Positions 1 through 64,000 of a stretch of 64,000 nucleotides of DNA are shown here, piece by piece. Origin of the DNA: the human T2T-CHM13v2.0 reference genome, Homo sapiens; NCBI RefSeq assembly GCF_009914755.1, contig NC_060944.1, one strand, 5' to 3'. Numbering within the stretch: position 1 is the stretch's first letter; each line of letters starts with the position of its first letter. The position numbers and the translations under genes were made by a program. The notes beneath the pieces are model-generated. The model was not told the DNA's origin and ran no database searches. It saw only the letters and a list, made by a program, of their open reading frames with translations.

Positions 1-126
1 TCCATCCATCCATTTATCCATCCGTCCATTTATCCATCCATCCATCCACCCACCCATCCATCCATCCATCCACTTATCCATCCACCCATCCATCCATCCG
101 TCCATCCATTCATCCATCCATCCATC
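1..126 (+). repeat. Degenerate (TCCA)n microsatellite
   Basis: Read directly; begins at the window edge. Confidence 0.95.
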
Positions 127-154
127 CTCCCACAAACTCACCAAGCCTACAATA

Positions 155-721
155 CAATCAATTCTGCTGTAACATGAAATATACATTTCTAAAAATTACT
201 GTGCAACGCAAAATCTTGCTATAAAAATCACACAGCTTATGGGAAAATGGGGTCAGTGTCACATCAAAAACAGAAAAAGGCAAGAATGCAGTAAAAATGA
301 AAGCATGGTTTTAAATATGTTAAATGCTTTAGAAATGCACAAATACTACAATAAAAATGGCATTTGACCTTGAAAATGACCTGCAGTTTGCTTGTGGAAG
401 TGGGTGTCGGAAGAGGTGCAGCCTGTGAGTGATTGTGAGGTGGTGAGGGAAAAACTGAAGTCAATGGAAAGTTGTACCACCAGGTGTGGACAGGTGTGGC
501 TTATAATAGTAAACTGAGGGTGCCGTGGATGTCTGAGGCGCATGTGTTTTGTGTATTCTTATGTGGGTGCAGTTTTCTTCATTCACCCAGTGCTCCTCGT
601 GGATGAAATTGCACCTGAACAAATGCAAAATTTATGTTATGCTCAAATTGTTCCCTAATACTTGAATCATGTTGGAACAAATTCTCGTTTTCAAAACAAG
701 TACTGTAGCAGAATTGCCCTG
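155..721. mobile_element. Non-autonomous TcMar/Tigger-type DNA transposon
   Basis: Inverted ends caatcaattctgctgtaac ... tactgtagcagaattgccctg; TA at left, TG at right (decayed TA target site). Confidence 0.65.
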
Positions 722-869
722 TGCCAGGATATACCATATCATACAATCCTGACCCCGACTTCTCAACCATTCAAGGTATTTCCAAGCCTGACCACCTCTA
801 TGAGACTGTGTGTGGCTCATGGGTGCAAAGCCAAGGATTTATTTTTTTATTTGTCAAAAACTCATCTTG

Positions 870-1380
870 AGCCAAGCACTGATAGTACTATTTATCAATG
901 TTGATCCATTTAATCCTCTTAACAACTCTATAAAAGCTAGGTATTTGTAATTAATACCCATTTTATAAAATGGGAAACTGAGGCACAGAATTGTTAAGTA
1001 ATTGAACCAAAATCACTCTGCTAGGAGTGGCAGACCTAGGACTTGAACCTGGAGAGTCTGGCTCCAGGATTCACCCTCCTAAGCACTGCGTTATACTGTC
1101 TCTATTTGCCCTGAGGGGACCTCAGCCTTGCCCAGAGCAAAGCACAGGGATTTGCAGGTCAAAGCTACGGGGTCAGGCAGGCCTGGAACTGAATCCTGAC
1201 TCCACCACTCACTAGTCGTGGAGGCACATTCTTCACTTCTCAGAGCCTTGGTTTACTCCCCAGGAAAACAGGAATAAAGAACAATAGGATAATCCCAGTG
1301 CTGTTGTGAGTATTAAATGAGATAAACGCCTTAGAACAGAGTCTGGCATACTCAAATGCTCAAGAAATACTAGTGCTTAT
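870..1380. mobile_element. Two MIR SINEs in opposite orientations
   Basis: MIR cores gggaaactgaggcacaga and tctcagagccttggttt; many more MIR/L2 fragments occur across the window. Confidence 0.7.
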
Positions 1381-2689
1381 AAAACAAAACAAAAGAAAAC
1401 AAATCCCTGTCTCCTAGCCACAGATGCATCCAGCTCTGCTTTGTCCTTTGGGCACGGGAATGCTGCTAAATAGTAGAGGTGGGGAAGAAAAGGGGGTTCT
1501 GACCACCCACCCAGGCTCCTGAGCCTTTGGTGATTAGGAAACAGCCTTGGTAGAACCGTGACCCTGAGCCCGGGTTCAGTGGCCCTGCCACTGCCTTACA
1601 CTCTGCTTCCCTGGGCTGTGGACACAGTGACCCAGACACTCAGAGACCTGGATGCCGATGACCCAGACATCTCGGGACAACAAAGAACAGAGGGAAGAAG
1701 CAGGTGGGTGCTGGGAGCCAGCCTGGAGCGCTTCTGGGTCAACAGAGAGGATGCCAAGGCCCTGGATTCTGTGTGCTGAAGGGGCGGGAAGGAGTGAAAT
1801 GTATGCATGCTTCTGCTCACACACACCCACCTATTATTCATCAGAATGTGCAGAGCACCAACTGTGGGCCAGCTAGACAGGCATTGAACTCAGTGTCTAG
1901 TGGGACAGACAGACACACATGTGACAAGATAGAGAGTGGAGGGCACTGTGGTGGGGGAGGGACAGGGGACTGTGAGAGCTGCTGATACAGCCAGAGGAAC
2001 GGTAGGCCCTACCCGTTCCATTCCACTTCTGCCCACGCCCAGGACAGACATTGCTAATCAACCTCAGCTCTCCTGCCAAGCCTGGACTTGGCTCCAGAAT
2101 CCTTCTCAACACAGCACTCCAGGGAACCACTATCAATTACTGGTGTTGGCACATGAGATACAGCCTTTGTGCCAGTTCTCAGCTGAGGTCTGGAGAAGGA
2201 ATGAGTCAGAGGGTGAAGGGGGAGCAGGGGTAGAGAAGGAAGTGCCAGGTAGAGGGTGCAATGGATGCAAAGACCTGGAGGTGAGAAAAGTGAAGGGTAA
2301 AGGTTCAGGGTGGTGGAGTCCCCACATGGATGGGGACTGGGAGAGGCTGGGAAAAGTCAGAAGAATAAGTGCTGGGTGGCAAACTGTGGTGTTCAACCAA
2401 AAAGGAGACCTGTAGGTGTCCAGGCAAGAGCGATGTATGGCCTTGACCAGGAGATGGAAGTGGGGAGGAATGGATGGATTCAAGAGATCATTAAGAATAA
2501 AATGGCACAGCATGATTATGGATTGGGAATGGATTATGGATTGGAGAGGGGGAACTGTCTGCAAGAACCCCAGATTTCTGGTTTGGGCAGCTGGGGAGAT
2601 GGTAGCCCTGTGCACCCAGGCAGTGTAGCAGGCTCTGCTGGGCCATCCCCCCACCCCTTATTATGTCAGTGCTTGCTGACTTCTAACCG

Positions 2690-3085
2690 CCAGAGTCTGC
2701 ATGCCTTTGCCCAGGCTTCTCTGGCCCCTGAAGAGCTTCTCTAGCCTCAAGAGCCTATGTTACCACAGGAAGAGCCAGAGTTAACAGGGAGCAGCCACTG
2801 CTCAGTAACTCGTTAAGAGCTGGAATATAAATACCTCAGCTCCCTCACTTCCTGAGGAGATAACTCCCAGGTGCATGTTTCACATGGGTTCCGAGAGTTC
2901 CCCATCAGGATTGGCTCTGGTTGCCCACCAGGAAAGCTGGCTTCTTAAAGCATGCTTTGTTGGGTGCATCACCTCTCTCCCACATGCTCCTCTGCTATTA
3001 TTTTCTAGAATCACCTCCCAGGTGAATCACTTGCACTTGAACCCATGTCTCAGGTCTGGTTCTGGGAAAACCCAAACTAGAACAC
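2690..3085 (+). mobile_element. LTR16-family (ERVL) solo LTR
   Basis: tataaatacctcagctccct and 3' end cacttgcacttgaacccatgtctcaggtctggttctgggaaaacccaaactagaaca. Confidence 0.65.
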
Positions 3086-3730
3086 ACGTCAATAGGGAGT
3101 ATCTCAGGATTAGGGCAGGTGGGGAGTATGGTATGTCTGGAAGGTTCTGTTCTCACGGCCCCATCTCAGAGGGCTTGAGCTCTAGCTCCTGCCCTTTTCC
3201 TGGGTGAGATGGGCCTGGCCTGGTGGCATGGCTGGTTGACTCTGCATCCTTAACCCACAGAGCTCCAATTTCTGATCAGGCAGAAACAGGCTCAAGGAAA
3301 GAAAGCCCTTCCCCAGCCCCAGGGGATCAACCACAACTGGCCCAGCATGAGGCCCATGGTGTGGAAAGAGAGAGGGGCTCTGGGTCCTTGATGGCATCCT
3401 TGAACTACCAAACCATCCTGGAAGCCTCTACTTCCAAAAAACTTAATAAATGCAACCATTAAAGAGAAAAAGAGTGTAAACATTAAGGGCAGATACCCAA
3501 TGCCCGGATTTGAATCCCAGCTCAGCCACTGACTGGCTGTGTGACGTGGGGCAACTTATTTACCCTCTCTGAGCTTCCATTTCCTCATCTGTAAAATGGG
3601 AATATTAACAGTCCCATTGTCAGGTTGTTGTGACAATTAAATGAGTCAATATAAGTAAAAGCCCAGCACAGTGTCTGCACATAGTAAGTGTTCTCTGCAA
3701 GAGTTAGCCACGGCCATTATTACCATTAAG

Positions 3731-3895
3731 CCAGGGCTTCTCTACCTTAATGTGCATACAAACCAGCTGGGGGTCTCATTAAAATACAGATTCTGATTCA
3801 GTGGGTCTGGGGTAGAGGCTGAGATTCTGCATATTTAACAAGCTCCCATGCCAGTGTTTCTGGGCTGTGGATCACACTTCGAATAGCAAGGGCTG
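3731..3895. mobile_element. MER5-type hAT-Charlie DNA transposon
   Basis: aaatacagattctgattcagtgggtctgggg...gagattctgcat...aacaagctccc; similar copies near 20760-20930, 25935-26085 and 37808-37998. Confidence 0.75.
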
Positions 3896-5779
3896 AAGCC
3901 ATTGTCCATTGGTATTACATAACCCGGGACTCAAGGCATCCTCACTGACAGAGCGACCCAACCCACAGGCACCCCTTCCCCATCCCTGACACCTTGCTGG
4001 GAACACAACATTTCCCAAGTTTTCTATACCTGTCCTTTGCAGCTCTCCCCACACTGCTAGTTGCTTAGTCAGTGCCCAAGAGTGGAAGCTCATGGAGGAC
4101 AAGGTATCTGAGGTGCCTGACCCAACTGCCTGGCACATTCTAAGTGCTCAATCACATCTGCTGAAATGAAAATCCTGTGCCTACCTGCAGGAATACATAC
4201 GCCTGGTGATCCAGCGCAGTCAGACAGACCCAGCGGTGCCAGGGGCTGCAGCCTTGCGGGGGTGCTCAAGTGGGGCTGGCTCCCTGTAAGCCTCAGCTGG
4301 GCTGGCAGAAGCCCAAGGGGTGGGGAGAAGGGAGAACAGTCCCTTCCTGTTTCAGAGCCCGGCATTTGGGCCAAACCAGTGCCCAAAATGCCTACAGAAC
4401 AAGAAGTCTGACCACAGCTCAATGTCCCCACCCATTCCTTCTGTGTCCCTACCTCGCCCAGGTGTTGGGCAGGTGGCAGCGCCTCGCCTGGCTGGGATCC
4501 ACCAACACTCAGCTCTTTTCAGGAGGCCAAGACTGTCCCCTGCTGCTGGACCCGTCACCCTCCAACCCACCTGATACCTCCTCAGTTGGGCTCAGAACAC
4601 CCACCTCAAGCCTTTTAGTAATCGTAATCCTCACAGCCAACACTTACTCAGTGCTTACTCTGTGCTAAGCACTTTATAGACACAACTGTATTTGGGGTGG
4701 CTCACTATATCCGTTAGAATGCAACTGACCAAAACAGCAAAATAGCCAACAAACAGTGGCTTAATGAACAACAAACAATAATAGCTAACAATTACAGAGC
4801 TGGTCACTGTGCTAAGTTCTTTTACATGTATTAACATATTGAACCCTCACAACTCTGTAAGTGTCTGCACTGTTATGTCCCCTTTCTATAGATGAAGAAA
4901 CTGGGCTCAGAGAGGTGAAGTAACTTCCCCAAAGCCACACAGCTACTAAGAAGCTGAAATGAACCACATACCAGGGCAGTCTCGTTTTTGAGTCCTGGCT
5001 TTGAACCTGTCTGTAATTAGACTCTCTGGTCCCTTAAAACCCATTACAGCAAACAGTAACAAGAGCCATGTTCCAAACACCTATCACCTGCAGGCATCAC
5101 CTCGTTTCTTCCTCATAACACACTCTGATAATGCTCCCCTTGGTCATGTGGCCTTTCTGAGCCTTCATCTCCTCTTCTATAAAACGGAAATGCAGGTTTG
5201 ACTTCTCTGCTGCTGCTCACTGAAGCACGTTGCCCTTCCCACAATCTAGTCCTCCAGACCTGCCCGTGAGGCTGACAGATATTTACTGGCCTCAAACATG
5301 AGAGAGGTCCACTGATGTGCTCAAGCCCACCCAGGGGCATGAGTGGCAGAGCCAGGATTAGGACCTGAGCTTCCTGACTCCCTGAGACTCACACCTGTCA
5401 GCAGGGCCCCACTGCTCCCCAGATGCTGAGAATATCTTCCTCCAAGTTCTGCTGCCTTGCCATGTTTCTCAGGTTAAAGAAAACACTGGCTCCCTTCCTC
5501 CTCCTCCTCCTCCTCTCCCTTCCGCTGTCCTCCTCCTGTTCTCGCCCACGGGAAAGTCTCGCTAGGAGGTGGGTGGAACAGCAGCATCTGCTAAGGCAAG
5601 GCCATTCACGAGGCTGAAGATGCCCAGTTTAGGAGGGGCTGGGGGTGGGGAAGGCTTTTAGCCAGCAGAAGCCCCCAGCTGAGGGGCAGGGCCAGAATGA
5701 AGGGAAGCAAAAGTGGAGGCCAAGCCCCAGCCCCACCTCTCAGTGGCTGTGTGTCTGTCCTTGCACAAGTCACTTAGCC

Positions 5780-5965
5780 AGTACTGTTCAAACGAATTTT
5801 CTATGATGATGGAAATGTTCTATTTTCTGCACCACCCAATATGGTTGTCGCTAGCCACAAGTTGCTAGCGAGCACTTGAAATATGGCTAGTGCAATAGAA
5901 GAACAGAAAGTTTCATCTTATTTAATTAGCCACATGCTTCTAGTGGCTACTTTTCTGGACAGTTG
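5780..5965. mobile_element. MER3-like hAT-Charlie element
   Basis: gatgatggaaatgttcta...tagccac...agcacttgaaat...tagtggctac; related copy near 24075-24255. Confidence 0.7.
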
Positions 5966-7146
5966 TGGAATTTAACTTTTCTAAGCCTCAGTCTTCCCAT
6001 GTGCACAAGAATCATGATATCCCACCCCACTTCCCTGACTTTAGACGATAGCTAGGACCATGAAGCGATGCAGTGCTGGGAAATAACCCCTGGCTGGGAG
6101 TCAAGACTCCTGGGTTCCAGACCTGGTAACACACTTCATGATGCAGAGTGAGCTCTTTAACCTCTCTGAGTGCCCTGGTCATCTGTATGATAAGGAAGTT
6201 GCTTTGGATCAAAGTTTCTTTGATCTAGGGATCCATGGATGGTTTTAGGGGACTCTGATAACCCCTACAGTTATGAGAAAAGCATGTTCGCAGGACTGTG
6301 TGTGGGAGAATGAGGGTGTACATGCACTGAGGGCTGTGTGTATTGGGGGAAACTGGGCCCAATGCTTTCCTGAAATTCTTAAAGGGGTCTGTGAAAATGA
6401 GAAACCCCTAGTCTAGGTGAGTTGCTCTAGGGTAAAAGCTTTTTAACAGTGGAGTTCTCAGGCCACACTCCCAGAGACTAAGTCAGCAGCCTGGATGTGG
6501 GGTCCTGCAAGCTGCACTGGTAACGTGTTCCCGTGATTCTGACGCGGAGCCCACAGAGGGAAACGCTGGCAAGGAGCCAGCCACACTACTGTCTAGTGAG
6601 CTGATGCTCAAGAAATGCCTTTATAAAGCAGTAGTATACATTTTTCAAAACCAACGGGATTTAGGAAACTAAAAAAGTAAAGAGGAAATAATGATGATAA
6701 TAAAACCCCTTTCTACCCCTCCTTTATTTCTTAAGCAGCACTAATATACAGCACTTAGTGCCAAACACTGCTTTATGCTGTGTATAAATATCACCCCTGC
6801 ATTATATGGATTGTAAACGTCTAATCCTCATAACACCCCTATGAAGCTGATGCTGTTAATCCCATTTTACAGATGAGGAAACTGTGGCTTAGAGACCTTG
6901 CCCAAGGTCACACAGCAGGAAGGGGGTGGAGCCAGGATTCAAATCCAAGCAGCGGGGCTCGCTCTCCCTCGGGGCTTTGCTGTTACACTGCCTCCCTTCT
7001 GAAGATGGGGGATGAACCTGGAGCCCTGAGCTGGCGCTTTCACAGCCTGGAGCTGCCCTAGGGCTCCCAGAGGGGTTGCTCAGTCCCTCCCGTGCCCCAC
7101 CACAAAAGACTGCAAGAACCAGGAGGGCTGGTGGCCCCACACTTAC

Positions 7147-7288
7147 TTGCCCTCTGAGCCATAGCTGTTCATGCTGTCCTCAATGGACTCGTGGCTGGCC
7201 TGGCGCAGTGTCCGGCTGGGCATCTCCACTGCCAGGCCCGTCTCCGTGCTCCTCTGGATGGCCCCCTTCAGCCTCCGGCTGTCCCCTT
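7147..7288 (-). CDS. RIMS4: RIMS4 coding exon 2 (139 or 142 nt): (E)GDSRRLKGAIQRSTETGLAVEMPSRTLRQASHESIEDSMNSYGSEG(N)
   Basis: Polypyrimidine tract and CAG/AAG acceptors at 7291-7286; continues exon 1 in phase 1; contains the RIM-family IQRSTETG and RQAS motifs; donor AA|GTAAGT at 7147|7146, phase 2. Confidence 0.96.
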
Positions 7289-7642
7289 CTGGGCAAAGCG
7301 GCCAAGAGAGATGGGAAGAGAGACACAGGTGGGAGGGGGACAGAGAGAAGAGTCATCTGGTTAGCAGTGTTTCAGCAGCTGGGGGCTGTCCAGCTTCAGC
7401 CTCCACCCTCAGCCCATCAACCTCCTCAGACTCCTGGCCTCACCAGTAACCACTCCACCAACAAACAGTATTGCATGAGTTCTGTTAAACGATAGATTCA
7501 TTTACATGTGCTTTTTCTCCCCCTTGAATTCATTTCTCCCCTGAAATCTTCTCCAAATCATTTCTCTTCCTCCTCTTCAGCTACTATTTATTGAGCACCT
7601 ACTATGTGTCCTACTGTGTCAAGTGCTTTGCATGGATTTTGA

Positions 7643-7872
7643 CCAGGGTTTCTTGACCTCAGCAGACTGGCTGTGTGGATGGCATATTGCTTTGCAGTAG
7701 GGGCTGCCCTGGGCATCACAGAATGTCTAACAGTATCCCTGGCCTTTGCCCACTAGATACTAATAGCAACCCTCACCCCACCCCGCTGCAGTCCAGTTGC
7801 AGCAATAAAAAATATCTCCAGACATTGCCAAATAGCCCCTAGGCAGCAAAAATCACCCTTGATTGAGGACTA
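7643..7872. mobile_element. MER20 (hAT-Charlie)
   Basis: cagggtttcttgacctcagca...cccactagat...aatatctccagacattgccaaat...ttgag. Confidence 0.8.
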
Positions 7873-8809
7873 CTCGCACTGAAACCAGATGGCATGGGTT
7901 CAAATCCTGGATATCTATCTCAGTGGCTGGGAGACTTAAGGCAAATTACTCAGCCTCTGTGTGCCTCTATTTGCACAACTGTCAAGTGGGAGAATAACAG
8001 GCTCTTATGAGGCTAAATGGCCCCCATCAGCCGCCCACTCCTTCCATTCTGTGGTCAAACATCATCTTATCCAAGATCTTTCTTGACCTCTCCTGGCCCC
8101 TCCAAAACAGCAGCCTTCTCCCACCCCCTGCCCCTCTCTGCCCTGACTCCTGCTTTGGTTTTCCTCCTAACACTTACCACCCAAATGCGTTAAACAATAT
8201 TGGTGTTTTGGCCAGCTTCCTCTGCGAAGACCATAAACTCCATGAGGACAGGGAATTTTGTTCACTCTTGAAGCCTCAGCACCAAGAACAGGGTCTAGAC
8301 CATTGTAGAGCTCAACTAATAACTGTGGCTGCCTTGAGAGCAGCCTTAATCCTCACAACCAACCGTAAGGTGGATGCTGCTGTTCACCCCCATCCAGTAC
8401 CCAAAACAGGAGGCACGGAGAGGTCAGGACTTGTCCACGCCCATAGAGCTAGTAAGGTGGGGAGCCAGGACACAGCCCCGGGAGGGTGTCTGCTCCCTGC
8501 TCCATGGCCTAGTGATTCAAGGGACTGTAGGCTTGCTAGAGGTGGGGTAGATCATTAGTGGGATCTTTTTCATGGTCCCACAAAGTCCAGACATGGGCTG
8601 ATTCCCAAGAGGATCCTTCAATGCTTGCTGATTGACCCACTGGGGAAAAGCAGCCCCAATCACACCCAGTCATCCTCCTCCTGCCAGAGGACAAGAGAGC
8701 TGGGCCTGCGTACAGGAGCAGGGCAAGCCAGGACAGCTCCCGCCGGCCTTCTCCTGGCCTCCCTCCTCCTCCCAGCTCCAGGATGGTCTCTCCTTCCTCC
8801 CTGCCTCTA

Positions 8810-9400
8810 AGAATCACACACACGTGTACACACACACATGCATGCGTAGATACAAACACTCTGTTTCTCAGAACGTGTAGCCTCGTATTTCTGTCTCCCA
8901 CGTGTCTTTGTTATTCAGACACACAGACACCCACACTCAGAAAAACACAGCAACACACACACACAGTAAGATGCATGCAAAGACAGTGTGTTAATGCAGG
9001 TCTGAGTGTGCTCCCAGGGGTCTCCACATGCCTGTCGCTCTGTGTGTTTGAGGCTAAGTGGGTAGGTGTATACACATCTTCCCTGCGTGTTTCTGAACAC
9101 GTGGGAGAGCGTGTGTGCCCCTATATCTGTGTTTCTACTCCATTCCATCATCTGTTCTTTCCCTAGCTTGCATCTGCAGCCTCCCCCGACCCTCTATCTC
9201 CACTGTTTCTGTTATTTCTCTGTGTACAGCAGGTACAGTGACACAGAGAAAGAAAGAACCACTCACATGCACATTCAGAAACAGACTCAGACAGAGATGT
9301 CCCTGTACACACACACACACAGCACTGTACATATGTCCCTGTCAGACGTGCAGGAACAAACACCCCCCCCACACCCCACACTAGGGATACAGACCCATGA
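8810..9400 (+). repeat. Degenerate CA/TG-rich low-complexity tract
   Basis: Runs of acacac and tgtgtg; similar tracts at 46800-47460, 52230-52800 and 54100-54190. Confidence 0.7.
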
Positions 9401-10134
9401 CTGGGCACCCTGCAGGCAGGCAGCACACACCTGCCTCGGCTCCCTCCCTCTCTGCTGAGCGCTGTTCAGGTGCCCCCACCCCGGATCCATCTCCACCTAC
9501 CTGGGTCTGACACATTTCTCCCGGAAGAGGGAGGAGCAGAGCATGACAAACAACTCAGTCCCCCAGAGCTGTGCCTTGCATCTGTGTGGCATCCTACAGC
9601 CCTCAAAGCAGTTCCCAACCAGGCCCTAGGATCTGCCTCCCAGCAGCCCTGGCTCCCCACACAGGTGAGCATGCCTTTGCAGTCAGAAGGCCCAGGTATG
9701 GAGACCCGGGGCAAGCTGGACGGCATCTTCCCACGGAGCTGTTGAGAGGCTTAAATGACAGACGTTTCCCATAGTGCGGGCACAAAGTAGGTGCCAAACA
9801 TAAAAAGCCAAACCACTGCAGAGGGAGAAAGACCTTCCAATGCCCCCACACCTGCCCTTGCCAACTGTCTTGCTGACACCCTTGTAGACTCATTTTTTTC
9901 CCTTGACACACCACCTTCCCCAAGCTGGGGACCACGACTGGACCCAACCACAGCAATGTCCACCATCCAACCTCTACCACCTACCCCTCCTGTGCATCCT
10001 CTCTTGCTAACTGGGCCATGGCCCCCAAAGTGACTGTTCCAGTGCTTTCCCAACTACCCCCACCAAGATCCATCCATCCCACGTGGCTGAGATGTGTTCC
10101 CTTTGTTCTGCTCTTCCTCACTTCCAAATGTCAC

Positions 10135-10580
10135 TGTGATTGTTAATAGCGAGTGTCAACTCGATTGGATTGAAGGATGCAAAGTATCATTCCTGGGTGT
10201 CTCTGTGAGGGTGTTGCCAAAGGAGATTAACATTTGAGTCAGTGGACTGGGAAAGGCAGACCCACCCTCAATCTGGGTGGCATCATCTAATCGGCTGCCA
10301 GCATGGCCAGAATAAAAGCAAGCAGAATGTGGAAAGACTAGACTGGCTTAGCCTCCCAGCGTGCATCTTCCTCCCATGCTGGATGCTTCCTGCTCTCAAA
10401 CACTGGGCTCCAAGTTCTTCAGCTTTGGGACTCAGACTGGCTTCCTTGCTCCTCAGCTTGCAGACTGCCTATTGTGGGACCTTGCCTTGTAATCGTGTGA
10501 ATCAACACTCCTTAATAAACTCTCCTTTATATATACATCTATCCTATTAGTTCTGTCCTTCCAGAGAACCCTGACTAATA
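10135..10580 (+). mobile_element. MLT2A (probably MLT2A1; HERV-L) solo LTR, near full length, 5-bp TSD GTCAC
   Basis: Starts tgtgattgttaata..gagtgtcaac, ends gagaaccctgactaata; GTCAC at 10130-10134 and 10581-10585; AATAAA ~10514. Confidence 0.88.
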
Positions 10581-11269
10581 GTCACCATCCTGACCTTTCA
10601 CCCTGCCTGGCCCTCCCCTCCTTTCTGAAAGGAAGGGGCCGTCCTTCTCCTGGCTGTGGCTGATCCATCTCCATCACTCACCATGACCTCCTCCCCCATT
10701 TGTCCTCTCTGGGCCTTGCGTCTGCTGCCTCTCCATCCTCGGGCCCTTTCTAGTTCTCCCACCTCTTTCACCAACTAACTTCCTCGGAGAACAGCCTCTG
10801 GCCACCAAGTCACCCACCACACCCTCTCTGATCTCTCAGTGTGGCTCCAGCCCATCGATCCATCAGGGCGGCTTACTAAACCATTCTCTAGTGACTGCTC
10901 ACCACCAGGTCTCAACCCAGCTCCCGGGCCCTGAAGCATGGCCCTTTCATTCTCTCAACAGACATCTATTGAACACCCTTTTGTGAGGTGGAAGCCCCTG
11001 AGATGTTAAACACGCTTCTAAGTGCTGCACCTGCTGATAAAACACACTGACGGGAGCCAGGGAGAAATGAACAGCCTCTGCTTGTCGTCCATCAGGACCC
11101 AGAAATAGACCCTCACTTGACCCACTGTAGTGAACAATGTGATCCTCCTCCAAGACCCCCTTTTTACCACTTCTGTGAGCCCCTCCCCACTGTAGCATGC
11201 TATGTGCTGTGGCTTCCCACAGCCAGTACCTGGCACCTTTTTCTGGGGTGGGGTGTGGGGGTGTCTTTC

Positions 11270-11628
11270 TTTGGGCTACTGAGCCCATGTTGCCCCCACA
11301 CAGGCAGAGCTAGAAGTGTCTGGAAATGTATGACCCTTAACCTGCCCTTGCCCTGCCCCTTCATCAAAGACTAAATGAAATGGGAGGATGAACCCTCACC
11401 TCCTCTGCCCTGGGTCAGAACAACTCTGAGGCTTCACGCAGCCCCCAGAGTAACCCCACAGCGGGGCTGGGGCCACCCTTTCGGGACCTGCCTGAGAGCA
11501 CACCATTGCGTGTCTCCTGCCCTGTCTTGTTCTGCTTCCCTGGGTCTGTTCTGGGGGCACTTCCTTCATTACTGCCTCCACACGAATCTCATCTCAGGGT
11601 CTGGTTTGGGGACACCTGACCTAAGACA
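11270..11628 (+). mobile_element. LTR16-family solo LTR
   Basis: 3' end cacgaatctcatctcagggtctggtttggggacacctgacctaagaca. Confidence 0.6.
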
Positions 11629-11861
11629 GGCTGGCACCCTAAGCAAGTAAAAGTTCAAAAATCTTCACACAGGTGGGCTCCCGCATCATAACTGTAGTTG
11701 TACCCATTTACACCCAACCAGCACATTGGGAAGGAAATTTATTTCTCTTTTGTATGCTTCTATGTCATTTGAATTTTAATTAATTCTATAATGCAAATGA
11801 AAGTAAATACAAACAAATTCATAAATAAATCACAGCTTCAGTCATGCCACCATCTTATTTA

Positions 11862-12162
<301 letters not shown>

Positions 12163-12859
12163 CCTCAGAATGTTTCTTCACTGCCTGCTGAATTAGGTTC
12201 AGTTTTTGCACCCAGGCATCCAAGACTCTCCATTTTCTGACTCCCTCCCCATCAGCTACTGCTCTCCCTCGCAGTCTCTATATCCTAGCCCAGCCAGACA
12301 CCTCAGTGCTCCATCCTGAGAAATACTGTACATCCTCAATAACTTCCTCATCCTGGTTCTCACTCCTCTCCTTTCCTCCTTATCAAATTTCTAACCATCC
12401 TCCAGAGTTTAGCTTTAAATAACACCTATAACTTATCAGGCACTCTGTACTTCAGTTTCTTCATCATATAATAGGGATAAAAGCACCAGAATCTCAGGGC
12501 TATGTGAGCACTAAATGTTAACAAGCAAGCAACGTAAAAATGTAATAACATATAACCCTCAGGATGGCCTAGGTGGGCTGGGACACACGGTCAGCCCTCA
12601 ACAAAGTTGACTATTATTAATATGGTTATTACCATTGTGCTAGATGCCATGCCAAGCGTTTTACAAAGGTATCTCCCACTTAATTCTCACAATAAACCAT
12701 GAGATAGCTACTGCCCCCCTTTACAGAGAAAGAAAATGAGGATCGAGAAGGTTAAGTAACTTTCCCAAGGACATGCACGACTACTAATGGTGGAGCTGGA
12801 CTTCAAACCCAGGCTATTCTGGCTCCAAAGCCATGTTTTAAATGCACCCTAAAGTAAAC

Positions 12860-13115
12860 TCTCCAAGCTCCATCCCAGAACTCAAATGCCATGTCTTCCA
12901 CAAAGACGTCCCTCATCAGACTCCTTGAGTCCCGGGGCACTTCAATCTTCACTTCTCTTGGGGTAACTATTCCATGGCACCTTGAAACACAGTTCTCATC
13001 CACCTAGTCGATGTCAGTGTTTACAGCGTGAGCTCATTCGTCATTTACTTCCATTCAGCACCAGGGATAGCGCCCACACTGCCCATCCCCACTGAAAGTG
13101 TGTTAAATTGAATTG
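12860..13115 (+). mobile_element. L2 (LINE2) 3' fragment hosting the RE1 at 13054
   Basis: ctcaaatgccatgtcttcc..aagacgtccct and a decayed L2 3' tail (tgttaaattgaattg). Confidence 0.5.
13054..13074 (+). promoter_or_regulatory. REST/NRSF binding site (RE1/NRSE)
   Basis: TTCAGCACCAGGGATAGCGCC matches TTCAGCACCACGGACAGCGCC at 19/21. Confidence 0.75.
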
Positions 13116-14265
13116 GCTTTAGGATGTGTCCCCAAGAAAAATGGAAATTCTCTCTGGTAAAGAAAACAAGTAGATGTCACTCTGCTGTTTATACTTGAAT
13201 ATGAATGTGTTTAATGTACGTTCTCCCAAAAGCAAGTATTCATAAGGAACAGGATAATAAAACGATGATAAATTATGAAAACAGATTCTATTGTTTTTAG
13301 CATTTACCCTGTACCATGTACAAATTATATACACATATATAATTTAACCCCACCATAACACTGAAAGACAAGTATTATTATCCTAATTTTACAATAAGGA
13401 AACAGGCTCAGAGCAGTTCAGCAACTTGTCCAAGGTTATACCAGATAAGACAGAGCTAGGCTTGAAACCAGGTCTGTGTGAAAACAGATCATCATATACT
13501 CTTAACCACGAGACCTCAGGGATGTGTTGGGGGGAGGGAGAAGGAGAGAACTCAACCAGTCCCCACTTTGACATTTTATTGAAGATGGGCATTATCAGCT
13601 TTGACTTCCAGATGAAAAGCCTCAAGCCAAGAGAGGCTCCATGACCTGTTCCAGGTCCCCAGGCTCTAAAACCACTAACCACATCCTGGTCAGTGTGAGT
13701 GTCCACTCCAAGTCCATAGAGAAGCCTGTGAAGTTCCCCCAGACACAAGAGCTCTGGGTGACTGGGTTATTTTAAACCAGGATGCGAAAGGCACCAAGGC
13801 CCCTGGCTCACTGCTTCCCCTTCCCACAGCCACTACTCTTCCTGTATCTCTGAGATAAATACCCTGGAGACTGCTGCCTCTTCTTCCTCCATGGTCAGCC
13901 TCTCCCTGGCCTAGTTATTCCCAGTGACTTGGGCCTCACATGCCTCCCTTGTCCAGGTCTTGAAGTCCATCTGAAAATCAAGGGCTGAGAGCCATCTGCA
14001 GATACTCAGGCCTCCAGAGCACTGATGTTGCCTCTGGCTGTGTCTCCAAGGATGGGTGGAGGAAGCACAACCCTGATTACTTCTGTGAGGGCCCTAACCT
14101 TTCCCTTCTCCCTGGAGCTATAGGAATCTGCCCTACCTTAAAATAAGAGATGGTTTCATCTGGAGGGAACTTAGGGATCATCCAGATCAATGCCTTTATT
14201 GTACAGAGGGCAACTGAAGCCCAAAGAGGGGCAGGAGTTAAAGGCCATGTTGGTATTAGAATTCA

Positions 14266-14543
14266 GGCTGGGTACAGTGGCTCATGGCTGTAATCCCAAC
14301 ACTTTGGGAGGCCAAGATGGGAGGACTGCTTGAGCCCAGGAGTTCAAGACCAGCCTGGGCAACATAGTGAGACCCTGCCTCTATAAAAAATTTGAAAATT
14401 ACTAGCCCACACTGTAGTCCCAGCTACTCAGGAGGCTGTGGTGGGAGGATTGCTGGAGCCCAGGAGTTTGAGGCTGCAGTGAGCTATGATCACATTGCTG
14501 CACTACAGCCTGGGTGACAGAGAACCTGTTTCAGGAAAAATAA
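14266..14543 (+). mobile_element. AluJ
   Basis: ggctgggtacagtggctca...gaggctgcagtgagctatgat. Confidence 0.92.
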
Positions 14544-15109
14544 ATTCTGGTCTCCTAATTGCTAACCTCCCTGCTCCTTTTCAGTCAACAGCCTTTCACT
14601 ATTTCTAGAGCATCTTCAGGAGGCAGCATGGCCTAATGGTTAAAAGCATGGACAATGGAGCCTGAATGCCTGGGTTGTAAACCTGGCCCCAGTCACTCTA
14701 TTAGTTGTGTGATTTTGAGAAAGTTACTCAACCTCTCTGTGGCTCAGTTTCCTCCTCTATGCTAACTGGTGTCCACACCACCAGAGTGTCCTCTTCTGCC
14801 AGTTTCTTCTCTACTCAGTGGCCTGCCTGAGCTTCCCAAATCTCAATCCTGAACACACCATCCCTTTGATTAAAACCCTTCAATGGCACCCCATTGCTTG
14901 CAGAATAAATTCCAATCTAACACACACTGTCTTTCTGACCTGGTCCCAATTTACATTTCCATTTCCCTAGTGTTCTCTACATTCTATTCACAATGAATTA
15001 TTCCAAATCTTCCATGTGACCAGCTGCCCCTCAAATTTCTTACCCATCATCCTGCATACAAAAGTCTTAGCATTCTCTTATCTTCTGGAGAAAGGTGCTT
15101 TTTAAGACA

Positions 15110-15690
15110 ACTGTTTGTTGCAGGATAATATACATAAAGAAAACTGTACAATTATATATCGCACAGTTGTAAGTGTATACCTTGATGACTATTACAAAGT
15201 TCTACGGAACCAGCACCCAGATCAAGAAGCAGAACATTACCAGTGCCCTACAGAAGGCCCACATGCCACTTCCAGTTACTTTCCACCAAAAGTAGCATTA
15301 CCCTAACTTCTAACAGCACAGACTGGTTTTGCTTATTTTGTAGTTTTCACTACATAAAATCACCTAGTGTATATTCTTTAGCATCTGGCTTCTTTTACCC
15401 AACACGACGTTTGTGGGGTTCATCCATGTTGATTGTTTCATTGCAGTTCATTCATTCTCATGACTTATTGTAGTACATTGTGTGAATATATCAAAATAAT
15501 TTTCATCTATTCTATTGCTGATGAGCATCTGGGTGGGTAGCCTCCAGTAATGAGATATTACAAATAGCTCTGCCAAAAACATTCTTGTATGTGTCTTTTG
15601 GTGACCATTTCTGTGCAGTTCTTCAGGGCACATACCTAGGAGTGCAGCTGCTGGGTTACAGGGTATGCATTTGAAATGCCTTTTAGGTGG
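15110..15690 (-). mobile_element. Old L1 (L1M) 3' fragment
   Basis: ccagatcaagaagcagaacattaccag...catctggcttcttt...catacctaggagtg..ctgctgggt. Confidence 0.75.
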
Positions 15691-16214
15691 ATTAACCACG
15701 GTGTGAACTGGAAAGGTTAACACGTTAGACTATCATTCAGCAGGAAGCAATGTTCTGAAGAAGTGAGGCTAAAGATTGGAAGATTTTGAGGAAAAAGATG
15801 GTGGAAAGCCTGTTGATTTACTGTATATCTGGCTCACATTTATATTCCCCAAATGTAATCTTTGTTAAGAGAATGTGTATACAGGGCAAACAGCACCCAG
15901 AACAGGACAGGAAGGAGGGGAAAAGGCCTGTAATACAGTTGACATTCAATAAATACTGGCTATTACTATTAACCTCTCTAAAGGTCAATGGTCAACTGCT
16001 CACTGATACCACCTCTAGTAAACTCATTATTTCATCGATTCTAAGACAAGCATTTTTTCAACATCTCCAAAATTAAGATGTGAATGGCAACCAGTGGCAT
16101 GTCAGAGTTAAATTCTGACATGTTTTAGCTCCCTTGGTGGTATATAAAGTTGTGACTTGCAACTGAAGGCCTCTAAAATGCGATTAAGTCCACAGCAAAG
16201 AACTGGCGTGTGCA

Positions 16215-16235
16215 GGAACTGTCCGTGGTGCTGAC
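16215..16235 (-). promoter_or_regulatory. REST/NRSF binding site (RE1/NRSE)
   Basis: Minus strand GTCAGCACCACGGACAGTTCC; 16-nt core TCAGCACCACGGACAG identical to the canonical RE1. Confidence 0.85.
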
Positions 16236-18054
16236 TGAGCACAGAGGACTGGGCCTGCCTAGGGCAGAGGTGGGGCTCACAAGGGAGATTTTAGAACTAC
16301 GAAGCATCCCTATCTGTGGTTGTTTTCAAACCACAATTCCTTCCCACTGGCTTGCTGGTGCCTGAAATTCCACCCTCAAAGAATCATCTTCCCACATAAA
16401 GACAGGAATTTCCATTTATCGAGTTGAACCAGAGCCTATGAGAGGTGCTCAGCACTCATCATTTCATGTAATCTTCACAACCACCAGTGAAGGTAAGTAT
16501 TGTCTTCATTTTCAGAAGGGAAAGCTGAAGCTCAGGGGTTAATGAACCTGCCCATAATTACAAAGCTGGCATGTGGGATGTGATCCTGGTTCAACGCAGG
16601 CCAGAGTGCAATTTTTGCCCTTTACGCTGCTCTACACTGGAGGGAGGGATAAGTGCCTCAGACCTTTTTCCAAGAGGATTTGAAGAGGAAAGAGGAGAGA
16701 TCATAAAGACACAGAGATGAAGTGAGTGAAAGCAAGAGGGGCAAAAGGCACATGATAAGGATTTGAGAACCCTAGAGAGGGAGGGGAAAGATTTTGTGAG
16801 AATCAACTGGGTAATAAATATGGAATGTGCTTTGTAACTCTAAAGGGTTATGCCCCTGGAAGGAAACGTTACTCTCACTTATCCAACAAAATATACATTT
16901 ATTGAGTTCATTTCCTATGCCATGCTGTTCTTGTCTCTGGGGATTTGAATAAGATACAGTCTTTGACCTTAAGAAACTTACAGGTAGTAGAGTGTGGGGG
17001 GGACATGAAACAGATAAGTAATTATTATTCATTCAACACACTCTTTACTAATTGCCTATTCAGGGCCAGATCCTGTGCGGTAGACTCATAACATAGATGA
17101 ATTAAACCCAGACCTTGCTGAAACTCCCAGTCTACCAGAATAGATAGGCAAGTAAAGGGGCAATTGTGCAATAATTACAACGTAGCATAATGTAAGGGCA
17201 GAGATATACACAGAGTATTATGGGAGCTGAGGAGAAGGGTAATTAATGCAGCACTGGAGTTAGAGGCACGGTCTGGGTTGTAAGCAGAATTGATTCAATG
17301 CTGAATTATACTTGATTGCAAATAAAATCAGAAGATTTCATTGTACATGCAAGCACTACCTTCCAGTACAACTGAAGGTTATACTGACAAATAAAAACAT
17401 GGAGATAGAGTGAAGAGGAAAATGTGGAACCAAATGAAAACTGAAGGCAAAAAGTTCCAGATGCAGAGTAAATGCATTTGGGGTTGGGGAGGTCCTATGC
17501 TGAGCAGGGGTGGTCAGGGGAAAGTCATTTACTCTCCTCGAGCCAATGTGGAAAGACTTTCTAAAGAAGAGGCATTTCCACAATCATTGGAAGGAAGACA
17601 ATTCACAGTCCCACAAAAAGCTGTTTTTCCTCAGGAAGCTATTTCCATCAGCATTTGGGACAAGCTAAACAAGCCTTGGAAGGAACTGGGTTGTGGGCAA
17701 AAGGTAGAGTCTATGGCCCCATATGGCACTGGGAAGCTACACAATCCACACAGCATTCAAGACTTCCAGGATTTGCCCCAAACCTATACTACAAGTCTGC
17801 CATGATGCACATACCAGGTGTTCTATCCACACGGAATTACTCATCATTCACCAAATACAGCCCACGTACTTCCGTCTTCTTAGGAGAACAGGCTCTGGAG
17901 CCAGAAAAACTGAGTTTGGGACTTGAAGCATGCCTCTGCCACTTTCTGAGTAAACTAAATAAACTTACTGAACTAATCTGAGTCTAAGTTCCCCTGCAAA
18001 ACAGGAAAAATGATAGAATCCACTCCACCTATTGTTGTAAGGATTAAATGTACT

Positions 18055-18600
18055 AGTAAGCTCTTATTAGGTTATGCTGCAATAACAAGTTACCCCCAAA
18101 TTTCAGTGGCTTACAGAACAAAGTTCTTGTTCATACTTAACATACCTTATTTTTCTGAGATGGACTTTTGCTCTGTGGCCTATACTGGAGTGCAGTGGCA
18201 CAACCTTGGCTCACTGCAACCCGTCTCCCAGGTTCAAGTGATTCTCCTGCCTTAGCCTCCCAAGTAGCTGGGGTTACATGCATGCACCACCATGCCTGGC
18301 TAATTTTTTTTTTCCTTTTTGTATTTTTAGTAGAGATGGGGTTTCACCATGTTGGCCAGTTTGGTCTCAAACTCCTAACCTCAAATGATCTGCCTGCCTC
18401 AGCCTCCCAAAAGTGCTGGGATTACAGGCATGAACCACCATGCCCAGCCATACTTAACATACTTTACGAGTTAGCTATGGTTCTATCCCACGAACTCATC
18501 TGGGACCCAGGGTGAAGGGGCAGGCCCTATCTGGGACAAGCTGGTCTCATGGCAGAGGAATGATGGAACCATGAGGGAATTCTTCCAGCTGCTGCACTTT
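18055..18600 (-). mobile_element. MLT1-type MaLR LTR interrupted by an Alu
   Basis: tatgctgcaataacaa..ccccaaatttcagtggctta resumes after the Alu TSD. Confidence 0.55.
18146..18449 (-). mobile_element. AluS
   Basis: Antisense Alu; TSD catacttaacatac. Confidence 0.93.
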
Positions 18601-19065
18601 TCTCTATGTGTATTTCAAAACTTTTAAAAGAAAAGGAAGGGAAAGAAATATGGCCTCTAACAGACAGATGCTGCCAAACATGTAGGGGAGGCAAGGAAGC
18701 TCCCTCCTCTCCACAAACACTGGAAAGAGAACTCCTCAAGACACCAAATGGTTTGTTCCAACAAGGTAGCATATTAGCCCATGATAGCACAGATCCATGT
18801 TAACTGTGAAATAGATCTCTCATACCCCTTGTGGGACTGAACTCAATGACATAACATGTGCACAACGACTGTCACAGTAAGATACAGGCACTCAGTAAAT
18901 TGCAGCTACTATTATAAACAATACTCTGAGATAGAGAGTAGTGTCCCTGATTCTCAGAAACTCTCAGAAAACTGAGGCTCTGAGAACTGAAGCAGTTTGC
19001 CCAAGGTCCCACAGCAAGTAAAGGTTGGAGAGGAAGAATGCAAAACAAATCCGCTCCATTCAAAC

Positions 19066-19875
<810 letters not shown>

Positions 19876-20954
19876 AATCTCCTTCCACTTCATCTCATCT
19901 CCCAGGCCAGGCTGTTAACCCTATTCTACACTGACCCCAAGAGGGTCAAGGAGCCCACAGGCAGGGAGGCTCCCCCTAAGCCAGAAGCAGTGTGGAAAAC
20001 CTGCTGCAAAGGCCAGACAAGGCCAACTTGTACAGTCTGTCCCCTCGGATGTCATCTTCAGATAACACATGTGCACATGTATCCCCACAAAGGCCCACGG
20101 ATGAAAACGTGCAGTGGGTACATGGGAAGCAGAGATGTAGGGGATGGGGTGGGGTTGGAAATGAGGGAATTCCTTCCTTCCAGTCCCACCAGGGCAAGCC
20201 TCAGGCTCCCCATCACCACCTTCCTCAATCAACAGATGGCCAGCTTCCTCCAGAGCCTCCAAGACTAGAGCTAGCAAGGCTTAGTTAAGACCACCTGAAA
20301 CCACCTGGCACCAGCACTCACCAGAGCAAACCCACCTTGGACTAGCTGTTCTCAGCACTGAGGCTGTAGTGATGTTGGCCTTAGGCAGCACATCCCCTGT
20401 TGCTCCAGCTTGGCTCATCCACGTCCCAAAACTGCTTAAAATCCGTCTCTCTCCAGACTGTTCTGCAGGATAGCAGCTAACCCAGTGTCCACTAAGGCTT
20501 CTCAAGAACCTCCCACATACATGCTTAACGCACGCTGGGTCTCCTACTCCTTGGATGAGCAGCGCTATCCTTTATCTTGAAGCAGTTTAAACAAATCTCT
20601 TCCTTGATTTGGCCTTAGCAGAGTTGCAGAGAAGCTGGGCCCCACCTTGGCTAAGGCACCTCCCTTGGTTGCTTTTCTCTCTCTCAAATGAGGGCAGGGA
20701 CACTGGCTGGCACTCAGCAGGTCCTCCACACAGACACCAAAGGCTGAAGGAATTCCAGCTCATGGCTTCTCAACTTTAATGTGCAAATGGATCACACAGG
20801 AATCTTGTTAAAATGCAGATTCTAATTCAGCAGGTCTCAGGTGGGGCCTGAGATTCAGCACTTCTCACAACTCCTAGGTGAGGTCAATGCTGCTGGTCTG
20901 TGGCCCACACATTGAGTAGCAAGATTCTAGCCCATTCCATTCACTCTTTTCTGA

Positions 20955-21387
<433 letters not shown>

Positions 21388-24363
21388 AAAAGCCATTCTT
21401 TCGCATACACAAACCTGCAAATCTTAGTTCCTGCAGAAAAGAGGATGCAACAGGGGATAGAAAAAGAAAAAGCCTTGGCAGGGAGTGAGAACTCCTGGGT
21501 CTTGTCCCAGCTCCACTACTGACTTCCGGTGTGACATCAGACAACTTTCTGCTCCTCTCTTGAGCTTCAGTTTTCCCACCATGAGAGAAGTGGACTAGAT
21601 TGGGGATGATACATAGGTTTTCTTTTTTTTTTTTTTTTTTGCCAACTCTGGTAGCTGTTGCCTGAAATACCCTGTGCTAAGAATTCTTAGACTGTGCCTG
21701 GACTTGGCAGAAAAGGATGCCATGATTGATTGGTGATGCCTGCCATGGTCCCAGGAAAGGGGGCCTTGATTGATTGGTGTTGTCTGCCAAGATCCCAGGC
21801 CTGGAGGGTGATGGGCTTCCTGCCAGATGTCCGCCTACCCCAGAGAGCCCTTCCAGCTGTGACATTCCACACAGCTCATTCAGAGTCATGCCACACTGGG
21901 CAAAGAGAAGTCTGTGCCTGTCCTCAAGGGGGCAGGAAGGGATAATTCTTTAAGCTTCTGGCTTCTCAAACCTGCTGCCCTACAGCCCCCTTTGAGAAGA
22001 GGTAGCAGAATCCCTGCTCAGTGGCAGAGGACAGCATGTCCTTGTGCTCCCATCCTTCCCTATTTTTAACTCCAAGGACAGCAGCTCAGGCAGAAGCTGA
22101 AATATGGAAGGGCCACCCAGCCTCTGAGGGAGGGGAACCACACCCCCACCATCATTCCCAAACTGCTCCATGGTTGGCCAAGTGAGAGTCGAGGCAAGGG
22201 ACAGAAGGTTCCTCACCTCCCGTGTGAATCTCTCACAGCCCCATCCCATCCTTCCCCAGGCAGGGCCAGTCACCCCTCCTTGGTACACCCACAGACCTCT
22301 CTGCTAGTCCCTATCCTGCTGCACCCTGTATTTGTTCATTCATGCACCCCATTTACATATATGTGCCAGCCTTCATACTAGTGCCGAGGACGCAGCATTG
22401 AACAAGACAGATGGGGGTCCTCACCCACTGAGCTCTTCTAGTCTAGGGTGGAAGACAGACAGCAAACAGGATGGCAGCATAATTCTGTAGTTACAACTAT
22501 AGTCTAAGTGCTTAGAAGAGAACTGTACCATGGTCACCCCATGTGCCTGTACACTCCTCAAGAACTGGAATTCTCTCACTCATCTTTCTATCCCTGGAAC
22601 CTAAGGCCTAAGCTGGCAGAAAGGAGGGTTCAGAGATTATTTGTTGATTGAAAATATTACACAAGAGACATCATGTGAAGTTTGAGAGCCCTACAGGAGC
22701 CTGTCTCAGACTAGATGAGATTCATTCATTCATTCACTCATTCACTCACAAAGTATTTTTTTTGAGCACTTTCTACATGTCCAACACGGTTCTAGGCACT
22801 GGACCTAGAGCAGGAAACAAGACAAGGAAAAACGAACTGTCCTCCTGAATCTCCATGCTAGGAGAGGCAAGCAAACATCAAGCCAGACAAATACAGAAAG
22901 ATAGAGAGGATGCTAGAAGGCAATAAGGGCAGGGATAGGAGTTTCTCTCTGAAACAGAGTGATCAGAGAAAGCATTCCCAACACAGGGAACAGAAACGTA
23001 AAGGCCCGTGGCAGACATGTCTGGTATGTTCGAAGGAGACGAGAGTGGCTGGAGCAGACAGAGCAAGGGGGAGTGGTGTGAGATGAGGTTTGAGATGATG
23101 GGGCAGGAGGAGAGGGCAGACTGAAAAACTGACACACCTCACACCAAGCTGGCATACAATTGATGGAAGAGATGGTGGCGATGACGATAATGACAATGAC
23201 GATGTGATGATAAAAGCAGCTAGCATTCATTGGGCACGGGTGACAGGTGCTATGCTACTCAATTAACATGGATTTGTTTATCTAATCCCCACAACAATCT
23301 GTGAAATATGTCTTATATTATACCCATTTTATAGATAGGGAAGCTGAGGTTCAACAAAATTTACGCAGCCTGGAGGTGGCAGGGCTGGGACGGGAACACC
23401 GGCCGCCTGGAGCCAAAGTCCACTGGCTTGCTGATCACACCCTGTCCTGTTCCACATGCACCATGAACACCAGTTTCCTCCCCTCCCAGAGTTCCTAAAT
23501 CTTTTGGACTCCTTTGAAAATCTGCTGGGAGCTGCTTTTCCCCAGAGAAAAGTTTTGGTTTTCTCCAGGAAAAAAAAAAAAAAATAGAGATGCACAATGA
23601 TACAACTTGAACGTAATTTCAAGAGGTTCAAGGTTATAAACTCCAGCCCTAAAAGTAAGCATTTTATAAGCATTTATAACAAAAACAAGAATTTTCAGAG
23701 TTTTCCAAAGATGCAATAGGGGAACACAAGTGTCTGCAATACCAGCTAAAACCACTTCCATACAATTTGTCAAGAGCCTATCAGGAATAAGGCACTTGTA
23801 GAATCGTATCTCATTTAAACCTCATTTTAGTCCTGTGAGGTGATTATAATTAGGATCCCTTTACAAACTAGGAAACTGAGACACACAAAGTTTAAGTAAC
23901 TTGCCCAGGCTCACAGAGGTGGTATCTGGCAGAATTGAAATTAACCACAGATCTAGCTGGCTCCAGACCTCAGTCTCTATTCCAGACATTCTCTTCTGGC
24001 TTCTCCAATGGCATTTCTTCATCTTCCCAGACAGGGGAAGAAACTTGCTCAAGGTCTCACAGCTCAGCACATCTGGAGTAGCCATTAGCCACATGTGAAC
24101 ACTTAAACTTTAAAAAAAAATTAAGAATTCAGTCCTCAGTTGCAGGGATCACATTTCAAGTGCTGAGTAGCCACCTGTGACTAGTGGCTACAGTATCGCA
24201 CAGTGCAGGCACAGAACATTTTCATCATTGCAGAAATGTCTATTGGGCAGCGCTGGGCTAGAACTTGGTCTCTTGACTGCCAATTTTAGTTTTTCCACTG
24301 TCAGGGGCTACTAGAAATTAGATTTGCTTGATAAATGAAGTTGACCATGAAGAGGAGACAGGA

Positions 24364-24642
24364 GGTGGGTGCAGTGGTCCATACTTATAATCCCAGCAGT
24401 TTAGAAGGCCAAAGCAGGAGGGTCATTTCAGCCCAGGAGTTCGAGACCAGCCTGGGCAACATAGCGAGACCCTGTCTCTCAAAAAATTTTGAAAACTAGC
24501 CAGTCAAGGCGGCTTGTGCCTGCTGTACAAGCTACTTGGGAGGCTGAGGTTTGAGCCCAGGAATTCAAGGCTGCAGTGAGCTATGATCACACCACTGCAC
24601 TAAAATCTGGGTGACAGAGAAAGACCCTGTCTCTAAAAATAA
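24364..24642 (+). mobile_element. AluJ
   Basis: Diverged Alu dimer. Confidence 0.9.
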
Positions 24643-25167
24643 TTTTTTAAGTGGGTGATTTTACTACCCACTTAAAAAAAATGATACTGATGATGCTGAT
24701 AACAGTGACTGCCATTTAGTAATAACTTTTTCACAATGTACTCCATCAACTGGAGCAGGGCTGGGCATGTATTAAGCACTCAATAAAAATGTCTTGGATG
24801 TTGAATTTACCATGAAAATGTCTTACAGAACAGTAATAATAATAAATTACTATGAAGTGAATGCCTTACGGCTGCACTGCACCCAACCACACTTAGTGTC
24901 ATAAGCCTTCCAATAACCTGAGGGGTAAGCACTGTTATTGTCTCTATTTACAAATGAGGACACCGAGACACAGCAAGGTTATGTCATGTGTTTAAAGACA
25001 CAGCTAACAGGGTAGAAGAAAAAAAGGGAGAGGGTGGTTTAAATCCGGGTCTGTCTGAATTTAAAATCTCTATATTTTTTACCTCCCAAATCAAGAGAGC
25101 ATTTTGTGTACAACAAAGGTCTGTACAAATGTCACTTACCAGTATCATCACAGTATGAGAATTTCTT

Positions 25168-25415
25168 TTTATTATTATAATTTTTTTGAGACGGAGTCTC
25201 TCTCTGTCACCCAGGCTGGAGTGCAGTGGAGCGATCTCGGCTCACTGCAAGCTCCGCCTCCCAGTTCACACCATTCTCCTGCCTCCGCCTCCTGAGTAGC
25301 TGGGACGGCAGGCACCCGCCACCACACCCGGCTAATTTTTTGTATTTTTAGTAGAGACAGGGTTTCACCATGTTAGCCAGGATGGTCTCAATCTCCTGGC
25401 CTCGTGATCCGCCCG
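25168..25415 (-). mobile_element. AluY, 5'-truncated, 23-bp TSD
   Basis: Diagnostic gcaagctccgcc and ccattctcc; TSD tcatcaca(g/a)tatgagaatttctt at 25145-25167 and 25416-25438. Confidence 0.9.
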
Positions 25416-25438
25416 TCATCACAATATGAGAATTTCTT

Positions 25439-25734
25439 ATTTTTTTGAGAGATAGGGCCTTGCTGTTGTCCAGGTTGGAGTGCTATGACACAATCGCAGC
25501 TCACTTTAACCTTAAACTTCTGGGCTCAGCAATCGTCGTACGTCAGCCTCCTGAGCAGCTAGGACTATAAGCACACGCCACCACATCTGGCTGAGTTTTA
25601 TTTATTATAGAGATGGTGGTCTTGCTATGTTGCCCAGCCTGGGCTGGAACTCCTGGCCTCAAGCAATCCTCCTGCCACCTCAGCTTTCCAAAGTGCCGGG
25701 ATTACAGTCATGAGATGAGCCACTGTGCCCAGCC
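25439..25734 (-). mobile_element. AluJ
   Basis: Diverged antisense Alu next to the AluY. Confidence 0.88.
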
Positions 25735-26674
25735 CAACATGTGAAGATTAATGGGCCCAGGGAGAAGAAGGATTTTCCACAGTTGAGCTGCCTGTCAACA
25801 GAATGGGGAGATTGTGAGCTCTCTTTCCTGTTGCTAGAGGCACCCAAGGGAGAATAAACTCCTACCCAGCAGGGAGACTGGGATGGGAACTGAGCTGTGG
25901 TCCCCAGGTGGGACACTGGATCAGCACAGAGAATCCCAAATGTGGTTGAACATCAGAATCGCCTGGGAGCTTGTGAAGCAACAGAGTCCAGGCTGCACGC
26001 CTGATTTTTAATTGAGTGGTCTGGGTTGGGGATCAGGATCCTGGCTGCTGACGAAAGGCACATGCAGCGCAGGTTGAGAGTCATGGACTAGCAAAATGCT
26101 GAGTGTCCTTCTTACCCAAGATCACTGGATTACAGGCCACGGAGCCACTAAAGGAACTCAGGACACACTGTTAAAAAACATATGATTTGCCCAATAATAA
26201 TGAAGGCATGCTCTGGCCAGGCACTGTGCCAAGCATGACACCTGTGGTCCCATAGACCCCTCCTCCCAGGCTACCTCCTCCCCAGGCTCCTCTACCCTCC
26301 TTCCATTTTTCAACTCCAGCATCCTCTCTTCCAGGAAGCCTCCCCTGATTCCCAGAGCTGGGGACCTCTCCTTGGGGTCCCACAACAGATATGATTCTCA
26401 CTTGTGAATGTCCGCGTCTATGTTTACCCGCTGCCACTCCAGGCTGTGACAATGCTAGTGTCTCACTCAAGTCCTTGTGCCCAGCACCTAGGGCCTGGCC
26501 CAGTGCAGGTGCTCACTAAACATCTGCAGAGAGGACTTGCTCTGCTCCATGAAGGATGGACAGAGGAGGCAGTGAAGAAAGCAGCCGCTGCAGGAAGGAA
26601 GTAATCCAGGTCACCAGGTTGGAAGGAGACAGAACCTACAAATTCTCCCCGCCACTGTTCAGAAGAGGCCTGGG

Positions 26675-26684
26675 CTATTTATAG
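26675..26684. promoter_or_regulatory. MEF2 consensus site CTATTTATAG
   Basis: Matches CTA(A/T)4TAG in unique intronic sequence. Confidence 0.35.
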
Positions 26685-27034
26685 CTCACAAGCCTTCTGC
26701 TTCTTGCATTTAAATGCAGGGCCAGGCATAGAATAAAATCCTGGGGAGGTCTGTCAGTTTTCAAATTTATTTATTTATTTTCTATAAGAACGGGAGCAGA
26801 AAGCAGGGACAAAAATGAACCATGCCTATTAGGGTGCGCTGCCTCGTGCTGTCCCTAGGTCTGCCTTGCCAAGTCTGTTGACAGAAGAGTTGCACGCAGT
26901 TCTAGACCTGATCCTAGAAATCAGAGTATCCCTGTGGAGACTGGCCTGTGAAGGTCCTTTTAAGGTGATTTTTAAATGGTAGCTTCAGCTTACAAACTAG
27001 TATTACAGCATGACCCTGCTTTGGTTTAAATATG

Positions 27035-27066
27035 TGTTGTGTGTGTGCACGCGCACGCGCACACAC
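27035..27066. repeat. Alternating purine-pyrimidine (TG)/(CG)/(CA) tract
   Basis: tgttgtgtgtgtgcacgcgcacgcgcacacac. Confidence 0.85.
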
Positions 27067-28163
27067 CCCCTAGAGAGAAATAGCCCTAGTGGTGAAGCAT
27101 TCTACTTTTGGATTATAGAATTTGAGACATTTTAATTTTCTTTTGGTGTGCTTTCTCTGCATTTTCCCAAAATTGCCACCATGGGTGCACATAGCATATA
27201 CGGTGTTATGAGGATGTTAGACTCAAGGAAACCAGCTCTGCCACTTGCTAGCTGTCTGACCTTGGGGGAATTACCTAATTTCTTCATCTGTAAAGTGGGA
27301 ATAGCGACAGAACCTTTCTTAGAGGTTTGCTCCAAGGATTGTATAAGGTAACATATGTGAAATCCTAGCACGGCATCTGGAATGTGGCATGTGCTCAGGA
27401 AATGCCAGCTAGTATAACTGGACAAGCATTTGTAACTCGTGAAAGCATGATACCGTTTTTAAAAATTAAAACCACAAATGGCGACTCTCCCACTCCCGGG
27501 TGTGGAAGGAGCCCTGAGAAGGGACTGGATCATGGCTGGCTGAGGAGGGCTGAGAGGCCTGAGTTCCAACTCGACCTGCCTGAAAATGCACAAATGACTC
27601 CTTCTCCTCTTGATCAGTTTTCTGACTTTGAAAAGGATGGTGGTAAGGGGTGGATGTTAAGTCCTGCTCCTCTAAGCAGAGGCCCCAGAGGCCTGACGAT
27701 GATGCTATAACTCAGATCTCCAAGAAGGAGCTGATCGTGGTCCCACCCACCCCCTTTCCTAGCTCCATTTCTTCCCTGTGTCCACTTCCTAATGTACCTG
27801 CTTTGCCCCACTGAGACGTAAATAAACCCCAGGAACCTTCTTCCTAATCACACAGGACCCCAGTGATCTGGGGCACCTTCCCCACATCCAGCCTAGTAAT
27901 CAGCCTCTCACCCTTCAAGGTGGGACTCAGCACTCTCTGCTAAATGGAATCACCGTTATCTGCTCTGCTTGTCTTTCCTCCTGGGCTGAGAAAGTCCTGG
28001 TCCTATTTAGCACCATAACTTCAGTGCCCAGCACACTGGAGTGGGCCAGTGATATCTGTTGACTGCATAAAGAATGCTGTAAAATATGATCCAGGGCAGT
28101 GCCGAGCAGTGGGTGGGCTCACAGACTCGAGTGTCAGGCAGGTCAGTGTTTGAATTTATTATT

Positions 28164-28463
28164 ATAATTTTTTTTTTTTTTGAGACAGAGTTTCGCTCTT
28201 GTTGCCCAGGCTGGAGTACAGTGGTGTGATCTCGGCTCACTGCAACCTCCACCTCCTAGATTCAAGTGATTCTCCTGCCTCAGCCTCCTGAGTAGCTGGG
28301 ATTAGAGGCATGTGCCACCATGCACAGCTAATTTTGTATTTTTAGTAGAGACAGGGTTTCTCCATGTTGGTCAGGCTGGTCTTGAACTCTTGACCTTAGG
28401 AGATCCACCCACCTCAGCCTCCCAAAGTGCTGGGATTGCAGGCATGAGCCACCGTGCCCGGCC
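28164..28463 (-). mobile_element. AluS (Sq/Sp-like) inside a MIR
   Basis: Antisense Alu; TSD tgaa(t/c)tta(t/c)tatt. Confidence 0.93.
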
Positions 28464-29659
28464 TGAACTTACTATTGAATGGCCCTGGGCCAAAGATGGG
28501 CCTGTCCTTTCTGAGCTTTAGTTTCCTCATCTGCACAATGGGTATGACAATGGTATACCCCTCATAGTCTGACATTTCAGTAAGATTATCCAGGTAAAGT
28601 ATTCAGAATACCTGGCATATATGAAATAATAAATATTACTATCATAATGAGAATGATTATTAAAAATGTAAAATGACTTGGTGGCTATCTCCAGAAACCA
28701 GTTTCAGCACTTTCCTTTCAGATCTGGTTCGGGTCTGTGGGGTCAGAAGAACTCCCGGACAGAGTGCTCCCTGCACAAAAATGCCCGACTGAGAAGGGGC
28801 ACAAGCAGAGGTACAGCCTGTTTTCCCTTACCCAGCCGTGCACCCTGCTGGCACTGGAGAAAGGGGAACCTTGTTCTGATTCATCCTCCTAGAGGAGGCA
28901 GCGTTTTTAAAATTCAACCACCAGGATGGGGGTAGGGAGAGAAGTGCCTTCCTCTAACTTGCATAAGGATGCCATATAAGCGCTGTGTCTGGACCAGGTC
29001 CTCATTATGGGGCCACGAGAGGAAGGGCCACCCTGGGCTGTGCTCACTCTCAGTTCTAAGGATAACACAAAGGCCCCTCCAAGATTGTGCGGCCCAGGGC
29101 AGGAGTACAAATGGAGGACTTCATACTTATTCTAAATATGTAAAAGTTTAAATCAGGCTATTAAATAAAATATGTTCTATCTTTTCATTCTGACAAATAT
29201 GTCTTCATAATGACCTTCAAGGCCAGGACAGCTCAAATTTAGAATCCTCCAAGTGCCACAGATGAATGCGGAGGGGGAGGGAGCCAACCCTCAGCCATGG
29301 TCCACCCTTTCTCCCTCTGCTCCCATATCCAGAGGGCTCACTCTGCACATCTGTGCCGGCTGTCGCCTCCACAAACAGCACCTTCAGGGCCACCCTCAGG
29401 ATACTGCTGATGGATGCATCCATCCTCAGGAGAATGAAGCCAGGGAAGGGGTTGAGACAGACCCTGAAAGCTGACTCAGGGCCATTTGGGCAGGGAATTT
29501 CAGGGTCCCCACGTCTAGAACAGGCCTAGAAGGAGGAGTTCAGGTGGGTAATAAGAGTGAAGCCAGAGGCCTGACTGGAGGAGGGTCAGAGAACATTCCA
29601 GTAATGCTGGCGACCTGAGATCAGGGCCCTCCTTGCCCAGGTCTAAAGGTAGAAATGAA

Positions 29660-29948
29660 GGCTGGGCATGGTGGCTCATGCTTGTAATCCCAGTGTATTG
29701 GGAGACCAAGGTGAGAGGATTGCTTCAGCCCAAGAGTTCAAGACCAGCCTGGGCAACATAGCGAGATTCTGTCTCTACAAAAAAAATAAAATTAGCTGGG
29801 CAGGCTGGCATGTACCTGTAGTCCCAGCTTTTTGGGACGCTGAGGCAGGAGGATCACTTGAGCCCAAGAGTTTGCGGCTTCAGTGGGCCATGACTGAGCC
29901 AGTGCACTCCAAGCCTGGGTGACAGAGTGAGACCCTGTCTCTAAAAAT
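29660..29948 (+). mobile_element. AluJ
   Basis: Alu dimer; TSD aaagg.ag.aatga. Confidence 0.92.
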
Positions 29949-31225
29949 AAAGGCAGGAATGAGACAGTACCCAATTCTACCGCCAGCCAGGTCTGATATT
30001 CACCAAATGGGTCATGAGAAAACTCACAAGAGGTTTATAAGGGGTGATTCCTTTGGGAACTGTGGTCTCCAATTTTTACCAAAGCCTTTCCCAAATCAAC
30101 AGATGTACCAACCACTTGGGGGTGAGGTAGGCATGAAGCTTCTCTCGCTTTCTTCCCCAGCAAGGCTCAGATTGAGGAGTCGCATCTGTAGGCCCCATCC
30201 CAGCCTGGGCCTTTTCTGGGGCTGGAGACATTCAGACCCCACTCCCAATTCCTGACCAGGGTTGAGTTCGTCAACCATTCAAACTTAGCCTTAACTAAAG
30301 AGCGGTTTTCCTGTATTTTTTTATTTTAATTTTTTAAAGACTTAGACATTTACCTCTGGAGAGAAATTATGGGCTTCAAGAGTTCTTGACAAAGAGCTTC
30401 GTTCCAGAAATATAAAGCCGGCATTTTAAATTTGGTTCTTATTCACTGCTGGAAAGTATTAGAATGAAGATTACAAATTTAATAATGTAACACGGCAGGA
30501 ACTGGCCTGGCCTTGTCTCCAGGAGAGTAATTTGTTCCTGCCTTCAAACCGGCACTTCCCAGCCTCCCGGCATCACCAGACCAGCCTGGTGCCACACTGC
30601 TGACTTTTTTTGTCTCTTGCGCACTGGCCCACGTGGCCAGCCCAGACACCAGGAGATATCACTATCCTGGCCTGAGAACTAGGGATAGATGGTCAGATCT
30701 GTCTGGGGAGAGCCACTATAACCAAAGGGAGCCATCTCTGGGTCTCTTGGCTTCACTCCTTGCCTGCGGCCAGAGAGGTATTTAAAGATTGGCAAACCCC
30801 AAATCTGAGTTTGTCACATCCCTGCTAAAAACCCAAGAGGGGTTCCAACTGACCTTAAGCTCAAGCCCAAGAGCCTCACCTTTAAAGGCCTAGTATCATC
30901 CAGTTCTGCTACCTCCCAACAACATACCCCTTTCCCTGGGCTTTCAAAAGACCATGGCCCACTCCTGCCTCAGGGCCCCTGCACAACTGCTAATACTAAC
31001 AAGAGCTAACATTTATTGAGCACTAATTATGTACCACGCACTGTGCTAAGGGCTTCACAGGTGTCCTCTCACCCCTACCCTGTAAGGTAGGCAATGGAGC
31101 CAAGTGGCGAAGCTCCAGAGCCCAAAGAGCTGGACTTGAATTCTGCCTTGGACCCTGTGTGATCTTGGGCAACTTACCTAATGTTTCTGTGCCTCAGTTT
31201 CCTCATCTATAAAATAGGGATAGCC

Positions 31226-31584
<359 letters not shown>

Positions 31585-32819
31585 TCAGAATGCAAGGGGT
31601 GCCATGTGAGCCATGGTAATTATCTGTATCGGCCTTTTACACAGAGAGAAACAGAAGCACCACCAAGTGAAAAATAATGTGGAACAGGTCACGCAGCAGC
31701 TAAGCAGAGTGTGGTCTCCAGACTCTGAAGCCCTTAATTTTTACCATGATATGCCCATTGTAGAAAATCTGGAAAATACAAAAAAAGCACAAACTAGAAA
31801 GCAAAAACTATCCATAATTCTGTCATGCAGAAGCAATTATAGTTATTTCCATCTGTGGGGAGAGGGGAGCGGGAGCGGGAGAGACAGCCAGAGAGTCCAG
31901 GATTCCATCCCCCTTCCCATCACTATCAAGTCTGTGTTCACAGCATCCTGTCTCACCCCCTCCCCTCCCCTGCCGTGCCTTCACTTGGCCAACGCTACTC
32001 ACACCTCAGGTCTCTGCTGAGCTGTCCCCCTCCCTGTGCCCCCCACCCAACATGTCAGTTCTCCCTGCTATGGCCTTTCCCAGCACCCTGTACTTGTCTT
32101 ATATGCCTCTTTATCACAGGCATGATCGGATTATTAGTTGCTTCTTCAAGCTGTGTAATGTCCAACAACCCCCCTCACCCCAGGAACCAGAATGTAATTC
32201 CATGACAACAAAGACTGGACTTGCCTTAGGTCACCAGAACACAGCTTGGCCATGAGCAACTACTGGAGAAGAAAGAAGGAAATAGAGTGGGGAGGAAGGA
32301 GAGGAGAGAGAAGGGGAGGAAGGGAGGGGCTTGGGATTCAACTCTGCCTTTCCCAAGTCAGTGCCCATTGGTGGGATGCAGATGGGAATCACACAGTCCC
32401 TGCCCTGCAGGGGCTCACAGTGTGACAGTGAAAAAGTGAAAAGCCAGACTGTGCAAGCACAGGAGAAGGAGAAAAGCAAAGTACCACAGGGGCTCCCAGG
32501 AATGGTCACCTCCACCCTAGAGAAGAAGGGTGTGCTTCCTGGAGGAGGTGACCCTGGAGCCCTGGAGAAGGAGACATCAGGCACCCCAGCTGAGGAAATG
32601 GCCTAAGTGAGGCATGGAGGGAGAAAACTCAAACAAGACTGTCAAATATGAAGAAGCTGGGTTTTGCCTGGAAGGAACAAATGCTTGGAAGAGCTGTAAA
32701 TATGAAGTCAACTAATCTGGCTCTATACAACACTTGTTTCCTGTGTTCATCCTGTGCCTTTCTAGTACATTCTCCAAATAGTCAAACAAGCCATTCCTCT
32801 GAGCTGGAGTGAGCAATGC

Positions 32820-33550
32820 TGTCATTCCTCATGTCCTAACCCCTTGTCCTAGCCCAGTCTCCTATTGCCAGCACCTGCATTTCTCTGCCTGAGGGCTACC
32901 ACCCATGGCAGGCTGGAAATAAACAGGCAATAACCAACTCTCTGATCTTCCCTAGCAGCTCTTAACCAATTACTGATGGGAACTGCTGTATAAATACCTG
33001 AGCTCCCTCTTTCCTGGGTGGGATAACTAAAGCGCGTGTTCTACCCCAGGAGTCTGCAAACTATGGGCCTCGGACTAAATCCATCTTGCTGCCTATTTTT
33101 GTAAATAAAGTTTTATTAGAACACAGCTCACCCTTTCATTTACATATTGTCTGGGGCTGCTTTCTCACTACAACTTCATGATTGAGCAGTTACAACAGAG
33201 ACTGTAATCCTGCAAAGACTAAAATATCTACTGTCTGGCCCTTTACAGAAGCAGCTTGCTGAGTTCTGTGCTACACTGTCTCCCCAGAAGTCCCCAGCAA
33301 GACTAAACTCCAGTTGCCCTTGCTTGGGTTAACCTGCCTGATAATACACAGTCTCCTGACTTCTTTCTCTGCCTCACTTTCTCACTCCCATCCTGGGGTT
33401 TCATCCATCACCTTTGTGAACCATATGAAGCATACAAAATTCTATTAGACTGCTTCCACTAATAAAATGGCAGTTTCAGGTGGTTTGCCCTAATACTTGT
33501 ACTTGATTCCTTGTGTCAGGCTCTGTTCTGGGAAAACCTAAACTAGGAGA
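32820..33550 (+). mobile_element. LTR16-family LTR with a nested MER58-like DNA transposon (~33045-33270)
   Basis: tataaatacctgagctccct and ctctgttctgggaaaacctaaactagga; insert ctgcaaactatgg...gtaaataaagttttattagaacacagc...ctggccctttacagaa. Confidence 0.65.
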
Positions 33551-34369
33551 GCAGGGCAAGTGTCATCATGCCCATTTTACAGACGAGCCCTAATTTAAAG
33601 CTGTTCCCTGCACACACATTGTCTCCTCAGCAAAGGCAGAGGTCAGCCTTGGTTTGAGACCCTTCCCGCACTCCCCAGTCAGAGCCTTGCCATGTGTCTT
33701 TGATATGTGCAGTATCATTAAACCACCTGTAGGTTACCTCCTGCTTATAGCTGTGAACCTGTTCATCTAATGAGGAAATCAAAGTTCAAAGAGGGGAATG
33801 ACTTGCCCAGGGTCAGTTGGCAAACTGGCAGAAATGAGATCTCAAACCCAGGTTTCTTTATGACAAATCCAGGGCTCATCCCACGACAAATCAACTACCC
33901 CTTCTGCTTTCACCTCAGGCCACCTATTAGGGCCTCTGCCCTCCTCTCTGGATACACGGCCAACTTTTCATGAGGATCAGGCAGGCTCAAATATATTAAA
34001 ATCCTTTGTCAGACACAAAAGACTTCATGTCTGCAAGGTGCAAAGTAGAAAGTCAGGACAGGCACCCTCCAAAGAGGGACTTGGAAAGAGGCCCACAAAG
34101 AAGCATGAGATACATGTATATATTCATGAAAAACATTAAATACAGTACAGAATGCTGGAAAGAACACAAGTGTTGGAATAGGCCTGGGTTTGAAGTCCTG
34201 TTCTGCCCCTCACTAGCTGTATGACCTTGGCCAAGTCAGAAGTCCATCCAGATGCTCAATTTCTCCATATGGCCGAATGTAATGACTATGCCCACCTTGT
34301 GGAGGGTGACCTGAAACGAGGGTTGGACACTGCTGAGCACAGAGCTGAGCACACCCACTCTCCCCACTC

Positions 34370-34790
34370 TGTAGTCAGGGGTTCCCAGACAGTGGGTGAG
34401 TGGACCCCACTGGTATCCTGGCCAGATCCCCCATGCTAAGCAGGTCCCCCATCACTCAGCTGCCATGAGTATCTGCTGGTGCCGGCTCACAGCTGCCCCA
34501 TCTTTGGACAACTGCCCTTAGCTCATAGGAGCTGCCTTGCCCCAACAGTTATGCCCTCGGGGGACTACCCTGCTATAGGAGTACCGAAGCCTAGTCAACC
34601 CTGCCATGCCATCCATTCTCCAGAGCTCCCCAGGATCTGGCTGAAGTTAGCCTGCAGCCAAGTGCCCATGTCTGGCTGCTTCTTCTCCTGCCCCATGCTG
34701 CGTCTCCCTCTCCCTCTCTTGCAGGTTTCACCTGCGAGCACTCCCACAGAGCACTTGCACAAAAATCCACTTCTCAGGCTAAGACAGTGG
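34370..34790 (+). mobile_element. LTR16-like ERVL LTR
   Basis: cacttgcacaaaaatccacttctcaggctaagaca end; tcagctgcc..gagt..tgctg internal motif. Confidence 0.5.
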
Positions 34791-34892
34791 AAACAGGAGT
34801 GAAGAGTTCTCCTGATTTTCTGTATTCGTTACAAAATCAAGTGACTTCTGGGGAAAGTCCAGAGAAGAAGGTACATGTTAAATTCTCCCTTG

Positions 34893-35188
34893 AGCCGGGT
34901 GTGGTGGCTCATGCCTGTAATCCCCGCCCTTTGGGAGGCTGAGGTGGGCAGATCACCTGAGGTCAGGAGTTCGAGACCAGCCTGCCCAATATGGTGAAAC
35001 TCCATCTCTACTAAAAATATAAAAATTAGCTGGGCATGGTGGCACGCGCCTGTAGTCCCAGCCACTCAGGAGGCTGAGGCAGGAGAATTACATGAACCCA
35101 GGAGGCAGAGGTTACAGTGACCTGAGATCATGCCACTGCACTCTAGACTGGGCAACAGAGCAAGACTCCATCTCAGAAAAAAAAAAAA
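34893..35188 (+). mobile_element. AluS (Sx-like)
   Basis: Full-length; TSD aaatt.tcccttg. Confidence 0.94.
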
Positions 35189-36451
35189 TTATCCCTTGCT
35201 AGAGCCACACACCTGACTCCCCTCAGGGCCCAGCTGCCCAGTTTGGGGGTCCCTCTGCGAGGACTTAGCATGCCCAGTAGAAGCTGGGCACAAATGGTAA
35301 GTTTCCTGAGGCCAGATGGCTCGGGGGTGGCTCGGCCAGGGCTTGGATGGGCCCCGGAGGCACCTGGTCCAGTCTTGGTGTTGGGCCCAGGCTGATGAAA
35401 GATGCTGCTCAAGACATTTGCTGAGGAACTAATTAATTTTCATTAGAGGACCCAATTAGTGAGTGCAGTGAGTGTGGTGGAATATCTTTCCACCCACTCT
35501 CAGGGTGACTCCAGGTGGCGTTCACTAGGGACACTGAGTGCTGGAGATAAAGGCAGCAAACTTGAGGCCTCAGGTGCCGCAGGGTCCATGATGGCTACTT
35601 GGGGTGCCTCAGGGGACAGGGAGAGATCCTGAGCTGTGTATCCAGAAACATCATTGCCACAGACCTCCTGTGAGGCTTCAGGCCAATTGAGATTGCTCTC
35701 TGGGCCTCAACTAAGATAGCCACAGTAGATGACCTCAGAGGGACTTTCAACTAAAATAATGACAGCTAACACTCTTAAGACACTTTCACTGTGTACCAGG
35801 CTCTCTACCAATATTTATTCATCTAATCCTCTTGACACCTTCGAGGCAGGATGGGGCTATGATAAGCCCGTTTTGCGATGAGGAAACAGGCTCAGGGAGG
35901 TTAAGTGACTTGCTCAGAGTCACACAGCCAATAAGCGGCAGAGCCAAGATTCAAATCCAGGTTATCTGGCTGTGGAGCTCGTTACTTTCACCATGCTATA
36001 CTGCCTAGTGCAACCCAACTTCTCTGGAACTCTCACAGTGCCTGGCACAGGGATGGGCACCACCATAAGTGCTTAATAAGAATTTAAAAACAGGAAAATA
36101 AGAAAAAACTGGTAGCCTGAAAGAGTGTGATGGTGGCTTGTGGGAGTGGGACTGGATAGCTGAGTAGAAGGGAGATGCCATTTCTTTGGATGTCCTCTGG
36201 TGCTGTTCGGCTTTTTTACGATGTATCTACATTATCAGCAGTAATAACAGCATAAAGCATTATAAAAGCTGATAACAGTGCTTGTACCAGGGATGGGACA
36301 TGAGGATCAGAAGACAGGGGTGCCCAGGACACTTCCCCCGGATATTTTTCATGTGTTTAAAATGTTGTAGCATCTGCATATATTACCTAATCCAAAAAAA
36401 TACTTTAAAAATTATCCAAGACCAATCAAGCAAAGATCAGCTAGAGAGAAA

Positions 36452-36470
36452 CTGGCAGGAGGGGGCGCTC
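36452..36470 (+). promoter_or_regulatory. CTCF-like motif
   Basis: CTGGCAGGAGGGGGCGCTC vs TGGCCACCAGGGGGCGCTA; AGGGGGCGCT core intact. Confidence 0.35.
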
Positions 36471-39400
36471 TGGGGATGAAAAATAACCATCTAGGGGCTA
36501 CCGCAGAGTCAGGGGGAGACAAAGGAGGAACTGGAGGGCCTGTACAAGTGTCCTACCTTCTCTGGGAGACTCTGGGTATATCTAAACCAAGCCCACCAGC
36601 CTCTCACTCTGCAGGCAGGGATACTGAGGCCCAAAGAGTCAAAAAGTGGGTGTAGGAGACACTGAGACTCGGCGATGAACAAAGTCCTTCTCTCTTCACT
36701 CCTCATGCAGCCTTTCAGGCTCCACTGTGCACACAGTAAACACCACATACCTAGACCAGAGCGAGGAGGCCTGACGCCAGCTGTGTGCTGCCCCATCCCA
36801 CCCTTCCTCCACCCAGATGTGCACATCACATCATTTTTATGAAGTCTACAGGAAAAGGAAAGGCGGCAGCTTCCATAGCTTGGATGTCTTCTATGTGTTG
36901 TACATACATCCTCTGGAATTCTCACAAGGTATCTCTAATTCCATTTTGCAAAGGACAGGCTGAGGCCTAGATCAGTTACATACCACAGTCATGATGCACA
37001 GCTAGAAAGGGCCAGAGATGCAAACCCAGGTCTTTGGGCCTCCCAAGTCCGCTCATTTTTACTATCCCAAGCCACCCCTCACAGAGGGTATTTCCCATCA
37101 GTTTAGGACAAGTCCCACCCGGAAACTATTTTTAAGTGCCTTTGTCTTCAGATTCTGAGTTGTATGGGGCTGGGTGAGAATCTCATCACATCAAGGTTGG
37201 TCCCCTGCCTCCAACCTGAGCTAGACCCCAATCTTCCCTAGAAAATTATCAGCGACCCCTTTCTTAGAAACATCTGAATAAACTGACTCAGTAAACTCCC
37301 CCGGGAGCATTTCCCAGCACTTTGCCCCCTTTACATCGATGATTCCTTTGATTTACTTCTTCCCAGTAGAGGTTTGTCCTCAAATGAACTTCCTGGTTTT
37401 AACACATAGCCCTCCCTTTTCCCAATGCAGAAAAGGGACCATGTCCTGTTCTCTCTGGACGAAAAAGGAGCTAGACCTGAATCCTCAGAATTCCCAGAGC
37501 TGTCTGGGTCCAATATCCCATGCAATGGTCTCATGGCCTGATGCATTGCTCATTTTGACTCACTTATCCTTTGTACAAATGACTTCCTAGAGGCTTTATG
37601 AGGGCCTACGTGTTAAACCTGGCACAACGCAGGCAGCAGCTGAGACTCATTTGGATCATAGACTCTGTGACAGAAACAAGAGGGCCTGAAGACCATACCC
37701 AGGACTGAATTTGGTACCCAGTGTCCCAGCATCTAAGACATCAGGAGCCAGGAGATATCCCACGTTGGCAAGACCCCTTCAGTTCTCTCCAGCCTTTTCC
37801 TCCAACCCAGTGGTTCTCAAGGTAGGGTCCCTGGATCAGTACCATCCGAATCTGCATCACGTGGGAACTTGTTAGCAATGAAATCCTCAAGTCCCTCCTG
37901 CCCCCAAACTAAATAAAAGACTCTGGGTGGGCCCAGCAGTCTGCATTAAGAAGCCCTCCAGAGGATTCTGAGGCTCACTCAAGTTTGGCGGCCCTGCTCT
38001 AACCCATTTAAACTGACAACAGCCACTGTGACAACTGCAGCTGCTACCAATGACTGGGAACCTACTATGTGCCGAGGGTTAAACATGCACTCTCATCCAT
38101 TAATCCTCATAGCAAAGGACACCTTATTCCATACGTCCAGCTCTGGGTTAGGTGTGTTGTGTGCATGATGTCATTTACTCCTTACTATAACCCTCTTGAG
38201 TATTTACTATTATTATGCCCCATTTTACAGATGCGGACATTGAACCCCAGAGGGTTGAAGCAACTTGCCTACAGTCATACAATTTAGAAGTGGCAGTCAA
38301 GATGAAAATTCAGATCTGCCGGATTCCAAAGCTATGTTCTTTCTGTCCGTCCATGGAAGTTCCCCAGGGTCTCTCACACCTACATCATCAGTCTGGGTCA
38401 GGTGAGATTCGAAGAGGGGTGGAGGCAGGCAGGGTGAGCAGAAAGAACCCAGCCTGGACTCCACAGTGCCTTCCAGCTACAGCGTGAAAGGAAGCTGCGT
38501 TATGCATGTAAAGGCACAGCCATCTGCGCCTAAGGAACATAAAAAACAGGGATTCAGGGGGCATGAGTTCTTGGCCTCTCTCTAACTTCACCCAGCTGGG
38601 GGCCTTTTCTTTTCCTTCTTCGGACCTCAGTTCCCGCACCAGATAATCTTTATCCTCTACAAGGCTGAGATAATTTGCCCCCTTCTCTGATCTTGTCTCT
38701 CTAACCACACTGGTCTGTCATCTCTAGCCACACTGGTCTGCTTTCTATTCCCTAAAACTCAAACTCGCACTGACCTCAGGGCCTTTGCACAGTTATTCCC
38801 TCTGCCTGGAACACTCTTCCTCCTCATATTCCCATTGCTGGCTCTTTGTCAGTTAGGCTTTATCTCAGATATCACCTCCTTAGCCTTCCCTGACTACCTT
38901 ACTTAACATTATCTCCTAGCCCATCATCGTTCCATTTTCATTCCACTTAGCAGAACCTGAAATTCTTTATTGAATTGGTTACCTATTTATTGTCTGTTTC
39001 CCCCACCCCAGAATATAACTCCCTGAGAGCAGAAACCATGTCTGACTTGTTCCTTGATATATCCCTAGCACCCTAGCACCTAGAACATTAACACTGAGCA
39101 GCTCATTAACTACTAACTGAATGAACAAATACCAGAAAAGAAAACCTGGACTCAGAGGTCAGAGCTCTGGATCCTTAATATGTGACCTTGGCAAGCCACT
39201 TCGCCTCTTTGAGCCTGTTTCCCTACTTGCTTAATGAGGAAATGGGCTAGATGCTCTCCAAGGGTCCTTCCAAGACTTCCAGTCTTGGAAAGCCAGACCT
39301 GGAAGCAGCCCAGCTGGTCCATCCAGAGAAGGCAGCTGGCCAGGGTCCTGGCAGCAGCTGCCCTCTCGCCACCCCCATCCACATCCCTGCCCAGCCACAC

Positions 39401-40852
39401 AGTCATCTCACTCCCCCGTTGCAGAAACTGTTAATGAAGTGCGCACTGCTAAATGCAGTTACAATTACGGGGGCTAAGAATAAGGCGCTGACATCAGCCT
39501 CCTCAGTTTCCGAGTGAATCAGAAGGGGAGGGGGGAGGAAGGAAAAAAGGGGAGGGGGGATGGCGCTCTGGAGCTGTCAAGTGGAAATAGCACAGCGTTA
39601 AATATAATCCAGCACTGGCCTACATCAGTCTGGAGAGGCAGGTGATGGCTTGGCCCCCAGGGCCAGGGCAGACAACTGGATTCTTCAAGGAGGCCAGGCA
39701 GCCACGGCAGCTGAGGGCCAACTGTGATAGGGATCAACCAGGAACCAGTGGCAGGGAAGGCACTCCAATGGGTGGGTGGATTGTAGCAGGGTGGTGGACC
39801 CTGGTGGGACACATCACACCCAGGCCTTTGTCACCTGCTGTTCTGACAGCACAAGCACAGCCCCAGGAGCTTACATAGTCCTGTCCCACCCAGGATCTCA
39901 TTTCATGCCCAGAAGCAGAAGATGGCCTAGAGTCAAACACACCTGGGTTTGAATCACCACCCTATAACCTGAGAAAGTCATGAATTCAACTGCTCTAAGC
40001 TGCCTGGCTTTCCTCATCTGCAAAATGGGTACATCTGCAACAGCAGCTACCCCTTCAGGTTGCCATAGAATTCAGTGCGATCACAGAAAGCAATGAGCAT
40101 GGCCAAGCAAGCCCATCAATCATTTTATTTTTATAATCCTGAGAGATGCTTGAACAAAAATAATTAACCCTTTTTTTCCAGATGAGGCTCAGGAAGGTTA
40201 AGAGACTTGCTTGAGGTCAGAGCCAGAGCAGATTCAAATCCAAGCCCAGGTATCTTTCCAATACAAAAAGGCAGTGGAACTGACGAGGAATGCAGAATGG
40301 GAGAAGGTTTATAGTGGGGGAGATACTTCACCCTTTTGAGCACATTCACCAAAAGTGGCACCTTTCCAGCAATTTTTAAAAGACATGATGAAATGATGGT
40401 TGCTACGGCCATAAAGAAAAGACACAGAGGAGGCAAAGTAGAAAAAAGTCCCTCAGACAGACAAGAGGGTCGGCTGAGGGTGAAGGCTTCCTTCCATTCT
40501 CGCTCTCCTCCGCATCTCTCCCTTCACCCCCACTCAGCCTTCAGTTGGAACTTGCTCTGCCTCTGGTTCTAGCAGGGAGTGGGGAGGGATGCAGAGCCAC
40601 ATCCTGAAAGGGAAACAAGGTAGATGGACCTCTCTCCCCCTTCCCACCAAACAGAACTAGGTGGGCCTATGGCAGCTGCAAACCGAGGAAGCTGGAGCCA
40701 GGAGTCTAGGGGATTGGGGATGGGGAAGGGGGTGCCTAAGGGAGACAGAAAATAAGGAAAGAGCACTGATTGCACCACAGCAGACCTGCAGACCAGTGAT
40801 CTGTACAATGGGGTAAGGCGTGAATCCTCATGCACCTGATTTTCTAAGATCA

Positions 40853-41224
<372 letters not shown>

Positions 41225-41980
41225 TCACCCCACCCCTCTACTTGAACTATGGGAACAACTGGTTCAATTCTCCATCATGCTTCACTTATCCAAATCTACA
41301 AGAGTTCTGCCCAGCTCTGAAAACATTAAGAAAATGGGAAGGGGGGTGTGGTCAGGAAGAAGTGAGAGAGGAAGTGTCCTGCCCTGGAGGGTGAGGGTGG
41401 GAGTGGAGGCTTCAAAGCCGCAACTTCATGCCTCCACGTGGTCCTGACCATGAAGGATATTTTAAGGCCTCCTCCCTCATCCACCCTGCCAGCCTCCTTC
41501 TAGGGCTGAAGGATTCATTCCCACCATCTTAGAGGGAAGGGGTGAGACAGCAGGACATTTTGTTTCCCAGAAAAAGCTCAGGTCAAATTTCAAGGACAAA
41601 AGTTAGCACTTGGTCTGGGAAAGAAAACTCTGCCAAATGGAATAAAGGGGGAGGGGGAGAACTCCAGTGAGGTCATTCCAGGTGCCTGGGGGTGTGGAGA
41701 GAAATCGGAACTCTGATTCTCCCTGCCAGGATCTGTCCGGCAGGATATGGGTATCGCCGCCTCATCACCCAGAAGTACTCAGACCACCCCCTACATTTCC
41801 CCTCTGTCCAAAAATGGGGAGCGGGGCGCTGTGGTACTAGTTTTTGGATCCCATCCACTATCCCACCCCGCCCCCAGCCCAACAGATTTGGTCTGAGCGG
41901 AAGAGGGTGGTGCCAGGAAGGGCTTTCCAGCCCAGAGATGTGGCCCAAACCGCTAGGAGAGGGACTGGTAGCTGGCTGGT

Positions 41981-41994
41981 GTTGCCATGGCAAC
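41981..41994. promoter_or_regulatory. RFX X-box (perfect palindrome GTTGCCATGGCAAC)
   Basis: Exact optimal RFX dimer site in non-repetitive, CpG-retaining DNA ~4 kb into intron 1. Confidence 0.75.
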
Positions 41995-42392
41995 CTCCTC
42001 CCTGCGCTGGATCGAAGCTTCCATCCTATGGGCAAATCAGAGCTGGCTGCTCCAGCTTCTCCGCCCTTCTCCCAGGCGGGAGGGGGAGAACTGGACGCTG
42101 AAACCACTTGGTCAGGCTCAAGAACACCAGGCTCAATTCCAGACCCTGATGTAACAACCCCCTTTGGCATCTGTTGGAAACTTGAGACACCCCAGCTCCC
42201 CAGCTAGGCCCCAAGGCAGAGTGTCAGGGCTGGGACTGTAGATGTGATTGGTGCAAATGAAGTGGTCAGGAAGAGCAGGGAACCAGTGGCTGAAATCCTC
42301 CCCACCCTCTTGACTGGCAGGCGAGTCTCCCAAATCCCTATGTTTAAGCCACTTCAAAGAAGGAGGGCCCAGCTCTACCTTAATAACTGTAA

Positions 42393-42401
42393 TGATGCAA
42401 T
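42393..42401 (+). promoter_or_regulatory. C/EBP-ATF composite element (TGATGCAAT)
   Basis: Exact AARE core; related TGATGTAAC at 42147-42155. Short motif, may be chance. Confidence 0.3.
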
Positions 42402-43938
42402 AAGATTAGCCTATTAAAATTATAAAGCTAGCATTTTGAGAATCAGCCTTCTCCCCTCCCCAAACCCACAGATTCTTTTCTACAGTCATGTTCAGAAACA
42501 ACTCTTTCTCAGTAATAAGATAGATAACAGCTAACATGTAGTGAGAGCCTACCTCATGCCAGGTACTGTACTAAGACTTCTGCACAGCACAAACAGCATA
42601 ATGGTTGATTAAAAGCATAGATGCTTAAGTCAGATTGCCCAAGTTCAAGGCTTCATTCCCTCACTTCCTGGCTGAGTGACCTTGGATGAATTAATATGTC
42701 TGTGCCTCAGTTTTCTCATCTGAAAATGGGGATGTTAACAGGATAGCAGTTTTATAGGCTTGCTATGAGGAATGAGTTAATATTTTTAAAATGCCTGGGA
42801 ATATGTCTCGCACAAAGGTAATCATTTGTAAAATGTTAACCCTATGCAGTCCATGTTATTATTTTTCTTCTTCCTTACAGATACGAAACCGAGGCCACGT
42901 GTCTAACTCCTCCCCGATTACAAACCCAGTGCCAACAAGGCTGGGCAACAAAACACACACACAAAAAAACGCCTCCAAGCACATGTTTCCCTAAAGCCCC
43001 AGCATCCTTGTGAAAGAGGGCAAAAGGAGCATCTCAAGAAGTAAGTTCAAAGTGCACGAGGGAAGATGCCCCTTGAGAGGAATTCTGGGAACCAGTAATG
43101 ACCAGCATCCTGGGCCCACGGCGGGCTAGAAAGAGGTGTGAAGAAGGCTCAGCTTCCTGTGCCCACCCCAATGGCCAAGGATCCCAAGTCCAAATCAGGA
43201 ATGTGCTCTGCCCCAGTTAAGGCTAATGAGAAAAAGGCTCCTTCTCACACCATTTCTCAGGAAACTAGCAAAAGGATGGCAACTAAACTCTGAAGATGGC
43301 TCTGGCTCAGTCTAGTTGGAAAAAGATGCATTTCAACATGAGTTGGAAGCAGCAACAAAGGGGAGGCTCCTAGATGAGCCGGAGGCCTGTCAGGGACACA
43401 CTTCTGAGACGGAGCCAGCAGAGACAGACAGGTATTAAGAAGGCCAGGGGAGGGAGGGGAGAAGAGGCAGGTAGAGCCACGCCTGTGTCCAGTATGGGAG
43501 AGACCATTCCATTGCTTTTAGAAATCAGTTCAGTGCAGTGCTGTTCTAAAAGAATAAATCCAAAAAGGCTTCTTTTAGGAGAAAATTAATGACTTTAAGG
43601 AGAACAGGAGAAATTAAGCACCAAGACAACGCTGCCTACTTCTGACTTTCACCAGACATTCATTATTTTTCCGGAAATGAAAGTTGACTTTCTCCCTCCC
43701 CCTCCCAAATTTGAAGCATCCCTCAAGAACAGACAGTGAGCACAAGATGCCCAAACCAAACTCTTGGTCGCCAGCCGCACCCCCAGGCCTCCTCACCTGG
43801 GAAACATTTTCTACACAGTAAGGTCTGGATTTCTTAAAAATCCTCTTTCAGAGGGAGGGCTACTGGTTTAATGGAAAGAGAACCATAAACCTGATTTTAG
43901 TCTCAGCTCTGTGGCTGCCTCACTAGATGACCTTGGCA

Positions 43939-44035
43939 TATATATGTGTGTGTGTATATATATATATATACACACACACCCATTCCAGGGCTTCAGTCAC
44001 ACACACACAAACACTCACACAAATACACACACACC
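43939..44035 (+). repeat. Compound (TA)/(TG)/(CA) microsatellite
   Basis: Read directly; a similar tract lies at 48998-49165. Confidence 0.9.
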
Positions 44036-46046
44036 CCCATCCATTTGCGGGCAAAAAGGGGATAGACAAGATGATTTCTAGGTCTCTTCCAAGTGAAATA
44101 CTAAAGAATTTCAAGAAGGCTGCTGGAAAAAACAAACATGAGTGGACCTTTAAAAATATCATTAATACTACTTGAAGTTATCTGTTCTGACTTAAGTGAA
44201 ACCAGAGCAAGTTGCCTGCAGCCTGCAATAACCAAGGTGTTTGACCCATGACACACAGCATGACTTTGAAGAAAAACTAAACCGCTCCTGCCTCTGATGC
44301 TCCTACAAACCCATGCTCCTGCCCAGCCTGGCTCTTGAGATCCAAGTGGACTGCTGACCACTCTACTGTGTTGGGGAGCCCCCTACTTCTTCCCACCTTG
44401 CCTTGTCCAGAATAATAATACAACCTCCCTCAGCTACATGAAGGCAGAAGTTAAACCTCTGAGCCTCAGTTGTTTTTTTCTGTAAAATGGTGATTATAAA
44501 AATGGTAAAATGTCTCTGCAGTAATCATCTTTACCCTTACCCCCATCCCCACCTCCAGGTCAATAGAAAGACAGGTCTATTGGGGATCTGCCTCACCTAT
44601 CCCCATTCATTCACCAGTCAACAAATTCTTCTGGAGAAAGGGCAGGAAGACATGCCCACCACTTCATCCCATGATGGAACCTTGGTGGCCAGGTTGATCA
44701 GACAAGGGTCCCCAAAGACTAAGTCTAAACCTGGGCCCAGGAACTTCCTAAAACCGTAGGCTACATTTTGTGGATGGTGCATATATGCACTTCGGGAGAG
44801 ATAGTCCATGTTTTCCTCAGAGACTTGAAAGTGCCCATGAAACCATTTTGCTCCTCAAGCACATACACTCCTCCAGCACATACACTCCTCTGTTTTGTTC
44901 CCCCATTGAATTCAAAGACTCTCGGATTTTCACCTTATAAAACACTGAACTCCACCCTCACACCATACAGAGCTTTGCATCGATACGATGATCCCCATTT
45001 CAGAGATGAGGAAATCCAGGCTCAGAGGTGGCATGACTTGCCCAAGGTCACAGCTAAGAAGTAGAGAATGAAGACTGGAACCTGATTCCGATTCCCAATC
45101 TGGCATTCTTTGGGGAACTCTCACCCAAGCCCTCTAGCTACCCCACCTGTTGGTGGATTCCCTTCCTCACCCCAGAACCAAATCCGGAGCTCTCATGTTC
45201 CTTCTGCCGGGTCCCAGGGCCCTAAAGAGTAGGTTTCCCTACAGCTCCCCACCCCTCGCTCTGGCTGAGGTTGTGCGCAGGCCTGGGAGGAGGAGGTTCA
45301 AGCCGCTGGCTGGTGGCCGGCTTCAGCCCACCAAGAAAGGCGACTCCAGGGACAAGAGCACCTGAGGTCAGGGGCACACACCAGCGGGCGGACAAGTGTA
45401 GAGTTGGCGCCGCCCTACACCTCTCTCCGGGAAGAGAGGGGAGGAAAGGCCGTCACCTGGCCGGTTCCCCTCCGTCTGCCCCAGGCGTATAAGAAGCAGG
45501 AGTCTGGAGCCCCAGCCCATGAGGGAAGGAGAGGAGAGATAAATGGGGGCGCTCAAGGCCTGGGGCGCCGGGCAGGGGTCTTGGGCAGGGATCCTCTGGA
45601 TGTGGCCAAGACAAAGATGGAGAGGTAAGGTCTGCGCGCCACCTCCAATGGCGGGGGGCGCGTCGGAGCCCCAGGGGTGGGACGGCCAAAGCCCAGGGCT
45701 TGAAGAGTGGGCACATTCAGGAGACTCAGGGAGGGTGGCAGGTCGGCTCCAGGGACGAGGCAAGGGGCCTCCAATAGGCGCGGGTGAGGAGGGAGATGGG
45801 TCCTGGCGACCCAAAGGGCCCACCTGCGGGAAAGGTGAATGCAGACAATCTCGGGGTCCCTGGGGGAGAAGGCCAGAAGGTAGCGCATCCTGGAGACCCT
45901 GGGGTCCCGTGGGTGCGGAAGGAGACCCTGGGGGCGCCTTCCCAGGGGATTGGGGGTGGGGAGGAGGGCGCACGGGTCGGGGAGGGGGCTACCGGACCTG
46001 GATCCCGGGACATCCCGGGGGTCTGGGGGGCGGGCCGCGCGCTTAC

Positions 46047-46143
46047 CTGCGTCCTCGTCGTCGAAGGAGTTCATGCACGGGAAGTAGATGGCGAGCGCCT
46101 CGAAGGAGGCGGACAGACTGAGGCGGCTCTGCGAGCGCTCCAT
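46047..46143 (-). CDS. RIMS4: RIMS4 coding exon 1 (97 nt, MERSQSRLSLSASFEALAIYFPCMNSFDDEDA + first base of next codon)
   Basis: ATG at 46143-46141 in gcgggcATGg context; translation matches the recalled RIM4-gamma N-terminus; ends at donor CAG|GTAAGC (46047|46046), phase 1. Confidence 0.97.
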
Positions 46144-46220
46144 GCCCGCGCCGGCGCCGGGCGCCTCGGCCGCGGCGGCGGCGGCGGCGGCGGGCGGCTT
46201 GGGCAGCTTGGCCGCCCCAT
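46071..46220 (-). CDS. Overlapping upstream ORF, 49 aa: MGRPSCPSRPPPPPPPRPRRPAPARAWSARRAASVCPPPSRRSPSTSRA
   Basis: ATG 46220-46218 in aagaATGg context (A-3, G+4), 77 nt upstream of the main ATG (out of frame); TGA at 46073-46071. Confidence 0.45.
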   Translation of the reverse strand: MGRPSCPSRPPPPPPPRPRRPAPARAWSARRAASVCPPPSRRSPSTSRA

Positions 46221-46248
46221 TCTTGACGCGGAGTACGGCGCGCGGCGT
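46144..46248 (-). CDS. RIMS4: Candidate ACG-initiated 35-aa N-terminal extension of RIMS4: (M)PRAVLRVKNGAAKLPKPPAAAAAAAAEAPGAGAG
   Basis: GCCGCCGCCACC directly precedes ACG (46248-46246); 105 nt upstream of and in frame with the ATG, no stop between. Confidence 0.45.
46173..46193 (+). repeat. (CGG)7 repeat in the RIMS4 leader (CCG on the mRNA strand)
   Basis: Counted directly. Confidence 0.95.
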
Positions 46249-46364
46249 GGTGGCGGCGGCCCGGGGCCGGGCCGAGGCTCCGCTGCGGGGCTGGCGGGCG
46301 CGGCGGGGCCGGCGGGCGGGCCAGGAGCTGGCGGCGCGCGGAGCCCGAGGCGCGCTGTGCTGCT

Positions 46365-46406
46365 GGCGGCGGCGGCGGCGGCGGCGGTGGCGGCGGCGGT
46401 GGCGGC
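46365..46406 (+). repeat. (GGC)7 GGT (GGC)3 GGT (GGC)2 interrupted repeat in leader/promoter
   Basis: Counted directly, 14 units. Confidence 0.95.
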
Positions 46407-46470
46407 GCAGCGCGCTCTGGTCCGCGGCGCCCCCCGCCGGCAGCGCGAGGCGGGCTTGGAGCGGCGCCGC

Positions 46471-46478
46471 AGCCAATC
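46471..46478 (+). promoter_or_regulatory. CCAAT box (NF-Y, AGCCAATC), reversed relative to RIMS4
   Basis: AGCCAATC next to GC boxes ~330 nt upstream of the ATG; typical spacing would put the TSS near 46380-46420 (inference). Confidence 0.55.
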
Positions 46479-47779
46479 CGTGCCGCCGGGGGAGGGGGCG
46501 CCGCTGCGGGGCGTGGGAGCCCGGAGGGCGCGGGCTGCGGCCTCTTCTAGCAGCCCCCGGGCCCGGCAGGTGCGCGCGGGGAGGCAGGCGCCGGGCGAGG
46601 TTGTCTGGGCCCTGGTCCGAGGGCTGTTCCCGACCCCGCCTCGGCCCCCACCCTCAGCCGGCCGACTTGCGGAGAGGCCGGCGTCCAGTCCCTCACCCAG
46701 ACAGGCCTCTCCCAGAGACACTGGCGCGCTCGGAGGGGATGCGCTCAAAGGGTCCCGCCCAGGCGGGTCGGCACTCGGCCTCCCACACAGAGACCCTCGG
46801 CTTCACACCTGCACCCACAGAGAAGCTCAAACAGGCACCCACACCTACACATTCACTCTGCAACATGCCCCGCAGACACCCGGACAGATACACCCACAGA
46901 CCCACCCCCTCACAGATGCGGGGACAGACACGTCCACGGACACACGCAGACTCACGCAGAGACCTGCAAACACACTCAGGGAGGTAGGCAGGACATCCCT
47001 GGTGCCCGGCCTCCCTCACGGGGAGACTCTCAGATGCCACAAAACCCCACGAAGTTCAGGTAGGCATACACAGTCTCATGCATTCACACTTACCAAAGAC
47101 ACCCCAGAATTCATACACACATTCATACACTCAGATGAACACACAAGCCCAGACCCAGCACACACTCTGTGTCGCCTCCCCCTGTGATCATCTCAGCACT
47201 GTCAAACACTCTGACTGACACGGCCAGATGCACACACCTTCACCCTCAGACACACTAGAGTAGCACACACACGCCAAGACACAGCCACACAGACTCCATC
47301 CCTCCCAGTGTGGGTGCATCCCGACGGATTGACTGACACCCTCAGACTCAGGTACACTGAGACACACTTGGCAGGCTCACACTCACAGACTCTCCCATTA
47401 TCACCCTCGGCGACCCGCAGTCCTCAGACACACACGGGCTCAGACACTCACAGCCCCAGGACAGAGACGAGCGAATCGGAAACCCGTGTTCCATTCCCTG
47501 CATGTGACCTGGGACGTGAGGGTCCCTGCCCACCTAATCAGGCCCCAGATGTCAAACAACCTTCTCAGCTGCTCGCACACCTCTTTATGAAGCCATCTGG
47601 CGACATGGAAACAGTTCAGGCCTCAGAAAGAGACAGCCCAGAGTTTGAATCTCAGCTGTGGTGCTGTCTTTCTGGGTGGCCTATGGCAAAACTCTTTATC
47701 CCATGGGTCCTGTTCCTCATCTGTACAATGGGGACAGGAGCCTTCCATTTTGGATGGTTGTGAACTGCCTGTAAGATAA

Positions 47780-48390
47780 CACAGGTGTTTGTTTTCTATT
47801 GCTGCATAACAAATGAAGCAGCTTAAAAACACCAATCTAGTGATTTACAATCCTGTAGGTCAGAAGTCTGGGCAGCCTGAGCTGGGTTCTCTGCTTAGGG
47901 CCTCACAAAGTATTGGCCAGACTGGGCTCTTCTCTGCAGGCTCTGGAGAAGAATCCGCTTCCAAGATCATTCAGGTTGTTGGCAGGATTCAGTTCCTTGT
48001 GGTTGCAGGACTGAGGTTCCTGTTTCCTTGCTGGCTGTCAGCCAGAAGTCAACCTCAGCTCCTAGAAGTGGCTTTCTGGTCCTTTCACCTGGCCCCTTCC
48101 ACCTTCAAGGCCAGTTTCAGGATGTCAAGCCCTTCTCATCCTTCAGTAGAATCTTTCTACCTTGGCTTCTGCTTACTGGCCTGAGAGATTCTGCTTTTAA
48201 AGGTCTCGTGTGATTAGATCAGGTCCACTCGCATGATGTCCCTTTGACATATAATGTAATATAATCACGGTAGCGATTCCTGATCAGGGTCGCAGTTTCC
48301 ACCCATGCTCACACAAGGGCGGGATCACACAAGGTATTACATAAGGGCAAGGATCACTGGAGTTATTCTGACACATCTGCCCATCACAGT
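47780..48390 (-). mobile_element. MLT1-type MaLR LTR ~1.3 kb upstream of the RIMS4 promoter
   Basis: ttttctattgctgcataacaaat...ggtcagaagtctgggc...ggcaggattcagttccttgtggttgcaggactgagg...gcccatcaca. Confidence 0.75.
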
Positions 48391-49371
48391 GTGCAAAACA
48401 CCTAGCACAGTGCTGGCCTTCGGCAGGTGCTCCTGAGCCCTAGCCCCTTCCCAGGGACCAGATCTAGACTTTGAGGCAGCCTGGTGTCATGGTTAAGAGT
48501 GCTGGTATAATCATCCCCATCTTGGTCAATGGCAGCTCCATTTTTCCACTTGTTTGGATCAGAAATGTTGGATACTTGACTCCAGTCTCACACACACCAC
48601 ATTCAATCCATCAGCAACTCCTGTCATTTCTATACACAAAATGTAACCAGAAACTGACCACTTCTCTGCCCCAAACCCTCCCATCTCACAGTCAAAGTCC
48701 ATGTTCTACAAGGTCCTAACTTCTTTGGCTCTGCCACCCCTCTGTCTTCATACCCAGGACACCCCGGTGGCTCACTCGGCTTCAGAACATCTGTACTGCT
48801 GTTCCCTCTGCCTGAAGCCCTCTCCCTTGCAAAGGGCTGTGTAGCTCACTCACAGATCTCTGCTCAAATGTCACTTTCCCTCTGAAGTCTTCCCTCACCA
48901 CTCTTTATGAAGTAGCAAAAACCCCTCCCTGAAATGCCAGATCCTCTCTACCCTGCTTTATTTTTCTCTGTAGCCCTCATCACCATCTGACATGTTTCAT
49001 ATATATGTGGGGGGGTACATGTATATATACAGATACACACATATTTATGTACATGTGTATATGCGTGTATGTATGTGCAAACACACATACATGTGTATAT
49101 GCATGTATATGTGTATGTGTTTGCATATATATATATATATACACACACATACACAACACACACATTTTTATTCTTGTTTATTTGTTTATCGTCTCTTTTT
49201 CCCCTTCCCAGAGCCCAGAAAGATGCCTGGCAAAAAGTTCGTGTTCTGTAAATAGTTGTTGATTGAATGAATAAATTCTCACACCAGCCATAGGAAGGAG
49301 ATAGGTATCCTTTGCATCCTCTCCCCATCTTACAGATAAAGAACTGAGGCTTACGAAGGGGAATGGACTTA

Positions 49372-49849
<478 letters not shown>

Positions 49850-50257
49850 TCATGCCTAAAATTCCATCCATAGGGTTTGGGCCTGTACACTTAAATCATT
49901 TACCCTTTGTAAATATGTAATGTTTCCCCATGGGAAATTTAAGTGGTCAGCCACTTACACCTGGGTATGAATAATGCATTCTAAGAACAAGTTTGGGGGG
50001 TGGAGAGGGATGCTTAAGAAAATGAATGAGGGAAGTGGTGGATGTGGATCCAGAGAAGGAAGGGATGGGAAGTCAGAAATGAACTTCCAGGTTGGAGTTC
50101 ACAGTCCAGTGAGATGGAGGATGCCAAGAACCAGGCAGCTCAGTGGAGTGGAGCGGAAGAAGCATTGCCTGACTTGGGTTTAAACGCCTGTCCTTATTTT
50201 ATTTATGTGACCTTGGGTATGTTCCCTCAAGGTTCTCATCAAAAAATGAGAGTAATG

Positions 50258-50666
<409 letters not shown>

Positions 50667-50894
50667 TTATTGCATGTAAATTCCAAGTGCTCACTATTGT
50701 ACCCAGCTCTACAAATACAGGGATGAATAAAACAGACCTGGTCTCTGCCTTCATGGAGTTTATAGTTTGGTAACATTAAACAAATAATTATGCTAATAAT
50801 TATTTAAATTATTTAATTACTACCTTATCTAATAGTTGCATAATAATAATTTTAATTGCAATTGTGATAAGTGCCATAAAAGATATATATCTAT

Positions 50895-50898
<4 letters not shown>

Positions 50899-50928
<30 letters not shown>
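50899..50928 (+). repeat. (TG)15 microsatellite
   Basis: Read directly. Confidence 0.95.
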
Positions 50929-50929
<1 letters not shown>

Positions 50930-50932
<3 letters not shown>

Positions 50933-51062
50933 AGTGAGATAGGGCGAGATGGGGTCTTGCTATGTTGCCCAGGCTGGTCTTAAACTCCTAGCCTCAAGCA
51001 GTCCTCCCGCCTTGACCTCCCGAAGTGGGTAGGATTACAGGCGTGCACCCCCATGCCCAGCC
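50930..51062 (-). mobile_element. Alu left monomer (FLAM or AluJ fragment)
   Basis: gagatggggtcttgctatgttgcccaggctggtct...ggattacaggcgtg. Confidence 0.85.
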
Positions 51063-51292
51063 CAGCATGCATATACGTTGCAGTGCATTTGTGTACATGT
51101 ATGTGCAGCTTCAAGTGGGTGGAGAGTCTGACCCAGCATGAGGAGAGGGAAGAAAGCTTCCCTGAGGATGTCATGTTCAAAATGGCACTTCCTATGTGCC
51201 TGGACTCTTCTTGGTCCTGTTCTTGGTCAAACTTGTTCTTAGAACACATTTTACTTATTTATATCGGTAACTAAACCAAATCACTGCCCTCA

Positions 51293-51613
<321 letters not shown>

Positions 51614-53543
51614 TAAAATAACTCCGGGGCTGCTCTGAGAGGGATGGATTTGAGTGAATTCAGAGAGTGCCTTGCCCCTTCTCTTCAGGTAAGTCCTGAT
51701 TTGAACCAAAAATCCATTGCTTGTTTTTTTGCCTCCTAGCAAAGGAAGATGGCTGAGAAAGGATGTCCCGGTGGAAAGGTGAAGTGGAGGAGTCTGAGTG
51801 ACAAAGGGTCCTATGGCCGGATAGGAGGCCATGGCTGGGGGAGGCTGAGACATGGATGGGAGGTAACAAGGCCTCGGCTAAGGAGAGGGCTGGGCCTGAA
51901 AGTTCCAGAGATCACTTGAGCAGGACTTGGTGACAGACTGGATGGGGTGAGGGTTGGGAAGGAAAAGGAGGAACAAAGACACTGCCAAGCTCTGAGCATC
52001 AAGAGAAACAGCACATACAGATGGAGCCCTCCTCTTCAGACACCTTTCCCTAAGCTGAAGCCTTCAAGGGAGTGCCCCTTAAATTTTACATATTTTGCAA
52101 GACCCAGCTGAGTGGCTTTCAGCTAGAGAAGTGACAAGTGGCTGGAATGTAGTTAGTTAAACCTCTAGGGGGTCCTATTTGCAGTTTTGTCCAAGAGAGA
52201 AAGACCGATCTTGTCTGTGTTCTGCCTGCTCTGTGTGTGTGTATGTATGTGTGTGTGTGCATGTGTGTGTGTAAAACTCCCCTGCTAATGTGCATGCCTC
52301 TGATAGATAAGCATTTCTGCATATCTGTGTCATTGTCTTTGAGGCAATAACCTTGTTTCTGAATGCATCCTTTCAAGGTGCATGTCCTCGTGTTAAATGT
52401 GTCCACTCTAGCTTTGAATGTGATATGTATCCTGGTCTTTGCATGTACTGATATGTGGGTATGTATGTGGGTGAAAGACATAAACAGACACACACAAAGA
52501 CAGAGAAAGACAGTGCCTGTCTCTGTGTGCACATGATCCATGTATTCCCGTTTCCATGTGGTTCTGTGATGTGTTTGTGTCTTCTGTTGATGGTGTGTCC
52601 TTCTGTGTGTTTGCCTTATCTCTAAGTGTATTGGTGTCTATGTGTAACTGAGTTGAGTTAGCCGTATTCGAGTGTCGGTGTAAGGTTTCTGTAATGCCTA
52701 CGCTTGTGTGTGTCTCTTTGCATCCTGGTCAGTGTGAATGCATCCCTGACAGTGTGTGAATGTTGCTTTGTGTGAACTTGTCCATGTTGACTGGTAGCTT
52801 GAGAGGGGACTCATATTTTCTTGGATTAATCTCAGTCTTTAAGTGGCTAACACATGCCTTAGAGCTAATAGGGATAGAGATATTAAAATCTGTTATAAAC
52901 TCCAAATCCCCTAACTACTTACCTAACCATTAATTTATTCTTTCATCTACCCATCCATCCATCCATCCATCTCTCCCTCCCTCCCTCCCTTTCTCCCTCC
53001 CTCCCTCTTGATTTCACTGGCATTTAGTAACTATGTAGTTATTTCTCTTAGGCGTGAGTTTTCTCATCTATAAAATGGAGATGATAATGTAGCTACCTGA
53101 TAGGGCTGGGGATATGGGGTAGAAATGGAAGTGGGATACCACATATAAAATACTTAACGTGTTGCCTAACACATAGTAGGTGCTCACTATATTAACGATT
53201 ATTGTCACATCATTGTGGTCACTGTGATTCAGCAAATTCTCATCAGCACTTTACTAAGGGCCACCCCTGAGCTAGAAGCTGGTGAGGCCCTATCCATAGC
53301 AGAGGCCATTAAGTGCCTCTGCCTCACCTTCTTGTGTGACCTGGGACAAAGCCTATGCCCTGTCTGAACCCATAGAGTGGGTAGAGCACTCTTGCCCCAC
53401 CTTCTTACAGAGATTCTGGGGGCATCTGCACTTCTGAACCTGCAAGGAGCTGTGCAGTTATGTAGCAGGTCAGGGGACATTCCAAAGCCTTAAAATGGCA
53501 GAGGCCTGTCCTGGGTCATCAAGAGGGTCAGGCAGAGCTGAGA

Positions 53544-53628
53544 CAAAGCCAGACCCCCTGGCACTTCAGGCCAAAGCCAGACCCACTGGCACTGACAGGC
53601 CAAAGCCAGACCCCCGGCACTGACAGGC
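53544..53628 (+). repeat. Three-copy 28-29 bp tandem repeat (caaagccagaccc.c.ggcact.caggc)
   Basis: Units at 53544-53571, 53572-53600 and 53601-53628. Confidence 0.9.
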
Positions 53629-54546
53629 TTTCCTGTCATTTCTAGTCCTTGTTCTCTCTCTGGGGACGCACCTATCGGGAAGCCATGGAGCAGAGCTTCT
53701 TCACTTCTCCACCATTTGTCTCTCACTTACTATTTAGTGAGGGGCCTGGCCTTATTTTTAAAAGAAAAAGAAAAAAGAGAACTAGGTAGGGGGTGTGATG
53801 TCCACCTCAATAAGCCACTACTGTGGACAAGAGACAGACAGAGACAGAGAAAGAAGGAGAGAAAGGGTAGAAAGAGACAGAAACTAAGAAAGAGACATGG
53901 AACACTAACAGAGAGACACAAAGAGACAGGGAATGGAAGAGTCAGAGGCAGAAACAGGAGAGAGGGAGGGAGATGGTTGGAGACAGGAAGAGATCAGAAT
54001 GAAGTCGGGCTTTCTTGCAGACCTGATTTGGGCTGCCCCAATTTACAAAGCTGTAAGAGCCCTGTAGCAAGGACTGCCACTCTCCTCAGGCCACCTTCAT
54101 CCAACACACACATGTACTCATACACACTCATACACACATTCACACACTCCTAAACACACTCATCCTCCAATGCTCATATATGCATGCTCACAAAATGGAG
54201 GAAGAGGCAGGGGCCTCAAAGTAGGGGTGGATTCTGGTCATCAAGAACCCCCTGTGTGACCTTATGCAATGCCAAGCCACATCCCATTTGAGTCTCAGTT
54301 TCCTCATTCGGAAAATAAGCCCGCAGACCTCACTCAGTGGTTTCAAAGCTAAAGGGGATAATGGATGTAAAAAAGTTTTAGAAATAATGGAAAAGTCTGG
54401 AAAAGGACCTTTGGAACTAGGCAAGCTAATTATACAGCTCACATGGAAAATTGCTGGGAAAATGTGCAGTTGAGGAAAGTGGGGAAGGATAATGAGTGAT
54501 CAGGAGCCCTATCAAATCCCAAAACATTCTAAAACTACAGTAAGTT

Positions 54547-54870
54547 TTTTTGTTTGGTTGGTTTTTTTTGTTGTTTTGTTTTTTTTATTTTTTAGACGGT
54601 GTCTTGCTCTAATGCCAGCTGGAGTGCAGTGACGCGATCTTGGCTCACTGCAACTGCTGCCTCCCTGGTTCAAGTGGTTCTGCTGCCTCAGCCTCCTGAG
54701 TAGCTGGGACTACAGGTGCATGCCACCACACCCAGCAAATTTTTGTATTTTTAGTAGAGACGGGGTTTCACCATGTTGGCCAGGATGGTCTCGATCTCTT
54801 GACCTCATGATCCGCCAGCCTTGGCCTCCCAAGGTGCTGGGATTACAGGCATGAGCCACCATGCCTGGCC
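54547..54870 (-). mobile_element. AluS (Sc/Sg-like)
   Basis: TSD cagtaagtt. Confidence 0.93.
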
Positions 54871-54889
54871 CAGTAAGTTCTTTTAAAGG

Positions 54890-55790
54890 CCAAAAAAAGT
54901 TGGATTCCCTTCATATATAAAGAGCACTTACAAAACAGTACAAAAAAGGCCATCACTCCTGTAGGAAATGGAGAAAGGCTCTTAACAGGCAATTCACAGG
55001 AAAAAAAATACAAATGACATCTAAAAGCAAAAAGTTATTCAGTATTTCTCACTATTAACAGAATGTCAATTAAAACAAATTATTTACCCATCAGTCTAAC
55101 AAAGAAATTGCTTGAAAATAAACTGTATGGGGAAGGGAGTGGAGAAATAGACACAGTCACACATTGTTAGTGGGAGTATATATTAACTGATGAAAATTTT
55201 GGAGATTAATTTGTTAGTATCTATCAAAATATTTAAATTCACAAACCATAACTTAACAATTCACCGTTTGAACAGAGCAATTCCACTTCTAGGAATTTAT
55301 TCTACATTTTACATATATACTTGCACATATGCAGGAAGATAATGTATAAAGAATGTTTTGTAGCATTGTTTATAATAGCAAGGGATTGAAAATAAGCCAG
55401 GTACTCATCAAATAAACTATGATACATCCATATAGGGAAATTCTATAGTCATTAAAATGAACGAGGTAGATGGGTTTGGGACAGATAGCCTAGATATATA
55501 ATGAAATAAGAAAGCGATGTCTGAACAGTATGTATAGTGCACTCCCATCTGTGTCCAAAATACATATGTATGTAGGTATTTAAATATAAATCTTTGAATG
55601 GGCACACAGATTTCAGGAGCCATACACAGGAAGCTATTAATGATGATTTCCTTAGGTACATAAGACTGATAACTTCTAGGTAGTAGTCAGTGTCTTTTGC
55701 TTTATGCCCTTCTCTAGCATATGAATTTTTTTTTTTTACCATGAGCATGTATTGTTTGGAATAAGATAATTTTAAGTACATTTTTTCACC
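54890..55790 (+). mobile_element. Old L1 (L1ME-like) 3' region
   Basis: aacaggcaattcacag...cacattgttagtgggagt...agcaattccacttctaggaattta...gcattgtttataatagcaa. Confidence 0.75.
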
Positions 55791-56632
55791 TAAAAAAGGA
55801 GTTAGTATCCATAGTTAGTAAATAATTACAGTGTAAATGTGTTACTTGGGCCAGGATTACCTACAAGCTTCCTGTTATATATGACTTCAGTAACATGGAT
55901 TAGGTCCAGAATCCCCCTTGGGACCACCCTCAGGGTGGGAGCACGCTTTGCCGCCAGTCTCCTGGGAATGAGAAAGTAGGCTAGGCTGCCCAAAATAACC
56001 ACCTGCCATTTCCCAAGCTGGTCACTTTCTCTCCTGAGCCAAGGGAGGCTCTGGTTGGGTGGAAAAGGTGGATTTGTCTTTCCAGGAACCACAACCTTTT
56101 TCTATCGCACTCCTCCTCCCCCTGACCAAGCAACCCTGACATCTAAACCTGTCCTTTGATGCCACCCAGCCCGGAAGGAGATGGCTGGAGTCTAGAAACC
56201 TAGTGCAAGATTAAAATCTGCTCTGCCACAGGTTTATACTGTGATCTTGGGGAAGCCACTCTCTCCCTCTGGGCCTCAGCTTCCCCACATGTCAGAAGGG
56301 GGATGGGATAGGATGATTGCTGAAAGCCCTCCCAACTCTGACCCATTTAACTTAAGTTAGATAGTCATGAGTTCAAATCTGACCTCTGAAAGTCACTAGC
56401 TGTGTACCATTGGGCAAACCACTTCACCTCTCTGAGCTTTAATTTGGTCATCTATAAAACAGAGAAAATAATATACTTCATAGAGTAATTGGGAGATAAA
56501 GTATATAAAGCATTAAAATTGTACATAGCACATAGTAACATCTCAACAAATGGCAGCCATCATCATCATCCAGAGTCTTACTTGGACCTGGCCCCTCAGA
56601 AGTAGCCCTAGTTTAAGGACCTTTCCCACTCA

Positions 56633-57046
<414 letters not shown>

Positions 57047-57354
57047 TGAATTCATATGGAATCATAGGTTAATGTGTGGCCCCATCCAAATCACCCATGA
57101 ATATTATAATTGATTAATAAAGACTAAACCTCTGGGATGGTCAGGAAAGGCTAATGGGTGGGAAGGATTTTGGGACAGGGGCCTCTTGGAATTCAACTGG
57201 GCTTCATTTGCAATATCTTTTCCAGGAGGGGTACATTCCCTCCAGGTACTGTGACAAGCCTTTAAGATTCAGGGAAGGTGTGCATAAAGAGAGCTTTTGA
57301 TGCTGCATAAATTATGTTACTGCGATCACCTCCACATGGAATTGTCCCCAGTAG

Positions 57355-57857
<503 letters not shown>

Positions 57858-58259
57858 TAATTAGCCAGGCATAGAGGCACACATCTGTTAAATGCTTTTT
57901 GTCACCAAAAGCCTCCTAATGACTAGACCCACCTGCTCACCTGACTATCTTCTGGCCCATGACCTCTTTGACATTCTCCTGCATTCCTTCAATAAAACCC
58001 CCTCCTCGTTTTGTTTCTTGAAACCAAATAACCCCACACCCAGCCAGAGCTTTTCCAAGCAACCCCTGCGTATAGATTTTCATGGCAGGCATCTTTGATT
58101 CTGATTTGGAGAAGAAAGTAGCAGGCATTAGGAAGAAATGTAGGGCAGGCTGTGGATCGTGGACGAAACACATAGGGCAGAAAGGTGAGGTAGTGGTGGC
58201 ATCTCTCCAGCCTTGTGCCTCTAAATCAGGCTGACACACACCATGGAGCCCATGGATAG

Positions 58260-58586
<327 letters not shown>

Positions 58587-58707
58587 TGAGCCAGGCATGG
58601 TTCTTGAGCCAGGCATGGTTCTAGGCCCAGGAACTCAGAAAATACCCAGACAGACAGAAATGTCTGCCCTCATGAAGCATCCTTACCTAGTAAGGATAAA
58701 CAGACAA

Positions 58708-58839
58708 TCCATTTATGCCTAGTGTTCCATTATTGGAATGCTAAGCTTGTGGGAGTTATTTATATCCTACTGCTCAAGGTCATCACCAAGATCTGATTTT
58801 TCACACACACAAAAAATTGCAACCTCCGGCATAAATGGG
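58708..58839 (+). mobile_element. MER85 (piggyBac/PGBD3-derived MITE)
   Basis: TIRs (t/c)ccatttatgcc ... ggcataaatggg, right flank TTAA, internal GTTCCATTATTGGAA(T) palindrome; matches recalled MER85 consensus. Confidence 0.9.
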
Positions 58840-59225
58840 TTAAGAAGAGAAACAAGTAGAAATTACAGTGTTTTAGATGTAAGCGCTGTTGGGAAAAGTA
58901 TATAAAGTAGAGGAAAATTGGGAGGTGTCTATAATGCTGTGCAGGATGGCCAAGAAAGGCGTCATGAGATGGTGACAGTCAAGTAAAGACCTGAATGGGG
59001 GAGGATTCCTGCAGATGTCTGGAGAAAGAGTATTACAGGCAAAGGGAACAACACGTTCAAAGGCCCTGAGGTGTGGGAGTGCCCCTCATATGTCAGAGAA
59101 TTGGAAAGCAGGCCAGGGCAGTGAGTGTAGATGACTGAAGGGCAGGTGGGAATACAAGAAGTTAGAGAGTAATGATGGAAAGGAGTGGAAAAATGATATA
59201 GTCCTTCTTGATTTGTGCAATATTC

Positions 59226-59527
59226 TTTTTTTTTTTTTTTTCTTTTTTGGAGACAGGGTCTCACTCTGTCACCCAGGCTAGAGTGCAGTGGCGTGATCTT
59301 GGCTCACTGCAGCCTTGACATCCTGGGCCCAAGTTATCCTCCTCATCCTTGTGAGTAGCTGGGACTACAGGCACATACCGCCATGCCCAGCTAATTTTTT
59401 AATTTTTTGTAGAGATGGGGTTTCGCCATGTTGCCCAGGCTAGTCTCCAACTCCTGGGCACAAGCAACCTGCCTGCCTCAGCCTCGTAAAGTGCTGGGAT
59501 TATAGGCTTAAGCCACCATGCCTGGCC
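59226..59527 (-). mobile_element. AluJ
   Basis: Duplicated atttgtgcaatattc flanks. Confidence 0.92.
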
Positions 59528-59907
59528 ATCAATTTGTGCAATATTCATATGCCATAAATATTATTATTTTGTTACTGTTCCTTAAATTGGTTTGCTTTTT
59601 GTTCGGATACATTTGAAATGAAAATTTTATATCACTACTATAAATGAAGGACAAGTATCACTTGCAACAAATAGAATGTAACCAAATAAATAAATACAAC
59701 ACTGAAACAATTATTAAATTATAGAAAGATGCGGTGGCCTGTAGGAGGCTTAAGTCTGATTGACAGTCTTAGAGAAGTGACAAGGCATACTAGCACCCGG
59801 GTCCTACTTCATGTGCCAAGGGGCAAAAAACATACTAGCACCAAATTGGGAGTTTCTCTGGTATGGTATTTAGTGTTACACTATAGAAAATCATCTCACG
59901 TCCCACT

Positions 59908-60022
59908 AGGCAGGATGACCAAATTGTTGTGGTTTCCCCAGGACTGAGGGGTTTCCTGGGATGTACTTTTACTGCTGTAACTGGGTCAGTCCTGGAAAAA
60001 CCAGGATGGCTGTTCCTCCTAT
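59908..60022. mobile_element. MER94/MER81-like hAT-Blackjack fragment
   Basis: caggatgaccaa...caggactgaggggtttcctgggatg...gtcctggaaaaaccaggatgg. Confidence 0.5.
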
Positions 60023-60095
60023 CACCAGCAGTCCCTCTCCCACCCTGTAGTCTAAGACCATCTGCCTTCAGCTTGCCCTTCTCTACGTTGCCCTT

Positions 60096-60680
60096 TGTGG
60101 TGGCTGACTCTAAGGTGATCCTTACCTCCTGGAGTTGGTGTACCTGGGTCATTCCCTCCCCTTGAATGTAGGTAGGACCTGAAACTTGCTTCTTACCCAT
60201 AAAATATGGCAAAAGTGATGGGATGTCACTTCCATGATTAGATTCCACATAAGATGGTGACTTCCACATTGCTAACTCCTCTCTTTATTGCCTTCTCACC
60301 TTGGCAACTCTCTATTGCCTTCCTAGCTTGCATGATTTGGTGAAGCAAGTAGCTGTTCTGCGGGGCACCAATGGCAACCTCTGGTGAGCAGCCAGCTAGG
60401 AAGTAAGACCCTTAGTTCAAAGGCCTCTAAGGAACCAACTGTTGCCAACAACTGTGTGAGCTTGGAAGCAGATGCTTCCCTCATCGAGCCTTCAGATTGA
60501 GACCCAAGCCCTGACTGATGCATTGATTGCAGCCTCGTGAGAGATCCGAAAGTAGAGTGCCCAGCTAAGTCTGCCCATAGTTCTGATCCACAGAAACTGT
60601 GAGATAATAAACGTGTGTGTGTGTTTTAAGCCATTTAAGTCTATGGCCATTTGATACTCAGGATTACTAATACTAAAACA
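60096..60680 (+). mobile_element. MLT1 (E/F-like) MaLR LTR
   Basis: tgtggtggctgactctaaggtga...ccttgaatgtaggtaggacctg...agcttggaagcagat...cacagaaactgtgagataataaa. Confidence 0.8.
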
Positions 60681-60707
60681 CCCTTTCCAAACTATTGCTT
60701 CTCTGGG

Positions 60708-61395
60708 TATATTAGTCCGTTTTCATGCTACTGATAACGACATACCAGAGACTGGGTAATTTATTTATTATTAATATATATATTTTTTGAGATGGAGCCT
60801 CACTGTGTCGCAGGCTGGAGTGCAGTGGTGGCACAATATTGGCTCACTGCAACCTCCACCTCCCAGATTCAAGCTATTCTCCTGCCTCAGTCTCCTGAGT
60901 AGCTGGGATTACAGGTTCGCACCACTACACCCAGCTAATTTTTGCATTTTTAGTAGAGACAGGGTTTCGTCATACTGGCCAGGCTGGACTCGAACTCCTG
61001 GCCTCAAGTAATCTGCCTGCCTCAGCCTCCCAAAGTACTGGCATTACAGGCATGAGCCACTGCACCCAGCCTGGACTGGGTAATTTATGAAGAAAAGGAG
61101 GTTTAATGGACTCACAGTTCCACGTGGCTGGGGAGGCCTCATAATTGTGGCATAAGGTGAAAGGCATGTCTTACATGGTGGCAGGCAAGAGAGAATATGA
61201 GAGCCAAGCAAAAAAGGAAATCTCTTATTAAACCATCAGATCTTGTGAGACTTATTCACTACCATGAGAACAGCATGGGGGAAACTGCCCCCATGATTTA
61301 ATTATCTCTCACTGGGTCCCTCCCACAACATATGGGAATTATGGGAGCTACAATTCAAGATGAGATTTGGGTGGGGACACAGCAAAACCATATCA
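60708..61395 (-). mobile_element. THE1 (THE1B-like) MaLR solo LTR split by an Alu
   Basis: attagtccgttttcatgct.ctgataa..acatacc.gagactgggtaattta ... gagatttgggtggggacacagcaaaaccatatca. Confidence 0.9.
60765..61073 (-). mobile_element. AluS inserted in THE1
   Basis: TSD gactgggtaatttat. Confidence 0.93.
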
Positions 61396-61939
61396 CTAAG
61401 TCCTGATTATTTGCACGGCTCATTTATGGACCCTGATGTCTTGAGGCTATTGCTCAGCTTCCTACACCTGACCCTCAAGGAACCCTCCCCTATTTCATTC
61501 TGGCTGCCCCCAGCTGAGGTGGACAGTAGCTCAGGTTTCCCTTGGTAGACAGAGCTCAGTATCCCTACGTGAGGGGATCTTCACTCCAAGCCCAACAAAC
61601 AGGAGAATGATGGGAAATTAAGGCCTGGAGATGTTGGAGTCCAGGCCACTGGGCAAGCTGCCTAAAGGAAGTAGGGCTCTAGCCTCTGGTCTGGGGACAG
61701 GGACAGGACTCTCCACTTTTAACTGCTCCCTCCTGGCCATGCCCCAAACTGCAGAGCCCGTATAAGTCACCATTACAGGCCATCTGTTCTCTAGGCCTTG
61801 CTTCTCACTCTCCCTGTTTCCAACCTTCTTGCCCACCCTGTTGGTTTTGTGCCTGGTTCTCTTTTCTTAGCCTAGTTCCATCCATTTGAAAAATCATCTG
61901 GACAGCTGCCCAGATGCCCAATTTGCAAATCAAAATAAA

Positions 61940-64000
61940 CTAATTTTATTACAAAAATAATTTTTGCACATTTTAGGAAAGTTAGGGAAAAAATTAAAAT
62001 AATCACAAAGAAAAAAATTGAAAATCACATAATCATACCACCCAGAAATAACCACTTTTAAACCTGATGTATTTTTTTGACCATATATGATATACGAATA
62101 TTTCTAATGGTATTATACTATAAGTGCTTTTATGGCCTGTGTTTTGTTTATTTTTCCACTTAGCTTTCTATCATAAACATCTTCTCACAGCAATAAAAAT
62201 ACCTCCATCTCATCGTTTTAAGTTTCTGAACAACAGCTGACATAATTTAACTAATTTCTAATGTTGGACATTTAAATTGTTACCAGTTTTTTGCTGTCAT
62301 GTTAAAGTTTAAAGAAATACTTTTGCAATTAGATTGCTGAACACATCCATGACTTCACTAGCAGGACAACTGCTGGGTCAAAATGTTGCATGGTTTGAAG
62401 GCTTTTAATAAGTTTTGGCAAATTTCCTCTAATGACATTGTACCAATCTTCACTCTCCAGGAGCATATGACATTCACTCTCCAGGAGCATATGACATTAT
62501 TTCCCATCCTCATTCTCTAAAACTAGCAATTTTCTTTGTGATTCTGTTTTTCATGGTCTGCCATCAGCAATACCATAATTTCTTTCTTTTTTTTTTTTTG
62601 GAAATGGAGTTTTGCTCTTGTTGCCCAGGCTGGAGTGCAATGGCGTGATCTCATCGCAAACTCCGCCTCCTGGGTTCAAGTGATTCTTCTACTTCGATCA
62701 AGACTGTTTTTGAGATTTGCGTTAAATTATATAACTCTATTCATTTTAACTACTGTTAAATTTTATCTTCATTTTTAAAATTTGTTTTCAGACTAATGTA
62801 ACTTGTTGCTATCCTTGTGCTATTATAAACAATGAGTTAATGAACATCTTCATCCCTGTATCTTTACTAGGGTTTCTATGCAGAAGTGGTTTGCTGGTTG
62901 GTAGGTTAACATTGTTTTTCAAACTTTTTTTATTGTGACCTATGATAATAAGCACATTTTACATCACAATCTCCACATACACAAGTTAAAACAAAAGTTT
63001 CATGAAATAGCCCTTATCTTTATTACTAGAAATGTATTCTGATTCAACTTCCTTTTTAAAATGTCAATTACAACTCACAAATTGATTTTACAACATAGTA
63101 ATGGGTCATGGCCCACAATTTGAAAAATGATGGATTAAAATATATTTGGTTTCACTAAATGCTTTAAAATTACTCTTTAGGGTAGATACACTAATTTACA
63201 AGACAGGTTATCATTGCCCTACACCCTAACCAACACCTGATTTTATATTTTTTTCTTTTTGCCAGTCTGATGTGTATAAAGCAGCATGTCATTGTTATTT
63301 TAATTTTTCTTTCTTTGATGCTAATAAGTTGAGCTTCTCTTTATATGTTTATTCACTAATTGAGTTTCTCAGAGAGTGAGTTTGCCTATTTTTTGTATTG
63401 GGTTGCCAGGTTTCTTCTTGCTGATTTACTGCTGAGTTTCTTATATAATTTAGATTTTAAATCCTTTTATTGTTATTGAAAATATACTGTAAATACCTTT
63501 CCCAGTCTGTTGATCATTTGTTAGCTTTGTCTGTGTTGTCATTTATAGAGCAGAAAACCACCAATTACTTTATGGTTTGGACTTTTTGTTTCTTACTTAA
63601 GAAATGTTTCCCTAACCCAGTGTCATAAAGATTTGCCTATAAACGTTTTAGCTTCTTAAACTAGCTGAAGTTTGTTTTACATGCTGTGAGATAGGATCTA
63701 TTTTTATTTTTTCCATACAACCAGATATTTTCCCCAACACCATTAAAATAATCCATCTTTTCCTTACTGATTTCTGTTGTCAATTCTATCACATACCAAA
63801 CATCCACATACACAGTTCTGTTTCTGGATTCTTCTCTTTTGTCCCACTAGTCCACATCTGGTAGGGTGATCCCCATCTCTGCTCTTAATTTTGAAAATAG
63901 TTCTTTTAGCTATTTATGGAACTTTATTCTTCCATGCAAACTTTATAATTTGCTTCTCTAATTCCTCTCCCCCAAATATTTGGTAATAATTACATGAATT
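61940..64000 (-). mobile_element. Fragmented old L1 (L1ME-like) with nested Alu fragment (62579-62695) and hAT-Charlie-like element (~62911-63132)
   Basis: AT-rich antisense L1 motifs (ttggacatttaaattgttaccagttttttgct; ttttgccagtctgatg; tccccaacaccatt); inverted ends cattgtttttcaaa...tttgaaaaatgatg. Confidence 0.7.

What the first reader, a model, noticed from the sequence alone, without database searches (positions are those of the whole stretch)
46071..46220. Strong overlapping uORF whose stop overlaps RIMS4 Met24 (AUGA)
Seen: the only upstream AUG I found in the proximal leader (46220, aagaAUGg, A-3/G+4) is out of frame, reads through the annotated AUG, encodes a 7-proline run, and ends at UGA 46073-46071. 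That UGA shares two bases with the in-frame Met24 AUG (46074-46072). Known: overlapping uORFs in strong context repress the main ORF, polyproline slows ribosomes (eIF5A-dependent), and AUGA overlaps support termination-reinitiation in some viruses. Inference: a three-way switch between ACG-extended protein, leaky-scanned canonical protein and a truncated MNSFDDEDA... form. The overlap could also be coincidence, since any Met followed by an A-starting codon creates AUGA.
Basis: partly seen in the sequence, partly recalled or inferred. Interest (0 to 1): 0.7.

Follow-up and report, generated by a model that had tools for sequence, protein, structure and literature searches.

The report
Decoy AUG inside RIMS4's ACG extension
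The brain gene RIMS4 has an already catalogued longer protein form that likely starts at an ACG codon, and the out-of-frame AUG found here lies inside that extension, where it likely diverts ribosomes from the shorter annotated form; the stop-start overlap and the proline run are likely by-products of the protein sequence.

Summary
The sequence facts hold: one strong upstream AUG (46220), 49 codons, seven prolines, and a UGA overlapping Met24. The reinitiation reading is weak. Met-Asn forces AUGA (118 of 119 homologues). With the protein fixed, the first shifted-frame stop lands at Met24 in 40-58% of codon resamplings. The RIMS2 paralogue has the same stop with no out-of-frame AUG, the viral UGGGA signal is absent, and Met24's context is poor. 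The prolines are the shifted reading of an alanine (GCC) run; a rodent has four.

The main feature is a 35-codon in-frame extension from ACG 46248, conserved from primates to a shark that has Ile in place of Met1. It is already listed, with peptide support, in two published supplements. The AUG lies 28 nt behind the ACG, is kept in one rodent, and likely captures ribosomes that leak past the ACG, favouring the long form. That layout is a described class.

Not found in my searches: this uORF for RIMS4, a matching in-frame ACG site in RIMS2, and the idea that the fixed 28-nt spacing queues a ribosome on the ACG. Translation of the uORF itself is untested.

The parts
46144..46418 (-). RefSeq 5' leader of RIMS4 (275 nt, 87% G+C, no stop codon in any frame)
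   Evidence: hub annotation
46246..46257 (-). ACG near-cognate start (46248-46246) with gccgccacc upstream; +4 is C. Only match to GCCGCCRNN + near-cognate codon on both strands of the window
   Evidence: same ACG listed in PMC11317171 Table S2
46144..46248 (-). 35-codon in-frame N-terminal extension of RIMS4, conserved in jawed vertebrates
   Evidence: peptide spanning Met1 in PMC11317171 Table S3; PhyloCSF-positive in PMC9789052
46071..46220 (-). overlapping uORF, 49 codons, strong AUG formed by the Asn10-Gly11 codons (AAT GGG) of the extension, 28 nt after the ACG
   Evidence: same start and end in a rodent record P0123
46173..46193 (-). seven prolines of the uORF, the shifted reading of the GCC run that codes the extension's alanines
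46141..46143 (-). annotated Met1 AUG, strong context (G-3, G+4); Ile in the shark record P0040
46071..46074 (-). AUGA: Met24 AUG (weak context, U-3, A+4) overlapping the uORF stop; forced by Met-Asn
46473..46477 (-). ATTGG (inverted CCAAT-box-like) about 60 nt above the RefSeq start, compatible with a start site upstream of the ACG and the AUG
   Evidence: a motif match only

Best explanation
RIMS4 carries a conserved 35-codon extension that likely starts at ACG 46248, and the strong out-of-frame AUG inside it likely captures most ribosomes that leak past the ACG, which would lower the annotated Met1 form and favour the long form, while the AUGA overlap and the proline run are likely by-products of the main-frame protein. 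Shown: the layout, the conservation of the extension and a published peptide that spans Met1. Inferred: that the ACG is the exact start, that the uORF is translated, and that it changes the long-to-short ratio. Ribosomes ending at UGA 46071 would mostly be released.
For: 35 of 119 homologues carry the motif that begins at the ACG's Thr; 9 of them are named (two primates, two voles, quail, three teleosts, a shark). Column identity is at most 57% at -12 to -5 and 77-100% at 11 of the 12 columns +6 to +17 (columns 0-5 are fixed by my filter). Several rows switch frame above the ACG but none below it (by eye). The shark record has Ile at Met1. The ACG has the window's only GCCGCCRNN near-cognate context. 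PMC11317171 lists this ACG with 7 spectra of one peptide spanning Met1. A rodent record keeps the uORF's start and end, and its 4 substitutions all map to third positions of main-frame codons that are unchanged in three other rows. A supplementary note of PMC9789052 states that an out-of-frame AUG inside an extension should inhibit only the shorter form. The chr8 paralogue has the same shifted-frame stop without such an AUG.
Against: No ribosome-profiling or reporter data on the uORF were found. The AUG is shown in only two species, because no vertebrate DNA other than human was on hand. A single AUG in this leader is common in shuffles (36%). The ACG lacks +4G, and no hairpin stands out downstream (z +0.84), so it may be weak. 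An older transcript model began at about 46210, below both the ACG and the AUG (derived). Met1 is kept in 34 of 35 extension-bearing rows, so the short form probably matters. The peptide evidence is one peptide and gives no ratio. Only 4 of 46 aligned codons differ between human and rodent, so the rodent's kept AAT is weak evidence, and the uORF frame itself may be under some constraint.
Confidence: 0.6

Rival explanations
1. The AUG is a passenger of the Lys-Asn-Gly codons with no selected role, or most transcripts start below it, so it matters little.
For: 36% of shuffled leaders hold an AUG; Asn plus any G-starting codon makes one whenever AAT is used; the paralogue lacks it; an older model has a 67-nt leader; few third positions differ from the rodent at all.
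Against: AAT is one of 4 exceptions in a 94% GC3 exon and is kept in a rodent where another T-ending codon (AGT) changed; the residue after Asn is G-initial in 40 of 40 rows (31 Gly, 8 Ala, 1 Val); RefSeq starts 198 nt above it. A strong AUG acts on scanning ribosomes whether or not it was selected.
Confidence: 0.2
2. The AUG is a roadblock that boosts the ACG: a ribosome initiating at 46220 stacks the next scanning complex with its P site on the ACG 28 nt upstream. This adds to the best explanation and does not replace it.
For: The spacing is 28 nt with no indel in 35 of 35 rows, while the rest of the extension varies from 28 to 38 codons. PMC7397870 passages report loss of upstream initiation when a downstream AUG was mutated and propose a queue; queuing onto non-AUG starts is reviewed in PMC9082881. 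About 28-30 nt between stacked ribosomes is recalled, not from a call.
Against: The fixed spacing is equally explained by the conserved peptide; in the paralogue the next AUG is in frame and 45 nt away; +4 would not be G where Ala or Val follows Asn; nothing was measured.
Confidence: 0.15
3. One reading: ribosomes ending the uORF reinitiate on the overlapping Met24 AUG, tuned by eIF5A through the proline run.
For: AUGA is real; the stop position is kept in one rodent; Met24 is kept in 118 of 119 rows; some viral reinitiation needs neither UGGGA nor a good context.
Against: The overlap is forced by Met-Asn and expected 40-58% of the time; it is shared by the paralogue without an upstream out-of-frame AUG; there is no UGGGA in exon 1; overlapping uORFs typically repress and do not feed reinitiation; the proline run is 4 in the rodent, and 8 of 35 rows have at most 2 alanines to make one from; one named fish has Val at Met24.
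Confidence: 0.05

Closest known systems
RIMS4 non-AUG N-terminal extension (PMC11317171 Tables S2/S3; PMC9789052 PhyloSET)
   Same: Same ACG, same 105 nt, jawed-vertebrate conservation, peptide across Met1.
   Different: The table rows I saw do not mention the out-of-frame AUG, the shark's missing Met1 or RIMS2; the PhyloSET row used a 22-codon model that excludes the ACG and the AUG.
Out-of-frame AUG inside a non-AUG extension (PMC9789052 supplementary note: FAM102B, PIEZO1, SNRNP25, FBXL3; EIF4G2 figure in PMC9082881)
   Same: Leaky near-cognate start, then an out-of-frame AUG predicted to inhibit only the shorter form.
   Different: Here the uORF overlaps the annotated AUG and its translation has not been shown.
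Viral termination-reinitiation (calicivirus and influenza B TURBS; victorivirus AUGA)
   Same: AUGA stop-start overlap.
   Different: No UGGGA motif, an overlap forced by the protein, a short upstream ORF, no reinitiation data.
Queue-enhanced initiation at weak starts (AZIN1 AUU uORF; downstream-AUG roadblock)
   Same: A weak start with a possible slow site about one ribosome length downstream.
   Different: In AZIN1 the pause is in the same ORF as the weak start; here it would be initiation in another frame. Untested.

Membership tests
conserved non-AUG N-terminal extension | open main frame above the annotated AUG with a near-cognate codon in good context | tested here: met
   ACG 46248, GCCGCCACC upstream, A-3; +4 is C, so the full NAT1 motif (needs +4G) is not met
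conserved non-AUG N-terminal extension | protein conservation that begins at that codon | tested here: met
   primates to shark; first six columns fixed by my filter
conserved non-AUG N-terminal extension | translation of the extension shown | not testable with these tools
   published: 7 spectra of one peptide; the start codon itself is not proven
inhibitory overlapping uORF | out-of-frame AUG in strong context, in the transcript, with its stop below the main AUG | tested here: met
   true for the RefSeq transcript, not for the older 67-nt-leader model
inhibitory overlapping uORF | AUG conserved across species | tested here: inconclusive
   human and one rodent record; a G-initial codon after Asn in 40 of 40 rows allows but does not show it
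inhibitory overlapping uORF | translated and lowers main-AUG output | not testable with these tools
   needs ribosome profiling or reporters
TURBS-type termination-reinitiation | stop and start overlapping or adjacent | tested here: met
   AUGA 46074-46071, but at chance level
TURBS-type termination-reinitiation | UGGGA motif within 40-90 nt above the stop | tested here: not met
   definition; no UGGGA in exon 1 on the coding strand
TURBS-type termination-reinitiation | downstream product depends on translation to that stop | not testable with these tools
   no data on a Met24 product found
eIF5A-dependent stalling uORF (AZIN1 type) | conserved stalling peptide under selection in its own frame | tested here: not met
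   proline run 7 vs 4; all 4 rodent changes alter the uORF peptide and spare the main frame; alanine run 1-8 long. One ortholog only; a pause may still occur.

The most novel reading that the evidence does not exclude
An ACG start older than the RIMS2/RIMS4 duplication makes the main short RIM proteins, and in RIMS4 a decoy AUG hidden in the extension's own Lys-Asn codons, held 28 nt downstream since the shark-human split, both silences the annotated Met1 and queues the next ribosome onto the ACG. The RIM4-gamma protein studied so far would then be the minor form.
Probability: 0.15. Interest if true: 0.7.

Novelty: new member of a known kind. Interest (0 to 1): 0.4.

Why it matters
RIM4 is a brain-enriched short RIM, and short RIMs bind calcium-channel beta subunits (PMC10169678 passages). 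If the uORF throttles Met1, the 35-residue-longer protein may be the main form, and constructs that start at Met1 would test the minor one. Changes at the ACG, its context or the AAT codon, now filed as untranslated-region variants, could then alter the protein. The matching site in RIMS2 points to an unannotated 15-residue extension there. The layout gives a clean natural test of roadblock-enhanced non-AUG initiation, because one silent base change removes the AUG.

Tried and rejected
Reinitiation signal: no UGGGA. RNA structure: ACG-to-Met1 region no more stable than shuffles (154 of 200 fold at least as well); the best hairpin 10-25 nt after the ACG is weaker than the exon median. uORF-frame searches gave two records in all. 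P0122 seems to read through the stop, but it has Trp wherever the window has UGA, also upstream, so it reflects a UGA=Trp translation and was dropped. A scan of viral contigs for vertebrate DNA found nothing. A structure model from 35 homologues left residues 1-188 under pLDDT 50, so it says nothing on the extension. A bacterial promoter scan was not applicable. A 15-base pattern around the ACG matched 14 places in the genome, only two at RIMS exons; it was built from both loci and is not counted as a test. That the uORF's Met-Gly-Arg start is the homologue of the paralogue's Met-Gly-Arg start was considered and rejected: by the conserved motif, Lys-Asn-Gly lines up with the paralogue's Lys-Ser-Gly. 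PMC10193022 (passages) was not used. The GENCODE ribosome-profiling ORF catalogue and a human brain ribosome-profiling study could not be read, so prior cataloguing of this uORF stays open.

Full report
Observation. On the minus strand the RefSeq leader of RIMS4 (46418-46144) holds one AUG, at 46220, with A at -3 and G at +4. It is out of frame, runs 49 codons over Met1, has seven prolines and ends at UGA 46073-46071, which overlaps the Met24 AUG. Met1 has a strong context and Met24 a weak one. One AUG occurs in 1807 of 5000 dinucleotide shuffles of the leader.

The AUGA overlap. Keeping the protein and resampling synonymous codons (20000 draws at each of four GC3 levels), only four codon pairs can give a stop in the uORF frame, and the first stop is at Met24 in 40-58% of draws. 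Cys-Met-Asn is present in 118 of 119 homologues, Cys-Val-Asn in one. A search of the human genome with the exon 1 peptide found one other locus, on chr8 (L002), which I take as the RIMS2-gamma first exon from its position and the gene table in PMC10169678. There the shifted frame ends at the same AUGA with no out-of-frame AUG above it. Caliciviral and influenza B reinitiation needs UGGGA 40-90 nt above the stop (PMC3542737 passages); exon 1 has none. Other viral cases lack that motif, so absence does not exclude reinitiation. PMC10275272 passages say overlapping uORFs typically repress.

The proline run. It is the shifted reading of the GCC run that codes eight alanines in the main frame. The longest alanine run is 1 to 8 across 35 rows, at most 2 in 8 of them. 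A 14-proline run without any AUG lies further up the same leader.

What is conserved. A search with the main frame from ACG 46248 returned 119 proteins. 35 carry the motif beginning at the ACG's Thr; 9 are named: Saguinus, Pygathrix, Alexandromys, Microtus, Coturnix, Labeo, Coregonus, Dissostichus and the shark Chiloscyllium. The rest of the 119 mostly begin at or near Met1. Identity is at most 57% at columns -12 to -5, 66-89% at -4 to -1 (the start context read as protein), and 77-100% at 11 of 12 columns from +6 to +17. Columns 0-5 are fixed by my filter, and the search itself favours similar rows. The shark record has Ile at Met1, so it cannot start at an AUG there. The context GCCGCCRNN before a near-cognate codon occurs once on both strands of the window, at this ACG. 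That motif enhances non-AUG starts, but its full form needs +4G, which is missing here (PMC13754004 passages).

This extension is in print. PMC11317171 Table S2 lists RIMS4, ACG, 105 nt, jawed vertebrates, and Table S3 gives 7 spectra of one peptide spanning Met1 (supplement rows; main-text passages, do not name the gene). PMC9789052 has RIMS4 in its PhyloCSF set on a 22-codon model (supplement row), whose 5' end works out to about 46210, below both the ACG and the AUG.

The uORF in other species. Three searches in the uORF frame gave two records. P0122 has Trp at each UGA and was dropped. P0123, named Apodemus speciosus, has the same start and end, four prolines and four substitutions. Each substitution maps to a third position of a main-frame codon that is unchanged in three other rows (two named voles, one unnamed). 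So the AUG is kept in one rodent and the changes spare the main frame. With only 4 of 46 codons differing, this is weak evidence for selection on the AUG. AAT is one of 4 A/T-ending codons among 64. The residue after Asn is Gly, Ala or Val in 40 of 40 rows that show it; all have G-initial codons, which allows the AUG but does not show it.

Mechanism. Scanning ribosomes meet the ACG (nt 171), the strong out-of-frame AUG (nt 199) and Met1 (nt 276) in turn. Some start at the ACG; most of the rest likely start at the AUG and pass Met1 out of frame; few reach Met1. For illustration only, with assumed capture of 10-30% at the ACG and 80-95% at the AUG, Met1 would get about 4-18%, comparable to or below the ACG form. 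A supplementary note of PMC9789052 states this logic and names other genes (file 6 part 2); PMC9082881 shows a similar short ORF in EIF4G2 (passages). Shown: layout, conservation, extended peptide. Inferred: the start codon, uORF translation and the ratio effect.

Bolder reading. The AUG is 28 nt after the ACG, with no indel in 35 of 35 rows, though the extension varies from 28 to 38 codons. That is about one ribosome length (recalled). PMC7397870 passages propose that a downstream AUG can queue ribosomes on an upstream start. The conserved peptide explains the spacing equally well, so I give this 0.15.

Paralogue. L002 has an ACG in the same context, in frame, 30 codons above the aligned Met and 15 above an in-frame AUG. 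A profile of 7 distinct RIMS4 segments ranks it first of 222,614 positions, and 0 of 400 shuffles reach its score, though the best came close (31.1 vs 32.1). Against: one unnamed paralogue-type row with upstream sequence (P0073) lacks the motif, and I had no search left to test other species.

Literature limits. RIMS4 with uORF, non-AUG or ribosome profiling gave 0 papers each; with translation initiation 8, none relevant by title and abstract start. RIMS2 was absent from the supplement files searched in PMC9789052 (two files not searched) and PMC11317171. Neither gene was in the main text of PMC3105428, the supplements of PMC11014515 or the main text of 10.1101/2024.02.16.580719 (supplements not seen). 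Ribosome-profiling ORF catalogues that I could not read may list this uORF.

Verdict. A real overlapping uORF inside a known ACG extension; new member of a known kind; the AUGA switch is unlikely. Interest 0.4.

Noticed in passing
L002 (G000:C8:105351123-105351222, +): The RIMS2-gamma-type first exon has an in-frame ACG in GCCGCCRNN context 15 codons above its first AUG, with a peptide like the RIMS4 extension; not found in the two supplements searched.
   Followed up: partly
window 7285-7291, minus strand: Tandem acceptor CAG-AAG at exon 2 explains the 7288 versus 7285 exon starts and the one-residue-longer (270 aa) homologues.
   Followed up: partly
window 46071 to 46047: The uORF stop is 24 nt above the first junction, with four more junctions downstream, so uORF translation could expose the mRNA to nonsense-mediated decay (inference).
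   Followed up: no
window 46418-46249: The leader has no stop in any frame; GCC repeats near 46405-46365 read as 14 Pro, 7 Arg or 7 Ala; an in-frame CUG with G-3 lies at 46410, 8 nt from the cap, but conservation does not reach it.
   Followed up: partly
P0040, P0044, P0045, P0077, P0079, P0081-P0083: The shark record has Ile at Met1; a pipefish has Val at Met24; several amphibians have an extra in-frame Met two codons above Met1; a salmonid has a Met inside the extension.
   Followed up: no
P0122: A database protein follows the window's uORF frame with Trp at every UGA, a translation-table artefact.
   Followed up: yes
L009 (G000:C15:54267946-54267960, -): A second genomic match to the paralogue's 15-base ACG context, in a GC-rich non-repeat-looking stretch with a 43-codon open frame; not examined.
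   Followed up: no
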